DNA from: Limisphaerales bacterium
GTDB lineage: Bacteria > Verrucomicrobiota > Verrucomicrobiia > Limisphaerales > UBA1096
Length of the DNA: 64,000 bases
Direction: 5' to 3'
Assembly (NCBI GenBank): GCA_004213515.1
Contig: SHAK01000001.1
Coordinates: forward strand, 2,972 to 66,971
Shown here: positions 1-64,000 of the stretch, piece after piece
Layout of the letters: each line of letters opens with the position of its first letter
Numbering within the stretch: position 1 is the stretch's first letter
Notes under the pieces: generated by a model
The model's input: the letters and a program-made list of their open reading frames with translations, nothing else
The model's database searches: none
Told to the model about the DNA's origin: nothing
Made by a program: the position numbers and the translations under genes

Positions 1-487
1 GAAGTTCTAAATTCATAATGTTAGACAAAGGTTCATATTGGGTTTCAGGAAGTTTGTCTGCCCAATCACCTCGCTGAAGTTCCAAACTTTGGGCCTGCTT
101 TATATTGACAACAAACCAGACCGTCCCAGCGATACTAATAAAGACGATTAACGGCAGCCAGATGCTCCAATTAAGTCTAGATAGAAAAAGCGTAAAACCA
201 TCTACGAACCCTTTTTTGCCTGGAAGTGCGGGATCGGAAGCTAGCGATTCGGTGCCACCCAATTCCTGATTTAGCTGCACTATTAGCGCGTTATGATCAA
301 GCTTAAGAAAACGGCAGTAGGTCCGAACAAAACCTCGAATAAAAATCGGTGCGTCAAATTTACTAAAATCGCCTTCCTCAAGAGCAGAGACATGATCAGC
401 GCGAATCTTTAATTCGGCACCTACATCTTCTAAAGATTTACCCTGTGCTACTCGGGCATCCTTTAACTGCTGTCCTACGGATTGCAT
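1..487 (-). CDS. rodZ: RodZ-like helix-turn-helix membrane protein (5' part only; gene runs off the window start)
   Basis: Absent from the ORF track because it is open at the window edge. A reverse-strand ATG at 487-485 opens an uninterrupted frame: MQSVGQQLKDARVAQGKSLEDVGAELKIRADHVSALEEGDFSKFDAPIFIRGFVRTYCRFLKLD. This is the typical RodZ/HTH_25 N-terminus. A TM helix (WSIWLPLIVFISIAGTVWFVV) follows. Confidence 0.6.
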   Translation of the reverse strand, partial: MQSVGQQLKDARVAQGKSLEDVGAELKIRADHVSALEEGDFSKFDAPIFIRGFVRTYCRFLKLDHNALIVQLNQELGGTESLASDPALPGKKGFVDGFTLFLSRLNWSIWLPLIVFISIAGTVWFVVNIKQAQSLELQRGDWADKLPETQYEPLSNIMNLEL

Positions 488-568
488 CCACACAAGTTCT
501 AACGGGAAAACTCTACCCAATCAATCCCCTAGGTAGGATTTTTAATTAGTGCAAAAAGAAACGTTAAG

Positions 569-1816
569 TTATTTTTTCCCTATGGCATAAAGGAATTCCT
601 GTCGTTCATCTCCCTTAAAGGCCACTCGCAAATAAAGTCGATCCCCACTTACAATGGGAGAGGCATAAACTTCATCCCCAAGTTGGTTGGCTGCGATAAG
701 TTTAAACTCATTGGGATTGGCTTCAAAAATAAACGTTTTACCGGAAAGATTAGTGCCATAAATACGATTTCCAACCATAACTGGTGAAGTATAAAATGTT
801 CCGCCAAGCCGTTCCTTCCATTGCTCTTCACCTGTCTTAGCGTTCCAGCAGATCGCAAAACCAGCATCCATTGTAACATAAAGGAAATCATTTCGAATTA
901 GCATTGACGGAACGTAAACACGAGCAGAATTCTTCCAAGCCACGCGCCCTGATCCATCAGCCACAATGGCAGCAGTATGGTTTTTCGGCCAACCTCCACT
1001 CACAAATATATGTGTTCCATCAGTCACAAGTGTTGAAACACATTCCTGTGTGGAGCCAGATACTTCCCATAATTTTTTCCCAGTTAAGGGATCAAGGCTC
1101 GTAATTAATTCGCAACCACAAAATACCATCTGCTTTTTACCTGCCGACTCAATTACCACTGGTGTAGTGTAATTGGGAAACTTTGGACGATCTTGGCGCC
1201 AAATTTCACGTCCAGTCTTTTTGTCCAAACCACAGATAACCCCGCCAAGCTTGGTGTCAGCCTTAAACACAACAATATTACCAAAAACCATCGGTGAACT
1301 GCCATAGCCTTGGTGAATTTTATATTTACCAATCGGCTTCTGCCAAATCAACTCACCATCAAGCGCTAATGCCGAAGCGTATGCCTGTGAACCTATAACA
1401 AAGTTAACATACAAAAGTTCTCCATCATGAACAACCGTTGTTCCAGCATGTGATGCATGCTTATTTAATCCTATTGCAAATTGACCTTCGTGCACCTTTG
1501 TCTGCCATATAACTTTACCATCAAACCTATTTAAGCAAACAACTGATTGAAACATTTCATCCTCATCTGCCGTTGCAAGATAGATATGATTTCCCACCAG
1601 AGTTGGAGTACTATGACCGCGCCCAGGAATAAACGTTTTCCAAACGACATTTTTTGTCTGACTCCATTTTGTCGGCAGACCATCAACAAGCTTAGCCTGA
1701 CCATCAGAAGTCAACCCTCGCCAATTCGGCCAATCAGTCGAAGTAAATTTCCTTTCCGCAGACAAGCAGCTAAAGAAACTGAATAAAATTAATATAGAAT
1801 AAAACCTATACATCAT
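569..1816 (-). CDS. Secreted PQQ-like (BamB/PQQ_2-type) beta-propeller repeat protein
   Basis: 415-aa ORF with a signal peptide (MMYRFYSILILFSFFSCLSA). It has the DWPNWRG motif and repeated Gly/Trp-rich blades typical of PQQ-like propeller proteins. ORFs nested inside it on either strand are shadows. Confidence 0.7.
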   Translation of the reverse strand: MMYRFYSILILFSFFSCLSAERKFTSTDWPNWRGLTSDGQAKLVDGLPTKWSQTKNVVWKTFIPGRGHSTPTLVGNHIYLATADEDEMFQSVVCLNRFDGKVIWQTKVHEGQFAIGLNKHASHAGTTVVHDGELLYVNFVIGSQAYASALALDGELIWQKPIGKYKIHQGYGSSPMVFGNIVVFKADTKLGGVICGLDKKTGREIWRQDRPKFPNYTTPVVIESAGKKQMVFCGCELITSLDPLTGKKLWEVSGSTQECVSTLVTDGTHIFVSGGWPKNHTAAIVADGSGRVAWKNSARVYVPSMLIRNDFLYVTMDAGFAICWNAKTGEEQWKERLGGTFYTSPVMVGNRIYGTNLSGKTFIFEANPNEFKLIAANQLGDEVYASPIVSGDRLYLRVAFKGDERQEFLYAIGKK

Positions 1817-1898
1817 ATTTTGTAGAGAAAGGAAATCGTTGCCGAATCAACATAGTCCGGCAAGACGAATTAACCATATTATTTAAAGAGCATATTTC

Positions 1899-3533
1899 TT
1901 ATTTTAAAAAACCTTCGCCCATTATTCTTCCAAGCTGGATAATTCCAGCCGCATCAAGAACAAGCTTCTTTTTTTGAGGTGGCAAACTGAAAGCTTTAAA
2001 ATGAAATAAGTTTGGGTCTTTTTTTGCAATTTTTTCAAAATCCCCCACAACATCAATACGGTTGACGCCCTTTTCATCTGTAGGCAACTGTTGGCTAATA
2101 TACCACTTAAGCTCTGGCATTCCGAGGTCAGTTCTACTATTTGCAATGATAGCCTGAATTCGTTCAGCAGCCATTTTTCGGTAAGGATAAAATGACATAT
2201 CGTTTTCGCTTAAGTGATAAAATATGCCAGCTAAACGCACTTGATGCCCTTTAGTCTTTAAGTCGCTAATCGTTTCTTCGACAAAACTTATAAAGTCAGG
2301 ATAAATATGACGGGATTTGGCCATGCTACCTTCTGGAGTCCAGTCAATGATTTGAGAACCACTATGGACAAATTTAGCAATGGAAACATTGGGAACATTA
2401 TTACTCTTTAGTGATTGAGCAAAACTTAGTTCCGGACCAAAAGTATCATAAAAACTTACTTGGCCAAGAGGCTCCCAATCAGTCGATTTTCGGTAACCAC
2501 CACCAAGACTATATTTAAAAGCGATATTGGGGTTATCCTTTAAAAGATCGCCCTCGCCTAATTTGACTGCATCCTGAACAAAAGCGCGCTCACCTTCCAT
2601 ATTTCGATGTCCAGCAAGAATGAAAAGATTTACCCCTTTCCCTTTTTTATAAGGCCAATTTTTAAGGCTTCGAACTCGATCTTGCTTACGGCCAACCGTA
2701 CGAAGATAAGAATCAGCATAATTAATTCCATGTTGCAGTTGCCCTAGCGTCCCGTAGTGATAATGCAATCCGACAGGCTCGCCAATCTCAACGCCAACAT
2801 GAGACGTTGGAATATACTCAGCCAATGGATCAGAATCAGTAACTTCGCGCTGCCCTTGGCTTATAGCGTACATCCGAGGGCGCAAATCCATTCCCCAAAT
2901 TGTTTTCGTACACAATTCACCAATGTAGAATTTTAGTTTTGGTGAATTCAAATCGCTTCTCCATTTAGCAATAAAGTTTTTTAAATTCTTTCCATAATTA
3001 GGCATATAATTTTTTTCAAACATATCATTTTCCCCCTGATGCCAAATAAACCCTTCAATTCGGTAGCGGATACCATCTCGATCCAATTCAGCAAGTGAAT
3101 CACGAATCAATTTAAGGGTTAGCGGATACATTTTAAAACCAATCGGCTGATCTGGATTCCAGTCGCCACCAAGATGAGTGCCTCCAGCTGCACATTTGAT
3201 AATGGCAATAGGATCATTGACAGATTGCGACACTTTACGAGCAAAACTCAACTCTGGACCAACCGTATTATTTACTGGCTGCAAATCTATCCAACCATTG
3301 CTAGCAGTTTTGTTTTCACGTCCAATTAAATAGGAAAATTTAATGTTTTTTTGAGGCTTATCAAGACCAAGAAATGGCGGAAAATTTTTTATGTCCCGGA
3401 CTTTAGAATCAGATCCAACCATATTAGATTGACCAGCAAAAATAAACACACGCAGAGTGACATCCTTTTCAGCAGCATTACCAATCGACAGGCCTGAAAA
3501 AAACAATAATAAACTAATGATAATTATAACCAT
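1899..3533 (-). CDS. Tandem-domain sialate O-acetylesterase-like (SASA/DUF303) carbohydrate esterase
   Basis: 544 aa with a signal peptide. The SASA signature occurs twice: FIFAGQSNMVG in the N-half and FILAGHRNMEG in the C-half. Only 3 nt separate it from the upstream peptidase gene. Confidence 0.7.
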   Translation of the reverse strand: MVIIIISLLLFFSGLSIGNAAEKDVTLRVFIFAGQSNMVGSDSKVRDIKNFPPFLGLDKPQKNIKFSYLIGRENKTASNGWIDLQPVNNTVGPELSFARKVSQSVNDPIAIIKCAAGGTHLGGDWNPDQPIGFKMYPLTLKLIRDSLAELDRDGIRYRIEGFIWHQGENDMFEKNYMPNYGKNLKNFIAKWRSDLNSPKLKFYIGELCTKTIWGMDLRPRMYAISQGQREVTDSDPLAEYIPTSHVGVEIGEPVGLHYHYGTLGQLQHGINYADSYLRTVGRKQDRVRSLKNWPYKKGKGVNLFILAGHRNMEGERAFVQDAVKLGEGDLLKDNPNIAFKYSLGGGYRKSTDWEPLGQVSFYDTFGPELSFAQSLKSNNVPNVSIAKFVHSGSQIIDWTPEGSMAKSRHIYPDFISFVEETISDLKTKGHQVRLAGIFYHLSENDMSFYPYRKMAAERIQAIIANSRTDLGMPELKWYISQQLPTDEKGVNRIDVVGDFEKIAKKDPNLFHFKAFSLPPQKKKLVLDAAGIIQLGRIMGEGFLK

Positions 3534-3536
3534 AGT

Positions 3537-5675
3537 TTAGTCATTCATACGGGGTTCAACCCCAAGAAGATGGCGAACAAAAAAATCCATTCTCTTTCTA
3601 GCCACATACTTTGATTCTCCCACTCCATGCCCCGCACCCGGCACCATCAAAAATTCAAAATCCTTGTCTGCCTTAATTAGCGCATCTACAACCTGATAAG
3701 TAGATGACGGGTCAACATTTGTGTCTAACTCGCCAACAGTTAATAAAAGTTTACCTTTTAGCATGTGTGCATTAGTTACATTAGACTGCTCATCATAATG
3801 TGGCCCAACGGGATAATCCATCCACTGTTCATTCCACCACATTTTATCCATTCGATTGTCATGACATCCACAGTCGGCAGCTGCAGCTTTATAAAAATCA
3901 TTATGCCAAAGCAGTGCCGCCATGGCGTTTTGCCCCCCAGCTGATCCTCCATAGATACCCACTCTTGAAATATCCATGTAAGGATATTTCTTAGCTGCCT
4001 CTTTAATCCACTTCTTTCGATCTGGGAAGCCAGCATCATTGATATTTTTATAAGCAAAATGTTGAAATTCACGGCCCCGGTTTGAAGTGCCTTTACCGTC
4101 AATCTGAACTGTAATAAATCCCAATTCAGCCAGCTCCTCCCGCCACATACCATAGCGAGATCGCCATTTTTTTGGAACAAAAGAACCATGCGGACCGGCA
4201 TAAATCACTTCTACAACTGGATAGCTTTTATTAGGATCAAAATTACTGGGACGGCAAATAATACCATGAATATCGAACTTTCCATCTCGATCCTTAGCGA
4301 CGAAACGCTCTGGCGCATGAAATCCAGCGGCAAACAAATCAGCGGCATCTGATTGCTCTAACTCACAAAGAAGCGACCCATCTTTAGCACTTCTAAGTAC
4401 ATGCCGTGGCGGTAAGTCAACTCTTGACCATGTATCAATAAAAACGGTTTTATCGGGGGAAAATCGCACTGAATGCGTACCGTCTCCATCTGTCAATTTC
4501 AACAATTCAGTTCCATCAAAATTAACCTTATAGTAGTGGTGATAATACGGATCAATTCCCTCTTCTCTACCAGATGCTTGGAATGTAATTTGCCTTTTTT
4601 CATGGTTAACATCAACAACCTCTCGAACAACCCACTCACCCTTTGTAATCTGGAATTTTACTTTGCCACTAAGACCATCGTAGAGATAAAGGTGATTCCA
4701 GCCATCTCGTTCAGAACGCCAAATAATTTCTTCAATACCGTTTAAATCCTTTCTGTATCCCTTTTGAAATACATTAACAAAAGTCTTAGCTGTCTCGTCT
4801 ATCAAAGTACGTGTTTTGCCTGATGGAATTTGAATTTCAATAATACGATGAGCTCCAAAACCTCGCTCAATATGCTCAAAAATAAAACCACTTGAATCTG
4901 ATCGCCATACCGGTCTGCGAGTCGAAAATGGATCCTTTACAAGCAAGGGATCAGCCGTAAATTGGCGACTATTCCATCCTGCTAAAAAGACGTGCACGGT
5001 CTGAGTAGGCATAGGGTCTCCTGGCTTGCTATAACTTCGTTTGAAATGCTTGGGTTGAAGTTGATCGTCGGGGGCCGAATCTACGTAGTGTACCTCACGA
5101 GTTTTAACTTCTCTACGTTTCATAAGAGAAACGTATTTGGAATCCGGCGACCAAAAAAATGGTTCCTGATAAATATTCTCTTTGGTCCCATCTTTTGACA
5201 ACTGAATATCTGCACCGTCCTTTAAATCATGAACAAATATATTATTATTCTTTATGAACGCACGCCAACGACCATTTGGAGAAATAGGACCACTCTTCCC
5301 TGTATTGGATTTATTTTTGGCTATATTCTCACTTAGTTTTTTAGATTTTTTTTCTAAATACTTCTTAGTTAACTTATCTGCCCTTGATTGACGCTTTTTT
5401 AAAGCTACATCAAATTTTGACTTGTCTAAAAATGCGCGACGTTTCCCCTTGCTACCATTTACAAGTACATACTCACGCACACCACGGATCTTATTCTCAT
5501 ACCAAAAATGGTGCCCTCCGAACCAATTTGGACTCATCGTATCTTTATAGACTTTACCAGAAAAAAGCTGTCGAATCTTAACTGAACGTTCGTAATCGGC
5601 CTTCGTCCCTTGCCCAAACGAAGAAACACACGCAATCAGAACACCAACATATAATATAATTATTCGATGTATCAT
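3537..5675 (-). CDS. S9B family dipeptidyl-peptidase IV-like serine peptidase
   Basis: 712 aa with a signal peptide and a DPP-IV-type N-terminal region. The C-terminal alpha/beta hydrolase carries the nucleophile elbow VGIYGGSAGGQNA and a distal GAGHG histidine motif. Confidence 0.8.
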   Translation of the reverse strand: MIHRIIILYVGVLIACVSSFGQGTKADYERSVKIRQLFSGKVYKDTMSPNWFGGHHFWYENKIRGVREYVLVNGSKGKRRAFLDKSKFDVALKKRQSRADKLTKKYLEKKSKKLSENIAKNKSNTGKSGPISPNGRWRAFIKNNNIFVHDLKDGADIQLSKDGTKENIYQEPFFWSPDSKYVSLMKRREVKTREVHYVDSAPDDQLQPKHFKRSYSKPGDPMPTQTVHVFLAGWNSRQFTADPLLVKDPFSTRRPVWRSDSSGFIFEHIERGFGAHRIIEIQIPSGKTRTLIDETAKTFVNVFQKGYRKDLNGIEEIIWRSERDGWNHLYLYDGLSGKVKFQITKGEWVVREVVDVNHEKRQITFQASGREEGIDPYYHHYYKVNFDGTELLKLTDGDGTHSVRFSPDKTVFIDTWSRVDLPPRHVLRSAKDGSLLCELEQSDAADLFAAGFHAPERFVAKDRDGKFDIHGIICRPSNFDPNKSYPVVEVIYAGPHGSFVPKKWRSRYGMWREELAELGFITVQIDGKGTSNRGREFQHFAYKNINDAGFPDRKKWIKEAAKKYPYMDISRVGIYGGSAGGQNAMAALLWHNDFYKAAAADCGCHDNRMDKMWWNEQWMDYPVGPHYDEQSNVTNAHMLKGKLLLTVGELDTNVDPSSTYQVVDALIKADKDFEFLMVPGAGHGVGESKYVARKRMDFFVRHLLGVEPRMND

Positions 5676-5791
5676 TTTATCTTCACCTCACAAAAGAGTA
5701 AAAACTACTCTCAACTGATCAAAGCGAAAACGTATTTATTTTGATACGAATTTCCCTTGGGAAAAAGGCTCGACTGTGCCTACAGTTCCGA

Positions 5792-6463
5792 ATGAAATAT
5801 CAAATTTACACCATAATAATAGCTGGTCTTGTCACAAGTTGCGGGGTGAAGAAAACCACTACAATTAAAACAGACAATCCCAATAAGAGTTCAGACTCGG
5901 CAAAATCGCTTGTTAAACAGGAAGAAAAACAACAGTCAAAAGACTTATCTATTCCAGCTTCCGATAAGAAAACCAAACCTGAAGCTGAAATTAAAATACA
6001 ACCTCAGTTCGAACCAATAACCAGTACACCTCAAGTTTCAAAAAAAATTGTGAAAACCGACGCAGAATGGAAAGCATTACTTTCGCCCGAGGAATATCAA
6101 ATTCTTCGCCAAAAAGGAACAGAACGCGCCTTCACAGGCAAGTTTGATAAACACTATAAAGAAGGAACCTACACTTGTAAGGGCTGCGGCACCCCACTAT
6201 TTGAGTCTACCACCAAGTATGATTCTGGTTGCGGTTGGCCTGCTTTTTTTAAGGCAAAAGAAAATACAATTGATGAAACAGTAGATCGTAGTTACGGCAT
6301 GATTAGAACTGAAATAACATGCAAAAAATGCGACGGTCATTTAGGTCATATCTTCAATGACGGCCCAAATCCAACAGGGGTAAGATATTGTGTTAACTCT
6401 GCATCAATGGGATTTATCCCTGCAGAAAAAGACAAACAATCCAATCCGAAACAAAAAAAATAA
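5792..6463 (+). CDS. msrB: Peptide-methionine (R)-S-oxide reductase MsrB, exported lipoprotein form
   Basis: The C-terminal ~130 aa is a canonical MsrB: two CxxC pairs (CKGCGTPLF, CKKCDGHLGHIF), GCGWPAF and RYCVNS. The track ORF starts at TTG 5741. I prefer ATG 5792, which gives a lipoprotein signal (MKYQIYTIIIAGLVTSCG). Confidence 0.85.
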   Translation: MKYQIYTIIIAGLVTSCGVKKTTTIKTDNPNKSSDSAKSLVKQEEKQQSKDLSIPASDKKTKPEAEIKIQPQFEPITSTPQVSKKIVKTDAEWKALLSPEEYQILRQKGTERAFTGKFDKHYKEGTYTCKGCGTPLFESTTKYDSGCGWPAFFKAKENTIDETVDRSYGMIRTEITCKKCDGHLGHIFNDGPNPTGVRYCVNSASMGFIPAEKDKQSNPKQKK

Positions 6464-6482
6464 ATCCTTCTTTAACTAGTTA

Positions 6483-7481
6483 ATGCCAGCACCTTTAATT
6501 TCTGTGGTGTTGCCAGTTCGTAATGCGGCCAAAACTATAGAACGTGCCGTTCGCTCTATACTTCAATCCAGCTTTAAACAAATAGAATTAATCGTAATCG
6601 ATGATGGCTCAACCGATGGCAGCCCAGAAATTATTAATTCAATTATTGATCCTCGATTACATTTATTTCAGCAAGGACAAGAAGGCATATGCGCCGCTGC
6701 CAATCGAGGGACAGCTGAAGCACATGCTCCTATAATTGCCCGAATGGATGCCGACGATTTTTCTCATCCTTCTCGACTCAAATTGGAATTCGAACACCTC
6801 CATAAAAACAATTTAGATATTGTCGGATGTCAGGTAAAAATTGTTGATGTACAAGGCCAAGCTATTAACTCTATGCAAAGATATGAAAAATGGACTAATA
6901 GCTTAACAGAACCAAATCAAATAGCTGCCATGCGCTTTGTTGAATTACCAATTATTAACCCTACCCTTATGGCTAAACGCGAGGTGTTCGAACTAGGTTA
7001 CCGACATGGAGATTGGCCAGAAGATTATGATTTGTGCCTGCGTTCGCTTGAAAAAAACCTAAAAGCAGCAAAAGTCAAAAAAGTACTTTTAGACTGGATT
7101 GATTCCAGCAATAGACTAACCCGTAAAGATGCTCGCTACTCACCTAAAGCCTTCGATCGCTGCCGGCGAACTCACCTTATTGAGGGACCTCTAAAATATA
7201 TAAAAGAAGTCGTTTTATGGGGAGCTGGCAAAACAGGAAAGCTATGGCTTCGATGGTTACAAGAAAAAGAATTTCTCGTTAAGCAAATAATCGAAGTTTC
7301 ACCAAAAAAAATCGGCACAAAAATTCATGGAGTGCCAGTGATTTCTTCAACCGAATTGCCAAATCCAGAGGGACACCCAATGATTATTGCTGTAGGTGCT
7401 GATGGCGCTAGGCAACTAATCGAAGCCGAACTAATTAAAAAAGGTTATACTCCAGGAATTAATGCATGGTTTGTCTGTTAA
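6483..7481 (+). CDS. Family 2 glycosyltransferase with a C-terminal Rossmann-like (NeuD/PglD-N-like) domain
   Basis: N-terminus ISVVLPVRNAAKTIERAVRSILQSSFKQIELIVIDDGSTDGS and ARMDADD (DxD) are GT2 hallmarks. The C-terminal VVLWGAGKTGKLWLRWL...IIAVGADG looks like a nucleotide-binding fold. Confidence 0.7.
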   Translation: MPAPLISVVLPVRNAAKTIERAVRSILQSSFKQIELIVIDDGSTDGSPEIINSIIDPRLHLFQQGQEGICAAANRGTAEAHAPIIARMDADDFSHPSRLKLEFEHLHKNNLDIVGCQVKIVDVQGQAINSMQRYEKWTNSLTEPNQIAAMRFVELPIINPTLMAKREVFELGYRHGDWPEDYDLCLRSLEKNLKAAKVKKVLLDWIDSSNRLTRKDARYSPKAFDRCRRTHLIEGPLKYIKEVVLWGAGKTGKLWLRWLQEKEFLVKQIIEVSPKKIGTKIHGVPVISSTELPNPEGHPMIIAVGADGARQLIEAELIKKGYTPGINAWFVC

Positions 7482-7493
7482 AAAACATAGAAA

Positions 7494-7739
7494 TCAATCA
7501 AGCTGGATTCCTTGTTCAATAAGTAGTGTTGGAATATTTTGTCGGACGGGATAAAGAATTTTACCATCCTCTCTAATCAAACCTTCATCTATTTTTTCTT
7601 TTACATCTTCCCCTGATCGGCTGAGTAAAACACCTTTTTGAACACGCTGATTAAGTTCAGTGACTAATTCAGTGTCGGCCAGTTTCAGTGGCTGATAAGT
7701 TTCTGGGCAACAAATAATTTCGAGTAGTTTTTCATCCAT
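7494..7739 (-). CDS. Trm112-family small protein
   Basis: 81 aa. LLEIICCPETYQPL...IPTLLIEQG matches the Trm112p/UPF0434 pattern. It lies 10 nt downstream of larC on the same strand. Confidence 0.65.
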   Translation of the reverse strand: MDEKLLEIICCPETYQPLKLADTELVTELNQRVQKGVLLSRSGEDVKEKIDEGLIREDGKILYPVRQNIPTLLIEQGIQLD

Positions 7740-7749
7740 AATTTTCTAA

Positions 7750-9051
7750 TTATTTATCAAGTGATTTTAGTGCAGCAGAGTAAACCTCCTTGATAGTAAC
7801 TTCTTTATTCAAAGCAAGTTCACGGCATGATTCATATTCTGGAGAAGCTTGTATAAGCTTACCATTTAGCCGACCAAGTTTGACCTGAACTTGACCAAAA
7901 GATGTTTTAACCATTATCTGTTCTCGTTGGAGCTTGCGACGAGCCACATTACGATAACGCACACCAAAGGCACTAGTTTCACGAAGTATCTTCTCACTAA
8001 AACGATCAACATCCGTATCATTGCAAAGTATAGTCAATAATACTCCTGGGCGATTTTTTTTCATCTGAATTGGAGTATAAAATACATCGAGTGCACCACA
8101 CTCAAGGGCAGTCTCAACAAAGTAACCAAGATGCTCGGCGTTTATATCATCAAGGTTAGTCTCAATAACTGTGACAGTGTCCGCATGCCAATCAAGCGAT
8201 TCAGATTGATCAACAGAAGAATCTAAATGGCCAAGTACTGCACGAAGAACATTTGGGCGAGTATGCATATCTCGCGTACCTAAACCATATCCAATTCGTT
8301 CTGGACTCACACCTTTCATTAATTCAAATCGCTCGGCGAATTCAGCGACGATGGCAGCCCCTGTCGGAGTTACTAATTCATGTGGTTCGTCGCACTGGTT
8401 TACAGTTACTCCGCGTGCTGCAAGGATTTCAAGTGTCGCGGCGGTTGGCACAGGAAATCGTCCATGCGCACAGTCGACCCAACCTTTTCCCTCCACTAAA
8501 GGCGCTGAAAGAACAAGGGGTTTCCCTAACAACTCCAAAGCAATACAAGCTCCAATAATATCAATAATGGAATCAATCGCTCCAACCTCATGAAAATGCA
8601 CATCGTCAGGTGGCATGCCGTGAACCTTACCCTCTGCCTCAGCAACACGACGAAATACTGCAATTGACTTTTCCTTCACCCATTCGCTAAGTGAACTATT
8701 ATTTATAATTTTTTTAATATCATCAAAATTTCGCTCATGTATATGCCCATCACTATCATGACTGTGAGAGTGCGAATGGCTATGCTCGTGAGAGTGCGAA
8801 TGGCTATGCTCATGAGAATGAGTTGAAGTACCAGAATTGTTTTCACCCTCATTTGGAAGCAAATGAACATCAAACTTTACACCATCAATGTTAGCCTTGG
8901 TTTTGCGCGAAACGTTAATTAAATAACCATCCAGATTTAGTTTAGATAATTCATTTTCCAGCACTTTGGGATCCACCCCCAGATCAATCATCGCGCCAAG
9001 AAACATGTCTCCACTAATACCGCTAAAAATATCAAGATAAATCGTTTTCAT
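7750..9051 (-). CDS. larC: Nickel-pincer cofactor biosynthesis protein LarC (nickel insertion, DUF111 family)
   Basis: N-terminus MKTIYLDIFSGISGDMFLGAMIDLGV is the LarC signature. There is an internal His-rich metal-binding tract, HSHEHSHSHSHEHSHSHSHSHDSDGHIH. Confidence 0.85.
   Translation of the reverse strand: MKTIYLDIFSGISGDMFLGAMIDLGVDPKVLENELSKLNLDGYLINVSRKTKANIDGVKFDVHLLPNEGENNSGTSTHSHEHSHSHSHEHSHSHSHSHDSDGHIHERNFDDIKKIINNSSLSEWVKEKSIAVFRRVAEAEGKVHGMPPDDVHFHEVGAIDSIIDIIGACIALELLGKPLVLSAPLVEGKGWVDCAHGRFPVPTAATLEILAARGVTVNQCDEPHELVTPTGAAIVAEFAERFELMKGVSPERIGYGLGTRDMHTRPNVLRAVLGHLDSSVDQSESLDWHADTVTVIETNLDDINAEHLGYFVETALECGALDVFYTPIQMKKNRPGVLLTILCNDTDVDRFSEKILRETSAFGVRYRNVARRKLQREQIMVKTSFGQVQVKLGRLNGKLIQASPEYESCRELALNKEVTIKEVYSAALKSLDK
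8764..8811. repeat. Perfect 24-bp tandem duplication inside the larC His-rich tract
   Basis: GTGAGAGTGCGAATGGCTATGCTC occurs twice back to back (8764-8787, 8788-8811). It is in frame and encodes repeated (E)HSHSHSH units on the - strand. Confidence 0.9.
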
Positions 9052-9105
9052 CCATTCACGGCAATATGCCTCTCAGGGGATTAAACGCTTATTAAAGAAA
9101 AGGGT

Positions 9106-9861
9106 CTACCAGTAAAACACGGGACCACCATAAGTTCTCTCAACCAATCCTACCAATTTACGGCCTTCCATAGTGGCTTTCTGCCATCCGACATGTCCGT
9201 CCAAATAGTTCAAATTAGCGCCAGCAGGGTATTTTCCAGAATTATCTCGATGAGCAGTCTTATGAAGTTTTTCCCAACCACCACGCACTGAATCAAATCC
9301 ATTGTTTAATGAAGAAGAAATGGTCGCATCTGCAGTGAGAACTCGGTCCGAAGGAGAGGGTTTCACCGTCACTCCTTTCACTTTGATAGACCGGGTCGAC
9401 ATGGTGTAGTTGATGTTGGTCTCCTGAACGCGAGGGGCCCAAGGGATAGTCAAAGCATAGCCAATGACTGTGTGATGTTCTCGGCCGGTCCAGTTCCAAG
9501 TGTCGTCATTGTTCTGATCGAGAAAAGATGGACAATACATGATATTTCGCTCAAATCCCTGCCTCTTCATCATTGTCATCACATTAATGCCTGCGTCCCA
9601 GGGCCAATTACCGGTTCGTTGACCCCACTTATTACGATTTGAAGGAAGGTTGTTTTCATTCTCATCAGCATACATCTGCCATGCTATACCCATTTGTTTA
9701 AGGTTATTTAGGCAACTAGTCCGTTTGGCGGACTCTTTCGCTTGAGACAATGCAGGCAAAAGTAAAGACGCCAAAATGGCGATTATTGCGATAACCACGA
9801 GCAGTTCAATTAACGTGAATGCACAGATTCTTTTGTAGGAATAGAAAGTTTCCCTTTTCAT
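9106..9861 (-). CDS. Prepilin-type N-terminal methylation domain protein with C-terminal H-X9-DG motif (DUF1559-like pseudopilin)
   Basis: [24 protein letters not shown] is the class III signal peptide and hydrophobic helix. [23 protein letters not shown] lies at the C-terminus. Confidence 0.85.
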
Positions 9862-9955
9862 TATAATTTTTTAAGGACGGATTAAGTAAAACCTATACCC
9901 AGCTTATATAAGCTTCAACTGTTAATTTTAGAAGCACGCTAGCCACTTGACCTAG

Positions 9956-12900
9956 TCACTGCGAATCCATTTCATCTAGCACCAAATTCATAGCAGTATT
10001 TGTTACTTTTTTTACAGAGATTTTACCTCCTGGCCAATGAACCTCAATAGCACTAATTGATCGACTCCCTCCCAGTATTTGACAAAAACTCCCTTGAGAA
10101 AAACGCCCAGAGCTTCCTCCTATAAGTCGAGCTGGACCTTTACCACCATTGTCGAATATTGTACGAACGATAGCTCCTTGGCCATCGGGATTTGAAACTG
10201 AACCATTCAAACTTAACTTAAGACCAGCCTTGCCAGTTGAATTCAAATAAAACTTTGGCTTGTCTTTACTTTGTGCAATTAGAAGGTCAGGTCGCCCATC
10301 CGCATTAAGGTCTCCAACCGCACTACCTCTCTGTTCACCAAATACTTTGATTCCACTTTGATAACCAAATTTTGTAGTGAACTCTCCATGCCCATTTCCC
10401 TTCATAAGCAATCCCTCTCCCGCATCCATTCTGTAATCTTGAATTCGTACTGCAAAATAATTTTGGCTGAGAAACAAATCCTCATTACCGTCACCATCAA
10501 AGTCCGCAACTGAAGCTCCCATAACAGGAGTGAGCTGAGCCTCGACAGGTAATGGTTTAGCATCAAATTTTCCTCCTCGATTAAGCAATATAACAGATGC
10601 AAGATACGAAGCCTTAAGTAGTTTTGCATCGGTCAATTGACCTGCAAAAATCTGCTGAATCGTAGCTCCTCCATATCGACGATGAGTTGGAAAACGTTCT
10701 CGAACAAACGGAAAAACCAGATCAAATGTAACCCTTCGATGGCGAGGAAGAAGTCGCTTAGATTCAATTTCAAAGCGAGCCTCAATCGCATCGTAAAAAC
10801 CATCATTACCAATGTCGCCGTGAACAAGGTAAGGTAAACGTTTTTCACCATGCTTGAGATGACTATTAAGCCCCCAGTTGCCAGCCATTATGTCAAGCCT
10901 ACCGTCATTATTAAAGTCTCCTGCTGCAAGCGTTTGCCAAAGACCCAACTTCTGGTCAAGTCCCCACTCCTTTGTTACATCAGTAAAGGTGCCAGCACTA
11001 TTTTTAAAAATTCTGACAGGGCCCCATTCCGTAGCTATCACGAGTTCGGGAAAAGGGTCGGAATCTAGTTGGGCAAATACTGCAGCCGTTACCATTCCAA
11101 CATTAGCAAATGTCGAAGATTGTTTTTTATCAAGCTCAAGACCTGCTGATCCACACCGAAGCAGCCAAGAAGAGGCCGCCACAGGAAATCGACCGGGAAC
11201 TGACTGGCCGGCAACAAATACATCGAGATCACCATCACCATCTATATCCGAAACTGCTAAAGATCCAACATCGGAATAGTTTGCTGAAGGTAATTCAATT
11301 ATTTTTGGCTTAGCAACTCCCGGACGAAAAAGGTGTAGTGAGGGAACAACCGGCTCAGGGAAATCATGACTGGAGACTGCAACAATCAAGGCCCTCTTTC
11401 CGTTAGCATCCACCCAGCCGGCAATACCAAGAGCGTCACCCAAAAGAGGCTGCGCAAAAGCGGGCTCGTTTAACTTAACAAGCCCATTTTTAGGCTCGTT
11501 TTTATAGGCAATTATATTGCCTCCTGCACCATTACCAAAAAACAATTCTTCATTACCATCACCATCCCAATCAAATAAAACTATACCAGGCCCGGACTCA
11601 GTTAGTCGCCGAGGAAGCATTGGCTGACGTTGAAAATCATCAAATGAACCCTCTGTATTAATATGCGTTAATTGGTCACTAACGTCTGTAAACATAATCG
11701 CTGACTTATTTCCAACAATCTGCTTTGGCTGATCATTTTTTTTATGAATCTCGTAGGCATAATTGGGCTTAACACCATCAATCAATGTGCGTGCCCCTCC
11801 TGGCCAATTAACTTCAATGCTCAACTTATCAGCCTTACCTGCCGCAAAGGTTCTTAATGGTTGATCCCCTGCAAGATAACGCCCCCCAGCAATCATCTCT
11901 TGAGATTGAACATGCGTAGCTCCTCGAACAGTAATTCTAGCTCCAATACCATAAGTATTATCATCGGCGCCACGAAGTGCGACTGACAATCGTGGTTCTA
12001 TAGTATTATTCCTATAAACGAGTACATTTTCATTAAGACAACTTACAATAATGTCCTGATCTCCATCATTGTCTAGATCACACAATGAAATGCCATGACT
12101 TACATTTTTAGAATTAAAACCCCAATCCTTGCCAACCTCATCAAATTTCAATCCACCGATATTTCGATAAATCATATTTGGCACTGCAAGCGGAGGGTGA
12201 AGAAAAATCTTTTTGCGTGACTGTGAAACCGGCAATGCCCCCAATTTGGATGTACGCTCCATTGCATCAAGGTCCTGCGTGTCAAAAGCATGACCATTAG
12301 CTATTAGTAAATCTTCTAATCCATCTAAATCCACATCCATAAAAGTCGAGCCCCAAGTCCATTCGGTAGCGGATACTCCACTATAATTGGCAGTTTCCAT
12401 GTACGTATTGTCTCCACGATTTACATACAAAGTATTGCGATGAATTATTGGCCTATCAATGAACTCATCAATGGGTTTGACAAAAGGATTAGTAATCCCG
12501 GCTTGTGTCATCTCCAGCAGATGCGTCGGACTGATCATGTCAGCGACAAAAAAATCATCATGTCCATCACGATTAATGTCAGCAAAGTCCACCGCCATTG
12601 CAAAATAACTGCGATGTCTGATTGACATTTCATTCACCAATTGGAATTTACCATTACCCTTATTAATCCATAAGCGATCTGGAGTTTGAAAGTCGTTACA
12701 ATTGTAAATATCAGGTAATCCATCCTGATTTATATCACGAATCATTACCGAAAGACCAAGATCCCAAAACTCTTTTTTAATTGGCTGGCCACTTTCATCA
12801 AGCCAATTGCCATCAAGCCAATTGACCTTCGTGAATTTGGCATTCCCATCATTAATATATAGAATATCAGGTTCTCCAATCTCGACGAAACTCCCTTTCA

Positions 12901-13660
12901 CAATACGTATGCGATTTGAATATCTTCCGGTAACAACCTGTTTTCCATTAACGGTTCTCACACTAACTTTACCTCCACTTCGTAAAACTGAAGTAGCCCC
13001 GTAATTTGTTACATAAATATCTAAATCACCATCACCGTCGATGTCACCCATCGCCACCGAGGTTGAACCTATTTTAGGAGCCTCTAAACCCGCTACCTTA
13101 GTTTGATTACTAAAGTTACCTTTGCCATCATTGATAAACAATGCGTTCGGACCACCACAAGAGGTAACGAACAAGTCTAAATCACTATCACCATCTAAAT
13201 CACCAAACGCTGCCCCTGTACTCGACATGCCCGGGGCCATAACGCCGGCTTTACGAGATATATCTTTGAATTTCCATCCACCAAGATTCTTAAATAAACC
13301 ATTCCCACCATCGAGGCTACAGACATAAACATCACACAAGCCGTCACCATCAACATCACCGGAAGCAACTCCAGCGCCATTAAGAAGATTGGCATTAATC
13401 ATGCGAACACGGGCAAGAGTATTAGTAAATTGAATACCGCTAGCCTTAGCTGATAGCAAACTGAATCCTGTCCCTTGACCAGCCGGCTCATTCACCTTGG
13501 CCTCCCTAAACGTCCCCTTATCCTGCCAGACCAAAGGCTGAGCCTTGACCAAATGAATGGCCAAAATGAAAAGGCAAAGAATGACTGTAAGTCGATTTGC
13601 GCCTCGGGTTGTAAAAAGCGCGAACATGTTGCGGGTCAAAGAGAAGAACAAAATCCTCAC
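9956..13660 (-). CDS. Giant FG-GAP/VCBS repeat protein with two ASPIC/UnbV modules (CRTAC1 family)
   Basis: 1234 aa. There are many Ca-binding FG-GAP loops (GDVDGDGLCDVYV, GDLDGDSDLDLFV, GDIDGDGDLDIYV, DLDNDGDQDIIV). Two UnbV/ASPIC-type segments end in NWPGGARTL and HWPGGKISV. Confidence 0.85.
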   Translation of the reverse strand: MRILFFSLTRNMFALFTTRGANRLTVILCLFILAIHLVKAQPLVWQDKGTFREAKVNEPAGQGTGFSLLSAKASGIQFTNTLARVRMINANLLNGAGVASGDVDGDGLCDVYVCSLDGGNGLFKNLGGWKFKDISRKAGVMAPGMSSTGAAFGDLDGDSDLDLFVTSCGGPNALFINDGKGNFSNQTKVAGLEAPKIGSTSVAMGDIDGDGDLDIYVTNYGATSVLRSGGKVSVRTVNGKQVVTGRYSNRIRIVKGSFVEIGEPDILYINDGNAKFTKVNWLDGNWLDESGQPIKKEFWDLGLSVMIRDINQDGLPDIYNCNDFQTPDRLWINKGNGKFQLVNEMSIRHRSYFAMAVDFADINRDGHDDFFVADMISPTHLLEMTQAGITNPFVKPIDEFIDRPIIHRNTLYVNRGDNTYMETANYSGVSATEWTWGSTFMDVDLDGLEDLLIANGHAFDTQDLDAMERTSKLGALPVSQSRKKIFLHPPLAVPNMIYRNIGGLKFDEVGKDWGFNSKNVSHGISLCDLDNDGDQDIIVSCLNENVLVYRNNTIEPRLSVALRGADDNTYGIGARITVRGATHVQSQEMIAGGRYLAGDQPLRTFAAGKADKLSIEVNWPGGARTLIDGVKPNYAYEIHKKNDQPKQIVGNKSAIMFTDVSDQLTHINTEGSFDDFQRQPMLPRRLTESGPGIVLFDWDGDGNEELFFGNGAGGNIIAYKNEPKNGLVKLNEPAFAQPLLGDALGIAGWVDANGKRALIVAVSSHDFPEPVVPSLHLFRPGVAKPKIIELPSANYSDVGSLAVSDIDGDGDLDVFVAGQSVPGRFPVAASSWLLRCGSAGLELDKKQSSTFANVGMVTAAVFAQLDSDPFPELVIATEWGPVRIFKNSAGTFTDVTKEWGLDQKLGLWQTLAAGDFNNDGRLDIMAGNWGLNSHLKHGEKRLPYLVHGDIGNDGFYDAIEARFEIESKRLLPRHRRVTFDLVFPFVRERFPTHRRYGGATIQQIFAGQLTDAKLLKASYLASVILLNRGGKFDAKPLPVEAQLTPVMGASVADFDGDGNEDLFLSQNYFAVRIQDYRMDAGEGLLMKGNGHGEFTTKFGYQSGIKVFGEQRGSAVGDLNADGRPDLLIAQSKDKPKFYLNSTGKAGLKLSLNGSVSNPDGQGAIVRTIFDNGGKGPARLIGGSSGRFSQGSFCQILGGSRSISAIEVHWPGGKISVKKVTNTAMNLVLDEMDSQ

Positions 13661-13694
13661 TTCAGTTCAACCCTCTAGCGTTCTTTAATTTACA

Positions 13695-14945
13695 TCACGC
13701 TTGTATTGTTAATGAATAGCGCTGAATAGTATTTCTCCCGGACTTACGAAATGGCCTGGGCATGGGCTGAGCAATCCCATTTTGGTCAATTGTTCGGCAA
13801 CGAACATCGTAAACACCAATTGGAATTCCTTTAAGTAAAGTTGCCCAATGTGCAAGGGTATAGCGCATAGGCCATTGCTTGGGGCGGCCATTACTATCAA
13901 AAAAACGAACATTTTTTTGAAGCGTCCCCTTAGGAAGGCCACCTCCCCAGTCAGTCGGTGGCGGTAAAATTTTCACATCTTGCCAAGGAGCGGTGTTAAA
14001 GAAAGGGTCGTTTTCAGGAAGTTTTTTATCTTTTGGATTAACCCAAATCTGCACTTTACTTAGACCTCCAACACCAACCTGCGCCCAACCGGTCACTGGA
14101 ATAGGTTCCCCAACTTTTGATTTTGCAGGTTTAAGATGAAATCTACTCATAGTCTTAAGCCAGCTATCTATATCATTGTTCGACTCGGCATAAGTATCAT
14201 TAGCTTGATACGCGTTTGTAAGCATTACCGTTTTAAGCCATTTTACTGATTTAAATCCGTAAGAATCCGGGACAAGCATCCGCACAGGGCCTCCCCTTTT
14301 ACCACTTAACCATTTTCCATTTAATTTGTAACATAGCATAACCGGGTTATCACCAGGGGGATCTTCTAGAACCCTACCAATGGGAAGCGAACTTCGAAAC
14401 ATCTGCTTAGGATCATTGTTATGATGCCCATAATAAAAAACTCTTCGAATATTCTCTTTGGGCTTTGTTTCCCAAATAACCTGTCGTAGAGGGACCCCCT
14501 CCCAGAGCCCCATTCCAAGAGGAGCTCCAATATTATTACAGGTCATAATCTTGAGATAGCGAACAGCATGTTTATCTGCAAGCTTCATCAAATGACTAAA
14601 ACTAAAAGAATTACCGCCATTGCTAGATAGCGGATTACCTATTTTGCTATTGCTATTAGGATCAGCAATTACATCCAACTTCCAAGACTCTCGTTCAAGT
14701 CCAATTTTCAAACGTTTAGCCAAAGGCAGCTTATATGGTAGGGGATCTCCTCTCTCCACTGTTCCAAAGTCAGCTTGAGCAGTTAAATAACTCATATCAG
14801 CCATTGCTGAATCGAGGATGGATTGATTAGTTTCAGCTTGAACAGAATGAATTTTAAACGCTAAGGCACCAGCTGCACCAAGTTGAATGAAGTAACGGCG
14901 TGTCACTTCTTGATGTTGATTATTTAATTCTACTGAAAGAGGCAC
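13695..14945 (-). CDS. Tat-exported molybdopterin-dependent oxidoreductase (sulfite oxidase/YedY fold)
   Basis: Twin-arginine leader TRRYFIQLGAAGALAF. IMTCNNIGAPLGMGLWEGVPLRQVI resembles the Mo-ligand Cys region of the sulfite-oxidase family. GGPVRMLVPDSYGFKSVKWL is the typical SUOX-family motif. Confidence 0.7.
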   Translation of the reverse strand: MPLSVELNNQHQEVTRRYFIQLGAAGALAFKIHSVQAETNQSILDSAMADMSYLTAQADFGTVERGDPLPYKLPLAKRLKIGLERESWKLDVIADPNSNSKIGNPLSSNGGNSFSFSHLMKLADKHAVRYLKIMTCNNIGAPLGMGLWEGVPLRQVIWETKPKENIRRVFYYGHHNNDPKQMFRSSLPIGRVLEDPPGDNPVMLCYKLNGKWLSGKRGGPVRMLVPDSYGFKSVKWLKTVMLTNAYQANDTYAESNNDIDSWLKTMSRFHLKPAKSKVGEPIPVTGWAQVGVGGLSKVQIWVNPKDKKLPENDPFFNTAPWQDVKILPPPTDWGGGLPKGTLQKNVRFFDSNGRPKQWPMRYTLAHWATLLKGIPIGVYDVRCRTIDQNGIAQPMPRPFRKSGRNTIQRYSLTIQA

Positions 14946-15017
14946 TGGAACTTAAAGCCAGTCTCCTAAAGACAGGACAACAAGCAAGTCGCGATTACTA
15001 TGTAAAAGAATTTCTGC

Positions 15018-15992
15018 TTAAACAAAAAGAGTCATGGCTCCCATGGCAGCAGATACCAATAAAAGCAATAATACTGCTGTTGTTTTGGATTGTCCTGTCC
15101 TTACAAGTCTATGCGAAAAATGATTATTGTCACCAACCCAAACCGGCTGACTCAATCTAAAACGAATAACGATTACCGATATTAAATCAGCTAATGGAAT
15201 AAAAAGAACTAATACCGGAGTAATGATAAGCCATTTGTAGGGACTAGCCTCTGAATAAAAATCAGGAAGCACCGCTAAGACGGACAATAAAAAACCAACC
15301 ACATGGCTCCCTCCATCACCTAGGAACACATACCCCTTAGGAAAATTAAACGGAAAAAAACCAAACAATGCTCCTGAAAAAAGAAACGCTAGCGAAGCTA
15401 CAAGGTACTGCCCTTCTAAACCCGCATGCCAAGCAAAGAACCAGCCACATATTATCCCCAACCCAGGACACAGACCATTCATGTTATCTTGAAAATTAAC
15501 AGCATTGGTGACTGTTAAAATCCACAGCACCGTGACTGCATAACTAAAAATATTGTTATCAACAAATATAGTTAAACGAATACCACTTGCGGCTACAGCC
15601 AAAGCTATAAGCACTTGGAAAAATAACTTCCATTTCGGAGAAAAATCTCGTTTGTCATCCAATATTCCCAGCACTAGCATGGCAATTGCTCCACCCAGGA
15701 TTGCTGCCAACTGCCAACCACGATTTGACAAGCCATAGGACACAGCATGTGAAAATGATTCCGGCAAATATCCCAACCAAGCCCAAAGAACTGCTAATAA
15801 TATAGGGACAGCCAAACCAGTCATAACTGCTAAGCCGCCAGCTAAGGGCACTGGAGTGTCATGTATCTTTCTGTGACCAGGCATATCCATCAAGCCAATT
15901 CTCTTACAAAAATAACGCCATAACGGCAAAGTCGCTGCTGTTAGCAAAGCTCCTCCAGAAAAAGCTAAAATATAAAACCCAAATGGGAACAT
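15018..15992 (-). CDS. Polyprenyl-phosphate sugar-1-phosphate transferase (glycosyltransferase family 4, MraY/WecA-like)
   Basis: 324 aa and polytopic. DMPGHRKIHDTPVPLAGGLAV and NAVNFQDNMNGL match GT4 family motifs. Confidence 0.75.
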   Translation of the reverse strand: MFPFGFYILAFSGGALLTAATLPLWRYFCKRIGLMDMPGHRKIHDTPVPLAGGLAVMTGLAVPILLAVLWAWLGYLPESFSHAVSYGLSNRGWQLAAILGGAIAMLVLGILDDKRDFSPKWKLFFQVLIALAVAASGIRLTIFVDNNIFSYAVTVLWILTVTNAVNFQDNMNGLCPGLGIICGWFFAWHAGLEGQYLVASLAFLFSGALFGFFPFNFPKGYVFLGDGGSHVVGFLLSVLAVLPDFYSEASPYKWLIITPVLVLFIPLADLISVIVIRFRLSQPVWVGDNNHFSHRLVRTGQSKTTAVLLLLLVSAAMGAMTLFV

Positions 15993-16114
15993 TTAATAGC
16001 GCTTGGTTACGAAATTGAATCTTTGAGGTCGAGAAAATTGTTCCTCAATCTCTAAGAGTCGACAAATAAGCTTAAGTATTTAAAAATAAGGACCTATTAA
16101 GAAACTCCCTAGTT

Positions 16115-17812
16115 TTGAAAAAATACATATATAACTTTTTCATGGTTTTTGGACTGGTGCATTTTTTTACTGGTTCAATTACTGCACAAGAACAAACGGT
16201 TGATCTGGAAATACGAGCAAAAGCCGGATTACAATTCAGTGTAGTTAGATTTGCTGCCAAACCGGGACAATCTGTTCATCTAAATGTTTTTAATGATGAT
16301 GAGATGGCTCACAATTTGGTTTTCACGAAAGTCGGCCAACGAGTTGCTGTGGCTAATGCTGCTTTAGGCCTAGGTGAGAAGGCGGAGGAAAAAAACTGGA
16401 TTCCAGATTTAGATTCAGTTTTGTGGAGCACCCCAGTATTAAAACCAGGAGACAACCATGAGTTAAAGTTCAATGCTCCAAAACAAAAAGGAATATATCC
16501 TTATGTTTGCACCTTTATTGGCCATGGGTTTGTCATGTATGGAGCAATGTACGTTGATATTCCAATGCCGGATATATCAACAGACCAAAATGTGCCAGAA
16601 ATAGCTCGAACAGGTGGCAGTTCAACTGGAAGTGATCCAAAAATAGGGAAAGGCAAAATAGAAAATTTTACATATACAGTTTATAAGGGCAGCTGGAACA
16701 AAATGCCTGATTTCTCAAAGTTAAAACCTCACCAATCTGGAAAAGCCAGCAGCGGAATCGCTGACCCTGGCTTAGCTGGTTTGTCCGAAAATTTTGGCAT
16801 GGTTTTTGAAGGCGAAATAAACATTGGCAAAAAAGGGACTTATGATTTCAGTCTCGGTTCTGATGATGGTTCTCGGCTATATATAAACAATAAACTAGTA
16901 GTCGATAATGATGGAGTACATTCGATGACTACTAAAAAAGGTAAAATTGCACTAGACCCTGGCAAAGCAAAATTGAAACTGGAGTACTTCGAAAAGGGAG
17001 GGCAGGAAGAACTTGCATTAGAGATGTCAGGGCCAGGCGTAAAAAGGCTACAACTTGCCAAACAAGTGATTAAGCCAAAGAAAGTTGCTTTTCCAAGTGG
17101 CAATCCAATTGAGATAACTTCTGAAGCTAGAATTTATAGGAACTTTATTGAAGGCGCCAGCCCTCGCGGGATTGGAGTGGGATATCCGGAAAAAGTTAAT
17201 TTATGTTTTGATGCAAATACAATGCAAATTGCTATGCTTTGGCACGGAGCATTTATGGATGGAGCCAAACATTGGAATGGTCGCGGACAAGGCTTCCAAC
17301 GCCCCTCTGGTCATTACTTGATGAATATTAATCGTGATCAACCTTTTGCTCAGCTTAATAGCAATGATGCCTCTTGGCCAAAAGCTGAAGGACGAGACAC
17401 CAGAGCTAAGCATTACAAATTTCGTGGTTACTTCTTGGACGGAAAAGAAAGGCGTCCTACTTTTGGTTATAGTCTTGGCGGATTTTCAGTAACTGATTAC
17501 CCAAGCCCTCAAGCCGGATCTATGCCTTTTATTATTCGTAATATAAATATCAAAGGATCGGGTCGGATTTGGTATCTTGCGGCTGCTGGAGAATCTATTA
17601 CAAAGCAAAAGGATTTATACAATATTGACAATTCAATGCTTCAAGTTGGTTTTTCTGATTTAAAAAACCTAAAGCCAATAATTCGTGAAAATTCCGGACG
17701 TAAAGAGTTACTGATCAAGTTGAATGTAGACGGACAAGCAACCATCAAACAGCACTATCGTTGGAATGTTGAATACATTTTAAAAGAACACACTCACGGC
17801 CAAAAGAAATAA
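16115..17812 (+). CDS. Secreted cupredoxin (azurin-like) - PA14 domain fusion protein with an uncharacterised C-terminal domain
   Basis: TTG start plus signal peptide. A type-1 copper ligand set is present: H in EMAHNLVF, then YVCTFIGHGFVM (C-x4-H-x3-M, as in azurin). PA14-like GTYDFSLGSDDGSRLYINNKLVVDNDG follows. About 250 aa at the C-terminus have no motif I recognise. Confidence 0.65.
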   Translation: MKKYIYNFFMVFGLVHFFTGSITAQEQTVDLEIRAKAGLQFSVVRFAAKPGQSVHLNVFNDDEMAHNLVFTKVGQRVAVANAALGLGEKAEEKNWIPDLDSVLWSTPVLKPGDNHELKFNAPKQKGIYPYVCTFIGHGFVMYGAMYVDIPMPDISTDQNVPEIARTGGSSTGSDPKIGKGKIENFTYTVYKGSWNKMPDFSKLKPHQSGKASSGIADPGLAGLSENFGMVFEGEINIGKKGTYDFSLGSDDGSRLYINNKLVVDNDGVHSMTTKKGKIALDPGKAKLKLEYFEKGGQEELALEMSGPGVKRLQLAKQVIKPKKVAFPSGNPIEITSEARIYRNFIEGASPRGIGVGYPEKVNLCFDANTMQIAMLWHGAFMDGAKHWNGRGQGFQRPSGHYLMNINRDQPFAQLNSNDASWPKAEGRDTRAKHYKFRGYFLDGKERRPTFGYSLGGFSVTDYPSPQAGSMPFIIRNINIKGSGRIWYLAAAGESITKQKDLYNIDNSMLQVGFSDLKNLKPIIRENSGRKELLIKLNVDGQATIKQHYRWNVEYILKEHTHGQKK

Positions 17813-17834
17813 AAACATTAAAAGAAAATTTAAA

Positions 17835-19319
17835 ATGAACAAAAAAAACTTAATATTTACTTTATTTGCTAGTTTTGCTCTTGGCCAAATAATGCCTGCT
17901 AATGCAGCTAATCCCGTTGAGTCAGACTATTATCAAATTGACCGAATACCGATTCCTGATGGCGTTGTTTTGGAGACAAGTGGAATCGAAATGTTACCAA
18001 ACGGAAAGCTTGCAGTCTGCGGTCGCCGCGGAAATGTATACGTGCTATCAAATCCCTTTGGCAAACCAGAGGACATAAAGTGGACTCTTTATGCCGAGGG
18101 ACTTCATGAACCATTGAACCTTGCCTTCACCGACGGCTGGCTCTACTGCACGCAGCGAGGTGAACTTACTCGTATGAAGGATATGGATGGGGACGATCGC
18201 GCGGACATATTTGAAACCGTTAACGACGGCTGGGGAATTACTGGAGATTATCATGAATATGCATTCGGCACTCGCCCTGACCCCAATGGCGACATGTGGA
18301 TCGTATTGTGCCTTACCGGATCTTTCTCTAGTCAAATTGATTATAGAGGATGGTGCTTAAGGATAACCAAGGAAGGAGAATTAATTCCAACAGCCAGCGG
18401 CATACGCTCCCCTGGAGGTATCGGACTAAACCATTTAGGCGAAGCTTTCTATGCAGACAATCAAGGTCCATGGAACGGTTCTAGTTCACTAAAGCATATT
18501 CCTCCCGGCTCATTCCAAGGTCATCCGGGTGGCTGGAAATGGTTTGATCTTGATGCAGTAAAAAAAGTCATGAAACGACCGGAAAACGAGCCAAAGTCAG
18601 AAAGCCGTTATCCAGTTGAACGTGAACGTGTAAAAGAATTAACCCCTCCTGCTTTAGTCTTTCCTCACGGAGTACTAGGAAATTCCACCAGCGGGTTCGC
18701 TTACGATGGGAATGGCAAATTTGGACCTTTTAAGAATCAATTACTCGTGTGTGATCAGACCTTCTCGGTAGTCAACAGAGGTTTTCTTGAAAAAATAAAC
18801 GGGGTCTACCAAGGGGCAGCTTTCTCTTTCCTTAAAGGCTTTGGCTCTGGAAATATAAGTGCATATATGCACCCGAGTGGTACTTTGTTTATAGGAGGAA
18901 CTGACCGTGGATGGGGTGCTCGCGGCGGCAAACGGTTCGCAATTGATCGGGTCACCTGGAAAAATAAAGTGCCTTTCGAAATTCATGAGATGCGAGCAAA
19001 GCCTGATGGTTTCGAATTGACCTTCACTCACGAAGTTGATGCCAAAACTGCTAGTGATCTAAAATCATATAGCATGAGTGCATACACCTATATTTACCAA
19101 TCCAAATACGGTAGCCCAGTGGTAGATAAACTGAACCCAGAAATCTTAGGGGCTGAAGTAACAGGGCCAAAAACAGTTCGCGTCACAGTTGACAAGTTAA
19201 CCAAGGGACACGTACACGAACTACAAGCTAAAGGCGTGCGATCACTCGATAACAAACCTATTCTCCATCCAATTGGATACTACACATTAAACGAAATCCC
19301 ACCAGCCGAAGTTAATTAG
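17835..19319 (+). CDS. Secreted beta-propeller protein, glucose/sorbosone-dehydrogenase-like (PVC 'membrane-bound dehydrogenase' type)
   Basis: 494 aa with a signal peptide and propeller-like repeats (DGWLYCTQRGELTRMKDMDGDDRAD, GGIGLNHLGEAFYADNQGPWNG). No CxxCH heme motif. It starts 22 nt after the cupredoxin gene. Confidence 0.4.
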   Translation: MNKKNLIFTLFASFALGQIMPANAANPVESDYYQIDRIPIPDGVVLETSGIEMLPNGKLAVCGRRGNVYVLSNPFGKPEDIKWTLYAEGLHEPLNLAFTDGWLYCTQRGELTRMKDMDGDDRADIFETVNDGWGITGDYHEYAFGTRPDPNGDMWIVLCLTGSFSSQIDYRGWCLRITKEGELIPTASGIRSPGGIGLNHLGEAFYADNQGPWNGSSSLKHIPPGSFQGHPGGWKWFDLDAVKKVMKRPENEPKSESRYPVERERVKELTPPALVFPHGVLGNSTSGFAYDGNGKFGPFKNQLLVCDQTFSVVNRGFLEKINGVYQGAAFSFLKGFGSGNISAYMHPSGTLFIGGTDRGWGARGGKRFAIDRVTWKNKVPFEIHEMRAKPDGFELTFTHEVDAKTASDLKSYSMSAYTYIYQSKYGSPVVDKLNPEILGAEVTGPKTVRVTVDKLTKGHVHELQAKGVRSLDNKPILHPIGYYTLNEIPPAEVN

Positions 19320-19348
19320 GTCGCAAATTAAAAAATTAGATAAATACA

Positions 19349-19377
19349 GCCACCGCCTCAAAAGGCGGTGGCTTTTT
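19349..19377 (+). terminator. Rho-independent terminator after the 17835-19319 gene
   Basis: GCCACCGCC-TCAAAA-GGCGGTGGC is a perfect 9-bp stem followed by TTTTT. Confidence 0.85.
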
Positions 19378-19403
19378 ACTTTCTTTAGCAATAAGGAGAA
19401 ATT

Positions 19404-19577
19404 CTATTCTACTTGAATAGAGACCACCACTCCATGTTCAACAGTAGCCCTTACGTTTATAGGTCGACAACAGTTCTCACAATCTGAAACCAAATCTATA
19501 TCTCCATCAACCCCATCTAAAATAACAAGTGTTTCGGAGTTGCAATATGGGCAAGCAATAGTAGAAGTTTCGTCCAT
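19404..19577 (-). CDS. Small cysteine-rich CPXCG-family zinc-ribbon protein (57 aa; below the ORF-track size cut-off)
   Basis: My own translation of the - strand: MDETSTIACPYCNSETLVILDGVDGDIDLVSDCENCCRPINVRATVEHGVVVSIQVE*. CPYC...DCxxCCRPI is the CPXCG family pattern. The ATG lies 2 nt after the DoxX stop codon. Confidence 0.7.
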   Translation of the reverse strand: MDETSTIACPYCNSETLVILDGVDGDIDLVSDCENCCRPINVRATVEHGVVVSIQVE

Positions 19578-19579
19578 AA

Positions 19580-19996
19580 TTAAGACATTTTTTCTTTTGA
19601 TCCTTTAATAAATTTTCCTTTAAAAAACTCAGCAAGCCAAAGAGTAATCAGAATAAGCACACACTGAACAAGAAATCTGATAAGATGACCATTTTGACTT
19701 AGCAATGTGCCATTAAATGGCACATCATTTAACCACATGTTTAAATTAGCCAAATAAACAAACAACAAAAATAAAGTTAATATCCTCGCTGCCATTCGGC
19801 GACTAAATGGAATCATAATCCCAATTCCCAAAAGTATTTCTAACAACCCACTAAAAAGTGTCCAAAAACGGGGAAAGCCTAAATAGCTTGGAACTATTGG
19901 ATCAAATATTTCTGGCCGCAAAAAATGATCATAACCTATCCATACAAAAGGAATTCCTAATAAGAACCCCATGATATTTTTTAGCAGCATGCACAT
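19580..19996 (-). CDS. DoxX-family small membrane protein
   Basis: 138 aa with four predicted TM helices. GYDHFLRPEIF...FSGLLEILLGIGIMIP resembles DoxX-like proteins. Confidence 0.55.
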   Translation of the reverse strand: MCMLLKNIMGFLLGIPFVWIGYDHFLRPEIFDPIVPSYLGFPRFWTLFSGLLEILLGIGIMIPFSRRMAARILTLFLLFVYLANLNMWLNDVPFNGTLLSQNGHLIRFLVQCVLILITLWLAEFFKGKFIKGSKEKMS

Positions 19997-20152
19997 AATA
20001 ATTCTTAATCATTAAAACATTTTAACATAAAGGCTAATTAAGAGAAAAAGAGGATGCTTAAAAGAAAATTCAGCATTGATATGTAGAATCAAATAAATCA
20101 ACGTCACTTGCACAATTCAAATCGTTCTTCTCATCTAAATAGTTAATTCATT

Positions 20153-21571
20153 ATGCACCGGCTACTAATATTCTGTTTGTTATCCTTTTCTATTTGTTAT
20201 TCTAAATCATCAGAGCTTATTAAGGGCACCTTTATTGAAGTCAAAAGTAATTTTATATATTCATTCAAATCACCTCAATTAGACTCGAATAAAGTTTGGT
20301 TAAACCGAGTCCAATCGATCTCTCCTAAAATGCCTGTATGGATTTCTGATGATGGAAGAAAAATCGTAATTAACAAAGTGTCTAATTCACCAAATAAAAG
20401 CATACAATTAACTCTACAGTCTTACAAAACAGATAAAACAGATAAGTTTTTAGCTTTAAATGAAATACAGTTGATTGGAACTCATAACAGCTACCACATC
20501 GCACCTCACTCAAGCGTCATGCAACTGATACGTAAAGTTATGCCATCACAGGCTGATGCAATAAAATATTCCCACCGACCTCTAACTGAACAATTAGAAT
20601 TAATCGGAATGCGCAAATTTGAGTTAGATATATTTCACGACAACAAAGGAGGAGTATACTCTCAACCGCTAGGAGCAATTATGGCACATGGCATTCAATG
20701 GAAGGGAAATTATCCTGAACTTGATGAAAGCGCATTGAATAAACCTGGCATGAAAGTTTTACACTTTCCTAATTTTGACTTCAGATCAAATACCCCAAAT
20801 CTCATGAAAGCACTCAAAGAGATTGATACATGGTCTAGAAAAAACTTATATCACCTTCCAATTATGATCCTCATTGAAACAAAAAAAACAAATGATGGAT
20901 CACCAACTGCCTCAGGCATTTTCGGAATTAAGGATTTTGTTGAATTAGAAAATGAAATTAAATCGATTTTAAGTCTTTCAAGAATTATCACACCTGACGA
21001 AGTCCGCGGTAAATTTAAAACTTTAAATAAAGCAATAAGAACAAAAGGCTGGCCTTCTTTATATAAGTCGAGAGGTCGATTTATTTTTGCTCTCGATAAT
21101 CAGGGAAAAGAATTAGACAGCTATTTAAAATTACATCCACAACTAAAGGGAGCAATCTTGTTTGCCAGTTCTCCACCTGGAAGGCCTGAATCAGCATTCT
21201 TAAAAATTAACGATCCGATAAAGAACCATTCTATGATTAAAGAAAAAATTTCCCAAGGTTATCTTATCAGAACTCGTGCTGACTCAGATTTAGCGCAAGC
21301 CAAAAATATGGATTATAAACAAATGAAAAAAGCTTTCTCTAGTGGAGCTCAATACATAAGTACAGATTTCCCAGCAGACGTAACAAATAAGGAAACATAT
21401 AACGTTAGCTGGCCAGAAGGCAAAATCGGAAGATTAAATCCAATATTTAAGCATTCAAAAAAAATGAGTGAAATAAGTTTAGAATATAAAAGATCACCTA
21501 AATTGATAAGAGTTTTCGAATTGAAAATTCCTAATAAACAATCAAAATCAAATAATGTCTCACAGCAATAA
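20153..21571 (+). CDS. Secreted Ca2+-dependent phosphoinositide-specific phospholipase C-like protein (PI-PLC X-domain fold)
   Basis: 472 aa with a signal peptide. LNEIQLIGTHNSYHIAPH is the PLC-like phosphodiesterase catalytic motif. The gene is AT-rich. Confidence 0.6.
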   Translation: MHRLLIFCLLSFSICYSKSSELIKGTFIEVKSNFIYSFKSPQLDSNKVWLNRVQSISPKMPVWISDDGRKIVINKVSNSPNKSIQLTLQSYKTDKTDKFLALNEIQLIGTHNSYHIAPHSSVMQLIRKVMPSQADAIKYSHRPLTEQLELIGMRKFELDIFHDNKGGVYSQPLGAIMAHGIQWKGNYPELDESALNKPGMKVLHFPNFDFRSNTPNLMKALKEIDTWSRKNLYHLPIMILIETKKTNDGSPTASGIFGIKDFVELENEIKSILSLSRIITPDEVRGKFKTLNKAIRTKGWPSLYKSRGRFIFALDNQGKELDSYLKLHPQLKGAILFASSPPGRPESAFLKINDPIKNHSMIKEKISQGYLIRTRADSDLAQAKNMDYKQMKKAFSSGAQYISTDFPADVTNKETYNVSWPEGKIGRLNPIFKHSKKMSEISLEYKRSPKLIRVFELKIPNKQSKSNNVSQQ

Positions 21572-22553
21572 AGAAATAAAAAATATTAATCGACGAAAGT
21601 TCTCATCCAAAATTATGACTGGATTTGGATTAATAACGCTTCCAAATCTTGCACTTTCAGCTGTTAAGAAATTACACAAACCTGTCAAGTTAGGACTAAT
21701 TGCAGACCTTCATCATGACGTAATGCATGATGGAGCAAAACGATTGGGCTCTTTTATTTCATCAATGAAAAAGGAAAGCCCTGACGCTCTAATCCAAATG
21801 GGCGACTTTGCATATCCAAATGAAAAAAATAAGAAAATAACGGAAGCATTTCAGTCTGCACATCCAACAACACTTCATGTTCTTGGAAATCATGAAATTG
21901 ATGACGGCCATAGTTTTGAACAAGTCGTTAAGCTGTGGGGAATGAAAGGAAGATATTACACTCATAACATCAATGGCTTGAATATTATCGTTCTTGATGG
22001 AAACGAAAAAAAGGCTAATCACAAAGGAGGATATCCCTCTTATATAGGTAATGAGCAAGCTGAATGGCTTCGCGAACAATTAAAAAAATTAGACGGTCCA
22101 ATTATTATTCTTTCTCATCAAGGATTAGCGGGGCCGTGGAGTATAGATAATGCAAAAGAGATTCAGGAAATACTTAAATCTCACCAAGATAAGATTATAA
22201 TGACTCTAAATGGGCATAATCATATTGATCATATCATAAAGATTGGTTCGATTATTAATTTTCATATTAATTCCGCCTCATATAAGTGGGTCGGTGGAGA
22301 TCATAGGCATAAAAGCTATTCAGACACCATCCACTCAAAATTCCCCTATATAGAATATACATGCCCCTATAAAGATCCTTTATATACAACAGTAACTATA
22401 AATCCATCATCTAAAAATATTGAAATTAAAGGAATAATGAGCGAATGGGTTGGCAAATCTCCGGCTCAAATTGGACAAGAAATTCACCCTGGTCTAAGTG
22501 ATGGAAAAGAAATCTGCCCCCATATACGAACTAGGAGAGTAAAACGATCGTAA
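21555..22553 (+). CDS. Tat/Sec-exported calcineurin-like metallophosphoesterase
   Basis: Leader NRRKFSSKIMTGFGLITLPNLALSA. Metallophosphoesterase motifs are IADLHHD, MGDFAYPN, LGNHEID and NGHNHIDH. The ATG overlaps the PLC gene's 3' end by 17 nt. Confidence 0.75.
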   Translation: MSHSNKEIKNINRRKFSSKIMTGFGLITLPNLALSAVKKLHKPVKLGLIADLHHDVMHDGAKRLGSFISSMKKESPDALIQMGDFAYPNEKNKKITEAFQSAHPTTLHVLGNHEIDDGHSFEQVVKLWGMKGRYYTHNINGLNIIVLDGNEKKANHKGGYPSYIGNEQAEWLREQLKKLDGPIIILSHQGLAGPWSIDNAKEIQEILKSHQDKIIMTLNGHNHIDHIIKIGSIINFHINSASYKWVGGDHRHKSYSDTIHSKFPYIEYTCPYKDPLYTTVTINPSSKNIEIKGIMSEWVGKSPAQIGQEIHPGLSDGKEICPHIRTRRVKRS

Positions 22554-22576
22554 TTGTAATAATAAGGAAAAATTAT

Positions 22577-23383
22577 TTATCGAATTGGAATTACAGGTAT
22601 TGCATCATATATCCTGCTTAAATCACGATCTTTACCTGGCACACCAAGTTGGCCTTGAATCCATCCACTCATCTTAGATATTTGGATGGTTCTAGGCTCG
22701 ACCCATTTCCATAATTCCGAATGGCCATCAGCAAAACTTAGTACACATCCGTTATCATGACGGGTAGAGGGAAAATCGATCCATTGCCACTGATGCCTTT
22801 GCGTAACAGTAAACCTTGCATTGTCAATACTCCCCTCATGTTCATCAATAAAAACAAATGCATTAGAAGGAGCTGGATTAACAATATCTGTGTATTTATG
22901 CCAGCATGAGCGGTCCCTAGGATCGGGAATGTGATTCATATGCATATTCATTGCAACGCTTCTAAATCTTCGTATTTCTCCTTTATCTTGAACAGTTGAT
23001 TGATCTGAAGGGCAAAGATAAATATCCGTTGACTCATTATATTTAAAAAGCACTCCATTCCGGATGTATTGATCAGTTTCATCGGACCAAGCATTGCCCT
23101 GAATCCAACTCTGTTTTGTAGCTAACCACTTGCCCCTTGAGTTTCCACTGATTGATGCATTAGGAGGCAAATGACCATCGTTATCGTCTACATACATGTG
23201 CCAACAAAATTGAAGTTGACGATAATTGTTCATACAAGAAATTTGCTGTGCCTTTGACTTAGCTTTAGCTAAAGCAGGCAAAAGCATAGAAGCCAATATC
23301 GCAATGATTGCAATCACTACTAGTAATTCAATTAACGTAAAACCGTTGCGACGCAACGAAAGTTTTTGAGGATCAATTGACAT
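22577..23383 (-). CDS. Prepilin-type N-terminal methylation domain protein with H-X9-DG motif (second copy in the window)
   Basis: [29 protein letters not shown] at the N-terminus. [19 protein letters not shown] at the C-terminus. Confidence 0.85.
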
Positions 23384-23489
23384 GTAGTTCTAGTAAGTTA
23401 AGCATATTTCGTTGTCAAACATTATAAAAATGGAATTAATTAAAAATCTTGGATAAGGTTCTTTAACAGTCAAATTACTCTAATAAATA

Positions 23490-25037
23490 ATGATTAATAT
23501 AACAAATATCAGAGTTTATATTTTTGCTTTGTTATGCTTTTGGCAAAGTCATATCAATGGAGCTGAAAAAAAGACTGATGACACAAAATCAACTATTCTA
23601 ATGATTGACGATCATCACATTTTATACAGATCTGGTACAAAGCGAAATCTGAAACCCCTTGTTAGACATTCTAGTCGCCCCTTAATAGGCACAGACAAAC
23701 CTTGGGAGACTACGATTGCTTATTGCAGCGTATATAGAAATTCAATCACCGGGAAATATCAGCTTTGGTATCAAGCTTGGCCTGGAAAATCAGGCTGTTA
23801 CTTATGCTATGCTGAATCTAATGATGGAATTAAATGGACAAAACCGAGTCTTGGATTAGTCGATTATAAGGGATCTAAGGACAACAATATTCTTTTAATT
23901 AATGGCTATGGCGCATCGATTATTTATGACAAAACCGATCCTAATGCACAAAAAAGATACAAAGCTGCCTTTTGGGAACAAGACACTAAAAAAGGAATAG
24001 AATTCCCAGGGACTTGCATTGCCTTTTCCGCCGATGGAATTAATTGGAAAAAACATTCTAATAACCCAGTCATAAAAGGCTCATATGGTGATTATATTCA
24101 ACCCCCTGTTATTAGTGATTTAAAAAAAATAAATGCCCAAGGAAAACCACTATCGACAAGTGATGTTATTGACCTGATTTGGGATCCTAAAAAAGAAAGT
24201 TATGCTATTTATGCAAAAACTTGGCTAGATGGACCTAAAGGGAATATGCATTGGAAAAGAGCTGTTGTTCGTACAGAAAGCACCAATTTTATAAATTGGA
24301 CTAAACCTAAACTAGTTATGGTTCCTGATGAGTTCGATGGAAGCGGAGGTGAACAAGACCTCGCAAGAACGGCTGGAGGCGGAGGAAGTGATGGCGTTCA
24401 ACTTCATAGTGGGCCAGCATTTTTTTATAACGATCTTTATTTCTCAATGCTTCAAGTCATGGACTCAGGTAATACAGGTAACATGCCTATTGAGTTAGCG
24501 TTAAGTAGAGATGGCGATAACTGGAAACGTCCTTTTAGAAACAAATGGTTTATTCCACCTCTGGATAACAAAGAGATTTTTGATGCTAGTCTGATATGGA
24601 GTAATGCAACTCCAATTTTTTTAAAGGATGTTTTTAGATTTTATTATGGCGCATACGGAAAGCCTTGGAACTCATCAGATGGAGCTCAAATATCTGGAAT
24701 TGGGCTAGCCGAAATGCCTCGTAATAGATTTGGGGGAATAGAACCTATCGAAAGATTTGGTCAAATTACATTAAGATCAATTGAGTTAAATAAAGTAAAA
24801 GGTATAGAAATCAACGGAGATGCCACTAACGGATCAATTCGACCAGAAATACTTAGTGATGATGGATACAGAATACCTGGTTATACAAAAAATGATGTGA
24901 AACCTTTACAAACTGATTCTTTAAAACATCAAGTTAAATGGAATCAAAAAAAAATAAGAGACCTGCCTTCTGGACAATATAAATTAAGATTACATCTAGA
25001 AAACGCAGAAATATTTGCAATAACGATTCGCTATTGA
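23490..25037 (+). CDS. Secreted five-bladed beta-propeller glycoside-hydrolase-like protein (GH43/GH32/GH130-like; family unresolved)
   Basis: 515 aa with a signal peptide. Repeated SxDGxxW-type blade motifs are present (ESNDGIKWTKP, FSADGINWKKH, LSRDGDNWKRP), as is YQLWYQAW. Confidence 0.45.
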   Translation: MINITNIRVYIFALLCFWQSHINGAEKKTDDTKSTILMIDDHHILYRSGTKRNLKPLVRHSSRPLIGTDKPWETTIAYCSVYRNSITGKYQLWYQAWPGKSGCYLCYAESNDGIKWTKPSLGLVDYKGSKDNNILLINGYGASIIYDKTDPNAQKRYKAAFWEQDTKKGIEFPGTCIAFSADGINWKKHSNNPVIKGSYGDYIQPPVISDLKKINAQGKPLSTSDVIDLIWDPKKESYAIYAKTWLDGPKGNMHWKRAVVRTESTNFINWTKPKLVMVPDEFDGSGGEQDLARTAGGGGSDGVQLHSGPAFFYNDLYFSMLQVMDSGNTGNMPIELALSRDGDNWKRPFRNKWFIPPLDNKEIFDASLIWSNATPIFLKDVFRFYYGAYGKPWNSSDGAQISGIGLAEMPRNRFGGIEPIERFGQITLRSIELNKVKGIEINGDATNGSIRPEILSDDGYRIPGYTKNDVKPLQTDSLKHQVKWNQKKIRDLPSGQYKLRLHLENAEIFAITIRY

Positions 25038-25236
25038 TGACTATAATTCTGATCCAACTATTTCACTGAAGGTAAATTGGAATTAAACGCGGGATAACTT
25101 TTTTATCTGCTACTTCTAACATCTAACTAACCCGATCGACTAAGAGAAGCTCAACTCCTACATCAAACAAGCTTCCCACTTTTATAGAACATTTATACAC
25201 CAACGATTTTTAAATGCATATGAGGACAAGCCGACT

Positions 25237-26187
25237 CTATTTCAAACTCAAGTCGCTAAGACGTTTTCCATTTGTCGAAACAACGTGGATTCCATGAGCA
25301 TTCGAATCTTTATGAAATAATTCCCACACCACTTTCTTGTTCCTATCAACTTCAAACACACGAGGTTTTTTAGGATCTCGCTGAGCATAACTACTGATAA
25401 CGGTATTACCATTAGGCAGCCTCTGACCTCCACATGGATCGGCAAAGCGACCCTCAACATTAAAATTATCTACTCTCCATACCACTTTCCCATTTTTATC
25501 AAACTCAACTGTCTTATTTCCATGTGTAAGATTGGAAACTGTATTCCCGTTACTCAAACGTATCGCCGTAAAAGGCCAATTCTCTGCCTGACGACCTCCA
25601 AGTTCTTGCAGATCAGTTTTAAATTCATTTACCACCATTCCATCAGCTCGATATTCCTTAATTTTAAATGCTAGCAAATGTGGCACAATGTAGTTTCCAT
25701 TTGCTAGCTTTCTAGCCATACGGGTCTGCATATGCCCATTGGTCGTTTCCGGCTTAAGAGGAACCTCAATCATAACTTTTTTGTTTTTGGATAATTCTAA
25801 TAATCGGGGTTTAGGGCCACGCTCAACAACCATAGTGTTTCCATTGGGCAAACGAACAGCAGTTCCAAGTTCTTGGTTCGCCTTGGCAAGCTCATAGCTC
25901 CATACAATTTTATTATCTCTGGTAACCTCTTTAGCTACGTTATTTGAAGAATAGAGTATATTCCCATTTGATAACACGTAACCATCACGAGAACTTTCTT
26001 TAGCCTCCCAAACAACCTCACTATTCTCATTAATAAGCTGTGTGGTTTTACCACATATCAAAATACTATGCCGAATCCCCTTACTACTGACTTGTCTAAT
26101 TTGCGACTTATCTGCAGCTGTTCCATTAAAATCGAGGGCAACGAGCAGCATGAAAATAAGAGAAAAGAATTTCATAAAATGAATCAT
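25237..26187 (-). CDS. Secreted beta-propeller repeat protein of unknown function
   Basis: Six recurring (L/S)xNGN(T/I) blade motifs: LSNGNILYS, LPNGNTMVV, LANGNYIV, LSNGNTVSN, LPNGNTVIS, and one more. The track starts at TTG 26211. ATG 26187 or 26175 gives a cleaner signal peptide. Confidence 0.55.
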   Translation of the reverse strand: MIHFMKFFSLIFMLLVALDFNGTAADKSQIRQVSSKGIRHSILICGKTTQLINENSEVVWEAKESSRDGYVLSNGNILYSSNNVAKEVTRDNKIVWSYELAKANQELGTAVRLPNGNTMVVERGPKPRLLELSKNKKVMIEVPLKPETTNGHMQTRMARKLANGNYIVPHLLAFKIKEYRADGMVVNEFKTDLQELGGRQAENWPFTAIRLSNGNTVSNLTHGNKTVEFDKNGKVVWRVDNFNVEGRFADPCGGQRLPNGNTVISSYAQRDPKKPRVFEVDRNKKVVWELFHKDSNAHGIHVVSTNGKRLSDLSLK

Positions 26188-26312
26188 ATACTTTCGCAAA
26201 ATCTTAACCAAGCTACATGTTCTTTGAAATCGATATATAAAAAAATTAATAAGATAAGAAGATACTGTGAAACTACTAATTATAGTTAATAACTATATAT
26301 TAAATGTTATTA

Positions 26313-27404
26313 TTACTTATTTTTCCCAATTGAATTTGCAAAGCTACAAATTTCTTGAATCACGCTCATATATATATCTGGAATAAATTGTTTGAAAATA
26401 AGGTCTCCCGCATGACATGTCCCATTAATTGTTTTACAGGTCGACGATACACCTGCTTCAAGTAATTTTTGGTGAAAAATGGCTCCCTCGTCTCTAAGTG
26501 GATCTAATTCATTTAAAGAAATTACATAAGGAGGAAGACTAACAAGATCTTCTTTAGTTGCATGAAATGGCCAAGCCAATGGGTTTGTAGAATTTTTACC
26601 ACTTGGATCATAAAATTTTGCAAGCAGGGAGATCGCATTAAGATCAAACATGTATCCATTATTCTCAAATAATGAAACCAACTTTTCCGAAGGATTTGAG
26701 TATAAACCGTAAATATATGGACATTGCGCATAGACCCCGGATATACGATCGAGCCAACCCTCTTGCTTTGCTTTAAGTGTTGTCGATATTGCAAGGTTTG
26801 CTCCTCCAGATTCTCCTGACAAAATAATATTTGAAATATTTAGATTTTCTCGATTATTAAAAACCCAATTTAAGCCAGCAGCACAATCGTTAAGCCCAGC
26901 GGGAAAAGGATGATTACCAAGATCTCCAGCACCATTTCTAAACTCAACCCCCACAACAACCAATCCGCTAGCTGCAAGATCGCTTCTCCAGCGAACAAAA
27001 TTATCACCAGTAGCACTTAAAATAACCATGCCACCCCCATGAGTATGATAAATACATGGCAAAGGACCTTTCATCTCTTCAGGTTGATGGATAAATAGAG
27101 AAATTTCATTCCCATCTGTTCCATTAATTTTTTCAGTTCTAGAAATCACCCCATCTACTGCTGGCAGACCAGCAAAAAGGGTTCGATTAACATGCTGAAA
27201 GAAACTTTCAACTCCAGTTGCATATTCGTAGAGTTGTTCCATTGGGGTTTCTAAAGAAACTGGTGGCACATCACCTGGCACGTCCAACCTAACTTTAGCC
27301 AATCCTTCAAGCATTCTCGGGTCAGTTCGAGGATCAGTACTTAACGTCATAGAATCATCCCCAAGAAGCCCAGGTAATTTTTTTTTATTCATTAAAAAAG
27401 CCAT
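26313..27404 (-). CDS. Alpha/beta hydrolase fold-3 esterase/lipase (HSL family)
   Basis: HGGG oxyanion motif (YHTHGGGMV) and nucleophile elbow GESGGANLA. Confidence 0.75.
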   Translation of the reverse strand: MAFLMNKKKLPGLLGDDSMTLSTDPRTDPRMLEGLAKVRLDVPGDVPPVSLETPMEQLYEYATGVESFFQHVNRTLFAGLPAVDGVISRTEKINGTDGNEISLFIHQPEEMKGPLPCIYHTHGGGMVILSATGDNFVRWRSDLAASGLVVVGVEFRNGAGDLGNHPFPAGLNDCAAGLNWVFNNRENLNISNIILSGESGGANLAISTTLKAKQEGWLDRISGVYAQCPYIYGLYSNPSEKLVSLFENNGYMFDLNAISLLAKFYDPSGKNSTNPLAWPFHATKEDLVSLPPYVISLNELDPLRDEGAIFHQKLLEAGVSSTCKTINGTCHAGDLIFKQFIPDIYMSVIQEICSFANSIGKNK

Positions 27405-27541
27405 TTAGTATGGAGTCATTCTAACACAATAATTATAAAAGATAATATTTTTAATGCATTTTACTTAGCAAAAATTTTGTTTTTAGAGCATCATAAGTGC
27501 GTGTTAGAAATTAAATATCATATTTTTTCATTTTAAAATTT

Positions 27542-29785
27542 ATGAGTTATAACTTGATCCTTCATCTTTTTGTCTTCATGGGCTCTTTTCTATTATTTAC
27601 GATGGAACCTATGGTTGCCCGGATAATTCTTCCAAACTTCGGAGGAGCTTTTCACGTTTGGTCAATCACAATTACTTTTTTTCAGGGAGCTCTTTTTTTG
27701 GGTTATGCATATTGCCACTATATTGCAAAGAGCATAGGCAGATTACATTTCCTACTCGTACTATTAGCTCTAATTTGGATTCCAATTTCAATTACGTTCC
27801 CCACTCCAGATGAAATTTCTCCTACAGCATTGGTGCTTCATCTTATTTTAAATTTTTCAATTCCTTTCGGAGTATTAGCTACAACGAGCGTAATAGCTCA
27901 GTCTTGGTTTTCTTATTATAATAAAAATCGTGAATCACCATATCAACTCTACATCAGTTCTAATGCAGGCTCTTTAGTCGCACTAATTTCTTACATAGTA
28001 ATCTTTGAACCTATGCTTGGATTACAAGCACAGAAAATTATTTGGTTCATAGGATTCATAATCTACACGGGGTTAGCATGGAAATGTCAAAGTCAATTAG
28101 TTGTAGAAAAAAAACAAAACAAAGTTACTAATAAAAATCAAAAATCTATTTTAAAGAACATACCCTATTGGCTGTTATTAAGCGCACTACCATCTGGGTT
28201 CATGTTAGCAACAACTAATGCAATAACTTTAGAGTTAGGATCAATGCCTCTTGTATGGATTATACCTTTATCCATCTATCTGCTGTCATTCATGTTAACA
28301 TTTAGTAACAAATTATTTTTATCAAATCGATTAATCTATTGTATTTTACCACCTGCTTTAATGCTCGGCCTGTGCTCATTATATACAGTTTCTATTGGAG
28401 CCACTTGGCAAATAGTAGCACATATTATCTCATTATTCTTCTTGGCTTTAGTTGGCCACAGAGAACTTTACAATCGAAGACCTGAAAGAGAAAAACTAAC
28501 ACAATTTTATTTAACGATCTCTCTTGGCGGTTGGCTAGGAGGGGCATTTGTAAGCTTTATATCTCCTATCGTTTTTAATTCACTATTAGAGTACCCAATA
28601 ATTATTTCATTATTTTTAATAGTCATTTTAGCAAATAAAACGACCAATATTCTTAACACAATAAGATCTATCCCTTTATATTCAATCTGTAGTTTTATTT
28701 GTTTAGTTTCAATACCATGGCTAATTGGATTTGAAAAATTTCGAATTTCAAATGACGATGTTATATATCAAAAGCGTAATTTTTATGGCATCTACAGAAT
28801 AACCGACACCCCACTTTTACATTACGCTGCTAGTTTGGGATACAAGGATATTGTTGAGCAACTAATCAAGGACAAAGCTAATGTAAATTCAAAGTCAAAA
28901 GATGGATGGACACCTCTTGATTTAGCGATCAAAAATGGAAAATCTGAAATCGCTAATATTCTTTTTCAGAATGGCGCGAAGAAGAGAGATGAGTTATTAA
29001 AAGACAATCAAATAGATGAAATATCCATTCATAATTCAACAGATGTAGAATCCCCTATGTTAAGAAGGTTAATGCATGGCTCTACTAGTCATGGAGAACA
29101 GTTAATTCATCCACAGGCTCAAAGAATCGCAACTTCATACTACCATGCTAATGGGCCCTTAGGTAAAATTTTTAAACCAGATTCTAATAAGCAATCAAAT
29201 ACAGCTATTATTGGTTTGGGAATTGGAACATGTGCTACTTATTTTTCAAAAAATGATAAGTTAACTTTTTATGAACTTGATGATGAAATAGTTAAAATAG
29301 CAAAAGATAATTTTACTTTTCTTGATAACTGCAAAGCAGATTTAGAAATTATTACAGGTGACGCAAGAATCAAACTTAACGAAGCAAAAAATCATATTTA
29401 TGATGTCATTTTTGTTGATGCGTTTTCCAGTGACGCAATACCAACCCATCTTTTAACTAAAGAAGCTATGGATTTATATCAAAGTAAATTAGCGCCTGGT
29501 GGAACTTTGATATTCCATATCTCTAATAGGCATTATGAACTTCTCCCTGTTATTCATTCCACTGGTAAAAATAAATGGCAAATGTTTGGTTACCAAACAC
29601 TGACTATTCAACCTTTTCAAGATTTTGCAAAATTTTGTGCGCTACGTAATAAAGAAGACGATACTTCAGATTTAGTTAATGCCGGATGGCTATCAATGGC
29701 TAATTTTAGAAGTTCGGCTAAAGCATGGAGCGACGACTACATAAATACACTCGCCCCTTTATATGAAAGATTTAAAATCAAGTAA
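27542..29785 (+). CDS. Polytopic membrane protein fused to a spermidine-synthase-like methyltransferase fold, with inserted ankyrin repeats
   Basis: About 400 aa of TM helices come first, then RNFYGIYRI...LMHGSTSHGEQ...GLGIGTCATYF...ELDDEIV...GDARIKL...DVIFVDAFSSDAIPTHLLTKEA (spermidine-synthase family core). An ankyrin pair (TPLLHYAASLGYKDIVEQLIKDKANVNSKSKDGWTPLDLAIKNGKSEIANILFQNGA) sits between the first two motifs. Confidence 0.7.
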   Translation: MSYNLILHLFVFMGSFLLFTMEPMVARIILPNFGGAFHVWSITITFFQGALFLGYAYCHYIAKSIGRLHFLLVLLALIWIPISITFPTPDEISPTALVLHLILNFSIPFGVLATTSVIAQSWFSYYNKNRESPYQLYISSNAGSLVALISYIVIFEPMLGLQAQKIIWFIGFIIYTGLAWKCQSQLVVEKKQNKVTNKNQKSILKNIPYWLLLSALPSGFMLATTNAITLELGSMPLVWIIPLSIYLLSFMLTFSNKLFLSNRLIYCILPPALMLGLCSLYTVSIGATWQIVAHIISLFFLALVGHRELYNRRPEREKLTQFYLTISLGGWLGGAFVSFISPIVFNSLLEYPIIISLFLIVILANKTTNILNTIRSIPLYSICSFICLVSIPWLIGFEKFRISNDDVIYQKRNFYGIYRITDTPLLHYAASLGYKDIVEQLIKDKANVNSKSKDGWTPLDLAIKNGKSEIANILFQNGAKKRDELLKDNQIDEISIHNSTDVESPMLRRLMHGSTSHGEQLIHPQAQRIATSYYHANGPLGKIFKPDSNKQSNTAIIGLGIGTCATYFSKNDKLTFYELDDEIVKIAKDNFTFLDNCKADLEIITGDARIKLNEAKNHIYDVIFVDAFSSDAIPTHLLTKEAMDLYQSKLAPGGTLIFHISNRHYELLPVIHSTGKNKWQMFGYQTLTIQPFQDFAKFCALRNKEDDTSDLVNAGWLSMANFRSSAKAWSDDYINTLAPLYERFKIK

Positions 29786-29885
29786 TTAAAAAATCAGAAA
29801 TGATTAGTTTTTAACCAATGTATCAATTCACCTTTTAAATTTAAGTTGGAGTTTTTTAAAAAATCACAAAAGAGATTATATCTTT

Positions 29886-31376
29886 CTAATTTCCAAAACT
29901 CCACAAATGACCTTCGCTTCGAATATAGATTTTTGAGTCAACTACAGCAGGGGTAGCAAAGATTTTTTCCTTCAAGTGCGTGGAATGAACTATATCCAAT
30001 TTTTTTGAAGCTTTTACTAAAAAAACATTACCTCGCTGAGCACAGACAATTATATTGCCGTTAACAGCAATCGGGCTTGCGTAATATTCACCGCCGACAC
30101 CAAGCCTTTCTTTTTGATACAAGGGTTTTCCAGTTTGAACATCAACGCACGAAATGAATCCTCCCTTGGCAGCTAAGTAAACCCTATTGCGATAAATTAA
30201 AGGTGAAGCAACATATGGTAATCCTTTCTTAAGCTCCCATAACACATTTGTTTGCGTAATATCTCCTTTACCTTTAGCTGAAATTCCTAGCATTACGTTT
30301 CGCCCAGGGGCGTTAGGCTGATTAGTGTATAAAGGTGCCCATTCATCCATAACTACAAATCCATCTCGGTTAGTATCAATATAGTTGAAGGCGTCTTTCG
30401 CTCTACTTTCGGGAAATTCTAAAAGGCTTAATTTTTTATTATTATCAGAATCAAACTGATTGAAAAAGGCACCCGGGTCTTTTTTAGATTCTTCTGATAC
30501 ATTAGAGTTGTCATTAAAAACTGATTCAACTCTGTTCTGACCTGATACATGGGCTGTTGTCCAGCCTCCAAAAACAACAATACCATTTGATTCTACTGGA
30601 GTTGGACATACAAATGAAGGAAGCCCAATTGTACTCCAAATTTCTTCTCCGTTATTTGCTGAGTAGGCAATTAATTTCCCGCTTCCTCCTGATAATATTA
30701 AATTATTATCATCTTGTTTGATTGGATACGGACTGCAAAAACTGGGAATAAAGTTAGGTCGTTTAGCGGACCAAATTTTTTTGCCAGTCTTTAAATCCAG
30801 ACATAACAAACTTGAATCAAAACCACCATCTCGATTAATGAATACTTTATTATCAAAAATAATAGGCGAAGCTCCATAGCTAAAGGAATTAGAGATTGGT
30901 ACTACGGTATACTCCCATTTTAAATTACCATTTAAGTCAGTTGCAATTAATCCATAATCATCAAAATAAAAAATAACGATATCACCATTAGTTGCTGGGG
31001 TAGAATTTGAAGGGTCTCCTGCTACGTGATCATAAACACGAATTTTTGAAATTGGGCGATGCTTTTCCCACAAGACACTTCCGTTTTCTCTGTTAAGGCA
31101 AATAGACTTAAAGTTTTTATTATCATGGCCTGTGATAAAAATCTTATTATCCCAAATAATTGGTGAAGAGTGTCCAATGGGTGTTGAGATTTTCCAAATT
31201 AATTTATTTTCTGGAGAGAAGTCCTTTGGAATTGATTGAGAAAGAGCAACTCCATTAAAATTTGGTCCTCGAAATTGAGGCCAATTCGATTCTCCATAAG
31301 TATTTGAATATATTAAAAAATTGAATAAATTTGTAATTATAAATGTCAAAAAAAGAGTTTTGTTTCTTAGAATCAT
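29886..31376 (-). CDS. Secreted PQQ-like beta-propeller protein with an internal EF-hand pair
   Basis: Signal peptide followed by NWPQFRGPNFNG, as in the 569-1816 paralogue. Two canonical 12-residue EF loops are present: DSDNNKKLSLLE and DTNRDGFVVMDE. Confidence 0.7.
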   Translation of the reverse strand: MILRNKTLFLTFIITNLFNFLIYSNTYGESNWPQFRGPNFNGVALSQSIPKDFSPENKLIWKISTPIGHSSPIIWDNKIFITGHDNKNFKSICLNRENGSVLWEKHRPISKIRVYDHVAGDPSNSTPATNGDIVIFYFDDYGLIATDLNGNLKWEYTVVPISNSFSYGASPIIFDNKVFINRDGGFDSSLLCLDLKTGKKIWSAKRPNFIPSFCSPYPIKQDDNNLILSGGSGKLIAYSANNGEEIWSTIGLPSFVCPTPVESNGIVVFGGWTTAHVSGQNRVESVFNDNSNVSEESKKDPGAFFNQFDSDNNKKLSLLEFPESRAKDAFNYIDTNRDGFVVMDEWAPLYTNQPNAPGRNVMLGISAKGKGDITQTNVLWELKKGLPYVASPLIYRNRVYLAAKGGFISCVDVQTGKPLYQKERLGVGGEYYASPIAVNGNIIVCAQRGNVFLVKASKKLDIVHSTHLKEKIFATPAVVDSKIYIRSEGHLWSFGN

Positions 31377-31664
31377 TTTATTTATTAATAAATAAGCAAT
31401 TAGATAAATACTGAAGAAAAGAATTTACATCAAATTAAATATAATTTTGTTTGATCAAAAAATATTTAATTACTCATAAACAGATATGCTATTCCTCTGA
31501 TTAGTTTGAAAACTAAACATTCCTGTTTTTAAATAATACCTTTTAATAAAAGAATTATTAAATATATCATTATATATATATAACTCTCAGCCACGTATGG
31601 AGCCTTGCATCTTAAAACTACATCATCAAACAACTACTTTTGCTTTTAAATCCAAGTACTAGGC

Positions 31665-32576
31665 ATGATGCTGTGTGAGATGTTTAAGCAATCTTTTTGG
31701 ATTATACTGCTAGGATTTAGTTTTTCTAAGCTCTCAGCTGCTGAGTTAAAAATTTCAAAATTGATTAACGTCTGGCCAAATGCTGTCCCGGGTGAAATCG
31801 GTAATCTGCCGCCGGAGACTTTGACGACACATGAACACCGAGGAGCACCAATCAAGAAATATAACAACGTTAGTAACCCAACCCTAACGGTTTATAAACC
31901 AGACCCGGAAAAGGATACCGGCACTTCAGTTGTGATTTGTCCCGGTGGCGGTTATAATATATTAGCATGGGATTTAGAGGGAACTGAAGTAGCTGCTTGG
32001 TTGAATTCCATCGGCGTCACTGGAGTAGTGCTCAAGTACCGCGTGCCACGCCGGAAAGATCGTGATAAATACGATGCACCGCTACAAGATATTCAACGGG
32101 CTGTTAGCATCGTAAGACATAAAGCGAAGAATTGGAATTTGAATCCCAAACGAATTGGAATCCTTGGTTTTTCAGCAGGCGGTCACCTTTCCTCTGCCGC
32201 TCTAACCAATTATGACAAACGTCATTATAAACCTATGGACGACATAGACAAAATTAGTTGTCGGCCTGATTTTGGTGTGTTGATTTATCCAGCCTACCTC
32301 GTTGACAAGGAAACCAAAACTAAACTCTCACCTGAAATACGAATCACAAAAGACACCCCTCCCATTTTTTTCGTCCACGCAGAGAATGATCCTGTTCCGG
32401 CAGAGGGAAGTGTTCGTTTTTGGCAGGAACTGCGACGGCACGGTGTAAGCAGCGAATTGCATGTGTTCCCAAAAGGAGGCCACGGCTATGGATTAAGGCC
32501 ATCCAAGTTTCCAGTAACAAACTGGCCAAACTTGTGCGCTGATTGGCTTAAAAACTCAGGCCTACTGAATCGATGA
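31665..32576 (+). CDS. Secreted alpha/beta hydrolase (esterase/lipase, BD-FAE-like)
   Basis: VVICPGGGYNILA (oxyanion region), ILGFSAGGHLSS (GxSxG) and the distal GGHGYG. Confidence 0.7.
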   Translation: MMLCEMFKQSFWIILLGFSFSKLSAAELKISKLINVWPNAVPGEIGNLPPETLTTHEHRGAPIKKYNNVSNPTLTVYKPDPEKDTGTSVVICPGGGYNILAWDLEGTEVAAWLNSIGVTGVVLKYRVPRRKDRDKYDAPLQDIQRAVSIVRHKAKNWNLNPKRIGILGFSAGGHLSSAALTNYDKRHYKPMDDIDKISCRPDFGVLIYPAYLVDKETKTKLSPEIRITKDTPPIFFVHAENDPVPAEGSVRFWQELRRHGVSSELHVFPKGGHGYGLRPSKFPVTNWPNLCADWLKNSGLLNR

Positions 32577-33650
32577 TCTACGTTTTTCATGGTATTCCTT
32601 TGCCAAAGCACAATCGTCATTAAGAAGCTCATCAACCTTGGCGAAAATCCTGCTGTTGTCTTGAGCTGGATAATTCTTCAGCACTGACAAATATTCAGGT
32701 ATTCGGTAAAGAAAATCACCAATCGATTCAATGTTTGCTGCCCGGCCGTTTTTCCCATAATTAAGCTCTTCAAGTAGAGATGCATTGAGCTCCTGCTCAA
32801 ACTGTCCTCCCATAGGTAATGCTAACAATGGTTTACCTAAATGTAATGCTTCAGTCATCAGTGTAAAACCAGCTGTGGAAATTACGGCTTTTGAAGAGGA
32901 TAAATCTTCAAGAAATCCGTCGTGACTGAAAGGTCGAAATACCAAGTTTCCATCTTCACCTTCTCGACCAGCTCCATAGACAAGAAACTTTTCGCGAGAG
33001 AACTCTTTGAGTAAGCTCATGAAGTTTTCAAATTCTTGTGTAAAATAAACTAGAATGTGCCCCTTGTTACTTGGATTTGCTTCTAACACTGACCGGCGCA
33101 ATATGGGAGGAAATAAAAACGTGCGATCGTTTTTTATATCGCCAAAAAAGAACGTGGTGACAAGAGAGACATCCGGTTTAGGTACAAATGCACGTATTAC
33201 AGTTTCTGCAATAAGTGCATCCTTGCGAAGATCGATTGCACAAGGGTATTTCATATAGCGCATTCGGTGCTGGTTATCAATAGTGACTAAGGGAATATCA
33301 CGATGTGTTGCCATATAAGCTGTCATAGGCTCAAAATCTGATATTACAATATCTGGTTGGAAATCATTAAAAACAGTTTCTTTAAATTCTCGGAACTTGG
33401 TAATTCCACCAGTCAAAGACTTAAGATTTTTTATGGCGGTCTTAAGTTTACTTACACGATTTTGAATTGAAATGATGTGTAATCCAGGCACATCAAACAT
33501 ATCAAAATCATTTTTAAGATTTCGAAAACCACGGTCATAACTAACACCCAGTACCTGATGGTTCTGTGCCTTGAGGTGCGTCATTATTTCTCGAGAACGA
33601 GAAGAGTGCCCCGACCCACTTCCAGAAATACCATAGACAATTTTTGCCAT
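32562..33650 (-). CDS. MJ1255-type glycosyltransferase (GT1/GT28-like, UDP-sugar dependent)
   Basis: N-terminus MAKIVYGISGSGSGHSSRSREI is the Gly-rich loop typical of the MJ1255/TIGR00661 group. C-terminal half: ISTAGFTLMTEALHLGKPLLALPMGGQFEQ. Its 3' end overlaps the convergent esterase gene by 15 nt. Confidence 0.7.
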   Translation of the reverse strand: MAKIVYGISGSGSGHSSRSREIMTHLKAQNHQVLGVSYDRGFRNLKNDFDMFDVPGLHIISIQNRVSKLKTAIKNLKSLTGGITKFREFKETVFNDFQPDIVISDFEPMTAYMATHRDIPLVTIDNQHRMRYMKYPCAIDLRKDALIAETVIRAFVPKPDVSLVTTFFFGDIKNDRTFLFPPILRRSVLEANPSNKGHILVYFTQEFENFMSLLKEFSREKFLVYGAGREGEDGNLVFRPFSHDGFLEDLSSSKAVISTAGFTLMTEALHLGKPLLALPMGGQFEQELNASLLEELNYGKNGRAANIESIGDFLYRIPEYLSVLKNYPAQDNSRIFAKVDELLNDDCALAKEYHEKRRSSIQ

Positions 33651-33696
33651 AAATTTTAAATTATTAAGTATTTAATTTTTAAAAAGATTATAAAAA

Positions 33697-33717
33697 ATCT
33701 AAGATTTTATCTTAGAT
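33697..33717. promoter_or_regulatory. Perfect 9-3-9 palindrome in the AT-rich region upstream of the glycosyltransferase gene (operator candidate)
   Basis: ATCTAAGAT-TTT-ATCTTAGAT lies 47-67 nt upstream of the GT start codon (33650). The region is extremely AT-rich, so a chance palindrome is possible. Confidence 0.25.
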
Positions 33718-33828
33718 AAATAAACTTAATACTAAAAGAATTAAATACTTTTATTAAGTAATTATAAGATGTCACACTTAAAAATAAACTCTTTATAAAT
33801 TAGCTTTATATAAAATTAATTAAACGTA

Positions 33829-33924
33829 ATGTAGTCGCGGATGAGGGGTAGTTACCTCTTCCACTCTTAGGCCTTCATAGTTATGAAAGAGTTGCCTCTT
33901 CATTTCGATGGAGGTCTTTTTATT
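33829..33924 (+). repeat. Structured element copy 1: conserved 5' box, nested hairpin and U-tract (candidate sRNA 3' end or terminator)
   Basis: ATGTAGTCGC...TAGGCCTTC...GGAGGTCTTTTTATT. The outer stem GGCCTTCAT(33870-78)/ATGGAGGTC(33908-16) has 2 G-U pairs. The inner stem is ATGAAAGAG/CTCTTCAT. TTTTT follows. A paralogue lies at 36227-36317. Confidence 0.5.
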
Positions 33925-34136
33925 AAGCCAGCGAAACTTATTATTCGCCTATCTGACTTCATTGGTTGAAGTTTTCATCTTTAGTCGAAACCTTTGAAAC
34001 ATTACTGATTACGCTGAGATAAAAGACTAGAGAGCTGTCACTCGTGTGATTTATCCAGTATAATTTTTCTTGATGCTTAATCGACCCAAACGCGACCCGT
34101 GAGGGACGTCACTCGACCGATGCAAGGTGATAAAAG

Positions 34137-35012
34137 TCAGTTGGCCAAAACAATCGCACCATCGTTATTGGTTTCTGAGGATACTGGTTGAAATTCATCG
34201 TACCGGTTTTGATCGTACTGATCGCTGTTAATGGGGGATTGTTCTTCTTTTCTAATTGCATTTAGTTGTTCGAGGAAGTCGTTGTACTCTAGTACCTCAA
34301 CTTTGCCGTCCATGTGTTCAACGATTGCTGTCATTGATTCTACCCAATCACCTGAATTTAAATAATGAACGCCGTCGATAATCTTGTCTGCCGGGGTATG
34401 AATGTGTCCGCATATTACACCATCACAATTTCTCGCTTTAGCTAACTCGACAATTTTTTCTTCAAAGTTTGATATGAAATTTACTGCCCGTTTAACCTTG
34501 GCTTTTAAAACCTTGCTAATTGAGTAGTACGGTTTACCTCTATAGTTACGATACCTATTATAAATCCTGTTTAGTCGAAGGAGTGTTTGATAACCGAAGT
34601 CACCGATATGTGCGAGGAATGTGAATTGAGAGGTAATCGTGTCGTATATATCACCGTGAAAAACAAAATATCGTCTGCCGTTGAATTCAATTTGTATGTT
34701 CTCACGGAAAGCTAGGAGGTCGAACTTTAATGGAAGAATTCGCGATAGAACATCGTCGTGGTTCCCTCTTAGATAAGTGATTTGCGTATTATCTTTTTCC
34801 ATCTTCTTTAATAACAACCGAACGAAACGTGTATTGTTTTTTGTCCAACGTCCCTTTCGCTTAAGTTGCCAACCATCGACGATATCTCCATTTAGGATTA
34901 TTTCTTTGCAGGTAATATTTTTAATGAAATGATTTACCTTGTTGATACTACATCCAATAGATCCTAAGTGTACGTCAGATAGGATTACTTTTCTGTAATG
35001 TATTTTTTTCAT
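34137..35012 (-). CDS. LpxH-like metallophosphoesterase (UDP-2,3-diacylglucosamine diphosphatase family, COG2908)
   Basis: Motifs VILSDVHLG, NGDIVDGW, LRGNHDD, VFHGD and CGHIHTP. The track starts at 35054. I prefer ATG 35012 (MKKIHYRKVILSDVHLG). Confidence 0.7.
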   Translation of the reverse strand: MKKIHYRKVILSDVHLGSIGCSINKVNHFIKNITCKEIILNGDIVDGWQLKRKGRWTKNNTRFVRLLLKKMEKDNTQITYLRGNHDDVLSRILPLKFDLLAFRENIQIEFNGRRYFVFHGDIYDTITSQFTFLAHIGDFGYQTLLRLNRIYNRYRNYRGKPYYSISKVLKAKVKRAVNFISNFEEKIVELAKARNCDGVICGHIHTPADKIIDGVHYLNSGDWVESMTAIVEHMDGKVEVLEYNDFLEQLNAIRKEEQSPINSDQYDQNRYDEFQPVSSETNNDGAIVLAN

Positions 35013-35170
35013 TGTGTGGTCTTCTTTTGACCTAATAGAAAATATACTTACCACGAATTGATTTGTGCAAATGAAATCAATATTGTCATCATATTATTAC
35101 GTTTTTGTGCTCATGTTGAAACAATTGAAACGTTCTCATACAGTGGCACTACTTTAAAAATCGCGGAAGC

Positions 35171-35245
35171 ATGGCTAAAATTGTTTATGGCATTTCCGGC
35201 AGTGGCTCGGGGCACAATAGCGCAGCTGTCATTTTTTATTCATAA
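35171..35245 (+). pseudogene. 5' relic of a second MJ1255-type glycosyltransferase gene
   Basis: ATGGCTAAAATTGTTTATGGCATTTCCGGCAGTGGCTCGGGGCAC encodes MAKIVYGISGSGSGH. This is identical in protein to the first 15 residues of the 32562-33650 gene. The DNA differs at 6 of 45 positions, all third-codon. The frame ends after 24 codons. Confidence 0.7.
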
Positions 35246-35364
35246 ATTTATAAAATATGATTTTATATTTGCCCTAACCTGTTTTTTAGCGCCGAATGAT
35301 ATTCCCCTACTCTACAACAAAACCATGAGTTTTTAGGTCTGTCTATTACCTAGGAAATTCTAAA

Positions 35365-35386
35365 GTTCTACTAGCGATAGTAGAAC
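35365..35386. other. Perfect 8-bp hairpin downstream of the 62-aa ORF
   Basis: GTTCTACT-AGCGAT-AGTAGAAC. On the - strand TTTAGAATTT follows it; on the + strand TGGTTTTCT follows. It could terminate transcription in either direction. Confidence 0.35.
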
Positions 35387-35455
35387 TGGTTTTCTGATTA
35401 ACCCTATAGTAATTGGCTAATCTGCTCTTTGACGTGACTACGCCTGACTTGGAGA

Positions 35456-35644
35456 TTACTGATTAAAGAGTTCCCCGAATTGTTCAACTATTTGTTTGGA
35501 AACTTCAAGTTGAGCTTTATGTTTTGTGTCCATCTCATGTTCTGGTGAACAAATAATATTAACGACTTCAATGTGATTTTTTTTGAAGGCTAAGTCTTGA
35601 AACGAATCTCCAAACTTTATCGGAATGGTATTTTTTCTATTCAT
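35456..35644 (-). CDS. Hypothetical 62-aa protein (orphan)
   Basis: ATG-initiated ORF: MNRKNTIPIKFGDSFQDLAFKKNHIEVVNIICSPEHEMDTKHKAQLEVSKQIVEQFGELFNQ. I recognise no motif. It lies between the repeat units on the same strand as them. Confidence 0.3.
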   Translation of the reverse strand: MNRKNTIPIKFGDSFQDLAFKKNHIEVVNIICSPEHEMDTKHKAQLEVSKQIVEQFGELFNQ

Positions 35645-35670
35645 AATATTTGAAGCAAACGAGAAAAAAT

Positions 35671-35700
35671 TACATAATTTTTGTTACATTAAATGGTCAA
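35671..35700 (-). promoter_or_regulatory. Candidate sigma70-type promoter for the 62-aa ORF
   Basis: On the - strand, TTGACC-N18-TATGTA ends about 27 nt upstream of the ATG. It shares TGTAACAAA with the conserved block of the tandem units. Confidence 0.3.
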
Positions 35701-35842
35701 TCAGGCAAAAAATTGAAAAAAACTTTGTGTAGCGATAATATTTTTCTAAATGCGAATACTCAGTTTTACAGTAAAAATCTCTTATCTCTCACTCCGGTTA
35801 TATTATCTGTTAAATCTTTTACTGTACAAATTAGTAAACAAT

Positions 35843-35877
35843 AAAAAATCCCTCGCCAACATATAAGTCAACGAGGG
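35843..35877 (-). terminator. Intrinsic terminator of unit A (- strand)
   Basis: The - strand RNA CCCUCGUUGAC-UUAU-GUUGGCGAGGG forms an 11-bp stem with 3 G-U pairs, then AUUUUUU. On the + strand the G-U pairs become A-C mismatches and there is no U-tail. Confidence 0.75.
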
Positions 35878-35987
35878 ACAAAGCCAGCTACCAACTGGCG
35901 ACCTAATACAAGCTAGCTACCTACATCTAACTTCAGCAGCCGGTAAAACCTTCTCATGAGTTTGTTACAGTATCATTTCAATCAAGT

Positions 35988-36021
35988 AAAAAAAGCCCCC
36001 GCCAACCTAAGTCAACGAGGG
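35988..36021 (-). terminator. Intrinsic terminator of unit B (- strand)
   Basis: The - strand RNA CCCUCGUUGAC-UUAG-GUUGGCGGGGG forms an 11-bp stem with 4 G-U pairs, then CUUUUUUU. Confidence 0.75.
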
Positions 36022-36162
36022 ACATATAACCTACCAAGTTCTCTTTGTGATCAAGCTGCTAAGAACAGCTAGCAAAACTTTCTCATGAGTTTGTTACAGT
36101 ATCATTTCAATCAAGTAAAAAAAGCCCCATAATTACTCGCTACCATAGCAGTGGCAGCACTT

Positions 36163-36184
36163 AAAAAAGAGGGCTGAAGCCGTC
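36163..36184 (-). terminator. Weaker terminator-like hairpin upstream of the array (- strand)
   Basis: On the - strand, GACGGC-UUCA-GCCCUC (6 bp, one C-C mismatch) is followed by UUUUUU. Confidence 0.4.
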
Positions 36185-36226
36185 TTGCAATAATTGCTAA
36201 TAACATTAACTTGAGCGCGAGGAGCG

Positions 36227-36317
36227 ATGTAGTAGTCGCTTCCTTAACTAGGCCTTCGTCGTCATTTTTTTTCTCAGTGCCACATCACTGAGTTTTGGCG
36301 GCGGAGGTCTTTTCATT
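36227..36317 (+). repeat. Structured element copy 2: conserved 5' box, nested hairpin and U-tract
   Basis: ATGTAGTAGTCGC...TAGGCCTTCGTCGTC...GGCGGCGGAGGTCTTTTCATT. The outer 13-bp stem 36251-63/36297-309 has 4 G-U pairs. The inner perfect 7-bp hairpin is CTCAGTG-CCACAT-CACTGAG. A U-rich tail follows. Confidence 0.5.
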
Positions 36318-36406
36318 AGAGTCAGAGTAATTTTTCAAGAGCTTTAGTTACCCTGCAGTTTAAAAAAATTATGAGGCTATAAAAATAACAGTTGAACTGT
36401 AACTGT

Positions 36407-36426
36407 GTGACCCACGTTTGGGTCAC
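36407..36426. other. Perfect 8-bp hairpin 63 nt downstream of the tRNA-Gly 3' end
   Basis: GTGACCCA-CGTT-TGGGTCAC. No U-tract lies directly adjacent on either strand. It may be a processing or termination signal for the tRNA transcript. Confidence 0.3.
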
Positions 36427-36488
36427 AAATTTCTAACTAGATAAAATTAGAGTAAGGTCGTTTTTGACCAATACATTGAGGGGGAAAT

Positions 36489-36564
36489 TGGAGCGGGTGA
36501 AGAGATTCGAACTCTCGACAGTCACCTTGGCAAGGTGGCGCTCTACCAGCTGAGCTACACCCGC
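36489..36564 (-). tRNA. tRNA-Gly (anticodon GCC), CCA encoded
   Basis: The reverse complement GCGGGTGTAGCTCAGCTGGTAGAGCGCCACCTTGCCAAGGTGACTGTCGAGAGTTCGAATCTCTTCACCCGCTCCA folds as a cloverleaf. It has a 7-bp acceptor, GCTC/GAGC D-stem, anticodon loop TTGCCAA, T-loop TTCGAAT and discriminator U. Confidence 0.95.
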
Positions 36565-36901
36565 TCCCAAAAAAGCGGAGGCAGAAACTAACTAAAATAA
36601 GATACTTTGCAAATTTTTTTTTAAAATCAATCGCACCTCACCTTCTAATTAATTTTATAAACTAGATAATTTAGATGTCGCAAATTGGGTGGATATGCGG
36701 CTTTAGATAAGATTTTGTTTAATCATTTAGTCTAAGGGTTGTAGAAATTATGAGGAAGTGCTCACTTTGAAGTCCTATTTAAGCTTTTTAAAAGATTTTG
36801 TTCAAAAAAATCGAATTCTTAACCTTTAGTTTGATTAAAAGTATTCAAAAAAACACTTGGCCTCGAGGTCGTAATAAGGTTTCCTGCGGTTCTGATTTCG
36901 C

Positions 36902-38038
36902 ATGAAAATAATGATGATTACTAGAGGTATCTTTTTAGCAGGGCTAATTCTGGGATTATTAGCAATACCTAGTCTGATCGCTCAGGACAAAAAAGAAGAA
37001 AAAAAAGAGGAAAAGAAAGAAGAGAAACCGAAGCTAATTTCGGTTTTTAAAGACAAGGCACTAGAGGAAGGCGTTCGCAAATTTGTATTCGCTAAACGCT
37101 ACAACAAAGAACCCTTGGTAGAAGCAGATCTGATTCATCTTTCTACTATCAAAGTTACTAATGCGGGAATCAAGGATTTGAGTGGTCTAGAAAAATGCCG
37201 TGCTCTAGCATCTCTAGATCTTGCCGGTAATGACATTACCGACTTTAGCGCAATCAAGGACCTCAAGCGCATACAATATTTAAATCTAGCAAAGAATAAG
37301 ATTGAAAATATTGAACCGATATCCGGATTAACAGCTCTGCAGTATATCGAACTCTCCAATAATCGAGTAAAAAATTTAAGCCCACTCGAAAAGCTTAGTA
37401 ACATGCGCTCACTTTATCTTTCAAATAATCGTATAAGCGATTTTTCACCAGCTCTTAAACTTAGTAAGCTTTGGTCGCTATACCTAGACCATAATCAGAT
37501 CACAAAACTTGATGGTGTCGCCTCACTCAAGAGCCTAACAACTCTTTCTGCAGGCAATAACGAACTCACCGATCTAAGCCCTCTTAATGGTCTAACTCGA
37601 CTACATTTCTTGTTTCTTGAGAACAATAAAATTGCCAATTTAGATGCCCTCGTTTCTATGGCTAGTACTGACTACAAGGGACCGAAAAATTTTGCTCCTT
37701 TCCTTCGCCTCTACATGAAGGGAAACCCAATAGATGGCGCAACAGATAGTAGATTAAAATTTGCACGATTAATGAAATTTGGTGTTCGTGTAGAAACTCC
37801 GCGCCAACCCGAATTAGTTACCTTTAATAGCACTGGGTGGTCCGGTGAGTTAAACGGCGAACAATTATCTGCTTTTCATAAAGATATTCTTCAGCGCTTC
37901 GATCTAGTCAAAGACGCCAAGATTCAGTTGCAACTCAATGTCACACCGGAAGATGGTATCACAAAACAAGAAGTTGATGAGTTAAAGGCGGCACTAAAGA
38001 AACTTGGCTTAAACGACAAAGTCGATCTTAGCCTATAA
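36902..38038 (+). CDS. Secreted leucine-rich repeat (internalin-like LRR) protein
   Basis: Signal peptide, then a KKEEKKEEKKEEK linker. About nine 22-residue LRRs follow (LxxLxLxxNxIxDxSxL, e.g. LASLDLAGNDITDFSAIKDLKRIQYLNLAKNKIENIEPI). Confidence 0.8.
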   Translation: MKIMMITRGIFLAGLILGLLAIPSLIAQDKKEEKKEEKKEEKPKLISVFKDKALEEGVRKFVFAKRYNKEPLVEADLIHLSTIKVTNAGIKDLSGLEKCRALASLDLAGNDITDFSAIKDLKRIQYLNLAKNKIENIEPISGLTALQYIELSNNRVKNLSPLEKLSNMRSLYLSNNRISDFSPALKLSKLWSLYLDHNQITKLDGVASLKSLTTLSAGNNELTDLSPLNGLTRLHFLFLENNKIANLDALVSMASTDYKGPKNFAPFLRLYMKGNPIDGATDSRLKFARLMKFGVRVETPRQPELVTFNSTGWSGELNGEQLSAFHKDILQRFDLVKDAKIQLQLNVTPEDGITKQEVDELKAALKKLGLNDKVDLSL

Positions 38039-38061
38039 AATCAAAAGCCAATATTTTATTA

Positions 38062-38086
38062 GCCCGAGCATTGCTCGGGCTTTTTT
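38062..38086 (+). terminator. Rho-independent terminator after the LRR gene
   Basis: GCCCGAGC-ATT-GCTCGGGC is a perfect 8-bp stem followed by TTTTTT. Confidence 0.85.
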
Positions 38087-38192
38087 ATTACCAAATCATG
38101 AGCTTAATTAGCCTATTTTCATTCCATTATTTGAAATTAATTGATATGCATTTCCTTAACAGAGAATTAATTTTCTTTAAGTAAATTTTTAA

Positions 38193-38927
38193 ATGGCTGG
38201 TCACAACAAATGGTCTAAGGTTAAAAGGCAAAAGGGGGTCACTGACGCTAAGAAAGCAAAGGTATTTGCTAAACTTGCCCGTGAAATTGGTATAGCAGTA
38301 AAGGCAGCAGGACCAGAGGCCGATCTTAATCCGCGCCTTCGAATGATTCTCCTCAAATGCAGGAGTGCCAATATGCCAGCTGATAATATTGAACGCGCGA
38401 TCAAAAAAGCTGCAGGGGATGATGACGGAGCCAATTACGAAGAGTTAACCTATGAAATTTTCGCTCCGGGAGGAGTAGCAATACTCGTTCACGCAAACAC
38501 AGACAACCGTAATCGTACCGCCTCTGATATTCGTCATGTAGTGACTAAAGCCGGCGGACAGCTTGGCAGCGCTGGAGCAGTGACGCGGCTATTTGAACGA
38601 AAAGGACAAATTATAATAGACCGTGAAGCAGCCGAAGAAGACATGATGATGGAACTTGCCTTGGAATCTGGCGCTGATGATTTCACTGCAGACGAAAATG
38701 GCTATGAAATCCTAACTGACCCAGCACAATTTGAACCTGTTCATAAAGCAGTGGAAGATAAAGGTGTTACTACACTTTCAGCTGAGATTACTTACATTGC
38801 CCAACAAACTACTGCTATAGATGAAGCAGGATCAGAAAGCATTCAACGCTTGGTAGATATTTTGGAAGAAAACGAAGACGTAAGTGATGTGTTTACCAAT
38901 GCTGAATCACCAGAAGCAACAAACTAA
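38193..38927 (+). CDS. yebC: YebC/PmpR-family transcriptional regulator
   Basis: MAGHNKWSKVKRQKGVTDAKKAKVFAKLAREI is the invariant YebC/TACO1 N-terminus. 244 aa. Confidence 0.9.
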   Translation: MAGHNKWSKVKRQKGVTDAKKAKVFAKLAREIGIAVKAAGPEADLNPRLRMILLKCRSANMPADNIERAIKKAAGDDDGANYEELTYEIFAPGGVAILVHANTDNRNRTASDIRHVVTKAGGQLGSAGAVTRLFERKGQIIIDREAAEEDMMMELALESGADDFTADENGYEILTDPAQFEPVHKAVEDKGVTTLSAEITYIAQQTTAIDEAGSESIQRLVDILEENEDVSDVFTNAESPEATN

Positions 38928-38929
38928 TT

Positions 38930-39775
38930 TTATATTCCACTGATACGTTCTTTGTGACTATACACATTAAATTTCCTTTCCCTAAGAAATCCAATCAATG
39001 TTTGCCCACTTTCTTTAGCCATATCTACAGCTAAGCTTGATGGTGCAGATACTGCGCAAATGATTCCCACACGTCCTGCAAGTGACTTTTGTATAATTTC
39101 AAATGAAGCACGACCGCTAACCATCAAAACACAATCCTCAAGAGGCATGCGATTTTTCAAAAATAAATGACCAAGAATTTTATCAACCGCATTATGTCTG
39201 CCAATATCTTCACGGAGAACTAGCAACTCCCCATTTCGGTCAAATATCCCTGCGGCGTGCAGCCCACCTGTTTTATCGAACGTAGACTGCTTAGCTCTGA
39301 GCTTTTGAGCCAAAGTAAGAATTTTATCAACACTGATTACTGTCTCAATTTTATTTAATGGCTCAAAGATATTCTGTAATGACTCAATAGACGCCTTACC
39401 ACAAAGCCCACAGCTTGAACTAGCGTATACATTCCGTTTAAGCCTATCTAAATTTATCTCAACTTCAGGCGACAGGAACACATTTAGAATATTTTTATGC
39501 AAAGAAGCTTCACCTTGCTGACAGTAAGCGATCTCTAAAACATCACTTGAATTGGTAATAACCCCCTCCGCCAACAAGAATCCTATTGCCAATTCTTTGT
39601 CATGCCCAGGCGTGCGCATAGTTACAACTATAGATTCACCTTTAACTCTAATTTCAAGAGGCTCCTCACGCGCTACCCAATCTTCAGTTTCATTGTCTAG
39701 CCCTCCATTAGCCCAACGCATAACTCGCGTGTTAGCAACACGAATATCTTCAGTTTGATTTCCTGATGGACACAT
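38930..39775 (-). CDS. fdhD: Formate dehydrogenase accessory sulfurtransferase FdhD
   Basis: SSCGLCGK cysteine loop, GGLHAAG and DIGRHNAVDKILG motifs. Confidence 0.85.
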   Translation of the reverse strand: MCPSGNQTEDIRVANTRVMRWANGGLDNETEDWVAREEPLEIRVKGESIVVTMRTPGHDKELAIGFLLAEGVITNSSDVLEIAYCQQGEASLHKNILNVFLSPEVEINLDRLKRNVYASSSCGLCGKASIESLQNIFEPLNKIETVISVDKILTLAQKLRAKQSTFDKTGGLHAAGIFDRNGELLVLREDIGRHNAVDKILGHLFLKNRMPLEDCVLMVSGRASFEIIQKSLAGRVGIICAVSAPSSLAVDMAKESGQTLIGFLRERKFNVYSHKERISGI

Positions 39776-39860
39776 AGCACCTGCCTGCTACCAGAAGCAG
39801 CGCTTAGTTGAAAGAAGGATTTGACATCATGCACCTTCATCGCGACCTTACGTAGCAGAT

Positions 39861-40199
39861 ATGCAGAAATGGAAAACAATCCTAATAAGTGCTTCAGCCG
39901 GTATTATCTTAGTCGGATGTGCAGAAAGTAAAAACGTTGAAGCGACCAGCAAACCTCTTGATCCAGATGTAATTGCATACCCATTGAACACGTGTCTTGT
40001 AGCTGACAAAAAACTTGGAAGTATGGGAAAACCTCACGTATTTATTCACGAAAAGAGGCAAATCAAATTCTGTTGTATTGGCTGTGATGACGAGTTTAAT
40101 TCCAATACAGAAAAGTACATCAAAAAATTCGATCAGGCTGTCTCAAAAAACAAAGCCACTACAAATCAGCAAACTGATTCCAGTAATTCACTTAAATAG
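39861..40199 (+). CDS. Small lipoprotein with a Cys-cluster (YHS/TRASH-like?) C-terminal region
   Basis: Lipobox ILVGC. KFCCIGCDDEF is a cysteine cluster. I recognise no firm family. Confidence 0.4.
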   Translation: MQKWKTILISASAGIILVGCAESKNVEATSKPLDPDVIAYPLNTCLVADKKLGSMGKPHVFIHEKRQIKFCCIGCDDEFNSNTEKYIKKFDQAVSKNKATTNQQTDSSNSLK

Positions 40200-40282
40200 A
40201 AATATAGTCTATTAAAATTTCTTGGAAGCTTTATCCCTTAGTCAGTTAACTTTGATTTTGTTAACACAAAAAGATATTTTTT

Positions 40283-41296
40283 ATGAATAACTCAAGTCGA
40301 CGAAATTTCTTACTCCACACTTCCATAGCTGCTGCTACTACATCGCTAGGCATAGGATGTTCGACAACTTACCGTACAAACCAAATAACTAATCATAGGC
40401 CAGTCATCATTTCGACATGGTCTTTTGGTAAACCAGCTAATGAACTTGCTTTGCAAACTTTGCAAGACGGTGGATCGGCATTAGATGCTGTAGAACAAGG
40501 GATTCGCTTGGTTGAATCATCTGGAAATAGTTCTGTTGGCCTAAGCGGTAATCCGAATGCAGCAGGGGTACCACAGCTTGATGCCTGTATTATGAATGGA
40601 CCTGGACATAGAGCTGGTAGCGTCGCTGGAATTGAAGGAGTTGTACATCCCATTACAGCTGCTCGCCTAGTAATGGAAAAAACCCCGCATGTCATGCTTG
40701 TAGGCCGAGGAGCTCGCTGGTTTTCTGAACAACAGGGGCTTAAGACAAATGATAATGCCGAAGATAAAAAACGCTACGAAGCATGGCTGAAAAAGCAAAA
40801 GCAAAACTCACTAAATAAAGAAATAAACTCAGACAACCATGATACCGTCACCTTAATCGTAATCGACAAAAACGGAGATATCGCCGGTGGCTGTTCAACT
40901 AGCGGTTTGAGTGGAAAAATACCTGGCCGTGTCGGCGACTCACCCATTATTGGCAGTGGACTTTATGTTGATAACGAAGTAGGTGCTGCTGGTGCAACCG
41001 GTTTAGGGGAAAATGTCATGCGTTACTGTGCCTCTTATCAGGTAGTAGAGAATATGCGACAAGGCATGTCGCCAACTAAAGCATGCGCAGAAGCAATAAA
41101 GCGAATAGCTCGAATCGACCCATTAGGGATGAACCTAGGAATCAATTTTATCGCTATTAATAAAAGAGGAGAATTTGGAGCAGCTGGGACTCAAGCTAAC
41201 TTTCCCTACTCAATCACAACAAAAGATTTTAGCGAGGTGCGTAAAGGACAAGCGCTGAGCGCGGCATACCAAAAAGAAGGTGGCAATGAAAAGTAA
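40283..41296 (+). CDS. Tat-exported Ntn-hydrolase of the asparaginase-2 family (glycosylasparaginase/isoaspartyl peptidase)
   Basis: Leader SRRNFLLHTSIAAATTSLGIGC. The autoprocessing site is NHDTVTLIVIDKNGDIAGGCSTSG (HD|T nucleophile). GAAGATGLGE is also present. Confidence 0.8.
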   Translation: MNNSSRRNFLLHTSIAAATTSLGIGCSTTYRTNQITNHRPVIISTWSFGKPANELALQTLQDGGSALDAVEQGIRLVESSGNSSVGLSGNPNAAGVPQLDACIMNGPGHRAGSVAGIEGVVHPITAARLVMEKTPHVMLVGRGARWFSEQQGLKTNDNAEDKKRYEAWLKKQKQNSLNKEINSDNHDTVTLIVIDKNGDIAGGCSTSGLSGKIPGRVGDSPIIGSGLYVDNEVGAAGATGLGENVMRYCASYQVVENMRQGMSPTKACAEAIKRIARIDPLGMNLGINFIAINKRGEFGAAGTQANFPYSITTKDFSEVRKGQALSAAYQKEGGNEK

Positions 41297-41321
41297 GTTT
41301 AAATTATTTAATAATTAATAA

Positions 41322-42179
41322 CTATCGTATTAAACTCTTTAAATCTTTTTTGTGGGCATGAATACGCTCAATTTCTTTTGCTGATAAAGCACGATTAAAA
41401 CATGCTAGTTCGTCGAACAACCCCATGTAATAAAGACCTATAAGTATACGGTGCGGTTTACCGGCCCAAGAGTATTGCTGATTCCATCCTTCAATCGAGC
41501 CTTCTTTTTTTCCATTAAGATAAAGTGAGGAGATACCGTTTTTGTTACCCGTATTGAATCGCTTCCATGTGAAGGCAACGTGAGTCCATTTATCTTTACT
41601 AAATGGATTAGACTTGGCAGGAACTAAAGGCCGCTCAGGTTCAGGGATATTTTTATTTTCGGGATTCCATATTTTCTTGTCGGCAAATGCTCCCAAACGG
41701 AACGATCTAGGATTACCCTCCTTATTAAAGTCTACAAAAAAAGAAGCATCATTCCACGTGTTAGGAGTAATTTGAATCGGATCTACATATCCAGTATCGA
41801 GCCCATTAATAGGGTCAACTTTTAGCCAAAAGCTCACAGAGCCACTCCAATTATTTTTTTTAAACGAAAAGTTTTTTTCTCCATCATAAAATAGCCATTT
41901 AGCTTCTCGCTTTGTAAAAAGAAGCGCGTCTCCTGTAACCCCTTTACCTTTGGCTAATTGCGTCAGACCCCCAGTTTGATTTCCTTCCTTTGGCTGCTTC
42001 TCAACAAGCGTAAAGAGGCGATTATCCCCTTTGGCTATGTCGGCATTTATACCTTTATCAAAAGACGCATAAAAAGTAAGCGATGACTTAATCGAAGTCT
42101 CACCAATTGTTTTGATCGAAATACCAAAAGCGAATCCAAATAAAAGAATCAAACGTGAAAATGAAGAAAAGCATTTCAT
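41322..42179 (-). CDS. Secreted LamG/concanavalin-A-like lectin domain protein
   Basis: C-terminal ILIGLYYMGLFDELACFNRALSAKEI is the typical LamG_3 ending. I prefer ATG 42179 (MKCFSSFSRLILLFGFAFG), because the track start would overlap the eno terminator region. Confidence 0.6.
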   Translation of the reverse strand: MKCFSSFSRLILLFGFAFGISIKTIGETSIKSSLTFYASFDKGINADIAKGDNRLFTLVEKQPKEGNQTGGLTQLAKGKGVTGDALLFTKREAKWLFYDGEKNFSFKKNNWSGSVSFWLKVDPINGLDTGYVDPIQITPNTWNDASFFVDFNKEGNPRSFRLGAFADKKIWNPENKNIPEPERPLVPAKSNPFSKDKWTHVAFTWKRFNTGNKNGISSLYLNGKKEGSIEGWNQQYSWAGKPHRILIGLYYMGLFDELACFNRALSAKEIERIHAHKKDLKSLIR

Positions 42180-42224
42180 GAACAAATTTTGACTTAGCGT
42201 TTGATTAACAGCAAGCAAAGGCAC

Positions 42225-42249
42225 AAAAAAACCGCGCTTAAAGCGCGGC
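42225..42249 (-). terminator. Rho-independent terminator of eno
   Basis: On the - strand, CCGCGC-UUUAA-GCGCGG is followed by UUUUUUU. Confidence 0.8.
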
Positions 42250-42276
42250 TATAAAGATATAAAAGAATAAATCAAC

Positions 42277-44396
<2,120 letters not shown>

Positions 44397-44517
44397 AACC
44401 CAAAATTCTCGAAGTTCATCCCACATGGCAAGACCGTTTCACTTAACTATTTATAATAAACAAACATTATCCAATTAATACTTAATACAAAAGATATGAT
44501 CGGGCTCACATAAATTA

Positions 44518-44949
44518 TTATTTCAACTCTTCAGCTGGTTTTGTGGATGGAGGTGTTTTTGGTTCTTCTTTCTTTTTAGCTGAATCATCAGAAACTTGTT
44601 TTACTCCCTCAACCCAAGCGGCTTCTTCTTCTTTTTCACCCGCTTCATCGTACTTAATCCAAATCCCATCCCTGTTTCCATCCTTGTAACTACCTTCCCA
44701 GTGAATTTGACCGTTTGAATGCCACTGCTTCCAAGCACCAGTAGGCTTGCCATCTATAATTTGACCTTGTTGCGCTTTATTTCCATTAGGGTGATAGACC
44801 AGCCCGTCACCGGTATAAACAACAGATTCACCTTCCTTATAATAAAGACCATCACTACCGCGTTTTACTCCAACTTCATCTCTCCTAATTTGCAAAAACA
44901 ATACAGCTAAAATGGCCAAGATTACTACAATCCACTTCATATGTGCCAA
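44518..44949 (-). CDS. Membrane-anchored MORN-variant (YwqK-like) repeat protein
   Basis: N-terminal TM helix, then repeats YHPNGNKAQQGQIIDGKPTGAWKQWHSNGQIHWEGSYKDGNRDGIWIKYDEAG. Confidence 0.6.
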   Translation of the reverse strand: MAHMKWIVVILAILAVLFLQIRRDEVGVKRGSDGLYYKEGESVVYTGDGLVYHPNGNKAQQGQIIDGKPTGAWKQWHSNGQIHWEGSYKDGNRDGIWIKYDEAGEKEEEAAWVEGVKQVSDDSAKKKEEPKTPPSTKPAEELK

Positions 44950-45061
44950 CTTTACTTCCGATCCTTAGATCCTGCAAAGTAAATCCATGATCTTAGTGAA
45001 GTGTTTAAATTGAGTAGAATTTCCTTCTCCATGCTGCTCTCCTAATGGACACTTACAGCCC

Positions 45062-45874
45062 ATGTCGGAAAACTTGTTTGACTTAAGTGGAGAGGTTTCT
45101 GTGGTAATCGGCGCAACAGGCGCACTAGGTGGAGCATGCGCGCTGGCAATGGCCAAAGCCGGAGCAGCAATTGCAGTAGTAGGTCGTAATGCCGAACGCG
45201 GAGAAGCACGTGTAACCGAGATAACTAATGTTGGCGGTAAAGCAAAATTCTTTAATTGCGATGCGATGGACTCTAACAGCCTAAAGTCTTGTCATGAAGA
45301 AATCGGAAAATCACTAGGCCCACCTACTGTACTGCTTAATGCCGCTGGAGGCAACGATCCTGATGCAACAGTTACGCCAGAAATGCCATTCGAAAATATT
45401 CCACAGCCTGCTTGGGCTAAAGTTTTTGACTTAAACCTTGTCGGCGGATTCTTGCTTCCATGCCAAGAATTTGGACCAGCAATGTGTGATCGTGGCAAAG
45501 GCAGCATAATCAATATTGCCAGTGTAACATCGCACCTGCCGCTTTCAAAAGTAATTGCCTACTCCGCATCAAAAGCAGCCGTACTTAGCGCAACTCGATT
45601 TTTGGCTCGAGAATGGGCAAATAAGAATGTGCGCGTTAACAGTATCACTCCTGGTTTCTTTCCAGCTGAACAAAATAAAAAACTGTTATTTAATGAAGAC
45701 GGATCACCAAGTGATCGAGCAAAAGCAATATTTGGACATACACCTATGAATCGATTTGGAGATCCAAAAGAACTTGCTGGAGCAGCGGTTTATCTTGCAA
45801 GTGAAAAAGCAGCAAGTTTTGTCACCGGATCTGACATAGTTGTTGATGGGGGATTCTTAAGCCAAACAATCTAA
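45062..45874 (+). CDS. Short-chain dehydrogenase/reductase (SDR) family oxidoreductase
   Basis: Cofactor loop VIGATGALGGACA, NAAG and catalytic YSASKAA. Confidence 0.85.
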   Translation: MSENLFDLSGEVSVVIGATGALGGACALAMAKAGAAIAVVGRNAERGEARVTEITNVGGKAKFFNCDAMDSNSLKSCHEEIGKSLGPPTVLLNAAGGNDPDATVTPEMPFENIPQPAWAKVFDLNLVGGFLLPCQEFGPAMCDRGKGSIINIASVTSHLPLSKVIAYSASKAAVLSATRFLAREWANKNVRVNSITPGFFPAEQNKKLLFNEDGSPSDRAKAIFGHTPMNRFGDPKELAGAAVYLASEKAASFVTGSDIVVDGGFLSQTI

Positions 45875-45879
45875 AAAAC

Positions 45880-47151
45880 GTGGGACTTATTTCCAAAAAA
45901 GTTTCCGAAGGGAAACTGCTCAGCTCAAGCCAGGCAATTGAAGTCGTTACAAAAGCGATGCCTGAAGTAGATTTCTGTAATAGCAAAGTACTACTGATCG
46001 TACCTGATGCCACCCGCACTGCTCCGGTTGGAGAATTGTTTAAGGCCATACATAACCAAATAGGCAGTGTTACGTCTGCACTTGACGTCATGATCGCTCT
46101 CGGCACACATCAGGCTATGAGTGAGACAGCAATTGAGGAACGATTGGAAATATCTCACAATGAACGAATAACCCAATATTCCAAGGTACAATTTTTAAAC
46201 CATGCTTGGGATGATCCTAGCGAGCTAAAAAATATTGGCACTATTTCTGCCAAGGAAATTAGCGATCTTAGTGGTGGACTATTTGAGATGGACGTACCGG
46301 TTGAAATTAATGCTAATTTATTCAATTACGATCATATCGTGATCATAGGGCCAGTATTCCCACATGAAGTTGTTGGTTTTTCTGGTGGAAACAAATATCT
46401 CTTTCCTGGAGTTGCAGGCCCTCAAGTGCTTAATTTTTTCCACTGGCTAGGAGCAGTAATTACTACCCCAAAAATTATCGGACACAAATGGACGCCTGTC
46501 CGTAAAGTCATCGATCGAGCAGGCGCAATGTTGAAAATCCCGAAAATAGCTTTTTGTATGGTTGTTGAAAATGATGGAATGTGCGGACTCTTTGCCGGTC
46601 CTGTAGAGGAAGCATGGGCTGCCGCCAGCGATCTATCTGCAGAGCGCCATATTATAATTAAAGATAAGCCATATCATACTATCGTCGCTTGCGCACCAGA
46701 GATGTACGACGAAATTTGGACCGCAGGCAAATGCATGTATAAACTGGAACCAGTACTAGCCGACGGAGGTGAACTAATTATTTATGCACCTCATATAAGC
46801 GAGGTTTGCATTACTCACGGTAAAACGATTGATAAAGCAGGATACCACTGCCGCGACTACTTTCTTAAGCAATGGAATCAATTTAAGGACATGCCTTGGG
46901 GAGCCCTCGCTCACTGCGTTCATGTAAAAGGCTTAGGTAAATTCGAGAACGGTGTTGAGACACCGCGTGCCACAGTGACACTTGCCACGCAAATCTCAGA
47001 GAGCAAATGTGAGCAGATAAATCTCGGCTACCGCGATCCAAAAACAATAAACCCACAGGATTATGCAAATCGTGAACACGAAGGTATCTTATTAGTTCCA
47101 CACGCTGGGGAACGCCTCTTTCGACTAGCTAACCCACCTGCTTGGGCTTAA
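45880..47151 (+). CDS. LarA-like nickel-pincer (NPN)-dependent 2-hydroxyacid racemase/epimerase family protein (DUF2088)
   Basis: LLIVPDATRTAP, ALGTHQAMS and FPHEVVGFSGGNKYLFPGVAG. The last is the GFSGG-x-K segment carrying the NPN-tethering Lys in LarA. The gene starts 5 nt after the SDR gene. Confidence 0.7.
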   Translation: MGLISKKVSEGKLLSSSQAIEVVTKAMPEVDFCNSKVLLIVPDATRTAPVGELFKAIHNQIGSVTSALDVMIALGTHQAMSETAIEERLEISHNERITQYSKVQFLNHAWDDPSELKNIGTISAKEISDLSGGLFEMDVPVEINANLFNYDHIVIIGPVFPHEVVGFSGGNKYLFPGVAGPQVLNFFHWLGAVITTPKIIGHKWTPVRKVIDRAGAMLKIPKIAFCMVVENDGMCGLFAGPVEEAWAAASDLSAERHIIIKDKPYHTIVACAPEMYDEIWTAGKCMYKLEPVLADGGELIIYAPHISEVCITHGKTIDKAGYHCRDYFLKQWNQFKDMPWGALAHCVHVKGLGKFENGVETPRATVTLATQISESKCEQINLGYRDPKTINPQDYANREHEGILLVPHAGERLFRLANPPAWA

Positions 47152-47164
47152 TAGGAAACAATTC

Positions 47165-47587
47165 TTACTTCGATTCAAGTAAATCAACATCACCAGTATT
47201 CCAAGAATATTGCGCCCCAATAATCTCTAAACCTTCATTATCTATTTGATCAGCGAGGATTTTAGAACAAAGGCGAAGTTGATCAACAGACTGAAGAATA
47301 TTCCCCCTGACAGCGCGATTTAGTAGTTATTCTTTCTCAAAACCTGAATTCATCAATGGTTTCACTGCAGGCTTAAGACGGTTAACAATTGAACTCAAAT
47401 TCTAAGATGGTATCTCTGTCGGAAACCACGAATCAGAACATGCTTATAAAAAAGCGTAAGGTTCTTAACCTGATTGAAGTTCAATCCGACGGTCAGTATT
47501 AGCTAAGAATCCCAAAAGAGAGTTTCCAGACTCAAAACGTTTGTTGACCTCTTTTAGTTTATCGAGTGCTTCTTTTGCAGTAATCAT
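47165..47587 (-). pseudogene. Decayed beta-class carbonic anhydrase gene
   Basis: The single - strand frame of 141 codons reads MITAKEALDKLKEVNKRFESGN...RRIELQSG*EPYAFL*ACSDSWFPTEIPS*...EGLEIIGAQYSWNTGDVDLLESK*. Beta-CA landmarks are present (EGN-RF, GQxP, CSDSRVPxE, IxGAxYxxxTGxV). It has 4 in-frame stops and no HxxC zinc motif. The track shows no ORF of 60 aa or more here. Confidence 0.75.
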
Positions 47588-47595
47588 TCTAGCTC

Positions 47596-49029
47596 TCAAA
47601 TAGACCAAGTTTCAACAGTACTGACCAATGATCGCACCGCAATTCCGGATGCACCCTTCGGGGCATTCGGCTGCGCTTTATCTAGATTGGCAGTGCCGGC
47701 TATATCTAAGTGAACCCAAGATGTCGAATCAACGAATTGCTCGAGAAATTTTGCAGCAGTAATAGTCCCTGCTTTCCGATCCGTCCCGGCATTTCGCAAG
47801 TCGGAAAGATCACCCTTCATGGGTTCTAAATAGTCATCATTCATAGGTAACTCCCAAAATTGTTCGCCGATACTTTTTCCAGTCGCCTTTATGTGCGATT
47901 GCAGAGAATTATCATTACCCATCATTCCAATGTTTACAGCTCCCAAAGCTATACTAACTGCCCCAGTTAATGTAGCCGCATCTATTAAGTGGGTTGCACC
48001 TTGCTGAACGGCATAAGTGAGTGCATCTGCCAAAACAAGCCGCCCTTCTGCATCAGTATTTATAACCTCAATAGTCTTGCCGTTCATCGCTTGAACGATA
48101 TCGCCAGGACGAGTTGCAGTCCCGCTTGGCATGTTCTCAACCAACCCTAGCAAACAACTAACACGCTGAGGAATATGTAGTCGTGCAATCGCAGTTATCG
48201 CCCCAAACATTGTTGCTGCACCCGCCATGTCGTACTTCATCTTCTCCATTGAATTAGCCGGTTTAAGAGAAATCCCACCAGTGTCAAATGTCACACCTTT
48301 ACCAACCAAAAATAAATGTGAATCATTAACAACTTCAGTCGGGTTCCAATCCAATCGAACTAATCGAGGAGGCCTCGCAGAACCCTTGGCTACACTTAAA
48401 AGCGAACCAGCACCGAGGGTTTCAAGGCTGGCTTCGTCTAAAACTTCAACTTTTAAACCGGCAGCAATACCCATCGACTCAGCTATCTCAGCGAACTCTT
48501 CTGGGCCTAAGTCATTTGCAGGAGTATCCACTAGCCGGCGTGTCAAATTCACAGATTCACCAACAATAATTCCCGTCTCAAGATCAGATTGTTCAGCCCC
48601 AGGCGCAATAATTATAATTTCCTCAACTGTCGAAGCTACCTCATCACTTTTATATTTTGGAGGTTCATACCCCCCGTAAACACATCCCTCTGTAACTGAA
48701 CGCACCAAATCTCCATCATTTAAAGCAAAGACCAGACTTTTAAATTTGCGTTTTTGCGCAGCTCGTAAAGCTTGGCCTGCCATACGAAATGCCTGATCTG
48801 CATCAAAGGTTTTGCCAACCCCCATGAGTATCAATCGGCTCGCAGCAAGGTCGTTCGGTTCATGAATAATAGTCAACTCACCATGCTTGCCGGTTATCTC
48901 TCCGGATTGACGCAAGCGAGAAACCAAAGTTTCTGCCCTCTCACCAAGTTTTGCACCTCCAACCAAAGGAACGAACACAGAATCACATTTTAGCTCAGCT
49001 AACGGTCCGTCATGTAAACGAATATTCAT
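47596..49029 (-). CDS. pepA: Leucyl aminopeptidase (M17 family)
   Basis: VGKGVTFDTGGISLKP and NTDAEGRLVLADAL signatures. 477 aa. Confidence 0.9.
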   Translation of the reverse strand: MNIRLHDGPLAELKCDSVFVPLVGGAKLGERAETLVSRLRQSGEITGKHGELTIIHEPNDLAASRLILMGVGKTFDADQAFRMAGQALRAAQKRKFKSLVFALNDGDLVRSVTEGCVYGGYEPPKYKSDEVASTVEEIIIIAPGAEQSDLETGIIVGESVNLTRRLVDTPANDLGPEEFAEIAESMGIAAGLKVEVLDEASLETLGAGSLLSVAKGSARPPRLVRLDWNPTEVVNDSHLFLVGKGVTFDTGGISLKPANSMEKMKYDMAGAATMFGAITAIARLHIPQRVSCLLGLVENMPSGTATRPGDIVQAMNGKTIEVINTDAEGRLVLADALTYAVQQGATHLIDAATLTGAVSIALGAVNIGMMGNDNSLQSHIKATGKSIGEQFWELPMNDDYLEPMKGDLSDLRNAGTDRKAGTITAAKFLEQFVDSTSWVHLDIAGTANLDKAQPNAPKGASGIAVRSLVSTVETWSI

Positions 49030-49139
49030 AAAGTCCCTACATCATCCGGGGTCAATGCCATCTTGTAAAGAGGCTAACGTAGATTAAGATCTTGAACTTT
49101 GCTTGTTCATAAGCTTCGGCAGGTCTATCCTCCTAGCAA

Positions 49140-50132
49140 ATGAAATCGATAAGTATAATTAGGGTGATTATTGCATTGGGAATATGTTTTAGCATAAAAA
49201 ATAACACTTTATTAGCAGCTGATGGCGCTAAAAAATTAAAGGCTTTCGGCCATGAAAATTGCATCGAACTAAAAAACAAAACTACACGCGTTATACTTGC
49301 ACCATCCGGAGGTCGCGTTCTTTCTTACGAAATCAGCGGAGTAAACACACTCTACTTAAGCAAATCTGACAGTGAGGGAAAGGGGGGCTCCAGCGCTGGC
49401 CGATTTGACATCGGTCCAGAGCGCGTACTACCTCGACACGAACTACTGTGGAGCGGAACTTACAAAGGTGAAATCACAGGAACTCGATCCGCTAAATTTA
49501 CTAGTGGAAAAGATGCCGCAACCGGCTTTCAAATCATACGGGAATTTAAACTCGCCAGTAAAGGAACTCATCTTCGTATTAAGCAAACTGTTGTTAATAT
49601 CTCCAATCAAACTAATCAAGTTTGTTACTGGTGTAGAACTTTTGTGCACGGCAAAGGTATATGTGTTGTACCTGTTACAAAACATAGTCGTATGCCTCGC
49701 AAACACGTAATATACGAAAACGGCACCACAATTAACTTCCTCCCAGAAGATGAAAAAATCACTCAGCGTGATGGCTACGTACTTGTTGAAGGTCCACCAA
49801 GGAAACCAAAGCTCGGATTCGATAGTAAGTCTGGATGGATGGCCTATTTCATGCAAAACGACCTACTCTTTGTAAAACAGTGGCCTACATTCCCTAAGAA
49901 GCCTTACAATGAGATGGCGGGATTGACACTTTCTATCTGGTATCCTGATGGGCCGATGTGCGAACTCGAACCGATTGGCCCTCAAGAAATCCTAAAACCT
50001 GGTGAAAAAGCTTCCTTTACTGAAGATTGGTGGGTAGCTGAACAAAAATTTCCTGGTGATGCAAAATCAGTGAATCTTGAGGAATTAGAAGCTAAGGTCA
50101 AAAAGCTAACTAATCCAAAAAAATCTATATAA
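49140..50132 (+). CDS. Secreted hypothetical protein (possibly mutarotase-like beta-sandwich, DUF4380-like)
   Basis: 330-aa ORF with a signal peptide. GGRVLSYEISGVNTLY...GRFDIGPE is reminiscent of aldose-epimerase-like folds. The functional call is weak. Confidence 0.4.
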   Translation: MKSISIIRVIIALGICFSIKNNTLLAADGAKKLKAFGHENCIELKNKTTRVILAPSGGRVLSYEISGVNTLYLSKSDSEGKGGSSAGRFDIGPERVLPRHELLWSGTYKGEITGTRSAKFTSGKDAATGFQIIREFKLASKGTHLRIKQTVVNISNQTNQVCYWCRTFVHGKGICVVPVTKHSRMPRKHVIYENGTTINFLPEDEKITQRDGYVLVEGPPRKPKLGFDSKSGWMAYFMQNDLLFVKQWPTFPKKPYNEMAGLTLSIWYPDGPMCELEPIGPQEILKPGEKASFTEDWWVAEQKFPGDAKSVNLEELEAKVKKLTNPKKSI

Positions 50133-50138
50133 AAAAGT

Positions 50139-51266
50139 CTAGGGACTTTTCGCGAATGGTAACGGGCCATAAATGTGAACAGCAAATGGCTCAAATCGTT
50201 CAGCAACCCATGTGCCATCTGAAATTGCAAAACGATCCTCAAACGTTACCGGAACTGGATCAACTACATTCCAAGGCAACCGAAACCGATAAGTGTGAAA
50301 TAGCGGAGTTGTATTAACTGCGAGAATATAATGTCCCGGCAGGATAGATTTATCACCCAACTTAACATTTAAAAGAACTGACTGCACACTCGCCTCAAGC
50401 GCAGAATTGAAACGCGTATCTTGATTCTCAAAATGATGTGCCTTTGGCCACCAAACATGCTCTGCATTAAATAATACATCACGCTGTCTCACTTCCGCTA
50501 CCACTCTCTTTAGCGCAGACCAAAGCTCAGGATATTTTTTCTCTTTTAACAGCATATCAGCATAACTGAAGTAAAATATTCCATTCGCACCGCGAGCCAA
50601 AGCACTATAGGTCATACTGCGTAATTCGTATTCAGTTGGAGGTCTTAAATTTTCTTCACCTGCAAGCACGCTCTTATGAGCACTCCAATCAAATGACTGA
50701 ATCACAGCGATTAGAGGTCTTTCTGAATCTGTCGCAAGTCGAGCTTTATGAATATGTTGAGAGAAATTAGCTAAAGGCAGCCATGGAACCGGATAACGAT
50801 CTACCATTGTAATGTCAGCAATGTTACCATACCACTGAGACTCATCCCCCTTATAAAGAACCACACTTGTAGGCTTAATCGCTCCAGCGCGCTTTATAAC
50901 ATTATGAGCCTCCTTCACCTTCATGGGAGATACCCTTTGCATATCCGGTTCATCGATTAGATACCAAGACCATAATGCTGGATGTCTGTCTAATTGGGCT
51001 ATTTTTGATCGAGCCTTAGCAGAATTAAATGATGCCCCTGCAGATGATCCAGGCGAAGCCAAAACCCTCAGCCCATTCCTTTCAGCAGTATCCAAATAAT
51101 CAATATCTGCAGGCCCTGTAACTAGATTGAAACCAGCCTCAGCAACATCTGGAAGATTTGCAGAACTACCAACTGAATAAATACCAACAGGATATTCCTG
51201 ATTATTTACCACTTTGCAGCCCAAAAAAAAGGTTGCTATGAATAAAAAACAAATTAGACGAAGCAT
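50139..51266 (-). CDS. Lipoprotein, putative TIM-barrel glycoside-hydrolase-like protein
   Basis: ATG 51266 gives MLRLICFLFIATFFLGC (lipobox). WSWYLIDEPD resembles the acid/base region of clan GH-A-like proteins. The family is unresolved. Confidence 0.4.
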   Translation of the reverse strand: MLRLICFLFIATFFLGCKVVNNQEYPVGIYSVGSSANLPDVAEAGFNLVTGPADIDYLDTAERNGLRVLASPGSSAGASFNSAKARSKIAQLDRHPALWSWYLIDEPDMQRVSPMKVKEAHNVIKRAGAIKPTSVVLYKGDESQWYGNIADITMVDRYPVPWLPLANFSQHIHKARLATDSERPLIAVIQSFDWSAHKSVLAGEENLRPPTEYELRSMTYSALARGANGIFYFSYADMLLKEKKYPELWSALKRVVAEVRQRDVLFNAEHVWWPKAHHFENQDTRFNSALEASVQSVLLNVKLGDKSILPGHYILAVNTTPLFHTYRFRLPWNVVDPVPVTFEDRFAISDGTWVAERFEPFAVHIYGPLPFAKSP

Positions 51267-51413
51267 ATGCGCATTATAGGAGCTAATAGTAACATCGATC
51301 AATTCAAGTGCAAGGGGCCAAGCAAATCAACCAAGCAAACCTTAAAATTGAATAAAATTAAAAAACCGCTTGTAAAAGCCAACACTATTTTGCACTTTGT
51401 CCACCCCTTAAGT

Positions 51414-51500
51414 GCACTCGTGGTGGAATTGGTAGACACGCAACCTTGAGGTGGTTGTGCCCCTAAAGGCGTGAAGGTTCGAGTCCTTTCGAGTGCACCA
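51414..51500 (+). tRNA. tRNA-Leu (anticodon GAG), long variable arm, CCA encoded
   Basis: GCACTCGTGGTGGAATTGGTAGACACGCAACCTTGAGGTGGTTGTGCCCCTAAAGGCGTGAAGGTTCGAGTCCTTTCGAGTGCACCA. It has acceptor GCACTCG/CGAGTGC, anticodon arm CAACC-TTGAGGT-GGTTG and T-loop GTTCGAGTC. Confidence 0.95.
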
Positions 51501-51560
51501 ATTTTCCTAAGAAATAACTCAGTTCGAGATTATTCTTTCAGTTCCCATTCCTCTCTATCC

Positions 51561-51612
51561 GTTAGCTTTTCGCAAAATCGGTTAGCGGATGTTAGCGGAA
51601 TGCGGGTTAGTA
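51561..51612 (+). repeat. Four direct GTTAGC(GG) repeats in the tRNA-Leu to amt spacer
   Basis: GTTAGC at 51561, GTTAGCGG at 51581 and 51591, and GGTTAG at 51605. Spacing is 20, 10 and about 15 nt. Confidence 0.6.
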
Positions 51613-51635
51613 AGTCTACAAACCACGGCAACGTA

Positions 51636-51658
51636 AGGTGGCGTACCACCTACTTTTC
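51636..51658 (+). terminator. Weak terminator-like hairpin downstream of tRNA-Leu
   Basis: AGGTGG-CGTA-CCACCT is followed by ACTTTTCT. An upstream CCAC (51622-25) could alternatively pair with the GGTGG arm. Confidence 0.3.
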
Positions 51659-51988
51659 TATCGAAAAAAAAGTTCAACTAAATGGAATGTTACTTTGTCA
51701 CTTGTCTGTATAATTTGAGCAACACTCTCCTCTAATTAAAGGTTTCTATCATCCCACTCAAATGGATAAAAATCTACAGAAAGAATTTAAAACGACAGAG
51801 TATAAAGTTCAAAAAGCTTCAGATAATCATTTGATTAATTAATTTAAATTATTGCTAATAAGCAACTTAGAATCGATGTATTAAATATTATGAAAATTTG
51901 GCAAGAAGAGTGCTAATAGAATATCGTGCTTAACATTTTGTACAAAGTAACAATGTCAGAGCGAAATAATAATATTAAATCTAATTAT

Positions 51989-53485
51989 ATGAGAACGAAA
52001 TTAATCGGTTCACTGAAAAGTGTATTTCTTTTTACACTATTAACATTATTGCCAATGGAAATATTGGCGCAAGAATCAGCTCCTTCTCCACCGCCATCAA
52101 CTAATATAGGCGATCTTGGACCACTTTTAGAGAAAAATGAAAAAGAAGAAGCCGTAAATGAATATGGACCAGCATTTGTAGAAATGGTTCAAGAATCTGG
52201 CGTTTATGCTCCGGCCTTTGATTTCTTCACAACTAGCATGCTATGGACAGTAATTGCAGCAGCCCTTGTATTTATAATGCACTTAGGTTTTGCCTGCTTA
52301 GAATCTGGATTATGTCAGGCAAAAAATACTGTTAATATTCTTTTCAAAAATGTTTTTATTATCTCTATCGGTGTTTTGACTTATGCCCTATGGGGATTCA
52401 ACACTCATTATCCTGGAGACAGTTGGATTATCGGTGGCTGGCTAGCTCTAGGAGGGAGTATCGGTGATTTAAATGCCGATGGAGGTTCTACCTTTAGCTA
52501 TGGAGGTCTAGATCTAGCTATGACAGGATACGGTGACTTTATTTTCCAATCAATGTTTGCAGCTACAGCAGCAACAATTGTATCAGGAGCGGTCGCCGAA
52601 AGAATTAAACTTGGGACATTTATGATATATGCCACAATTCTCGTTGGCTTCGGTTACACTATCGCAGGTTCTTGGCACTGGGGCGGAGGATGGTTAGCCG
52701 GCTTAAATGGAGATGCTGGATTTAAAGACTTCGCAGGGTCTACAGTAGTTCATGCCTTTGGTGGTTTCGCCGCACTTGCAGCTGTTATTGTGTTAGGGCC
52801 AAGAAGTGGTAAATATGTTAATGGAAAAGTAAAACCAATACTTGGCCACAGTATGCCGCTTGCTACCATAGGTGTATTTCTATTGTTTTTAGGATGGTTT
52901 GGATTTAACGGGGGTTCTGTTCTATCTGCTAACCCTGGTCCATTAGGATTAGTCTTTACCACTACCACACTCGCTGCATGTGCAGGAGCAATTGCGGCAA
53001 TTTCTGTAGCTTGGATTAAGTTTGGAAAGCCTGACTTATCCATGGCTTTGAACGGGGTACTTGCCGGCTTGGTAGGAATCACTGCTAATGCAGATATTGT
53101 TTCCCCTATTGGAGCAATTGGTATTGGAGCAATCGCTGGGGTTATAATGTTTGTTTCGGTAATTATTTTCGACAGTGTTTTGAAAATTGACGACCCAGTA
53201 GGAGCAATTTCTGTTCACGGTATATGCGGAATTTGGGGAACTTTAGCATGCGCATTATTTGATACTACCGGAAGCGGCTATACAATAGGCGGTCAGCTTA
53301 TTGGATGTTTATCTGTCTGCGCATTTGCCTTTATATTCTCTTTTGCTCTTTGTCACATATTGAAAGCTATAGGAGGCATAAGAGTTTCAGAGGAAGAAGA
53401 AAAACTGGGATTGGACGTTAGTGAACATGGCCAACCAGCTTACTCTCCAGCTGATTCTTTGGGCAGTGAATCTATGGCAATGTAA
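51989..53485 (+). CDS. amt: Ammonium transporter (Amt family)
   Basis: DFAGSTVVHAFGGFAALAAVIVLGPR and other Amt motifs, with about 11 TM helices. The track starts at GTG 51926. ATG 51989 (MRTKLIGSLKSVFLFTLLTLLPMEILA) gives the usual cleavable leader. Confidence 0.9.
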   Translation: MRTKLIGSLKSVFLFTLLTLLPMEILAQESAPSPPPSTNIGDLGPLLEKNEKEEAVNEYGPAFVEMVQESGVYAPAFDFFTTSMLWTVIAAALVFIMHLGFACLESGLCQAKNTVNILFKNVFIISIGVLTYALWGFNTHYPGDSWIIGGWLALGGSIGDLNADGGSTFSYGGLDLAMTGYGDFIFQSMFAATAATIVSGAVAERIKLGTFMIYATILVGFGYTIAGSWHWGGGWLAGLNGDAGFKDFAGSTVVHAFGGFAALAAVIVLGPRSGKYVNGKVKPILGHSMPLATIGVFLLFLGWFGFNGGSVLSANPGPLGLVFTTTTLAACAGAIAAISVAWIKFGKPDLSMALNGVLAGLVGITANADIVSPIGAIGIGAIAGVIMFVSVIIFDSVLKIDDPVGAISVHGICGIWGTLACALFDTTGSGYTIGGQLIGCLSVCAFAFIFSFALCHILKAIGGIRVSEEEEKLGLDVSEHGQPAYSPADSLGSESMAM

Positions 53486-53560
53486 CTTCCATGAGCATTG
53501 AATTTATAATCATTTCTTTTACACGCGGTTGTTTTTGTTACTTGTAAACAGTTAGTGTCG

Positions 53561-53599
53561 AGGTGGCCGACTTTTGCCTTAGTCGGTCACCTTTTTTTA
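53561..53599 (+). terminator. Rho-independent terminator after amt
   Basis: AGGTGGCCGACT-TTTGCCTT-AGTCGGTCACCT (12-bp stem, one mismatch) is followed by TTTTTTT. Confidence 0.75.
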
Positions 53600-53612
53600 T
53601 AAAAAAATTCTA

Positions 53613-53810
53613 ATGTCACCTCGCAAAGAACAGAACTTAATCTATTCACAAATAAAAGAATGTATGAATAGAATATACACATTAGAAGAAAATGATTTTG
53701 TTAATGAAATGCATTATTTTGATGTAGACAAAATCCTTACAGAGGAATTTTATAAAATTTTCAAATTAATGGATTTAAACTATATTAATTTGAATGGAGC
53801 AAAATTGTAA
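53613..53810 (+). CDS. Hypothetical 65-aa protein (very AT-rich; may not be real)
   Basis: ATG ORF in an otherwise empty 460-nt AT-rich spacer. I recognise no motif. Confidence 0.2.
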   Translation: MSPRKEQNLIYSQIKECMNRIYTLEENDFVNEMHYFDVDKILTEEFYKIFKLMDLNYINLNGAKL

Positions 53811-53946
53811 AATTCTCAGTTTGCTTTTCATCATTCGTAAACTGCGATTTTCTCATTAATCAGATTCAATACATCTAGTTAGACAGGTTGAAATAATAGA
53901 GCGAAAAAAATTATTAATTCGTTCAGGCGACGGAGAGTTTGAATAT

Positions 53947-55197
53947 TCACTCCTCGTCTTTTTTTGTCTTACTCAAGTTTAGCCAAATCCTCTTGATGGT
54001 ATCCTCCTGCCTTTTACCTTTTGGCCCCACCATACTTGCTGAATAATGTTGAAATCTACGCAAAGGCAGCTGGAAGTAACCATTAGAATCATTCTCTCTC
54101 ACCCATTTGTAAGCGTACTCTAACCATTTGTTACGATATGACTCTGACTGATTTATAAACCAATTAATTTCATCCCAGCCCCAAACATGAATTTTGTCAG
54201 ATTCAAGATATTTACCAGGATGATCTGAATTACCAAAATTATCTATCTCAACAATATAAGGTAATGAATCACAAGCCCATCCACTTGGACTTATTCCCCC
54301 GGCGCTTCGACCATATATACTATCGCTAAATCCCTTTTCTAAAATAGCTTGATGCGGTCGCCCATTTAACGATTTAGGCCGTGAAGGAAATGAATGAAGA
54401 TCGAACATTAGCTTGCCATCATGCACAATACCTCCACTTGGAACATGTGCATCGCAAAGAACAAGATTTCGACGAGCATGTTTCTTTGCATAACTGCGAA
54501 TGCGAGCCATCATATCTCTCCAGTGAATATGCTTTCTGTCACGGTCATCCATAATTTCCACCTGCCCAAAATGAATTGCCTCAAGGCCCATATCAATCCA
54601 ACGCTTGGCTACATAAAAAAACCACATTTTTGTTTCAATTCTGCTCATATCCGGGACTGAAGCCCCTTTTTCCCAGTGATTAACTCTCCGGCCTAATGGA
54701 TATATCATTTTTTTATAGTCAAAATTTCTATTCTCTGGACTTAAACTAAACTCCTTAAATACCGCAGATGGTATTTTAACATTATTTACATCAGTTGTGA
54801 CAATTTCGAAGATGGCACCCTGAAGAATAATATCTGAATCTATTTGATGGATTTGCTTAACAAAAGGTGCTCCTTTATCAATTAGAGCATCTATTTTAGA
54901 TTCGTTACCCCACATCCAAATCACACGACCGGCAAATTTAACTCCAGTGTTTTGAATCATCCGTAAGTCATCATCCAAGGCTAGATGAAGCAAAGAGGCA
55001 ACTGTCGCACTTCGAGCTAAATAGTTCTCAAGAACAGAGCGAGAGATATTTTCTTTAAACAAATAATTTGGTTTTTTTTCACTTCCTTGAATCTCCCCAA
55101 AAGCGAAAAGGAAAAGAAACGCTAAAAATATTGTAATTAAACTTAAGCCTAAACTACTAAATTTAATCACTATTGAACCTTTAGTCTTACTCATCAC
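53947..55197 (-). CDS. Membrane-anchored/secreted hypothetical protein
   Basis: 416-aa ORF with an N-terminal hydrophobic anchor (LGLSLITIFLAFLFLFAF). I could not assign a family by eye. Confidence 0.5.
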   Translation of the reverse strand: MMSKTKGSIVIKFSSLGLSLITIFLAFLFLFAFGEIQGSEKKPNYLFKENISRSVLENYLARSATVASLLHLALDDDLRMIQNTGVKFAGRVIWMWGNESKIDALIDKGAPFVKQIHQIDSDIILQGAIFEIVTTDVNNVKIPSAVFKEFSLSPENRNFDYKKMIYPLGRRVNHWEKGASVPDMSRIETKMWFFYVAKRWIDMGLEAIHFGQVEIMDDRDRKHIHWRDMMARIRSYAKKHARRNLVLCDAHVPSGGIVHDGKLMFDLHSFPSRPKSLNGRPHQAILEKGFSDSIYGRSAGGISPSGWACDSLPYIVEIDNFGNSDHPGKYLESDKIHVWGWDEINWFINQSESYRNKWLEYAYKWVRENDSNGYFQLPLRRFQHYSASMVGPKGKRQEDTIKRIWLNLSKTKKDEE

Positions 55198-55273
55198 TGT
55201 TCATCAGCCTTTGCTTAACTCAGTAAATTCTTAAGCGCATAAAGTATGCTTAGTTCAAAATGAACCTAAACAG

Positions 55274-56695
55274 TCAATCGATAATAGCTTCTCTCACAAT
55301 TGCTCCAATTTTTTTTGGAAGATCAGATGGCTTTTGAACCATGTACACAAGAGTCAGTTTCTCAGATGGGGTTGTCCAAGAAATAGTGCCAGCAGCTCCC
55401 CCCCAACTATATGTGCCAGCAATTTGCCCGTTTCTGGATTTTTCTTGGTTCAGCGTAATATAAGTCGTATAGCCATGACCTTGACCGGGGCCTCCCTTAG
55501 CTGCTTGGGTAAAAAGATTACCCACCTGATTAGTTGTCATCATCGCGACGGTTTTAGGTTTAAGGATTTGATTACCAAACAAGGTTCCCCCGTTTACAAG
55601 CATCTGTTGAAAATGCAGATAGTCACGTGTTGTACTAAATACCCCTCCAGAATTTGAGGCATAAGTACTTAACTCTTCCCCAACAACTTCCCCATTACCT
55701 TTAGCTTTTTTATGTAATTTATAAGGCATTCGGAAAAGCTGGTCTTCGGGAACATCCCAATAAGTATCTTTCATATAGAGTGGATTAAAAATGCGTTTCT
55801 GTATGAACTCATGCAGTGACATTTTTGAAGCTATTTCGATTATTCGCGCCACCACAGTCAACCCGCTACCTGGACTGTATGCCCATCGAGCACCTGGCTG
55901 AAAATCCAGAGGTCTTGCTGCCATTCTGGGCACCCAAGTAGCTAGAGTATCTGTCGGTAAAGCACGATCTTTTACTATTCTGGATCCCAACCCACCTCCT
56001 GTTCCTAGTCCGGCGGTGTGTGTCAAAAGATCATGAATAGTCAAAGGTCTGTTAATCTTCTCGAGCCGATATTTAGGAACCTCTCTCTTACTTTTTGCAT
56101 GCCAGCCTTTTTTACTCTTCTCATTGGTTTTAGATCCCGGTTTTTTGATAGATTTATTTTTAACCTTTTTTTTCAATTGAAGATCTTTATCAGTTGGCTT
56201 TAAAGGAATAGCAACTTTCAACCCTTCGTATTCAGGAATATATTTTGATACTGGATCGTCGATTCTAATCAGGCCATCGTCAATCAGGATCATTGTTGCC
56301 ACACCAATCAAAGGCTTAGTGGAGGATGCCATTAGAAAAATCGAGTCTTCGGGCATAGGTCTCGGGGTTTTCTCTTCAAGAATTCCATGAGCTTCAAAAT
56401 AGATTACCTTGCTTTGCCGGCTAATACCAATAACAGCGCCCTCTATTCGGCCAGCATCAACATATTCTTGCACCAATTCATCTATCTTTTTTAAAGCCTC
56501 AGACGACATGCCCACTTCTTCCGGCTTACCACGAGGCAATTCATTACTCGCAATAGCTGAGGTTTTGACTTTAGACGGCTTTAATACAACTTCTTCTGAC
56601 TTCAGTGACTCAATGCAACCCACTAGAATAACAGATGCGATTGCGATATAAAATTTGCTCATTTGAATTATAGATTCGTTGTTACGTTTTTTCAC
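55274..56695 (-). CDS. Serine hydrolase of the beta-lactamase/DD-peptidase (class C-like) family, lipoprotein
   Basis: Lipobox ILVGC and SxxK motif MASSTKPLIG. A Lys-rich ~50-aa insert (KKKVKNKSIKKPGSKTNEKSKKGWHAKSKRE) lies between the conserved cores. Confidence 0.75.
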   Translation of the reverse strand: MKKRNNESIIQMSKFYIAIASVILVGCIESLKSEEVVLKPSKVKTSAIASNELPRGKPEEVGMSSEALKKIDELVQEYVDAGRIEGAVIGISRQSKVIYFEAHGILEEKTPRPMPEDSIFLMASSTKPLIGVATMILIDDGLIRIDDPVSKYIPEYEGLKVAIPLKPTDKDLQLKKKVKNKSIKKPGSKTNEKSKKGWHAKSKREVPKYRLEKINRPLTIHDLLTHTAGLGTGGGLGSRIVKDRALPTDTLATWVPRMAARPLDFQPGARWAYSPGSGLTVVARIIEIASKMSLHEFIQKRIFNPLYMKDTYWDVPEDQLFRMPYKLHKKAKGNGEVVGEELSTYASNSGGVFSTTRDYLHFQQMLVNGGTLFGNQILKPKTVAMMTTNQVGNLFTQAAKGGPGQGHGYTTYITLNQEKSRNGQIAGTYSWGGAAGTISWTTPSEKLTLVYMVQKPSDLPKKIGAIVREAIID

Positions 56696-56699
56696 ATTA

Positions 56700-57812
56700 T
56701 TAAGTTACACTTGAATAAACTTCATTTTCAAAAGCCCTATATAATGAATATGCGTCTTTGTCATTAAATGGGAAAAATTGACTGAAATAAATTATGATAA
56801 CTTTCTTCCATGGATCAATTGTAAAGTAACTATTGTATAAACCTGCCCAAAAAGCAGCCCCATTAGACCTTAAGCTTTTTTTCTTATTAGATTCCAGAGC
56901 CCATCCATAACCCCAACGACAACCATCCAAGTCTGAAATAAAATCTCCATCACCTATCCAAGGGTGATTAAAAGATATAGAAGGAAAACTAAGATCAATA
57001 TTCCCTGGAAGCTGATCCTCAAACATCGTCTTTACAGTTTCTTCTTTAAGCATTTCAAAACTCCCAGCTTTGCCCCAGTGAATTAGACAGGTTAGAAACT
57101 TTAAGTAATCGTTTGCTGAACTAAGAAGACCTCCACCGCCACTAAAAAAATTGCTTTTTTCCGGAATCCTCTTTCCTGCTAAATTATATTTAGTTTTATC
57201 TTTGAAATAATAATCAACTATCCTTTCATTTAGATGGGCAGGTGGGTTAAACCAAGTACTGTCCATTTTCAGGGGCTCTGTAATATGGTCTCTAAAATAT
57301 TTTTCAAGTGATTTACCGCTAAGGACTTCAACAACTTTGCCTAACCAATCTATGTTTGTTCCATATCTGAAGGATTCACCTGGAGGGAATATACGCAAAC
57401 TCATTTGGTGCTGAATTAAATCCTTACCAATTGGAGCTTTACCTAAATGTTTATTAAGTTCTTCAGATGTAAAAAAATATCCAAAACCTCCGGTGTGAGT
57501 AATCAAATGCTTTATACTTATCTTAGCATCCGATTTACAAATATTGCCTTCTTTATCTAATGACGGAACATCGGCTAATTCAGGAACTATGTTATCAAGT
57601 GGATCATTAATTCCAATTAATCCGGACTCAACTTGTTGGAGAGCTGCGACAGTTGTAAGAACTTTTGTCATTGAAGCGATACGAAAAATATCATCTCCAT
57701 CACTAGAATAATTATATGTTTTAGTTAATTTGTCCCCAGATTGAATATTAAGCCCTATCATAAAAGCCGAATTCAATTCGCTTTCACTAAATTTAAGATC
57801 AATTCTACTCAT
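56700..57812 (-). CDS. Serine hydrolase of the beta-lactamase family (cytoplasmic form)
   Basis: SxxK motif IASMTKVLT and YxN motif FRYGTNIDW. No signal peptide. It lies 4 nt downstream of the paralogue's stop. Confidence 0.75.
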   Translation of the reverse strand: MSRIDLKFSESELNSAFMIGLNIQSGDKLTKTYNYSSDGDDIFRIASMTKVLTTVAALQQVESGLIGINDPLDNIVPELADVPSLDKEGNICKSDAKISIKHLITHTGGFGYFFTSEELNKHLGKAPIGKDLIQHQMSLRIFPPGESFRYGTNIDWLGKVVEVLSGKSLEKYFRDHITEPLKMDSTWFNPPAHLNERIVDYYFKDKTKYNLAGKRIPEKSNFFSGGGGLLSSANDYLKFLTCLIHWGKAGSFEMLKEETVKTMFEDQLPGNIDLSFPSISFNHPWIGDGDFISDLDGCRWGYGWALESNKKKSLRSNGAAFWAGLYNSYFTIDPWKKVIIIYFSQFFPFNDKDAYSLYRAFENEVYSSVT

Positions 57813-57950
57813 ACTTTCTTTGTAACTTCTTCCTACTAATACCTTTTAACTCAATCATGCATACTCGTGTTAGTATTCACAGAAACGCAATATTGAATCG
57901 GTTGCGCACTTGAAAAAATCCAGTTGTGTTCGAATGAGATAATTTAAAAA

Positions 57951-59624
57951 TTACAGACCATCTGGATGATCATAATAATAGGGTTCTGAACGATTGCCGT
58001 ATAAAGCTTTACGTGGAAGAAACTTATTAATGAGTTCTAATTTATGAGTTACTGAAAGAGTTATTAATGCTTTAAAAGCAATATCTCCTCTAATCCCATT
58101 ATCACGATTTGTACTACCATCTCCGGGAGGCAGGGGATCAACAATTTTTTTAAATGAAGGACCTCCAATTCCCATGTAAATATTCCCATTGTCTTCGTTC
58201 TTATAAAGCACGAAGTCTACTTCGCTATTATCAACTTCTTTGTAATCTTTAGTATACGCCTCAGTCGTATCATTATTCCCTTCTATTTCAGGCTTTTCCT
58301 GATTAGAAAAAGTTTTTTGTGACCCCAAAGGCTTAAGCCTAAGAAAGCTATAAATATCTGATTTGTAACCAAGCCAACCATTTTCCACTGATTTTGACTT
58401 ATCAAACATTGAATTGATATTCTTTTCCATCAAGTACTCAATTAGCCCTGAACCCTTATTGGTAGTATTCATATAACACCACCATAGATCATTGCCATGG
58501 GATGTATAATGATCAAATCCATGAGATTGCTCACCGATAAAGAAAAACTCCCCCGTATCCAAATGGTATTCAGCCTCTCTCCAAGTATCAGATGCTATTC
58601 TAGTCCTCAGCACAATTCCGCTTGGAATTTCAACAAACTCTGAAGCCGCCTGATAAAATGCTTTATCTTTACCCTCCTCAATTGGTAATGACAAACCAGC
58701 TTCAGGAATAATAAACCAATTTTTTAGATCGTATGATGACAATAAATGCGAATCTTCTGATAATCTCAACTCAGTCGAACCTGAATCTCTTTTTATAGAA
58801 ATTTCTGGTTGTTTTTTATCTTTTTCATCATCTCCTGGAAATGCTCCCCCATAGAGATGATTCTCTATAAGTTTTCTGTCTTTAGTATTTAAAGCAGAGC
58901 TGAAAATAATCAGTTGCTCAATTTCTCCGACAAAGTCGTAACCACTTGAACTATACGCTCCGATAACTATATCTGCATTGGCTTTAATATTATTTGTTGG
59001 CATTCCACCAAGATTTAAATTTTTCCCATTTGCATAAAATGAATGACTGTCAGCGGTTAGGACGGTACTCCAAACTGTAGTTTGATCATCATATTCTGAA
59101 ATATCATTACCCGAGTAGGTTATACCGTTGTACTGCTCAACTACAAATCCACCTTTACCATCATCCCTTTGATGAGATGTATTACTTAAGCCAATGTTAT
59201 ATGCATATGTACCTGAAGTTGCAAAAGGAGCATCGGCATTGTAATGCCCAAGCCAAAAAATAGTGAACTCTTTGGTCTCAGTATTGCTTAGTTTCCCAGT
59301 GAGATATCTTCCGTCTGCAGCAACGCTTGTATCATCAAAAAATAATTTTCCAGTACCATCATAAGATATTAAATCTGAACCTCCATTACCTTTTTGAGCA
59401 GATTGTACAATCATGCTATCCATTAATTGACCAGTACTATCAACAGGAGTCCAAGAGACAACGGCATTATCGACTGTCTCAACTCCTTTCGAACCATCAT
59501 AGTGCGCTACCAGCGAATCAATAGCTTTAGAAGACAACTCAGGAACAGCTGTCAAAAGACCATTCCCAAACATATTAAATTTTATAGCTAATATGAATAT
59601 TAATAAAATCGTGTAAGCCTTCAT
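57951..59624 (-). CDS. Secreted LamG-like domain protein with an uncharacterised C-terminal half
   Basis: Signal peptide. DIVIGAYSSSGYDFVGEIEQLIIFSSALNTKDRKLI is a typical LamG_3 ending at about residue 250. The remaining ~300 aa are unassigned. Confidence 0.5.
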   Translation of the reverse strand: MKAYTILLIFILAIKFNMFGNGLLTAVPELSSKAIDSLVAHYDGSKGVETVDNAVVSWTPVDSTGQLMDSMIVQSAQKGNGGSDLISYDGTGKLFFDDTSVAADGRYLTGKLSNTETKEFTIFWLGHYNADAPFATSGTYAYNIGLSNTSHQRDDGKGGFVVEQYNGITYSGNDISEYDDQTTVWSTVLTADSHSFYANGKNLNLGGMPTNNIKANADIVIGAYSSSGYDFVGEIEQLIIFSSALNTKDRKLIENHLYGGAFPGDDEKDKKQPEISIKRDSGSTELRLSEDSHLLSSYDLKNWFIIPEAGLSLPIEEGKDKAFYQAASEFVEIPSGIVLRTRIASDTWREAEYHLDTGEFFFIGEQSHGFDHYTSHGNDLWWCYMNTTNKGSGLIEYLMEKNINSMFDKSKSVENGWLGYKSDIYSFLRLKPLGSQKTFSNQEKPEIEGNNDTTEAYTKDYKEVDNSEVDFVLYKNEDNGNIYMGIGGPSFKKIVDPLPPGDGSTNRDNGIRGDIAFKALITLSVTHKLELINKFLPRKALYGNRSEPYYYDHPDGL

Positions 59625-59744
59625 TGGAATTCCTCTTCCCTTATAGCATGGGCTAATGGATCTTTAAAGTGTTTCAAGGAATAATCGAAATAAAATCACT
59701 ATCTTATACTTTCGATAATATTAGATATATTTATGTTTGATTAA

Positions 59745-60719
59745 TTATAAAGCGTTAGACCAATCTGACTCAATAGATTGAGCCGCTTCAGGCCATTTTG
59801 GATGATTAAATTTAAAACCGGATTCAAGTAATTTACCTGGAACAACTCTACGACTCTTTAGCAATAATTCAGTTTCAGTTCGCATAAAGAATGCGCCTAT
59901 TTCTAGCATCCAGCTAGCTGCAGGTAAGCCTAGTTTAACCCCACAAGCATTTCGCAAGCCCGTCAGGAATTCTCTATTTGGCAATGGATTCGGCGCACAC
60001 ATGTTAATTGGCCCCTTAATGTTTTCATTTTCAATGGACCAATCGACCATGCGTAAAAAATCTTCTATGTGTAACCAGCTCACAAACTGATTACCAGAGC
60101 CTTGGGTACCACTGAGTCCTAAACGAGTAATGTTTCGAAAAGCCTCAAACACACCTCCACTACCAGTACCAAACACCATCGAAAGCCTCATAGCAATACG
60201 TCTAGTACTAGAAGTATCAGCATTAAAGAGTGCCTCTTCCCATCTATTAACGACATCAACTGAAAACTCCCATTTATCCTTTGGCCGACCAGGTTCAACA
60301 TATTGAAGTTCACCAGTAGCTTCGTCCATATCTCTATCCAGCGAGTGCCTATAAATCGTAGCAGCACTGGCGTTCAACCAAACCCTAGGAGGTTCCTTCG
60401 CTTGAGTAATTGCCTCCCCAACAACTTGTGTAGAGTTCTCGCGCGAGTCATATATTAGCTGCCTATTTTTCTTAGTGTAGCGACAATTTATAGAGCGACC
60501 AGAGAGATTGATTACTACATCTGCCCCATCTATTTCATTCGCCCAGGCATCAAGGTTTGCACCATCCCACCAGACATAACGTACGCATTCAGACAATTCA
60601 CCCTCACTACGGCTTAGTACCACTACATCATAGCCTTTAGCCACAAAATGCCGTGATAAATGCCGTCCTATGTAACCGCTACCACCAGGTAAAACTACTT
60701 TTTGATTCTTCAGACTCAC
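59745..60719 (-). CDS. TIGR01777/YfcH-type NAD-dependent epimerase-family protein (SDR39U1, C-terminal DUF1731)
   Basis: VVLPGGSGYIGRHL Rossmann loop. The C-terminal RRVVPGKLLESGFKFNHP matches DUF1731. Confidence 0.75.
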   Translation of the reverse strand: MSLKNQKVVLPGGSGYIGRHLSRHFVAKGYDVVVLSRSEGELSECVRYVWWDGANLDAWANEIDGADVVINLSGRSINCRYTKKNRQLIYDSRENSTQVVGEAITQAKEPPRVWLNASAATIYRHSLDRDMDEATGELQYVEPGRPKDKWEFSVDVVNRWEEALFNADTSSTRRIAMRLSMVFGTGSGGVFEAFRNITRLGLSGTQGSGNQFVSWLHIEDFLRMVDWSIENENIKGPINMCAPNPLPNREFLTGLRNACGVKLGLPAASWMLEIGAFFMRTETELLLKSRRVVPGKLLESGFKFNHPKWPEAAQSIESDWSNAL

Positions 60720-60833
60720 CTGTAAGCGAGTTTTTCACGACTTTGATTAAAGAACGAGATAGAAACATAAGTATTATGAAGAATCTAAAATGCCGCTTGG
60801 CCAAGCACCTGTATAACGCGTATTCTTTTCTGC

Positions 60834-61871
60834 ATGTTAGACACCCTGACCAAACATTTGAGCAACGGTGAGTCGCTAACGACTGAACAGGTGAGCGACG
60901 CAATTAGAAGCCTAACGAATGAAACAATAACTCCTGAAGCCAAAGCAGATTTTTTAACGGCGCTGGCTATTAAAGGTGAAAGTACGGAGGAAATAGCTGC
61001 ATTCGCAAACGAACTACTAAATAAAGCTTTACCAGTTCCTATTGATCAGGAAACACGGGACCATGAAATTCTCGATGTTTGCGGCACAGGGGGTGACAAG
61101 CTAGGAACGTTCAATATTTCAACTACAGTAGCCATTATTGCAGCTGCTGTTGGAGTAACAGTTGCTAAGCATGGCAACCGCGCAATCACATCCAAGGCTG
61201 GCAGTGCCGATGTTTTAGACGCTCTGGGCATTCCAACCGATCTAACACCAGAACAAGTAGCCACAAACCTCAAAGATCATCAGTTCGCATTCATCTTTGC
61301 ACCTGGATATCATCCAGCATTCAAGAATATCATGCCGGCACGAAAATTATGCGCTGAACGAGGTCAAAGGACCGTTTTTAATTTTCTCGGACCATTACTA
61401 AATCCAGCACGACCAACTGCACAATTAATCGGAGTTCCCGATAGCAAGCTTTGTGAGCCAATTGGTCGAGTGCTTCAGTCTATTGGAATAAGGCGAGGAA
61501 TGGTAGTCAATGGACGAGTGGAGGATGCTTCTATGGATGAATTATCAACACTTGGCGAAAATACCATTGCAGAGTTTTATCAGGGCCGAGGCTTTACAGT
61601 AAGTACTGATTTACCGAAATTATTTCCTCTACAGCCAGTCACTCTGAACGAACTAAAGGGAGGAGACGCTGAGGAAAATGCAGCTACCATTAAGGCAATC
61701 CTTTCAGGAGAAGATCGTGGTCCTCGACGTGATGCAGTGCTACTGAATGCCGCTCATGCCTTATTTGTCGCTACCAAAACAAACTCCGCCTTAGAAGGCT
61801 GGGACATGGCGGCCTCAGTAATTGAAAACGGAGCCGCTATAAGTAAATTACAGGATTTGGCTAGCAACTAA
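60834..61871 (+). CDS. trpD: Anthranilate phosphoribosyltransferase
   Basis: VCGTGGDKLGTFNISTTVA and KHGNRAITSKAGSADVLDALG signatures. Confidence 0.9.
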   Translation: MLDTLTKHLSNGESLTTEQVSDAIRSLTNETITPEAKADFLTALAIKGESTEEIAAFANELLNKALPVPIDQETRDHEILDVCGTGGDKLGTFNISTTVAIIAAAVGVTVAKHGNRAITSKAGSADVLDALGIPTDLTPEQVATNLKDHQFAFIFAPGYHPAFKNIMPARKLCAERGQRTVFNFLGPLLNPARPTAQLIGVPDSKLCEPIGRVLQSIGIRRGMVVNGRVEDASMDELSTLGENTIAEFYQGRGFTVSTDLPKLFPLQPVTLNELKGGDAEENAATIKAILSGEDRGPRRDAVLLNAAHALFVATKTNSALEGWDMAASVIENGAAISKLQDLASN

Positions 61872-61896
61872 GTTCCACTATTTTTAAAAATTTATC

Positions 61897-62493
61897 ATGT
61901 ATGAGTTCAAGTCAGAAGACGGAAAAATTTATGGTCCATATGAAGAAGAGCAAATCCTTGAATTGGTAAACTGTGCCAGTATGGACGGTAACTCTCTAGT
62001 TCGAAAAAAAACGAACGAAGAATGGACACCGTTAAACCAAATTGAAGAACTAAGCCATATTTGCCGGCAAGCCTCAGAAAAAAACAGCCCACCAAAAACC
62101 TGTAATACTTTGAATCAACCGTCATTGCAGTCGAAAGCAATAAACAAGCAACAAGAAAAACCTGGCAAAGCAAAAGCCATAGCAATTATGACTTTGGTTG
62201 GCGGGATTATGTCTTTATTCACATGCATCGGCCTTGCACTAGGCACAATGTTATTATGGATCACATGGGTTTATTCACTAGTGCTAGGAATAATGGCTAT
62301 TATCAAGGCTAAAAAAATGTTAAGTTCAGATCCATACGAAGGCTATACATCTGCAAAAACGATTGCCATAATGCAAATCGTCAGCATCGTCAGTTGCGAT
62401 ATAATTAATATGACTCTTGGTATTCTTTCTTTAGTTTTCCTAAGTGACTCTGAAGTAATAGACTGGATTGAGAACAAGGTTAAAAACAAATAA
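61897..62493 (+). CDS. GYF_2 (DUF4339) domain membrane protein, C-terminal dispanin/CD225-like hairpin
   Basis: The N-terminal GKIYGPYEEEQILELV...EWTPLNQI resembles the GYF_2 motif. Two closely spaced TM helices lie at the C-terminus. Confidence 0.55.
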   Translation: MYEFKSEDGKIYGPYEEEQILELVNCASMDGNSLVRKKTNEEWTPLNQIEELSHICRQASEKNSPPKTCNTLNQPSLQSKAINKQQEKPGKAKAIAIMTLVGGIMSLFTCIGLALGTMLLWITWVYSLVLGIMAIIKAKKMLSSDPYEGYTSAKTIAIMQIVSIVSCDIINMTLGILSLVFLSDSEVIDWIENKVKNK

Positions 62494-62573
62494 TGAGCGA
62501 CTTATACAAAATCAAAAAGGAAGCCAGTGACGAATTTGGTCCAGTTATTAATAGCTCTGAATATCTAAGTTAG
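62493..62573 (+). CDS. 26-aa mini-ORF with a GYF-like N-terminal motif (possible gene remnant)
   Basis: The ATG overlaps the upstream TAA (TAATG). MSDLYKIKKEASDEFGPVINSSEYLS* echoes the Y-x-K-x-E-x(4,5)-GP pattern of the preceding protein. Confidence 0.2.
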   Translation: MSDLYKIKKEASDEFGPVINSSEYLS

Positions 62574-62607
62574 ATTCCTTTCACATTAATTGCCTTTGAA
62601 TCAAGTA

Positions 62608-63012
62608 ATGCCATTTGCACGTACTATTATTCCTTTTGGTATTCCATTAATTGTAATTGGCGGAGCCACAATACTTTTTTTTCTAAATCCAAGTGATTAT
62701 TCCTTTTTTCCAAAGTGTACATTTCATAATGCAACTGGTTATTCCTGCCCTGGCTGCGGTTCAACTCGCGCCCTTTTTAATTTAACTCATGGAAATATAT
62801 TGGAAGCACTAAGATTAAACCCTGGCTTAATTGCGTTACTCATCCTCGCTTTTACAGACTACATGCGATACCTAATGGCGATAAAAAAATCGAAGATGTT
62901 TCACTCTCTATTCGGAAATATGAAACTGGTTTTCGCAATTATAGGGTTAATGATAGTTTACGGTATCCTACGGAACCTCCCATGGATACCATTCATAAAC
63001 TTGGTGCCATAG
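62608..63012 (+). CDS. DUF2752 family membrane protein
   Basis: CPGCGSTRALFNLTHGN is the DUF2752 hallmark. The track starts at TTG 62590; an ATG lies at 62608. Confidence 0.7.
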   Translation: MPFARTIIPFGIPLIVIGGATILFFLNPSDYSFFPKCTFHNATGYSCPGCGSTRALFNLTHGNILEALRLNPGLIALLILAFTDYMRYLMAIKKSKMFHSLFGNMKLVFAIIGLMIVYGILRNLPWIPFINLVP

Positions 63013-63075
63013 AATATTGACTGCCCAAGCAATTTAAATTTTATCTCGCTTCGCAAAGCACTTGAACCTTTGAAT

Positions 63076-64000
63076 GTGCACGTGTCTAAAGAGTACACCA
63101 TTAAGTCGTTCCGTTCACCGATAGACCTGAACATAGATTATGAATCGGAGCTAAATGTTCAGCAACTCGCTGCTGTAACAGCTACGCCGGGACCAGCTTT
63201 GGTATTGGCTGGGGCTGGAGCTGGCAAGACCCGTACTTTGACTTATCGTGTGGCATATCTTCTCGAACAAGGAATACCAATTGACCGGATTCTACTTTTG
63301 ACATTCACAAATAAAGCTGCCAAAGAAATGATGGAACGTGTTCAAGATCTTGTTGGAGGCAACACATCTGGCCTTTGGGGTGGCACTTTTCATTCAGTGG
63401 GGCATCGCATTCTACGACGCAATGCGGAGTCGATTGGCTATCCCCCAACATTCACCATCTTGGATCGTGAGGATGCAAAAGACCTGATGAGTCTGGCTAT
63501 TATTGATGCTGGAATAGACACCAAAGCAGCACGATTTCCTAAACCAGATTTACTTTGTGATATTCTTTCGATGTCAATTAATACAGGAATGGATCTGGAT
63601 AAGGTAATGGAAGAACGATACTTTTATTTCGAAAGCCTGTCCCAAGATATTTCTAAAGTGCACGCCGCTTACTCTAAGCGCAAACAATCGAATGGGGTTA
63701 TGGATTTCGATGATCTGCTCAACCAATGGTTAAGGCTACTGAAAGAAAACGACGAAGCTCGAGAGTACTTTCAATCTAAATTTCAATTTATTCTTGTCGA
63801 TGAATATCAAGACACAAATCACGTACAGTGCGAATTGATTGATCGCCTTGGTAATAAACATCACAACATAATGGCAGTTGGTGACGACTCACAGAGTATT
63901 TATTCATGGAGAGGTGCAAATTTTCGTAACGTGCTAGAGTTCCCTAATCGCCATGAAGGCACACAAGTTTTTAAGATTGAAACAAACTATCGAAGCACTC
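63076..64000 (+). CDS. UvrD/PcrA/Rep-family ATP-dependent DNA helicase (5' part; runs off the window end)
   Basis: Absent from the track because it is open at the edge. My translation from GTG 63076 reads ...LNVQQLAAVTATPGPALVLAGAGAGKTRTLTYRVAYLLEQGIPIDRILLLTFTNKAAKEM...ILVDEYQDTN (Walker A and motif II). Confidence 0.85.
   Translation, partial: MHVSKEYTIKSFRSPIDLNIDYESELNVQQLAAVTATPGPALVLAGAGAGKTRTLTYRVAYLLEQGIPIDRILLLTFTNKAAKEMMERVQDLVGGNTSGLWGGTFHSVGHRILRRNAESIGYPPTFTILDREDAKDLMSLAIIDAGIDTKAARFPKPDLLCDILSMSINTGMDLDKVMEERYFYFESLSQDISKVHAAYSKRKQSNGVMDFDDLLNQWLRLLKENDEAREYFQSKFQFILVDEYQDTNHVQCELIDRLGNKHHNIMAVGDDSQSIYSWRGANFRNVLEFPNRHEGTQVFKIETNYRST

Follow-up and report, generated by a model that had tools for sequence, protein, structure and literature searches.

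Adjacent paralogous small-RNA (sRNA) genes are represented by the OmrA/OmrB pair of E. coli and the PrrF1/PrrF2 pair of Pseudomonas, which have conserved ends with a divergent middle or a tandem layout. To our knowledge, no regulatory RNAs are known from uncultured marine Verrucomicrobiota. Few regulatory RNAs have been described from the PVC group; in one survey, 8 sRNA families were counted for this group and 345 for Proteobacteria (PMC9029176). Twelve copies of NsiR1 (RF02399) are arranged in tandem in Nostoc/Anabaena, and every copy has a promoter and a terminator of its own; the central copies are identical, and the peripheral copies are diverged (PMC9045159).

The DNA analysed here is a stretch of 64,000 nucleotides (the window) from an uncultured marine Verrucomicrobiota bacterium, and the feature under study is located 3' of a tRNA-Gly gene. 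Proteins clustering with those of the window carry the name Verrucomicrobiota bacterium (marine MAGs). The feature is real, and candidate tandem sRNA genes are a reasonable reading of it from the sequence; the kind itself is not new. Judged from the layout, the NsiR1 array is the closest analogue in kind. In both cases, repeats of promoter, short sRNA and terminator are arranged head to tail (the promoters are putative here), some copies are identical while others are diverged ('sibling' sRNAs), and the array is located just upstream of a protein gene, which is co-regulated in the case of NsiR1 (PMC9045159). However, the two arrays share no homology of sequence or structure. In a permissive Rfam scan, the score of NsiR1 is 16.3 bits (gathering score, 39) and that of anti-hemB (RF02837) is 16.5 (gathering score, 49.5), both matches being on the terminator only. 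At the gathering thresholds of Rfam 15, only tRNAs pass. The original prediction had recognized no known RNA family, and this is upheld at both thresholds. The present locus also differs from NsiR1 in having two ORF-less units instead of 12, in the size of the units (129-144 bp, with predicted RNAs of ~100 nt, compared with ~60 nt for NsiR1), in a promoter module common to a sense-oriented small ORF, in being optional as a whole array, and in the phylum. The OmrA/OmrB and PrrF1/PrrF2 pairs resemble this locus as two tandem co-oriented genes with near-identical 5' parts and terminators and divergent centres. They show no homology to it, and no regulator or targets are known here. Moreover, the conservation here covers the promoter and ~30 nt of the 5' end, and the bodies are not detectably related.

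Our preferred reading is that two units, A and B, encode sibling small RNAs of ~97 and ~114 nt and have the same type of promoter as the small ORF. On sequence evidence, we give this reading a probability of about 0.5. Three co-oriented transcription units on the - strand would follow the tRNA-Gly gene, all with one promoter/5' leader module (the block). Unit A would produce a discrete RNA from ~36084 to 35988, unit B would produce one from ~35955 to 35842, and the third unit would express a 62-aa ORF. The RNAs of A and B would be identical in the first ~30 nt and would carry 5' stem-loops, differing centres and near-identical terminator hairpins. They would most likely act in trans by base-pairing. 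We propose that A and B are switched on together with the small ORF, since the promoter type is common to all three. The repeats follow one another head to tail on a single strand, and a terminator closes each of them, which fits the layout of tandem sibling sRNAs. The co-orientation of the units with tRNA-Gly and the ORF, as predicted originally, is supported, all being on the - strand.

For comparison, about 40 loci were collected from public assemblies, mostly Tara Oceans metagenomes, by means of the 62-aa protein and proteins closely related to it. Individual loci are given by L numbers, and in all of them the + strand of the locus corresponds to the - strand of the window. The features of the window are as follows.

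36489..36564, - strand: tRNA-Gly(GCC) gene, the upstream anchor, co-oriented with the units (ARAGORN; Rfam tRNA, 65.5 bits).
35723..36484, - strand: accessory 762-bp segment with the array (comparison of empty and occupied loci).
36163..36185, - strand: hairpin AGACGGCUUCAGCCCUC resembling a terminator, with UUUUUU after it, located 5' of unit A (sequence and fold).
36129..36168, - strand: patchwork piece preceding unit A (fold; BLAST match to 4619-4718 of L001, 87%).
36066..36128, - strand: block copy 1, putative promoter/leader module of unit A (repeat search, profile, motif scan).
35988..36086, - strand: unit A, predicted transcript of ~97 nt (terminator scan and fold; putative start).
35937..35999, - strand: block copy 2, putative promoter/leader module of unit B (repeat search, profile, motif scan).
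35842..35957, - strand: unit B, predicted transcript of ~114 nt (terminator scan, fold, RNAalifold; homologous units in L011, L035 and L036).
35647..35713, - strand: block copy 3, diverged (~76%), upstream region and 5' leader of the 62-aa ORF (repeat search; nhmmer, 45.2 bits, E = 4e-13; gap-free alignment).
35456..35644, - strand: 62-aa ORF, cargo of the third unit (open reading frame; nucleotide sequence unusually conserved across lineages).

The 49-nt block is located at 35951-35999 and 36080-36128 with 100% identity and a period of 129 bp. The repeat search confirmed this observation of the original prediction, and none of the shuffles of the window produced even a single block match. The repeat extends beyond 49 nt; it covers 63 nt (35937-35999 and 36066-36128) with 94% identity. 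The 12 nt at the 5' end of the block (- strand; GGGGC and seven T) correspond to the 3' arm and U-tail of the preceding terminator, which in copy 2 is the terminator of unit A. Copy 1 contains a -35-like TTGAAA at 36110-36105, TGTAACAA at 36098-36091 and CATGAG at 36087-36082, and the TTGAAA of copy 2 is at 35981-35976. According to the profile search of the 64-kb window, exactly three copies of the block are present, all on the - strand and all at this locus. The third copy (35713-35647) is located directly upstream of the 62-aa ORF, a point absent from the original prediction. An older copy at 35810-35849 and a partial copy at 35319-35335, both suggested there, were undetected by the profile even at E = 100 (1.3-kb target).

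The unit blocks and the upstream regions of the ORF from several lineages were aligned. The six sequences are aligned over ~70 nt with no internal gaps, in the order of a T-run, a -35-like TTGAAA (TTGACC, TTGATC or TTGCAA in other copies), TG(T/C)(A/G)ACAA, CATGAG(A), and a leader ending in GGCTGCTGAAGTT. In L035 and L036, where the ORF protein is 81-87% identical, a close copy of the block (ACCTCATTGCAATATAGATGCAACAAACTCATGAGACAGTCTTCCCGGCTGCTGAAGTTTTTATGG) runs directly into the start codon of the ORF. Before this block, there is a unit lacking the ORF, which has a B-type body and a terminator, and in L036 another terminator and block follow the ORF. As far as the sequences tell, the family is a series of 'block - cargo - terminator' units, in which the cargo is the ORF or a short non-coding body. 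The homology between the block and the ORF leader, together with the arrangement in L035 and L036, indicates that the block is probably a promoter/5' leader module. Thus, the original description as a promoter or 5' block was a sound reading, for which the unit series in these relatives speaks most strongly. We infer promoter activity, with start sites near 36084 and 35955.

A sigma-70 promoter scan of the blocks found no promoter. The sequence 17 bp past the good -35-like TTGAAA is CATGAG. A canonical -10 is absent, and the conserved TGTAACAA makes a poor one. In Akkermansia, which belongs to the same phylum, ordinary -35/TATAAT-type signals are present at the mapped start sites (PMC4782308). 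The reading of the units as tandem sRNA genes thus came through in part: it gains from the promoter/leader homology, and from the covarying terminators and the strand-specificity described below, and it loses from the lack of a canonical -10 and the null result of the sigma-70 scan. The consensus of E. coli sigma-32 is ATTGAAA ... (G/A)C(C/T)CAT. The block has a sigma-32-like look (CTTGAAA ... CCCCAT), which is not shared by the ORF's own block copy, and we take it as a lead only.

An ATG is present inside the block (CTCATGAG), and the units might encode micro-peptides. The ATG is found in every A/B-type copy of the block, and the first residues are alike between the copies (MR-K/R/Q-F/S...). 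However, the lengths by copy are 5, 11, 14, 10 and 32 aa, and in the ORF's own leader a stop directly follows the ATG. Thus, a coding function is unlikely. Furthermore, the ATG is without a Shine-Dalgarno-like sequence upstream, the copies are no more alike than the nucleotide conservation itself, and the partial units L011dn and L012dn are without the ATG segment. We consider micro-peptides exceedingly improbable. With regard to a type I toxin-antitoxin system or a small protein, the length and sequence of the reading frame inside the unit vary among the copies, which does not fit this class.

The 62-aa protein has no match in Pfam or NCBIfam. A PDB search yielded nothing beyond a weak similarity to one ankyrin repeat (E = 0.012), and the protein shows no similarity to the ankyrin lipoprotein adjoining it in L001. 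The AlphaFold2 model has a pLDDT of 53 and is thus too poor for a fold search. The idea that the ORF region is a structured RNA was rejected, as the z-score is -0.6 for the - strand and 0.0 for the + strand.

According to the terminator scan, the terminator of unit A is located at 36021-35996 of the - strand, with 11 pairs, the loop UUAG and the tail CUUUUUUU; its U-tail corresponds to 35994-35988. The terminator of unit B is located at 35879-35848 of the - strand, with 13 pairs, a 6-nt loop and the tail UUUUUU at 35847-35842. The scan thus found the two - strand terminators of the original prediction, with tails of 6-7 U each. The RNA of unit A folds with -31 kcal/mol on the - strand and -16.3 kcal/mol on the + strand, and that of unit B folds with -42 and -25.4 kcal/mol, respectively. 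The much better folding of the - strand is consistent with the strand-specificity argued earlier from the G-U pairs. The longer imperfect hairpin described at block 36080-36128 is also present (-23.1 kcal/mol).

Ten distinct terminator hairpins from the window, L001, L011, L035 and L036 (four lineages) were aligned. Across the ten copies, 89% of the cells of the 11-bp stem are paired, and three pairs are altered on both sides (G-C to A-U twice, and C-G to U-A). In the control, in which the 3' partners were slid by 1-3 columns, 35-61% of the cells were paired, with zero compensatory changes. These results argue that the terminators are under selection as RNA hairpins. The G+C-rich stem-loop and the U-tract on the - strand, with a stem maintained in evolution, are those of an intrinsic terminator. 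Likewise, the stem of 11-13 bp, the loop of 4-6 nt, the U-tract of 6-7 nt, the G-U strand-specificity and the covariation are all like those of intrinsic (Rho-independent) terminators, and the hairpins themselves show no difference. It is unusual that the hairpin, with its U-tail, is joined to the block of the following unit and duplicated together with it.

The hairpin at 36163-36185 contains a C-C mismatch and is not among the terminators identified by the scan. It would block read-through coming from the tRNA. Three to four terminators are arranged serially within 350 bp on one strand, which is sensible only with promoters between them and favours the reading as sibling sRNA genes. The same stacking suits another explanation, in which the terminators shield the ORF in cis from read-through of tRNA-Gly, the blocks titrate a regulator of the ORF promoter/leader, and the short RNAs are by-products. 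Several serial terminators indeed separate the ORF from a tRNA gene that is highly expressed. In addition, the 64-kb window contains the motif TTG-N9-TGYRAYAA three times, only at this locus, against an expectation of 0.57, which suits the site of a specific regulator. However, no regulator was identified. In the commonest state among the comparison loci, moreover, the array is missing, and the ORF starts 98 bp after the tRNA with no terminator between; insulation is thus unnecessary. This explanation is quite improbable.

The bodies of A and B past the 63-nt block show no significant similarity, since the local alignment score was matched by 195 of the 2000 shuffles. The original statement that the bodies are unrelated is therefore upheld. 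The idea that unit A is a deleted version of unit B was withdrawn, as the similarity of the bodies is insignificant. In unit A, the 5' end common with unit B is followed by the stem-loop AGCUG-UUCUUAG-CAGCU and then by the variable body, which is found in this lineage only. The stem-loops of A and B begin at the same GCUG. Unit B contains the stems SL1 (GGCUGCU/AGGUAGCU) and SL2 (GCCAG-UUGGUAG-CUGGC). According to RNAalifold with five unit B sequences, three elements are formed, namely SL1, in which one side of three pairs is altered, SL2, in which a single pair is altered on both sides, and the terminator. In the B-type unit of four lineages, the stem columns are 87.5% identical and gapless, whereas the unpaired columns have many gaps and an identity of 53%; since this very alignment had yielded the structure, the comparison is circular in part. 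A further hairpin precedes the terminator in L035, L036 and the upstream unit of L011. It contains two compensatory pairs, GGCCGGAA/UUCCGGCC in L035 against GGCUAGAA/UUCUAGCC in L011. The paralogue in L001 is without SL2, and its 3' body differs. As the independent lineages available number only about four, the covariation beyond the terminator is thin. The fold z-score of unit B is -3.5 (35843-35950), and that of unit A is unremarkable (-1.4 to -1.6). The SL2 loop CAGTTGGTAG resembles a tRNA D-arm, a candidate that was dropped, as the tRNA model gives no match there.

We infer the existence of the RNAs and their regulation in trans. RNAduplex was run against the 44 translation-initiation regions in the window, and gave long unrealistic duplexes with no neighbour prominent.

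The interval between the tRNA and the ORF occurs in three states, with no unit, one unit or two units. The empty state, with a gap of 98 bp, is found in 15 loci (L009, L010, L015-L022, L024, L033, L034, L039 and L040) and is the commonest among the loci fetched. The two-unit state is found in the window and at least eight loci. The one-unit state is found in L004, which is short by exactly one 129-bp period. In the empty strains, 17 bp (TTCTTACTTTTCCCCTG) replace the 762-bp segment 35723-36484. Both flanks of the empty L015 are 98-99.5% identical to those of the occupied L025, L028 and L023, which indicates a presence/absence polymorphism inside one population. As the array is missing from many otherwise near-identical strains, it is dispensable. 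The array would have arisen by unequal recombination between the blocks, which would account for the varying number of units among strains. Inspection of the junctions revealed no target duplication and no terminal inverted repeats at the ends of the insert.

The main rival explanation is that the units are leftovers of unequal recombination of the ORF promoter/leader and the terminator, transcribed or silent, with no function. The block is a paralogue of the ORF leader, and the region is a patchwork of repeated fragments. The piece at 36129-36168, with the hairpin GCUGCCA/UGGUAGC and a 3' end consisting of GGGGC and a T-run without the 5' arm, is a partial copy of the sequence at 35137-35165, and L001 carries 66-bp repeats. 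The number of units is 0, 1 or 2 among near-identical strains, and the array is dispensable. The unrelated bodies of A and B, the different 3' body in L001 and the lack of a canonical -10 box also agree with this explanation. On the other hand, the 49-nt block is 100% identical while the bodies are unalignable, a contrast unexpected from uniform neutral decay. The compensatory changes maintain the terminator stem across lineages, and the B-type stems are kept in relatives in which the linkers are riddled with indels. Taking both sides together, we find functionless leftovers possible but rather doubtful, and retain the reading as sibling sRNA genes.

The original prediction missed the status of the array as an optional, recently exchanged segment of 762 bp. 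Between the window and the L028/L009 lineage, the identity is ~83% in the LRR, YebC and PQQ genes and 40-50% in the spacer upstream of the tRNA. Beginning at the tRNA, it rises to 94-100%, a level kept across the array and the ORF as far as 35403, and then drops. The non-coding spacers within this segment are equally identical, which indicates recent exchange rather than constraint. At a second site in the same MAG (L001, GCA_045567475.1 contig 6), one unit and the ORF are present with 97% identity, and a 3' fragment of tRNA-Gly is located ~560 bp upstream of this unit. The whole 762-bp segment is dispensable and exchanged between lineages.

Such exchange might also be explained by a mobile cassette system, in which the junction of terminator and block is an att/attC-like site or the end of a MITE, and the units are the cassettes. 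The segment adjoins a tRNA gene, its presence varies within a population, and it shows 94-100% identity between lineages with ~83% identity elsewhere. The second site carries the tRNA-Gly 3' fragment, and the cargo of relatives is the ORF in some units and a non-coding body in others. However, no integrase, transposase or IntI-like neighbour was found by Pfam in the neighbouring ORFs within ~4 kb. The block and the ends of the insert are unlike the tRNA 3' end, although L001 carries the tRNA-Gly 3' fragment. With three copies in 64 kb, all at this locus, and neither terminal inverted repeats nor target-site duplications, the block does not behave as a MITE or IS. By inspection of the hairpin, the R''/R' core sites of an integron attC (RYYYAAC / GTTRRRY) are absent. 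CRISPR arrays consist of at least three repeats of 23-47 nt with unique spacers, often with cas genes; here, only two 63-nt repeats are present, and no CRISPR direct repeat was matched inside the array. Two pattern scans of the GTDB species representatives gave no match to the block, and the JGI metagenomes gave 2 contigs only, both already known. IMG/VR contained no match to the block or to the core of the ORF, and BLAST searches of plasmid and phage collections gave no match. A mobile cassette system is very unlikely. The original prediction had named a dispersed MITE or IS and an att duplication as alternatives, and neither holds, since the block is not dispersed and is unlike the tRNA 3' end.

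An extension of the sibling sRNA reading, which we consider unlikely, is that the 762-bp segment is a self-contained, recombinase-free 'sRNA islet'. It would be a non-coding cassette exchanged horizontally, located between tRNA-Gly and a small ORF ultra-conserved at the nucleotide level, with its own promoters and terminators, and the terminator-promoter junctions would serve as points of homology at which the cargo (bodies or ORF) is swapped between strains and between two genomic sites. If this is true, regulatory RNAs would be accessory, exchangeable genes in free-living marine Verrucomicrobiota.

If units A and B are transcribed, they would represent a new sRNA family, and the first sibling-sRNA family for this lineage, in a phylum with almost no known sRNAs. 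The promoter/leader module common to a small protein gene, the copy number varying among co-occurring strains and the recent exchange between lineages would then deserve attention, and the gain and loss of sRNAs and the co-option of promoters would be directly observable in Tara Oceans data. If the units are duplication leftovers, the locus would be a tidy case of a recombination hotspot 3' of a tRNA gene, with little wider interest. Four contigs (L003, L005, L026 and L038) mix the flanks of different sites or lineages, and they may be real recombinants or assembly chimeras at the common segment.

The 62-aa ORF and the eukaryote-like repeat-protein genes, which are grouped near both the window locus and the second genomic site (L001, GCA_045567475.1 contig 6), are located as follows.

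Window 35456-35644, - strand: 62-aa ORF, within the segment 35403-35720
Window 36902-38038, + strand: LRR protein gene, adjoining the tRNA
L001 5473-5973: ankyrin lipoprotein gene
L001 6249-7952: gene for an acyltransferase with ankyrin repeats

The nucleotide identity of the ORF segment 35403-35720 between lineages is 96-100%, whereas that of their flanking genes is only ~83%. A core of ~160 nt in this segment is almost invariant across eight variants. The substitutions in the ORF show no bias to the third codon position, and non-synonymous codons outnumber synonymous ones by 2-3:1. No RNA-structure signal was found in the ORF segment. According to the comparison with the PDB, the sole match of the 62-aa protein is a single ankyrin repeat, and this match is weak; the AF2 model has a pLDDT of 53. 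Either the ORF is a small gene that has spread recently, or it is not a conventional protein gene.

At the second site, a 3' fragment of tRNA-Gly is present (L001 3985-4012). Two 66-bp direct repeats (L001 4574-4638 and 6053-6118, 86%) enclose the unit, the ORF and the ankyrin lipoprotein gene. This 66-bp repeat also occurs in the window at 35137-35203, upstream of the metallophosphoesterase gene, and a partial copy is located at 36144-36168, ahead of unit A, a candidate small-RNA gene. The tRNA-Gly fragment and the repeats common to L001 and the window point to repeated recombination among these sites.

Four contigs (L003, L005, L026 and L038) have an upstream flank from one site or lineage and a downstream flank from another, and the junction is the shared tRNA-array-ORF segment. 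These contigs may be real recombinants, or they may be metagenome assembly chimeras formed at a near-identical repeat of ~1.2 kb.

According to the original prediction, the bodies of both units share (G/C)TTGGTAG. The motif is located at 36033-36041 in unit A; in unit B it lies in the loop of the second stem-loop (SL2, 35885-35901). In the form CAGTTGGTAG, the motif is identical to the D-arm sequence common in tRNAs. The Rfam tRNA model gave no match at the SL2 motif site.

Within the accessory segment, four hairpins in series are observed straight after tRNA-Gly (36380-36490, - strand; MFE -28.9 kcal/mol, z = -4.6, 0/200 shuffles). The last hairpin is followed by UUAUUUUUA, and together they may be a weak terminator of tRNA-Gly itself.

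A second repeat family of a terminator hairpin and a conserved block, GGTGCTTTGTTTTTGGGAGGCTGTTTGCGA, is present in a more distant relative (L011 753-1892 and L012 447-1497, JGI 3300012953). This family is unrelated to the block family of units A and B. Its three to four copies lie on one strand and surround the 62-aa ORF copy of this relative. This neighbourhood may, in general, be characterised by arrays of small units that are bounded by terminators.
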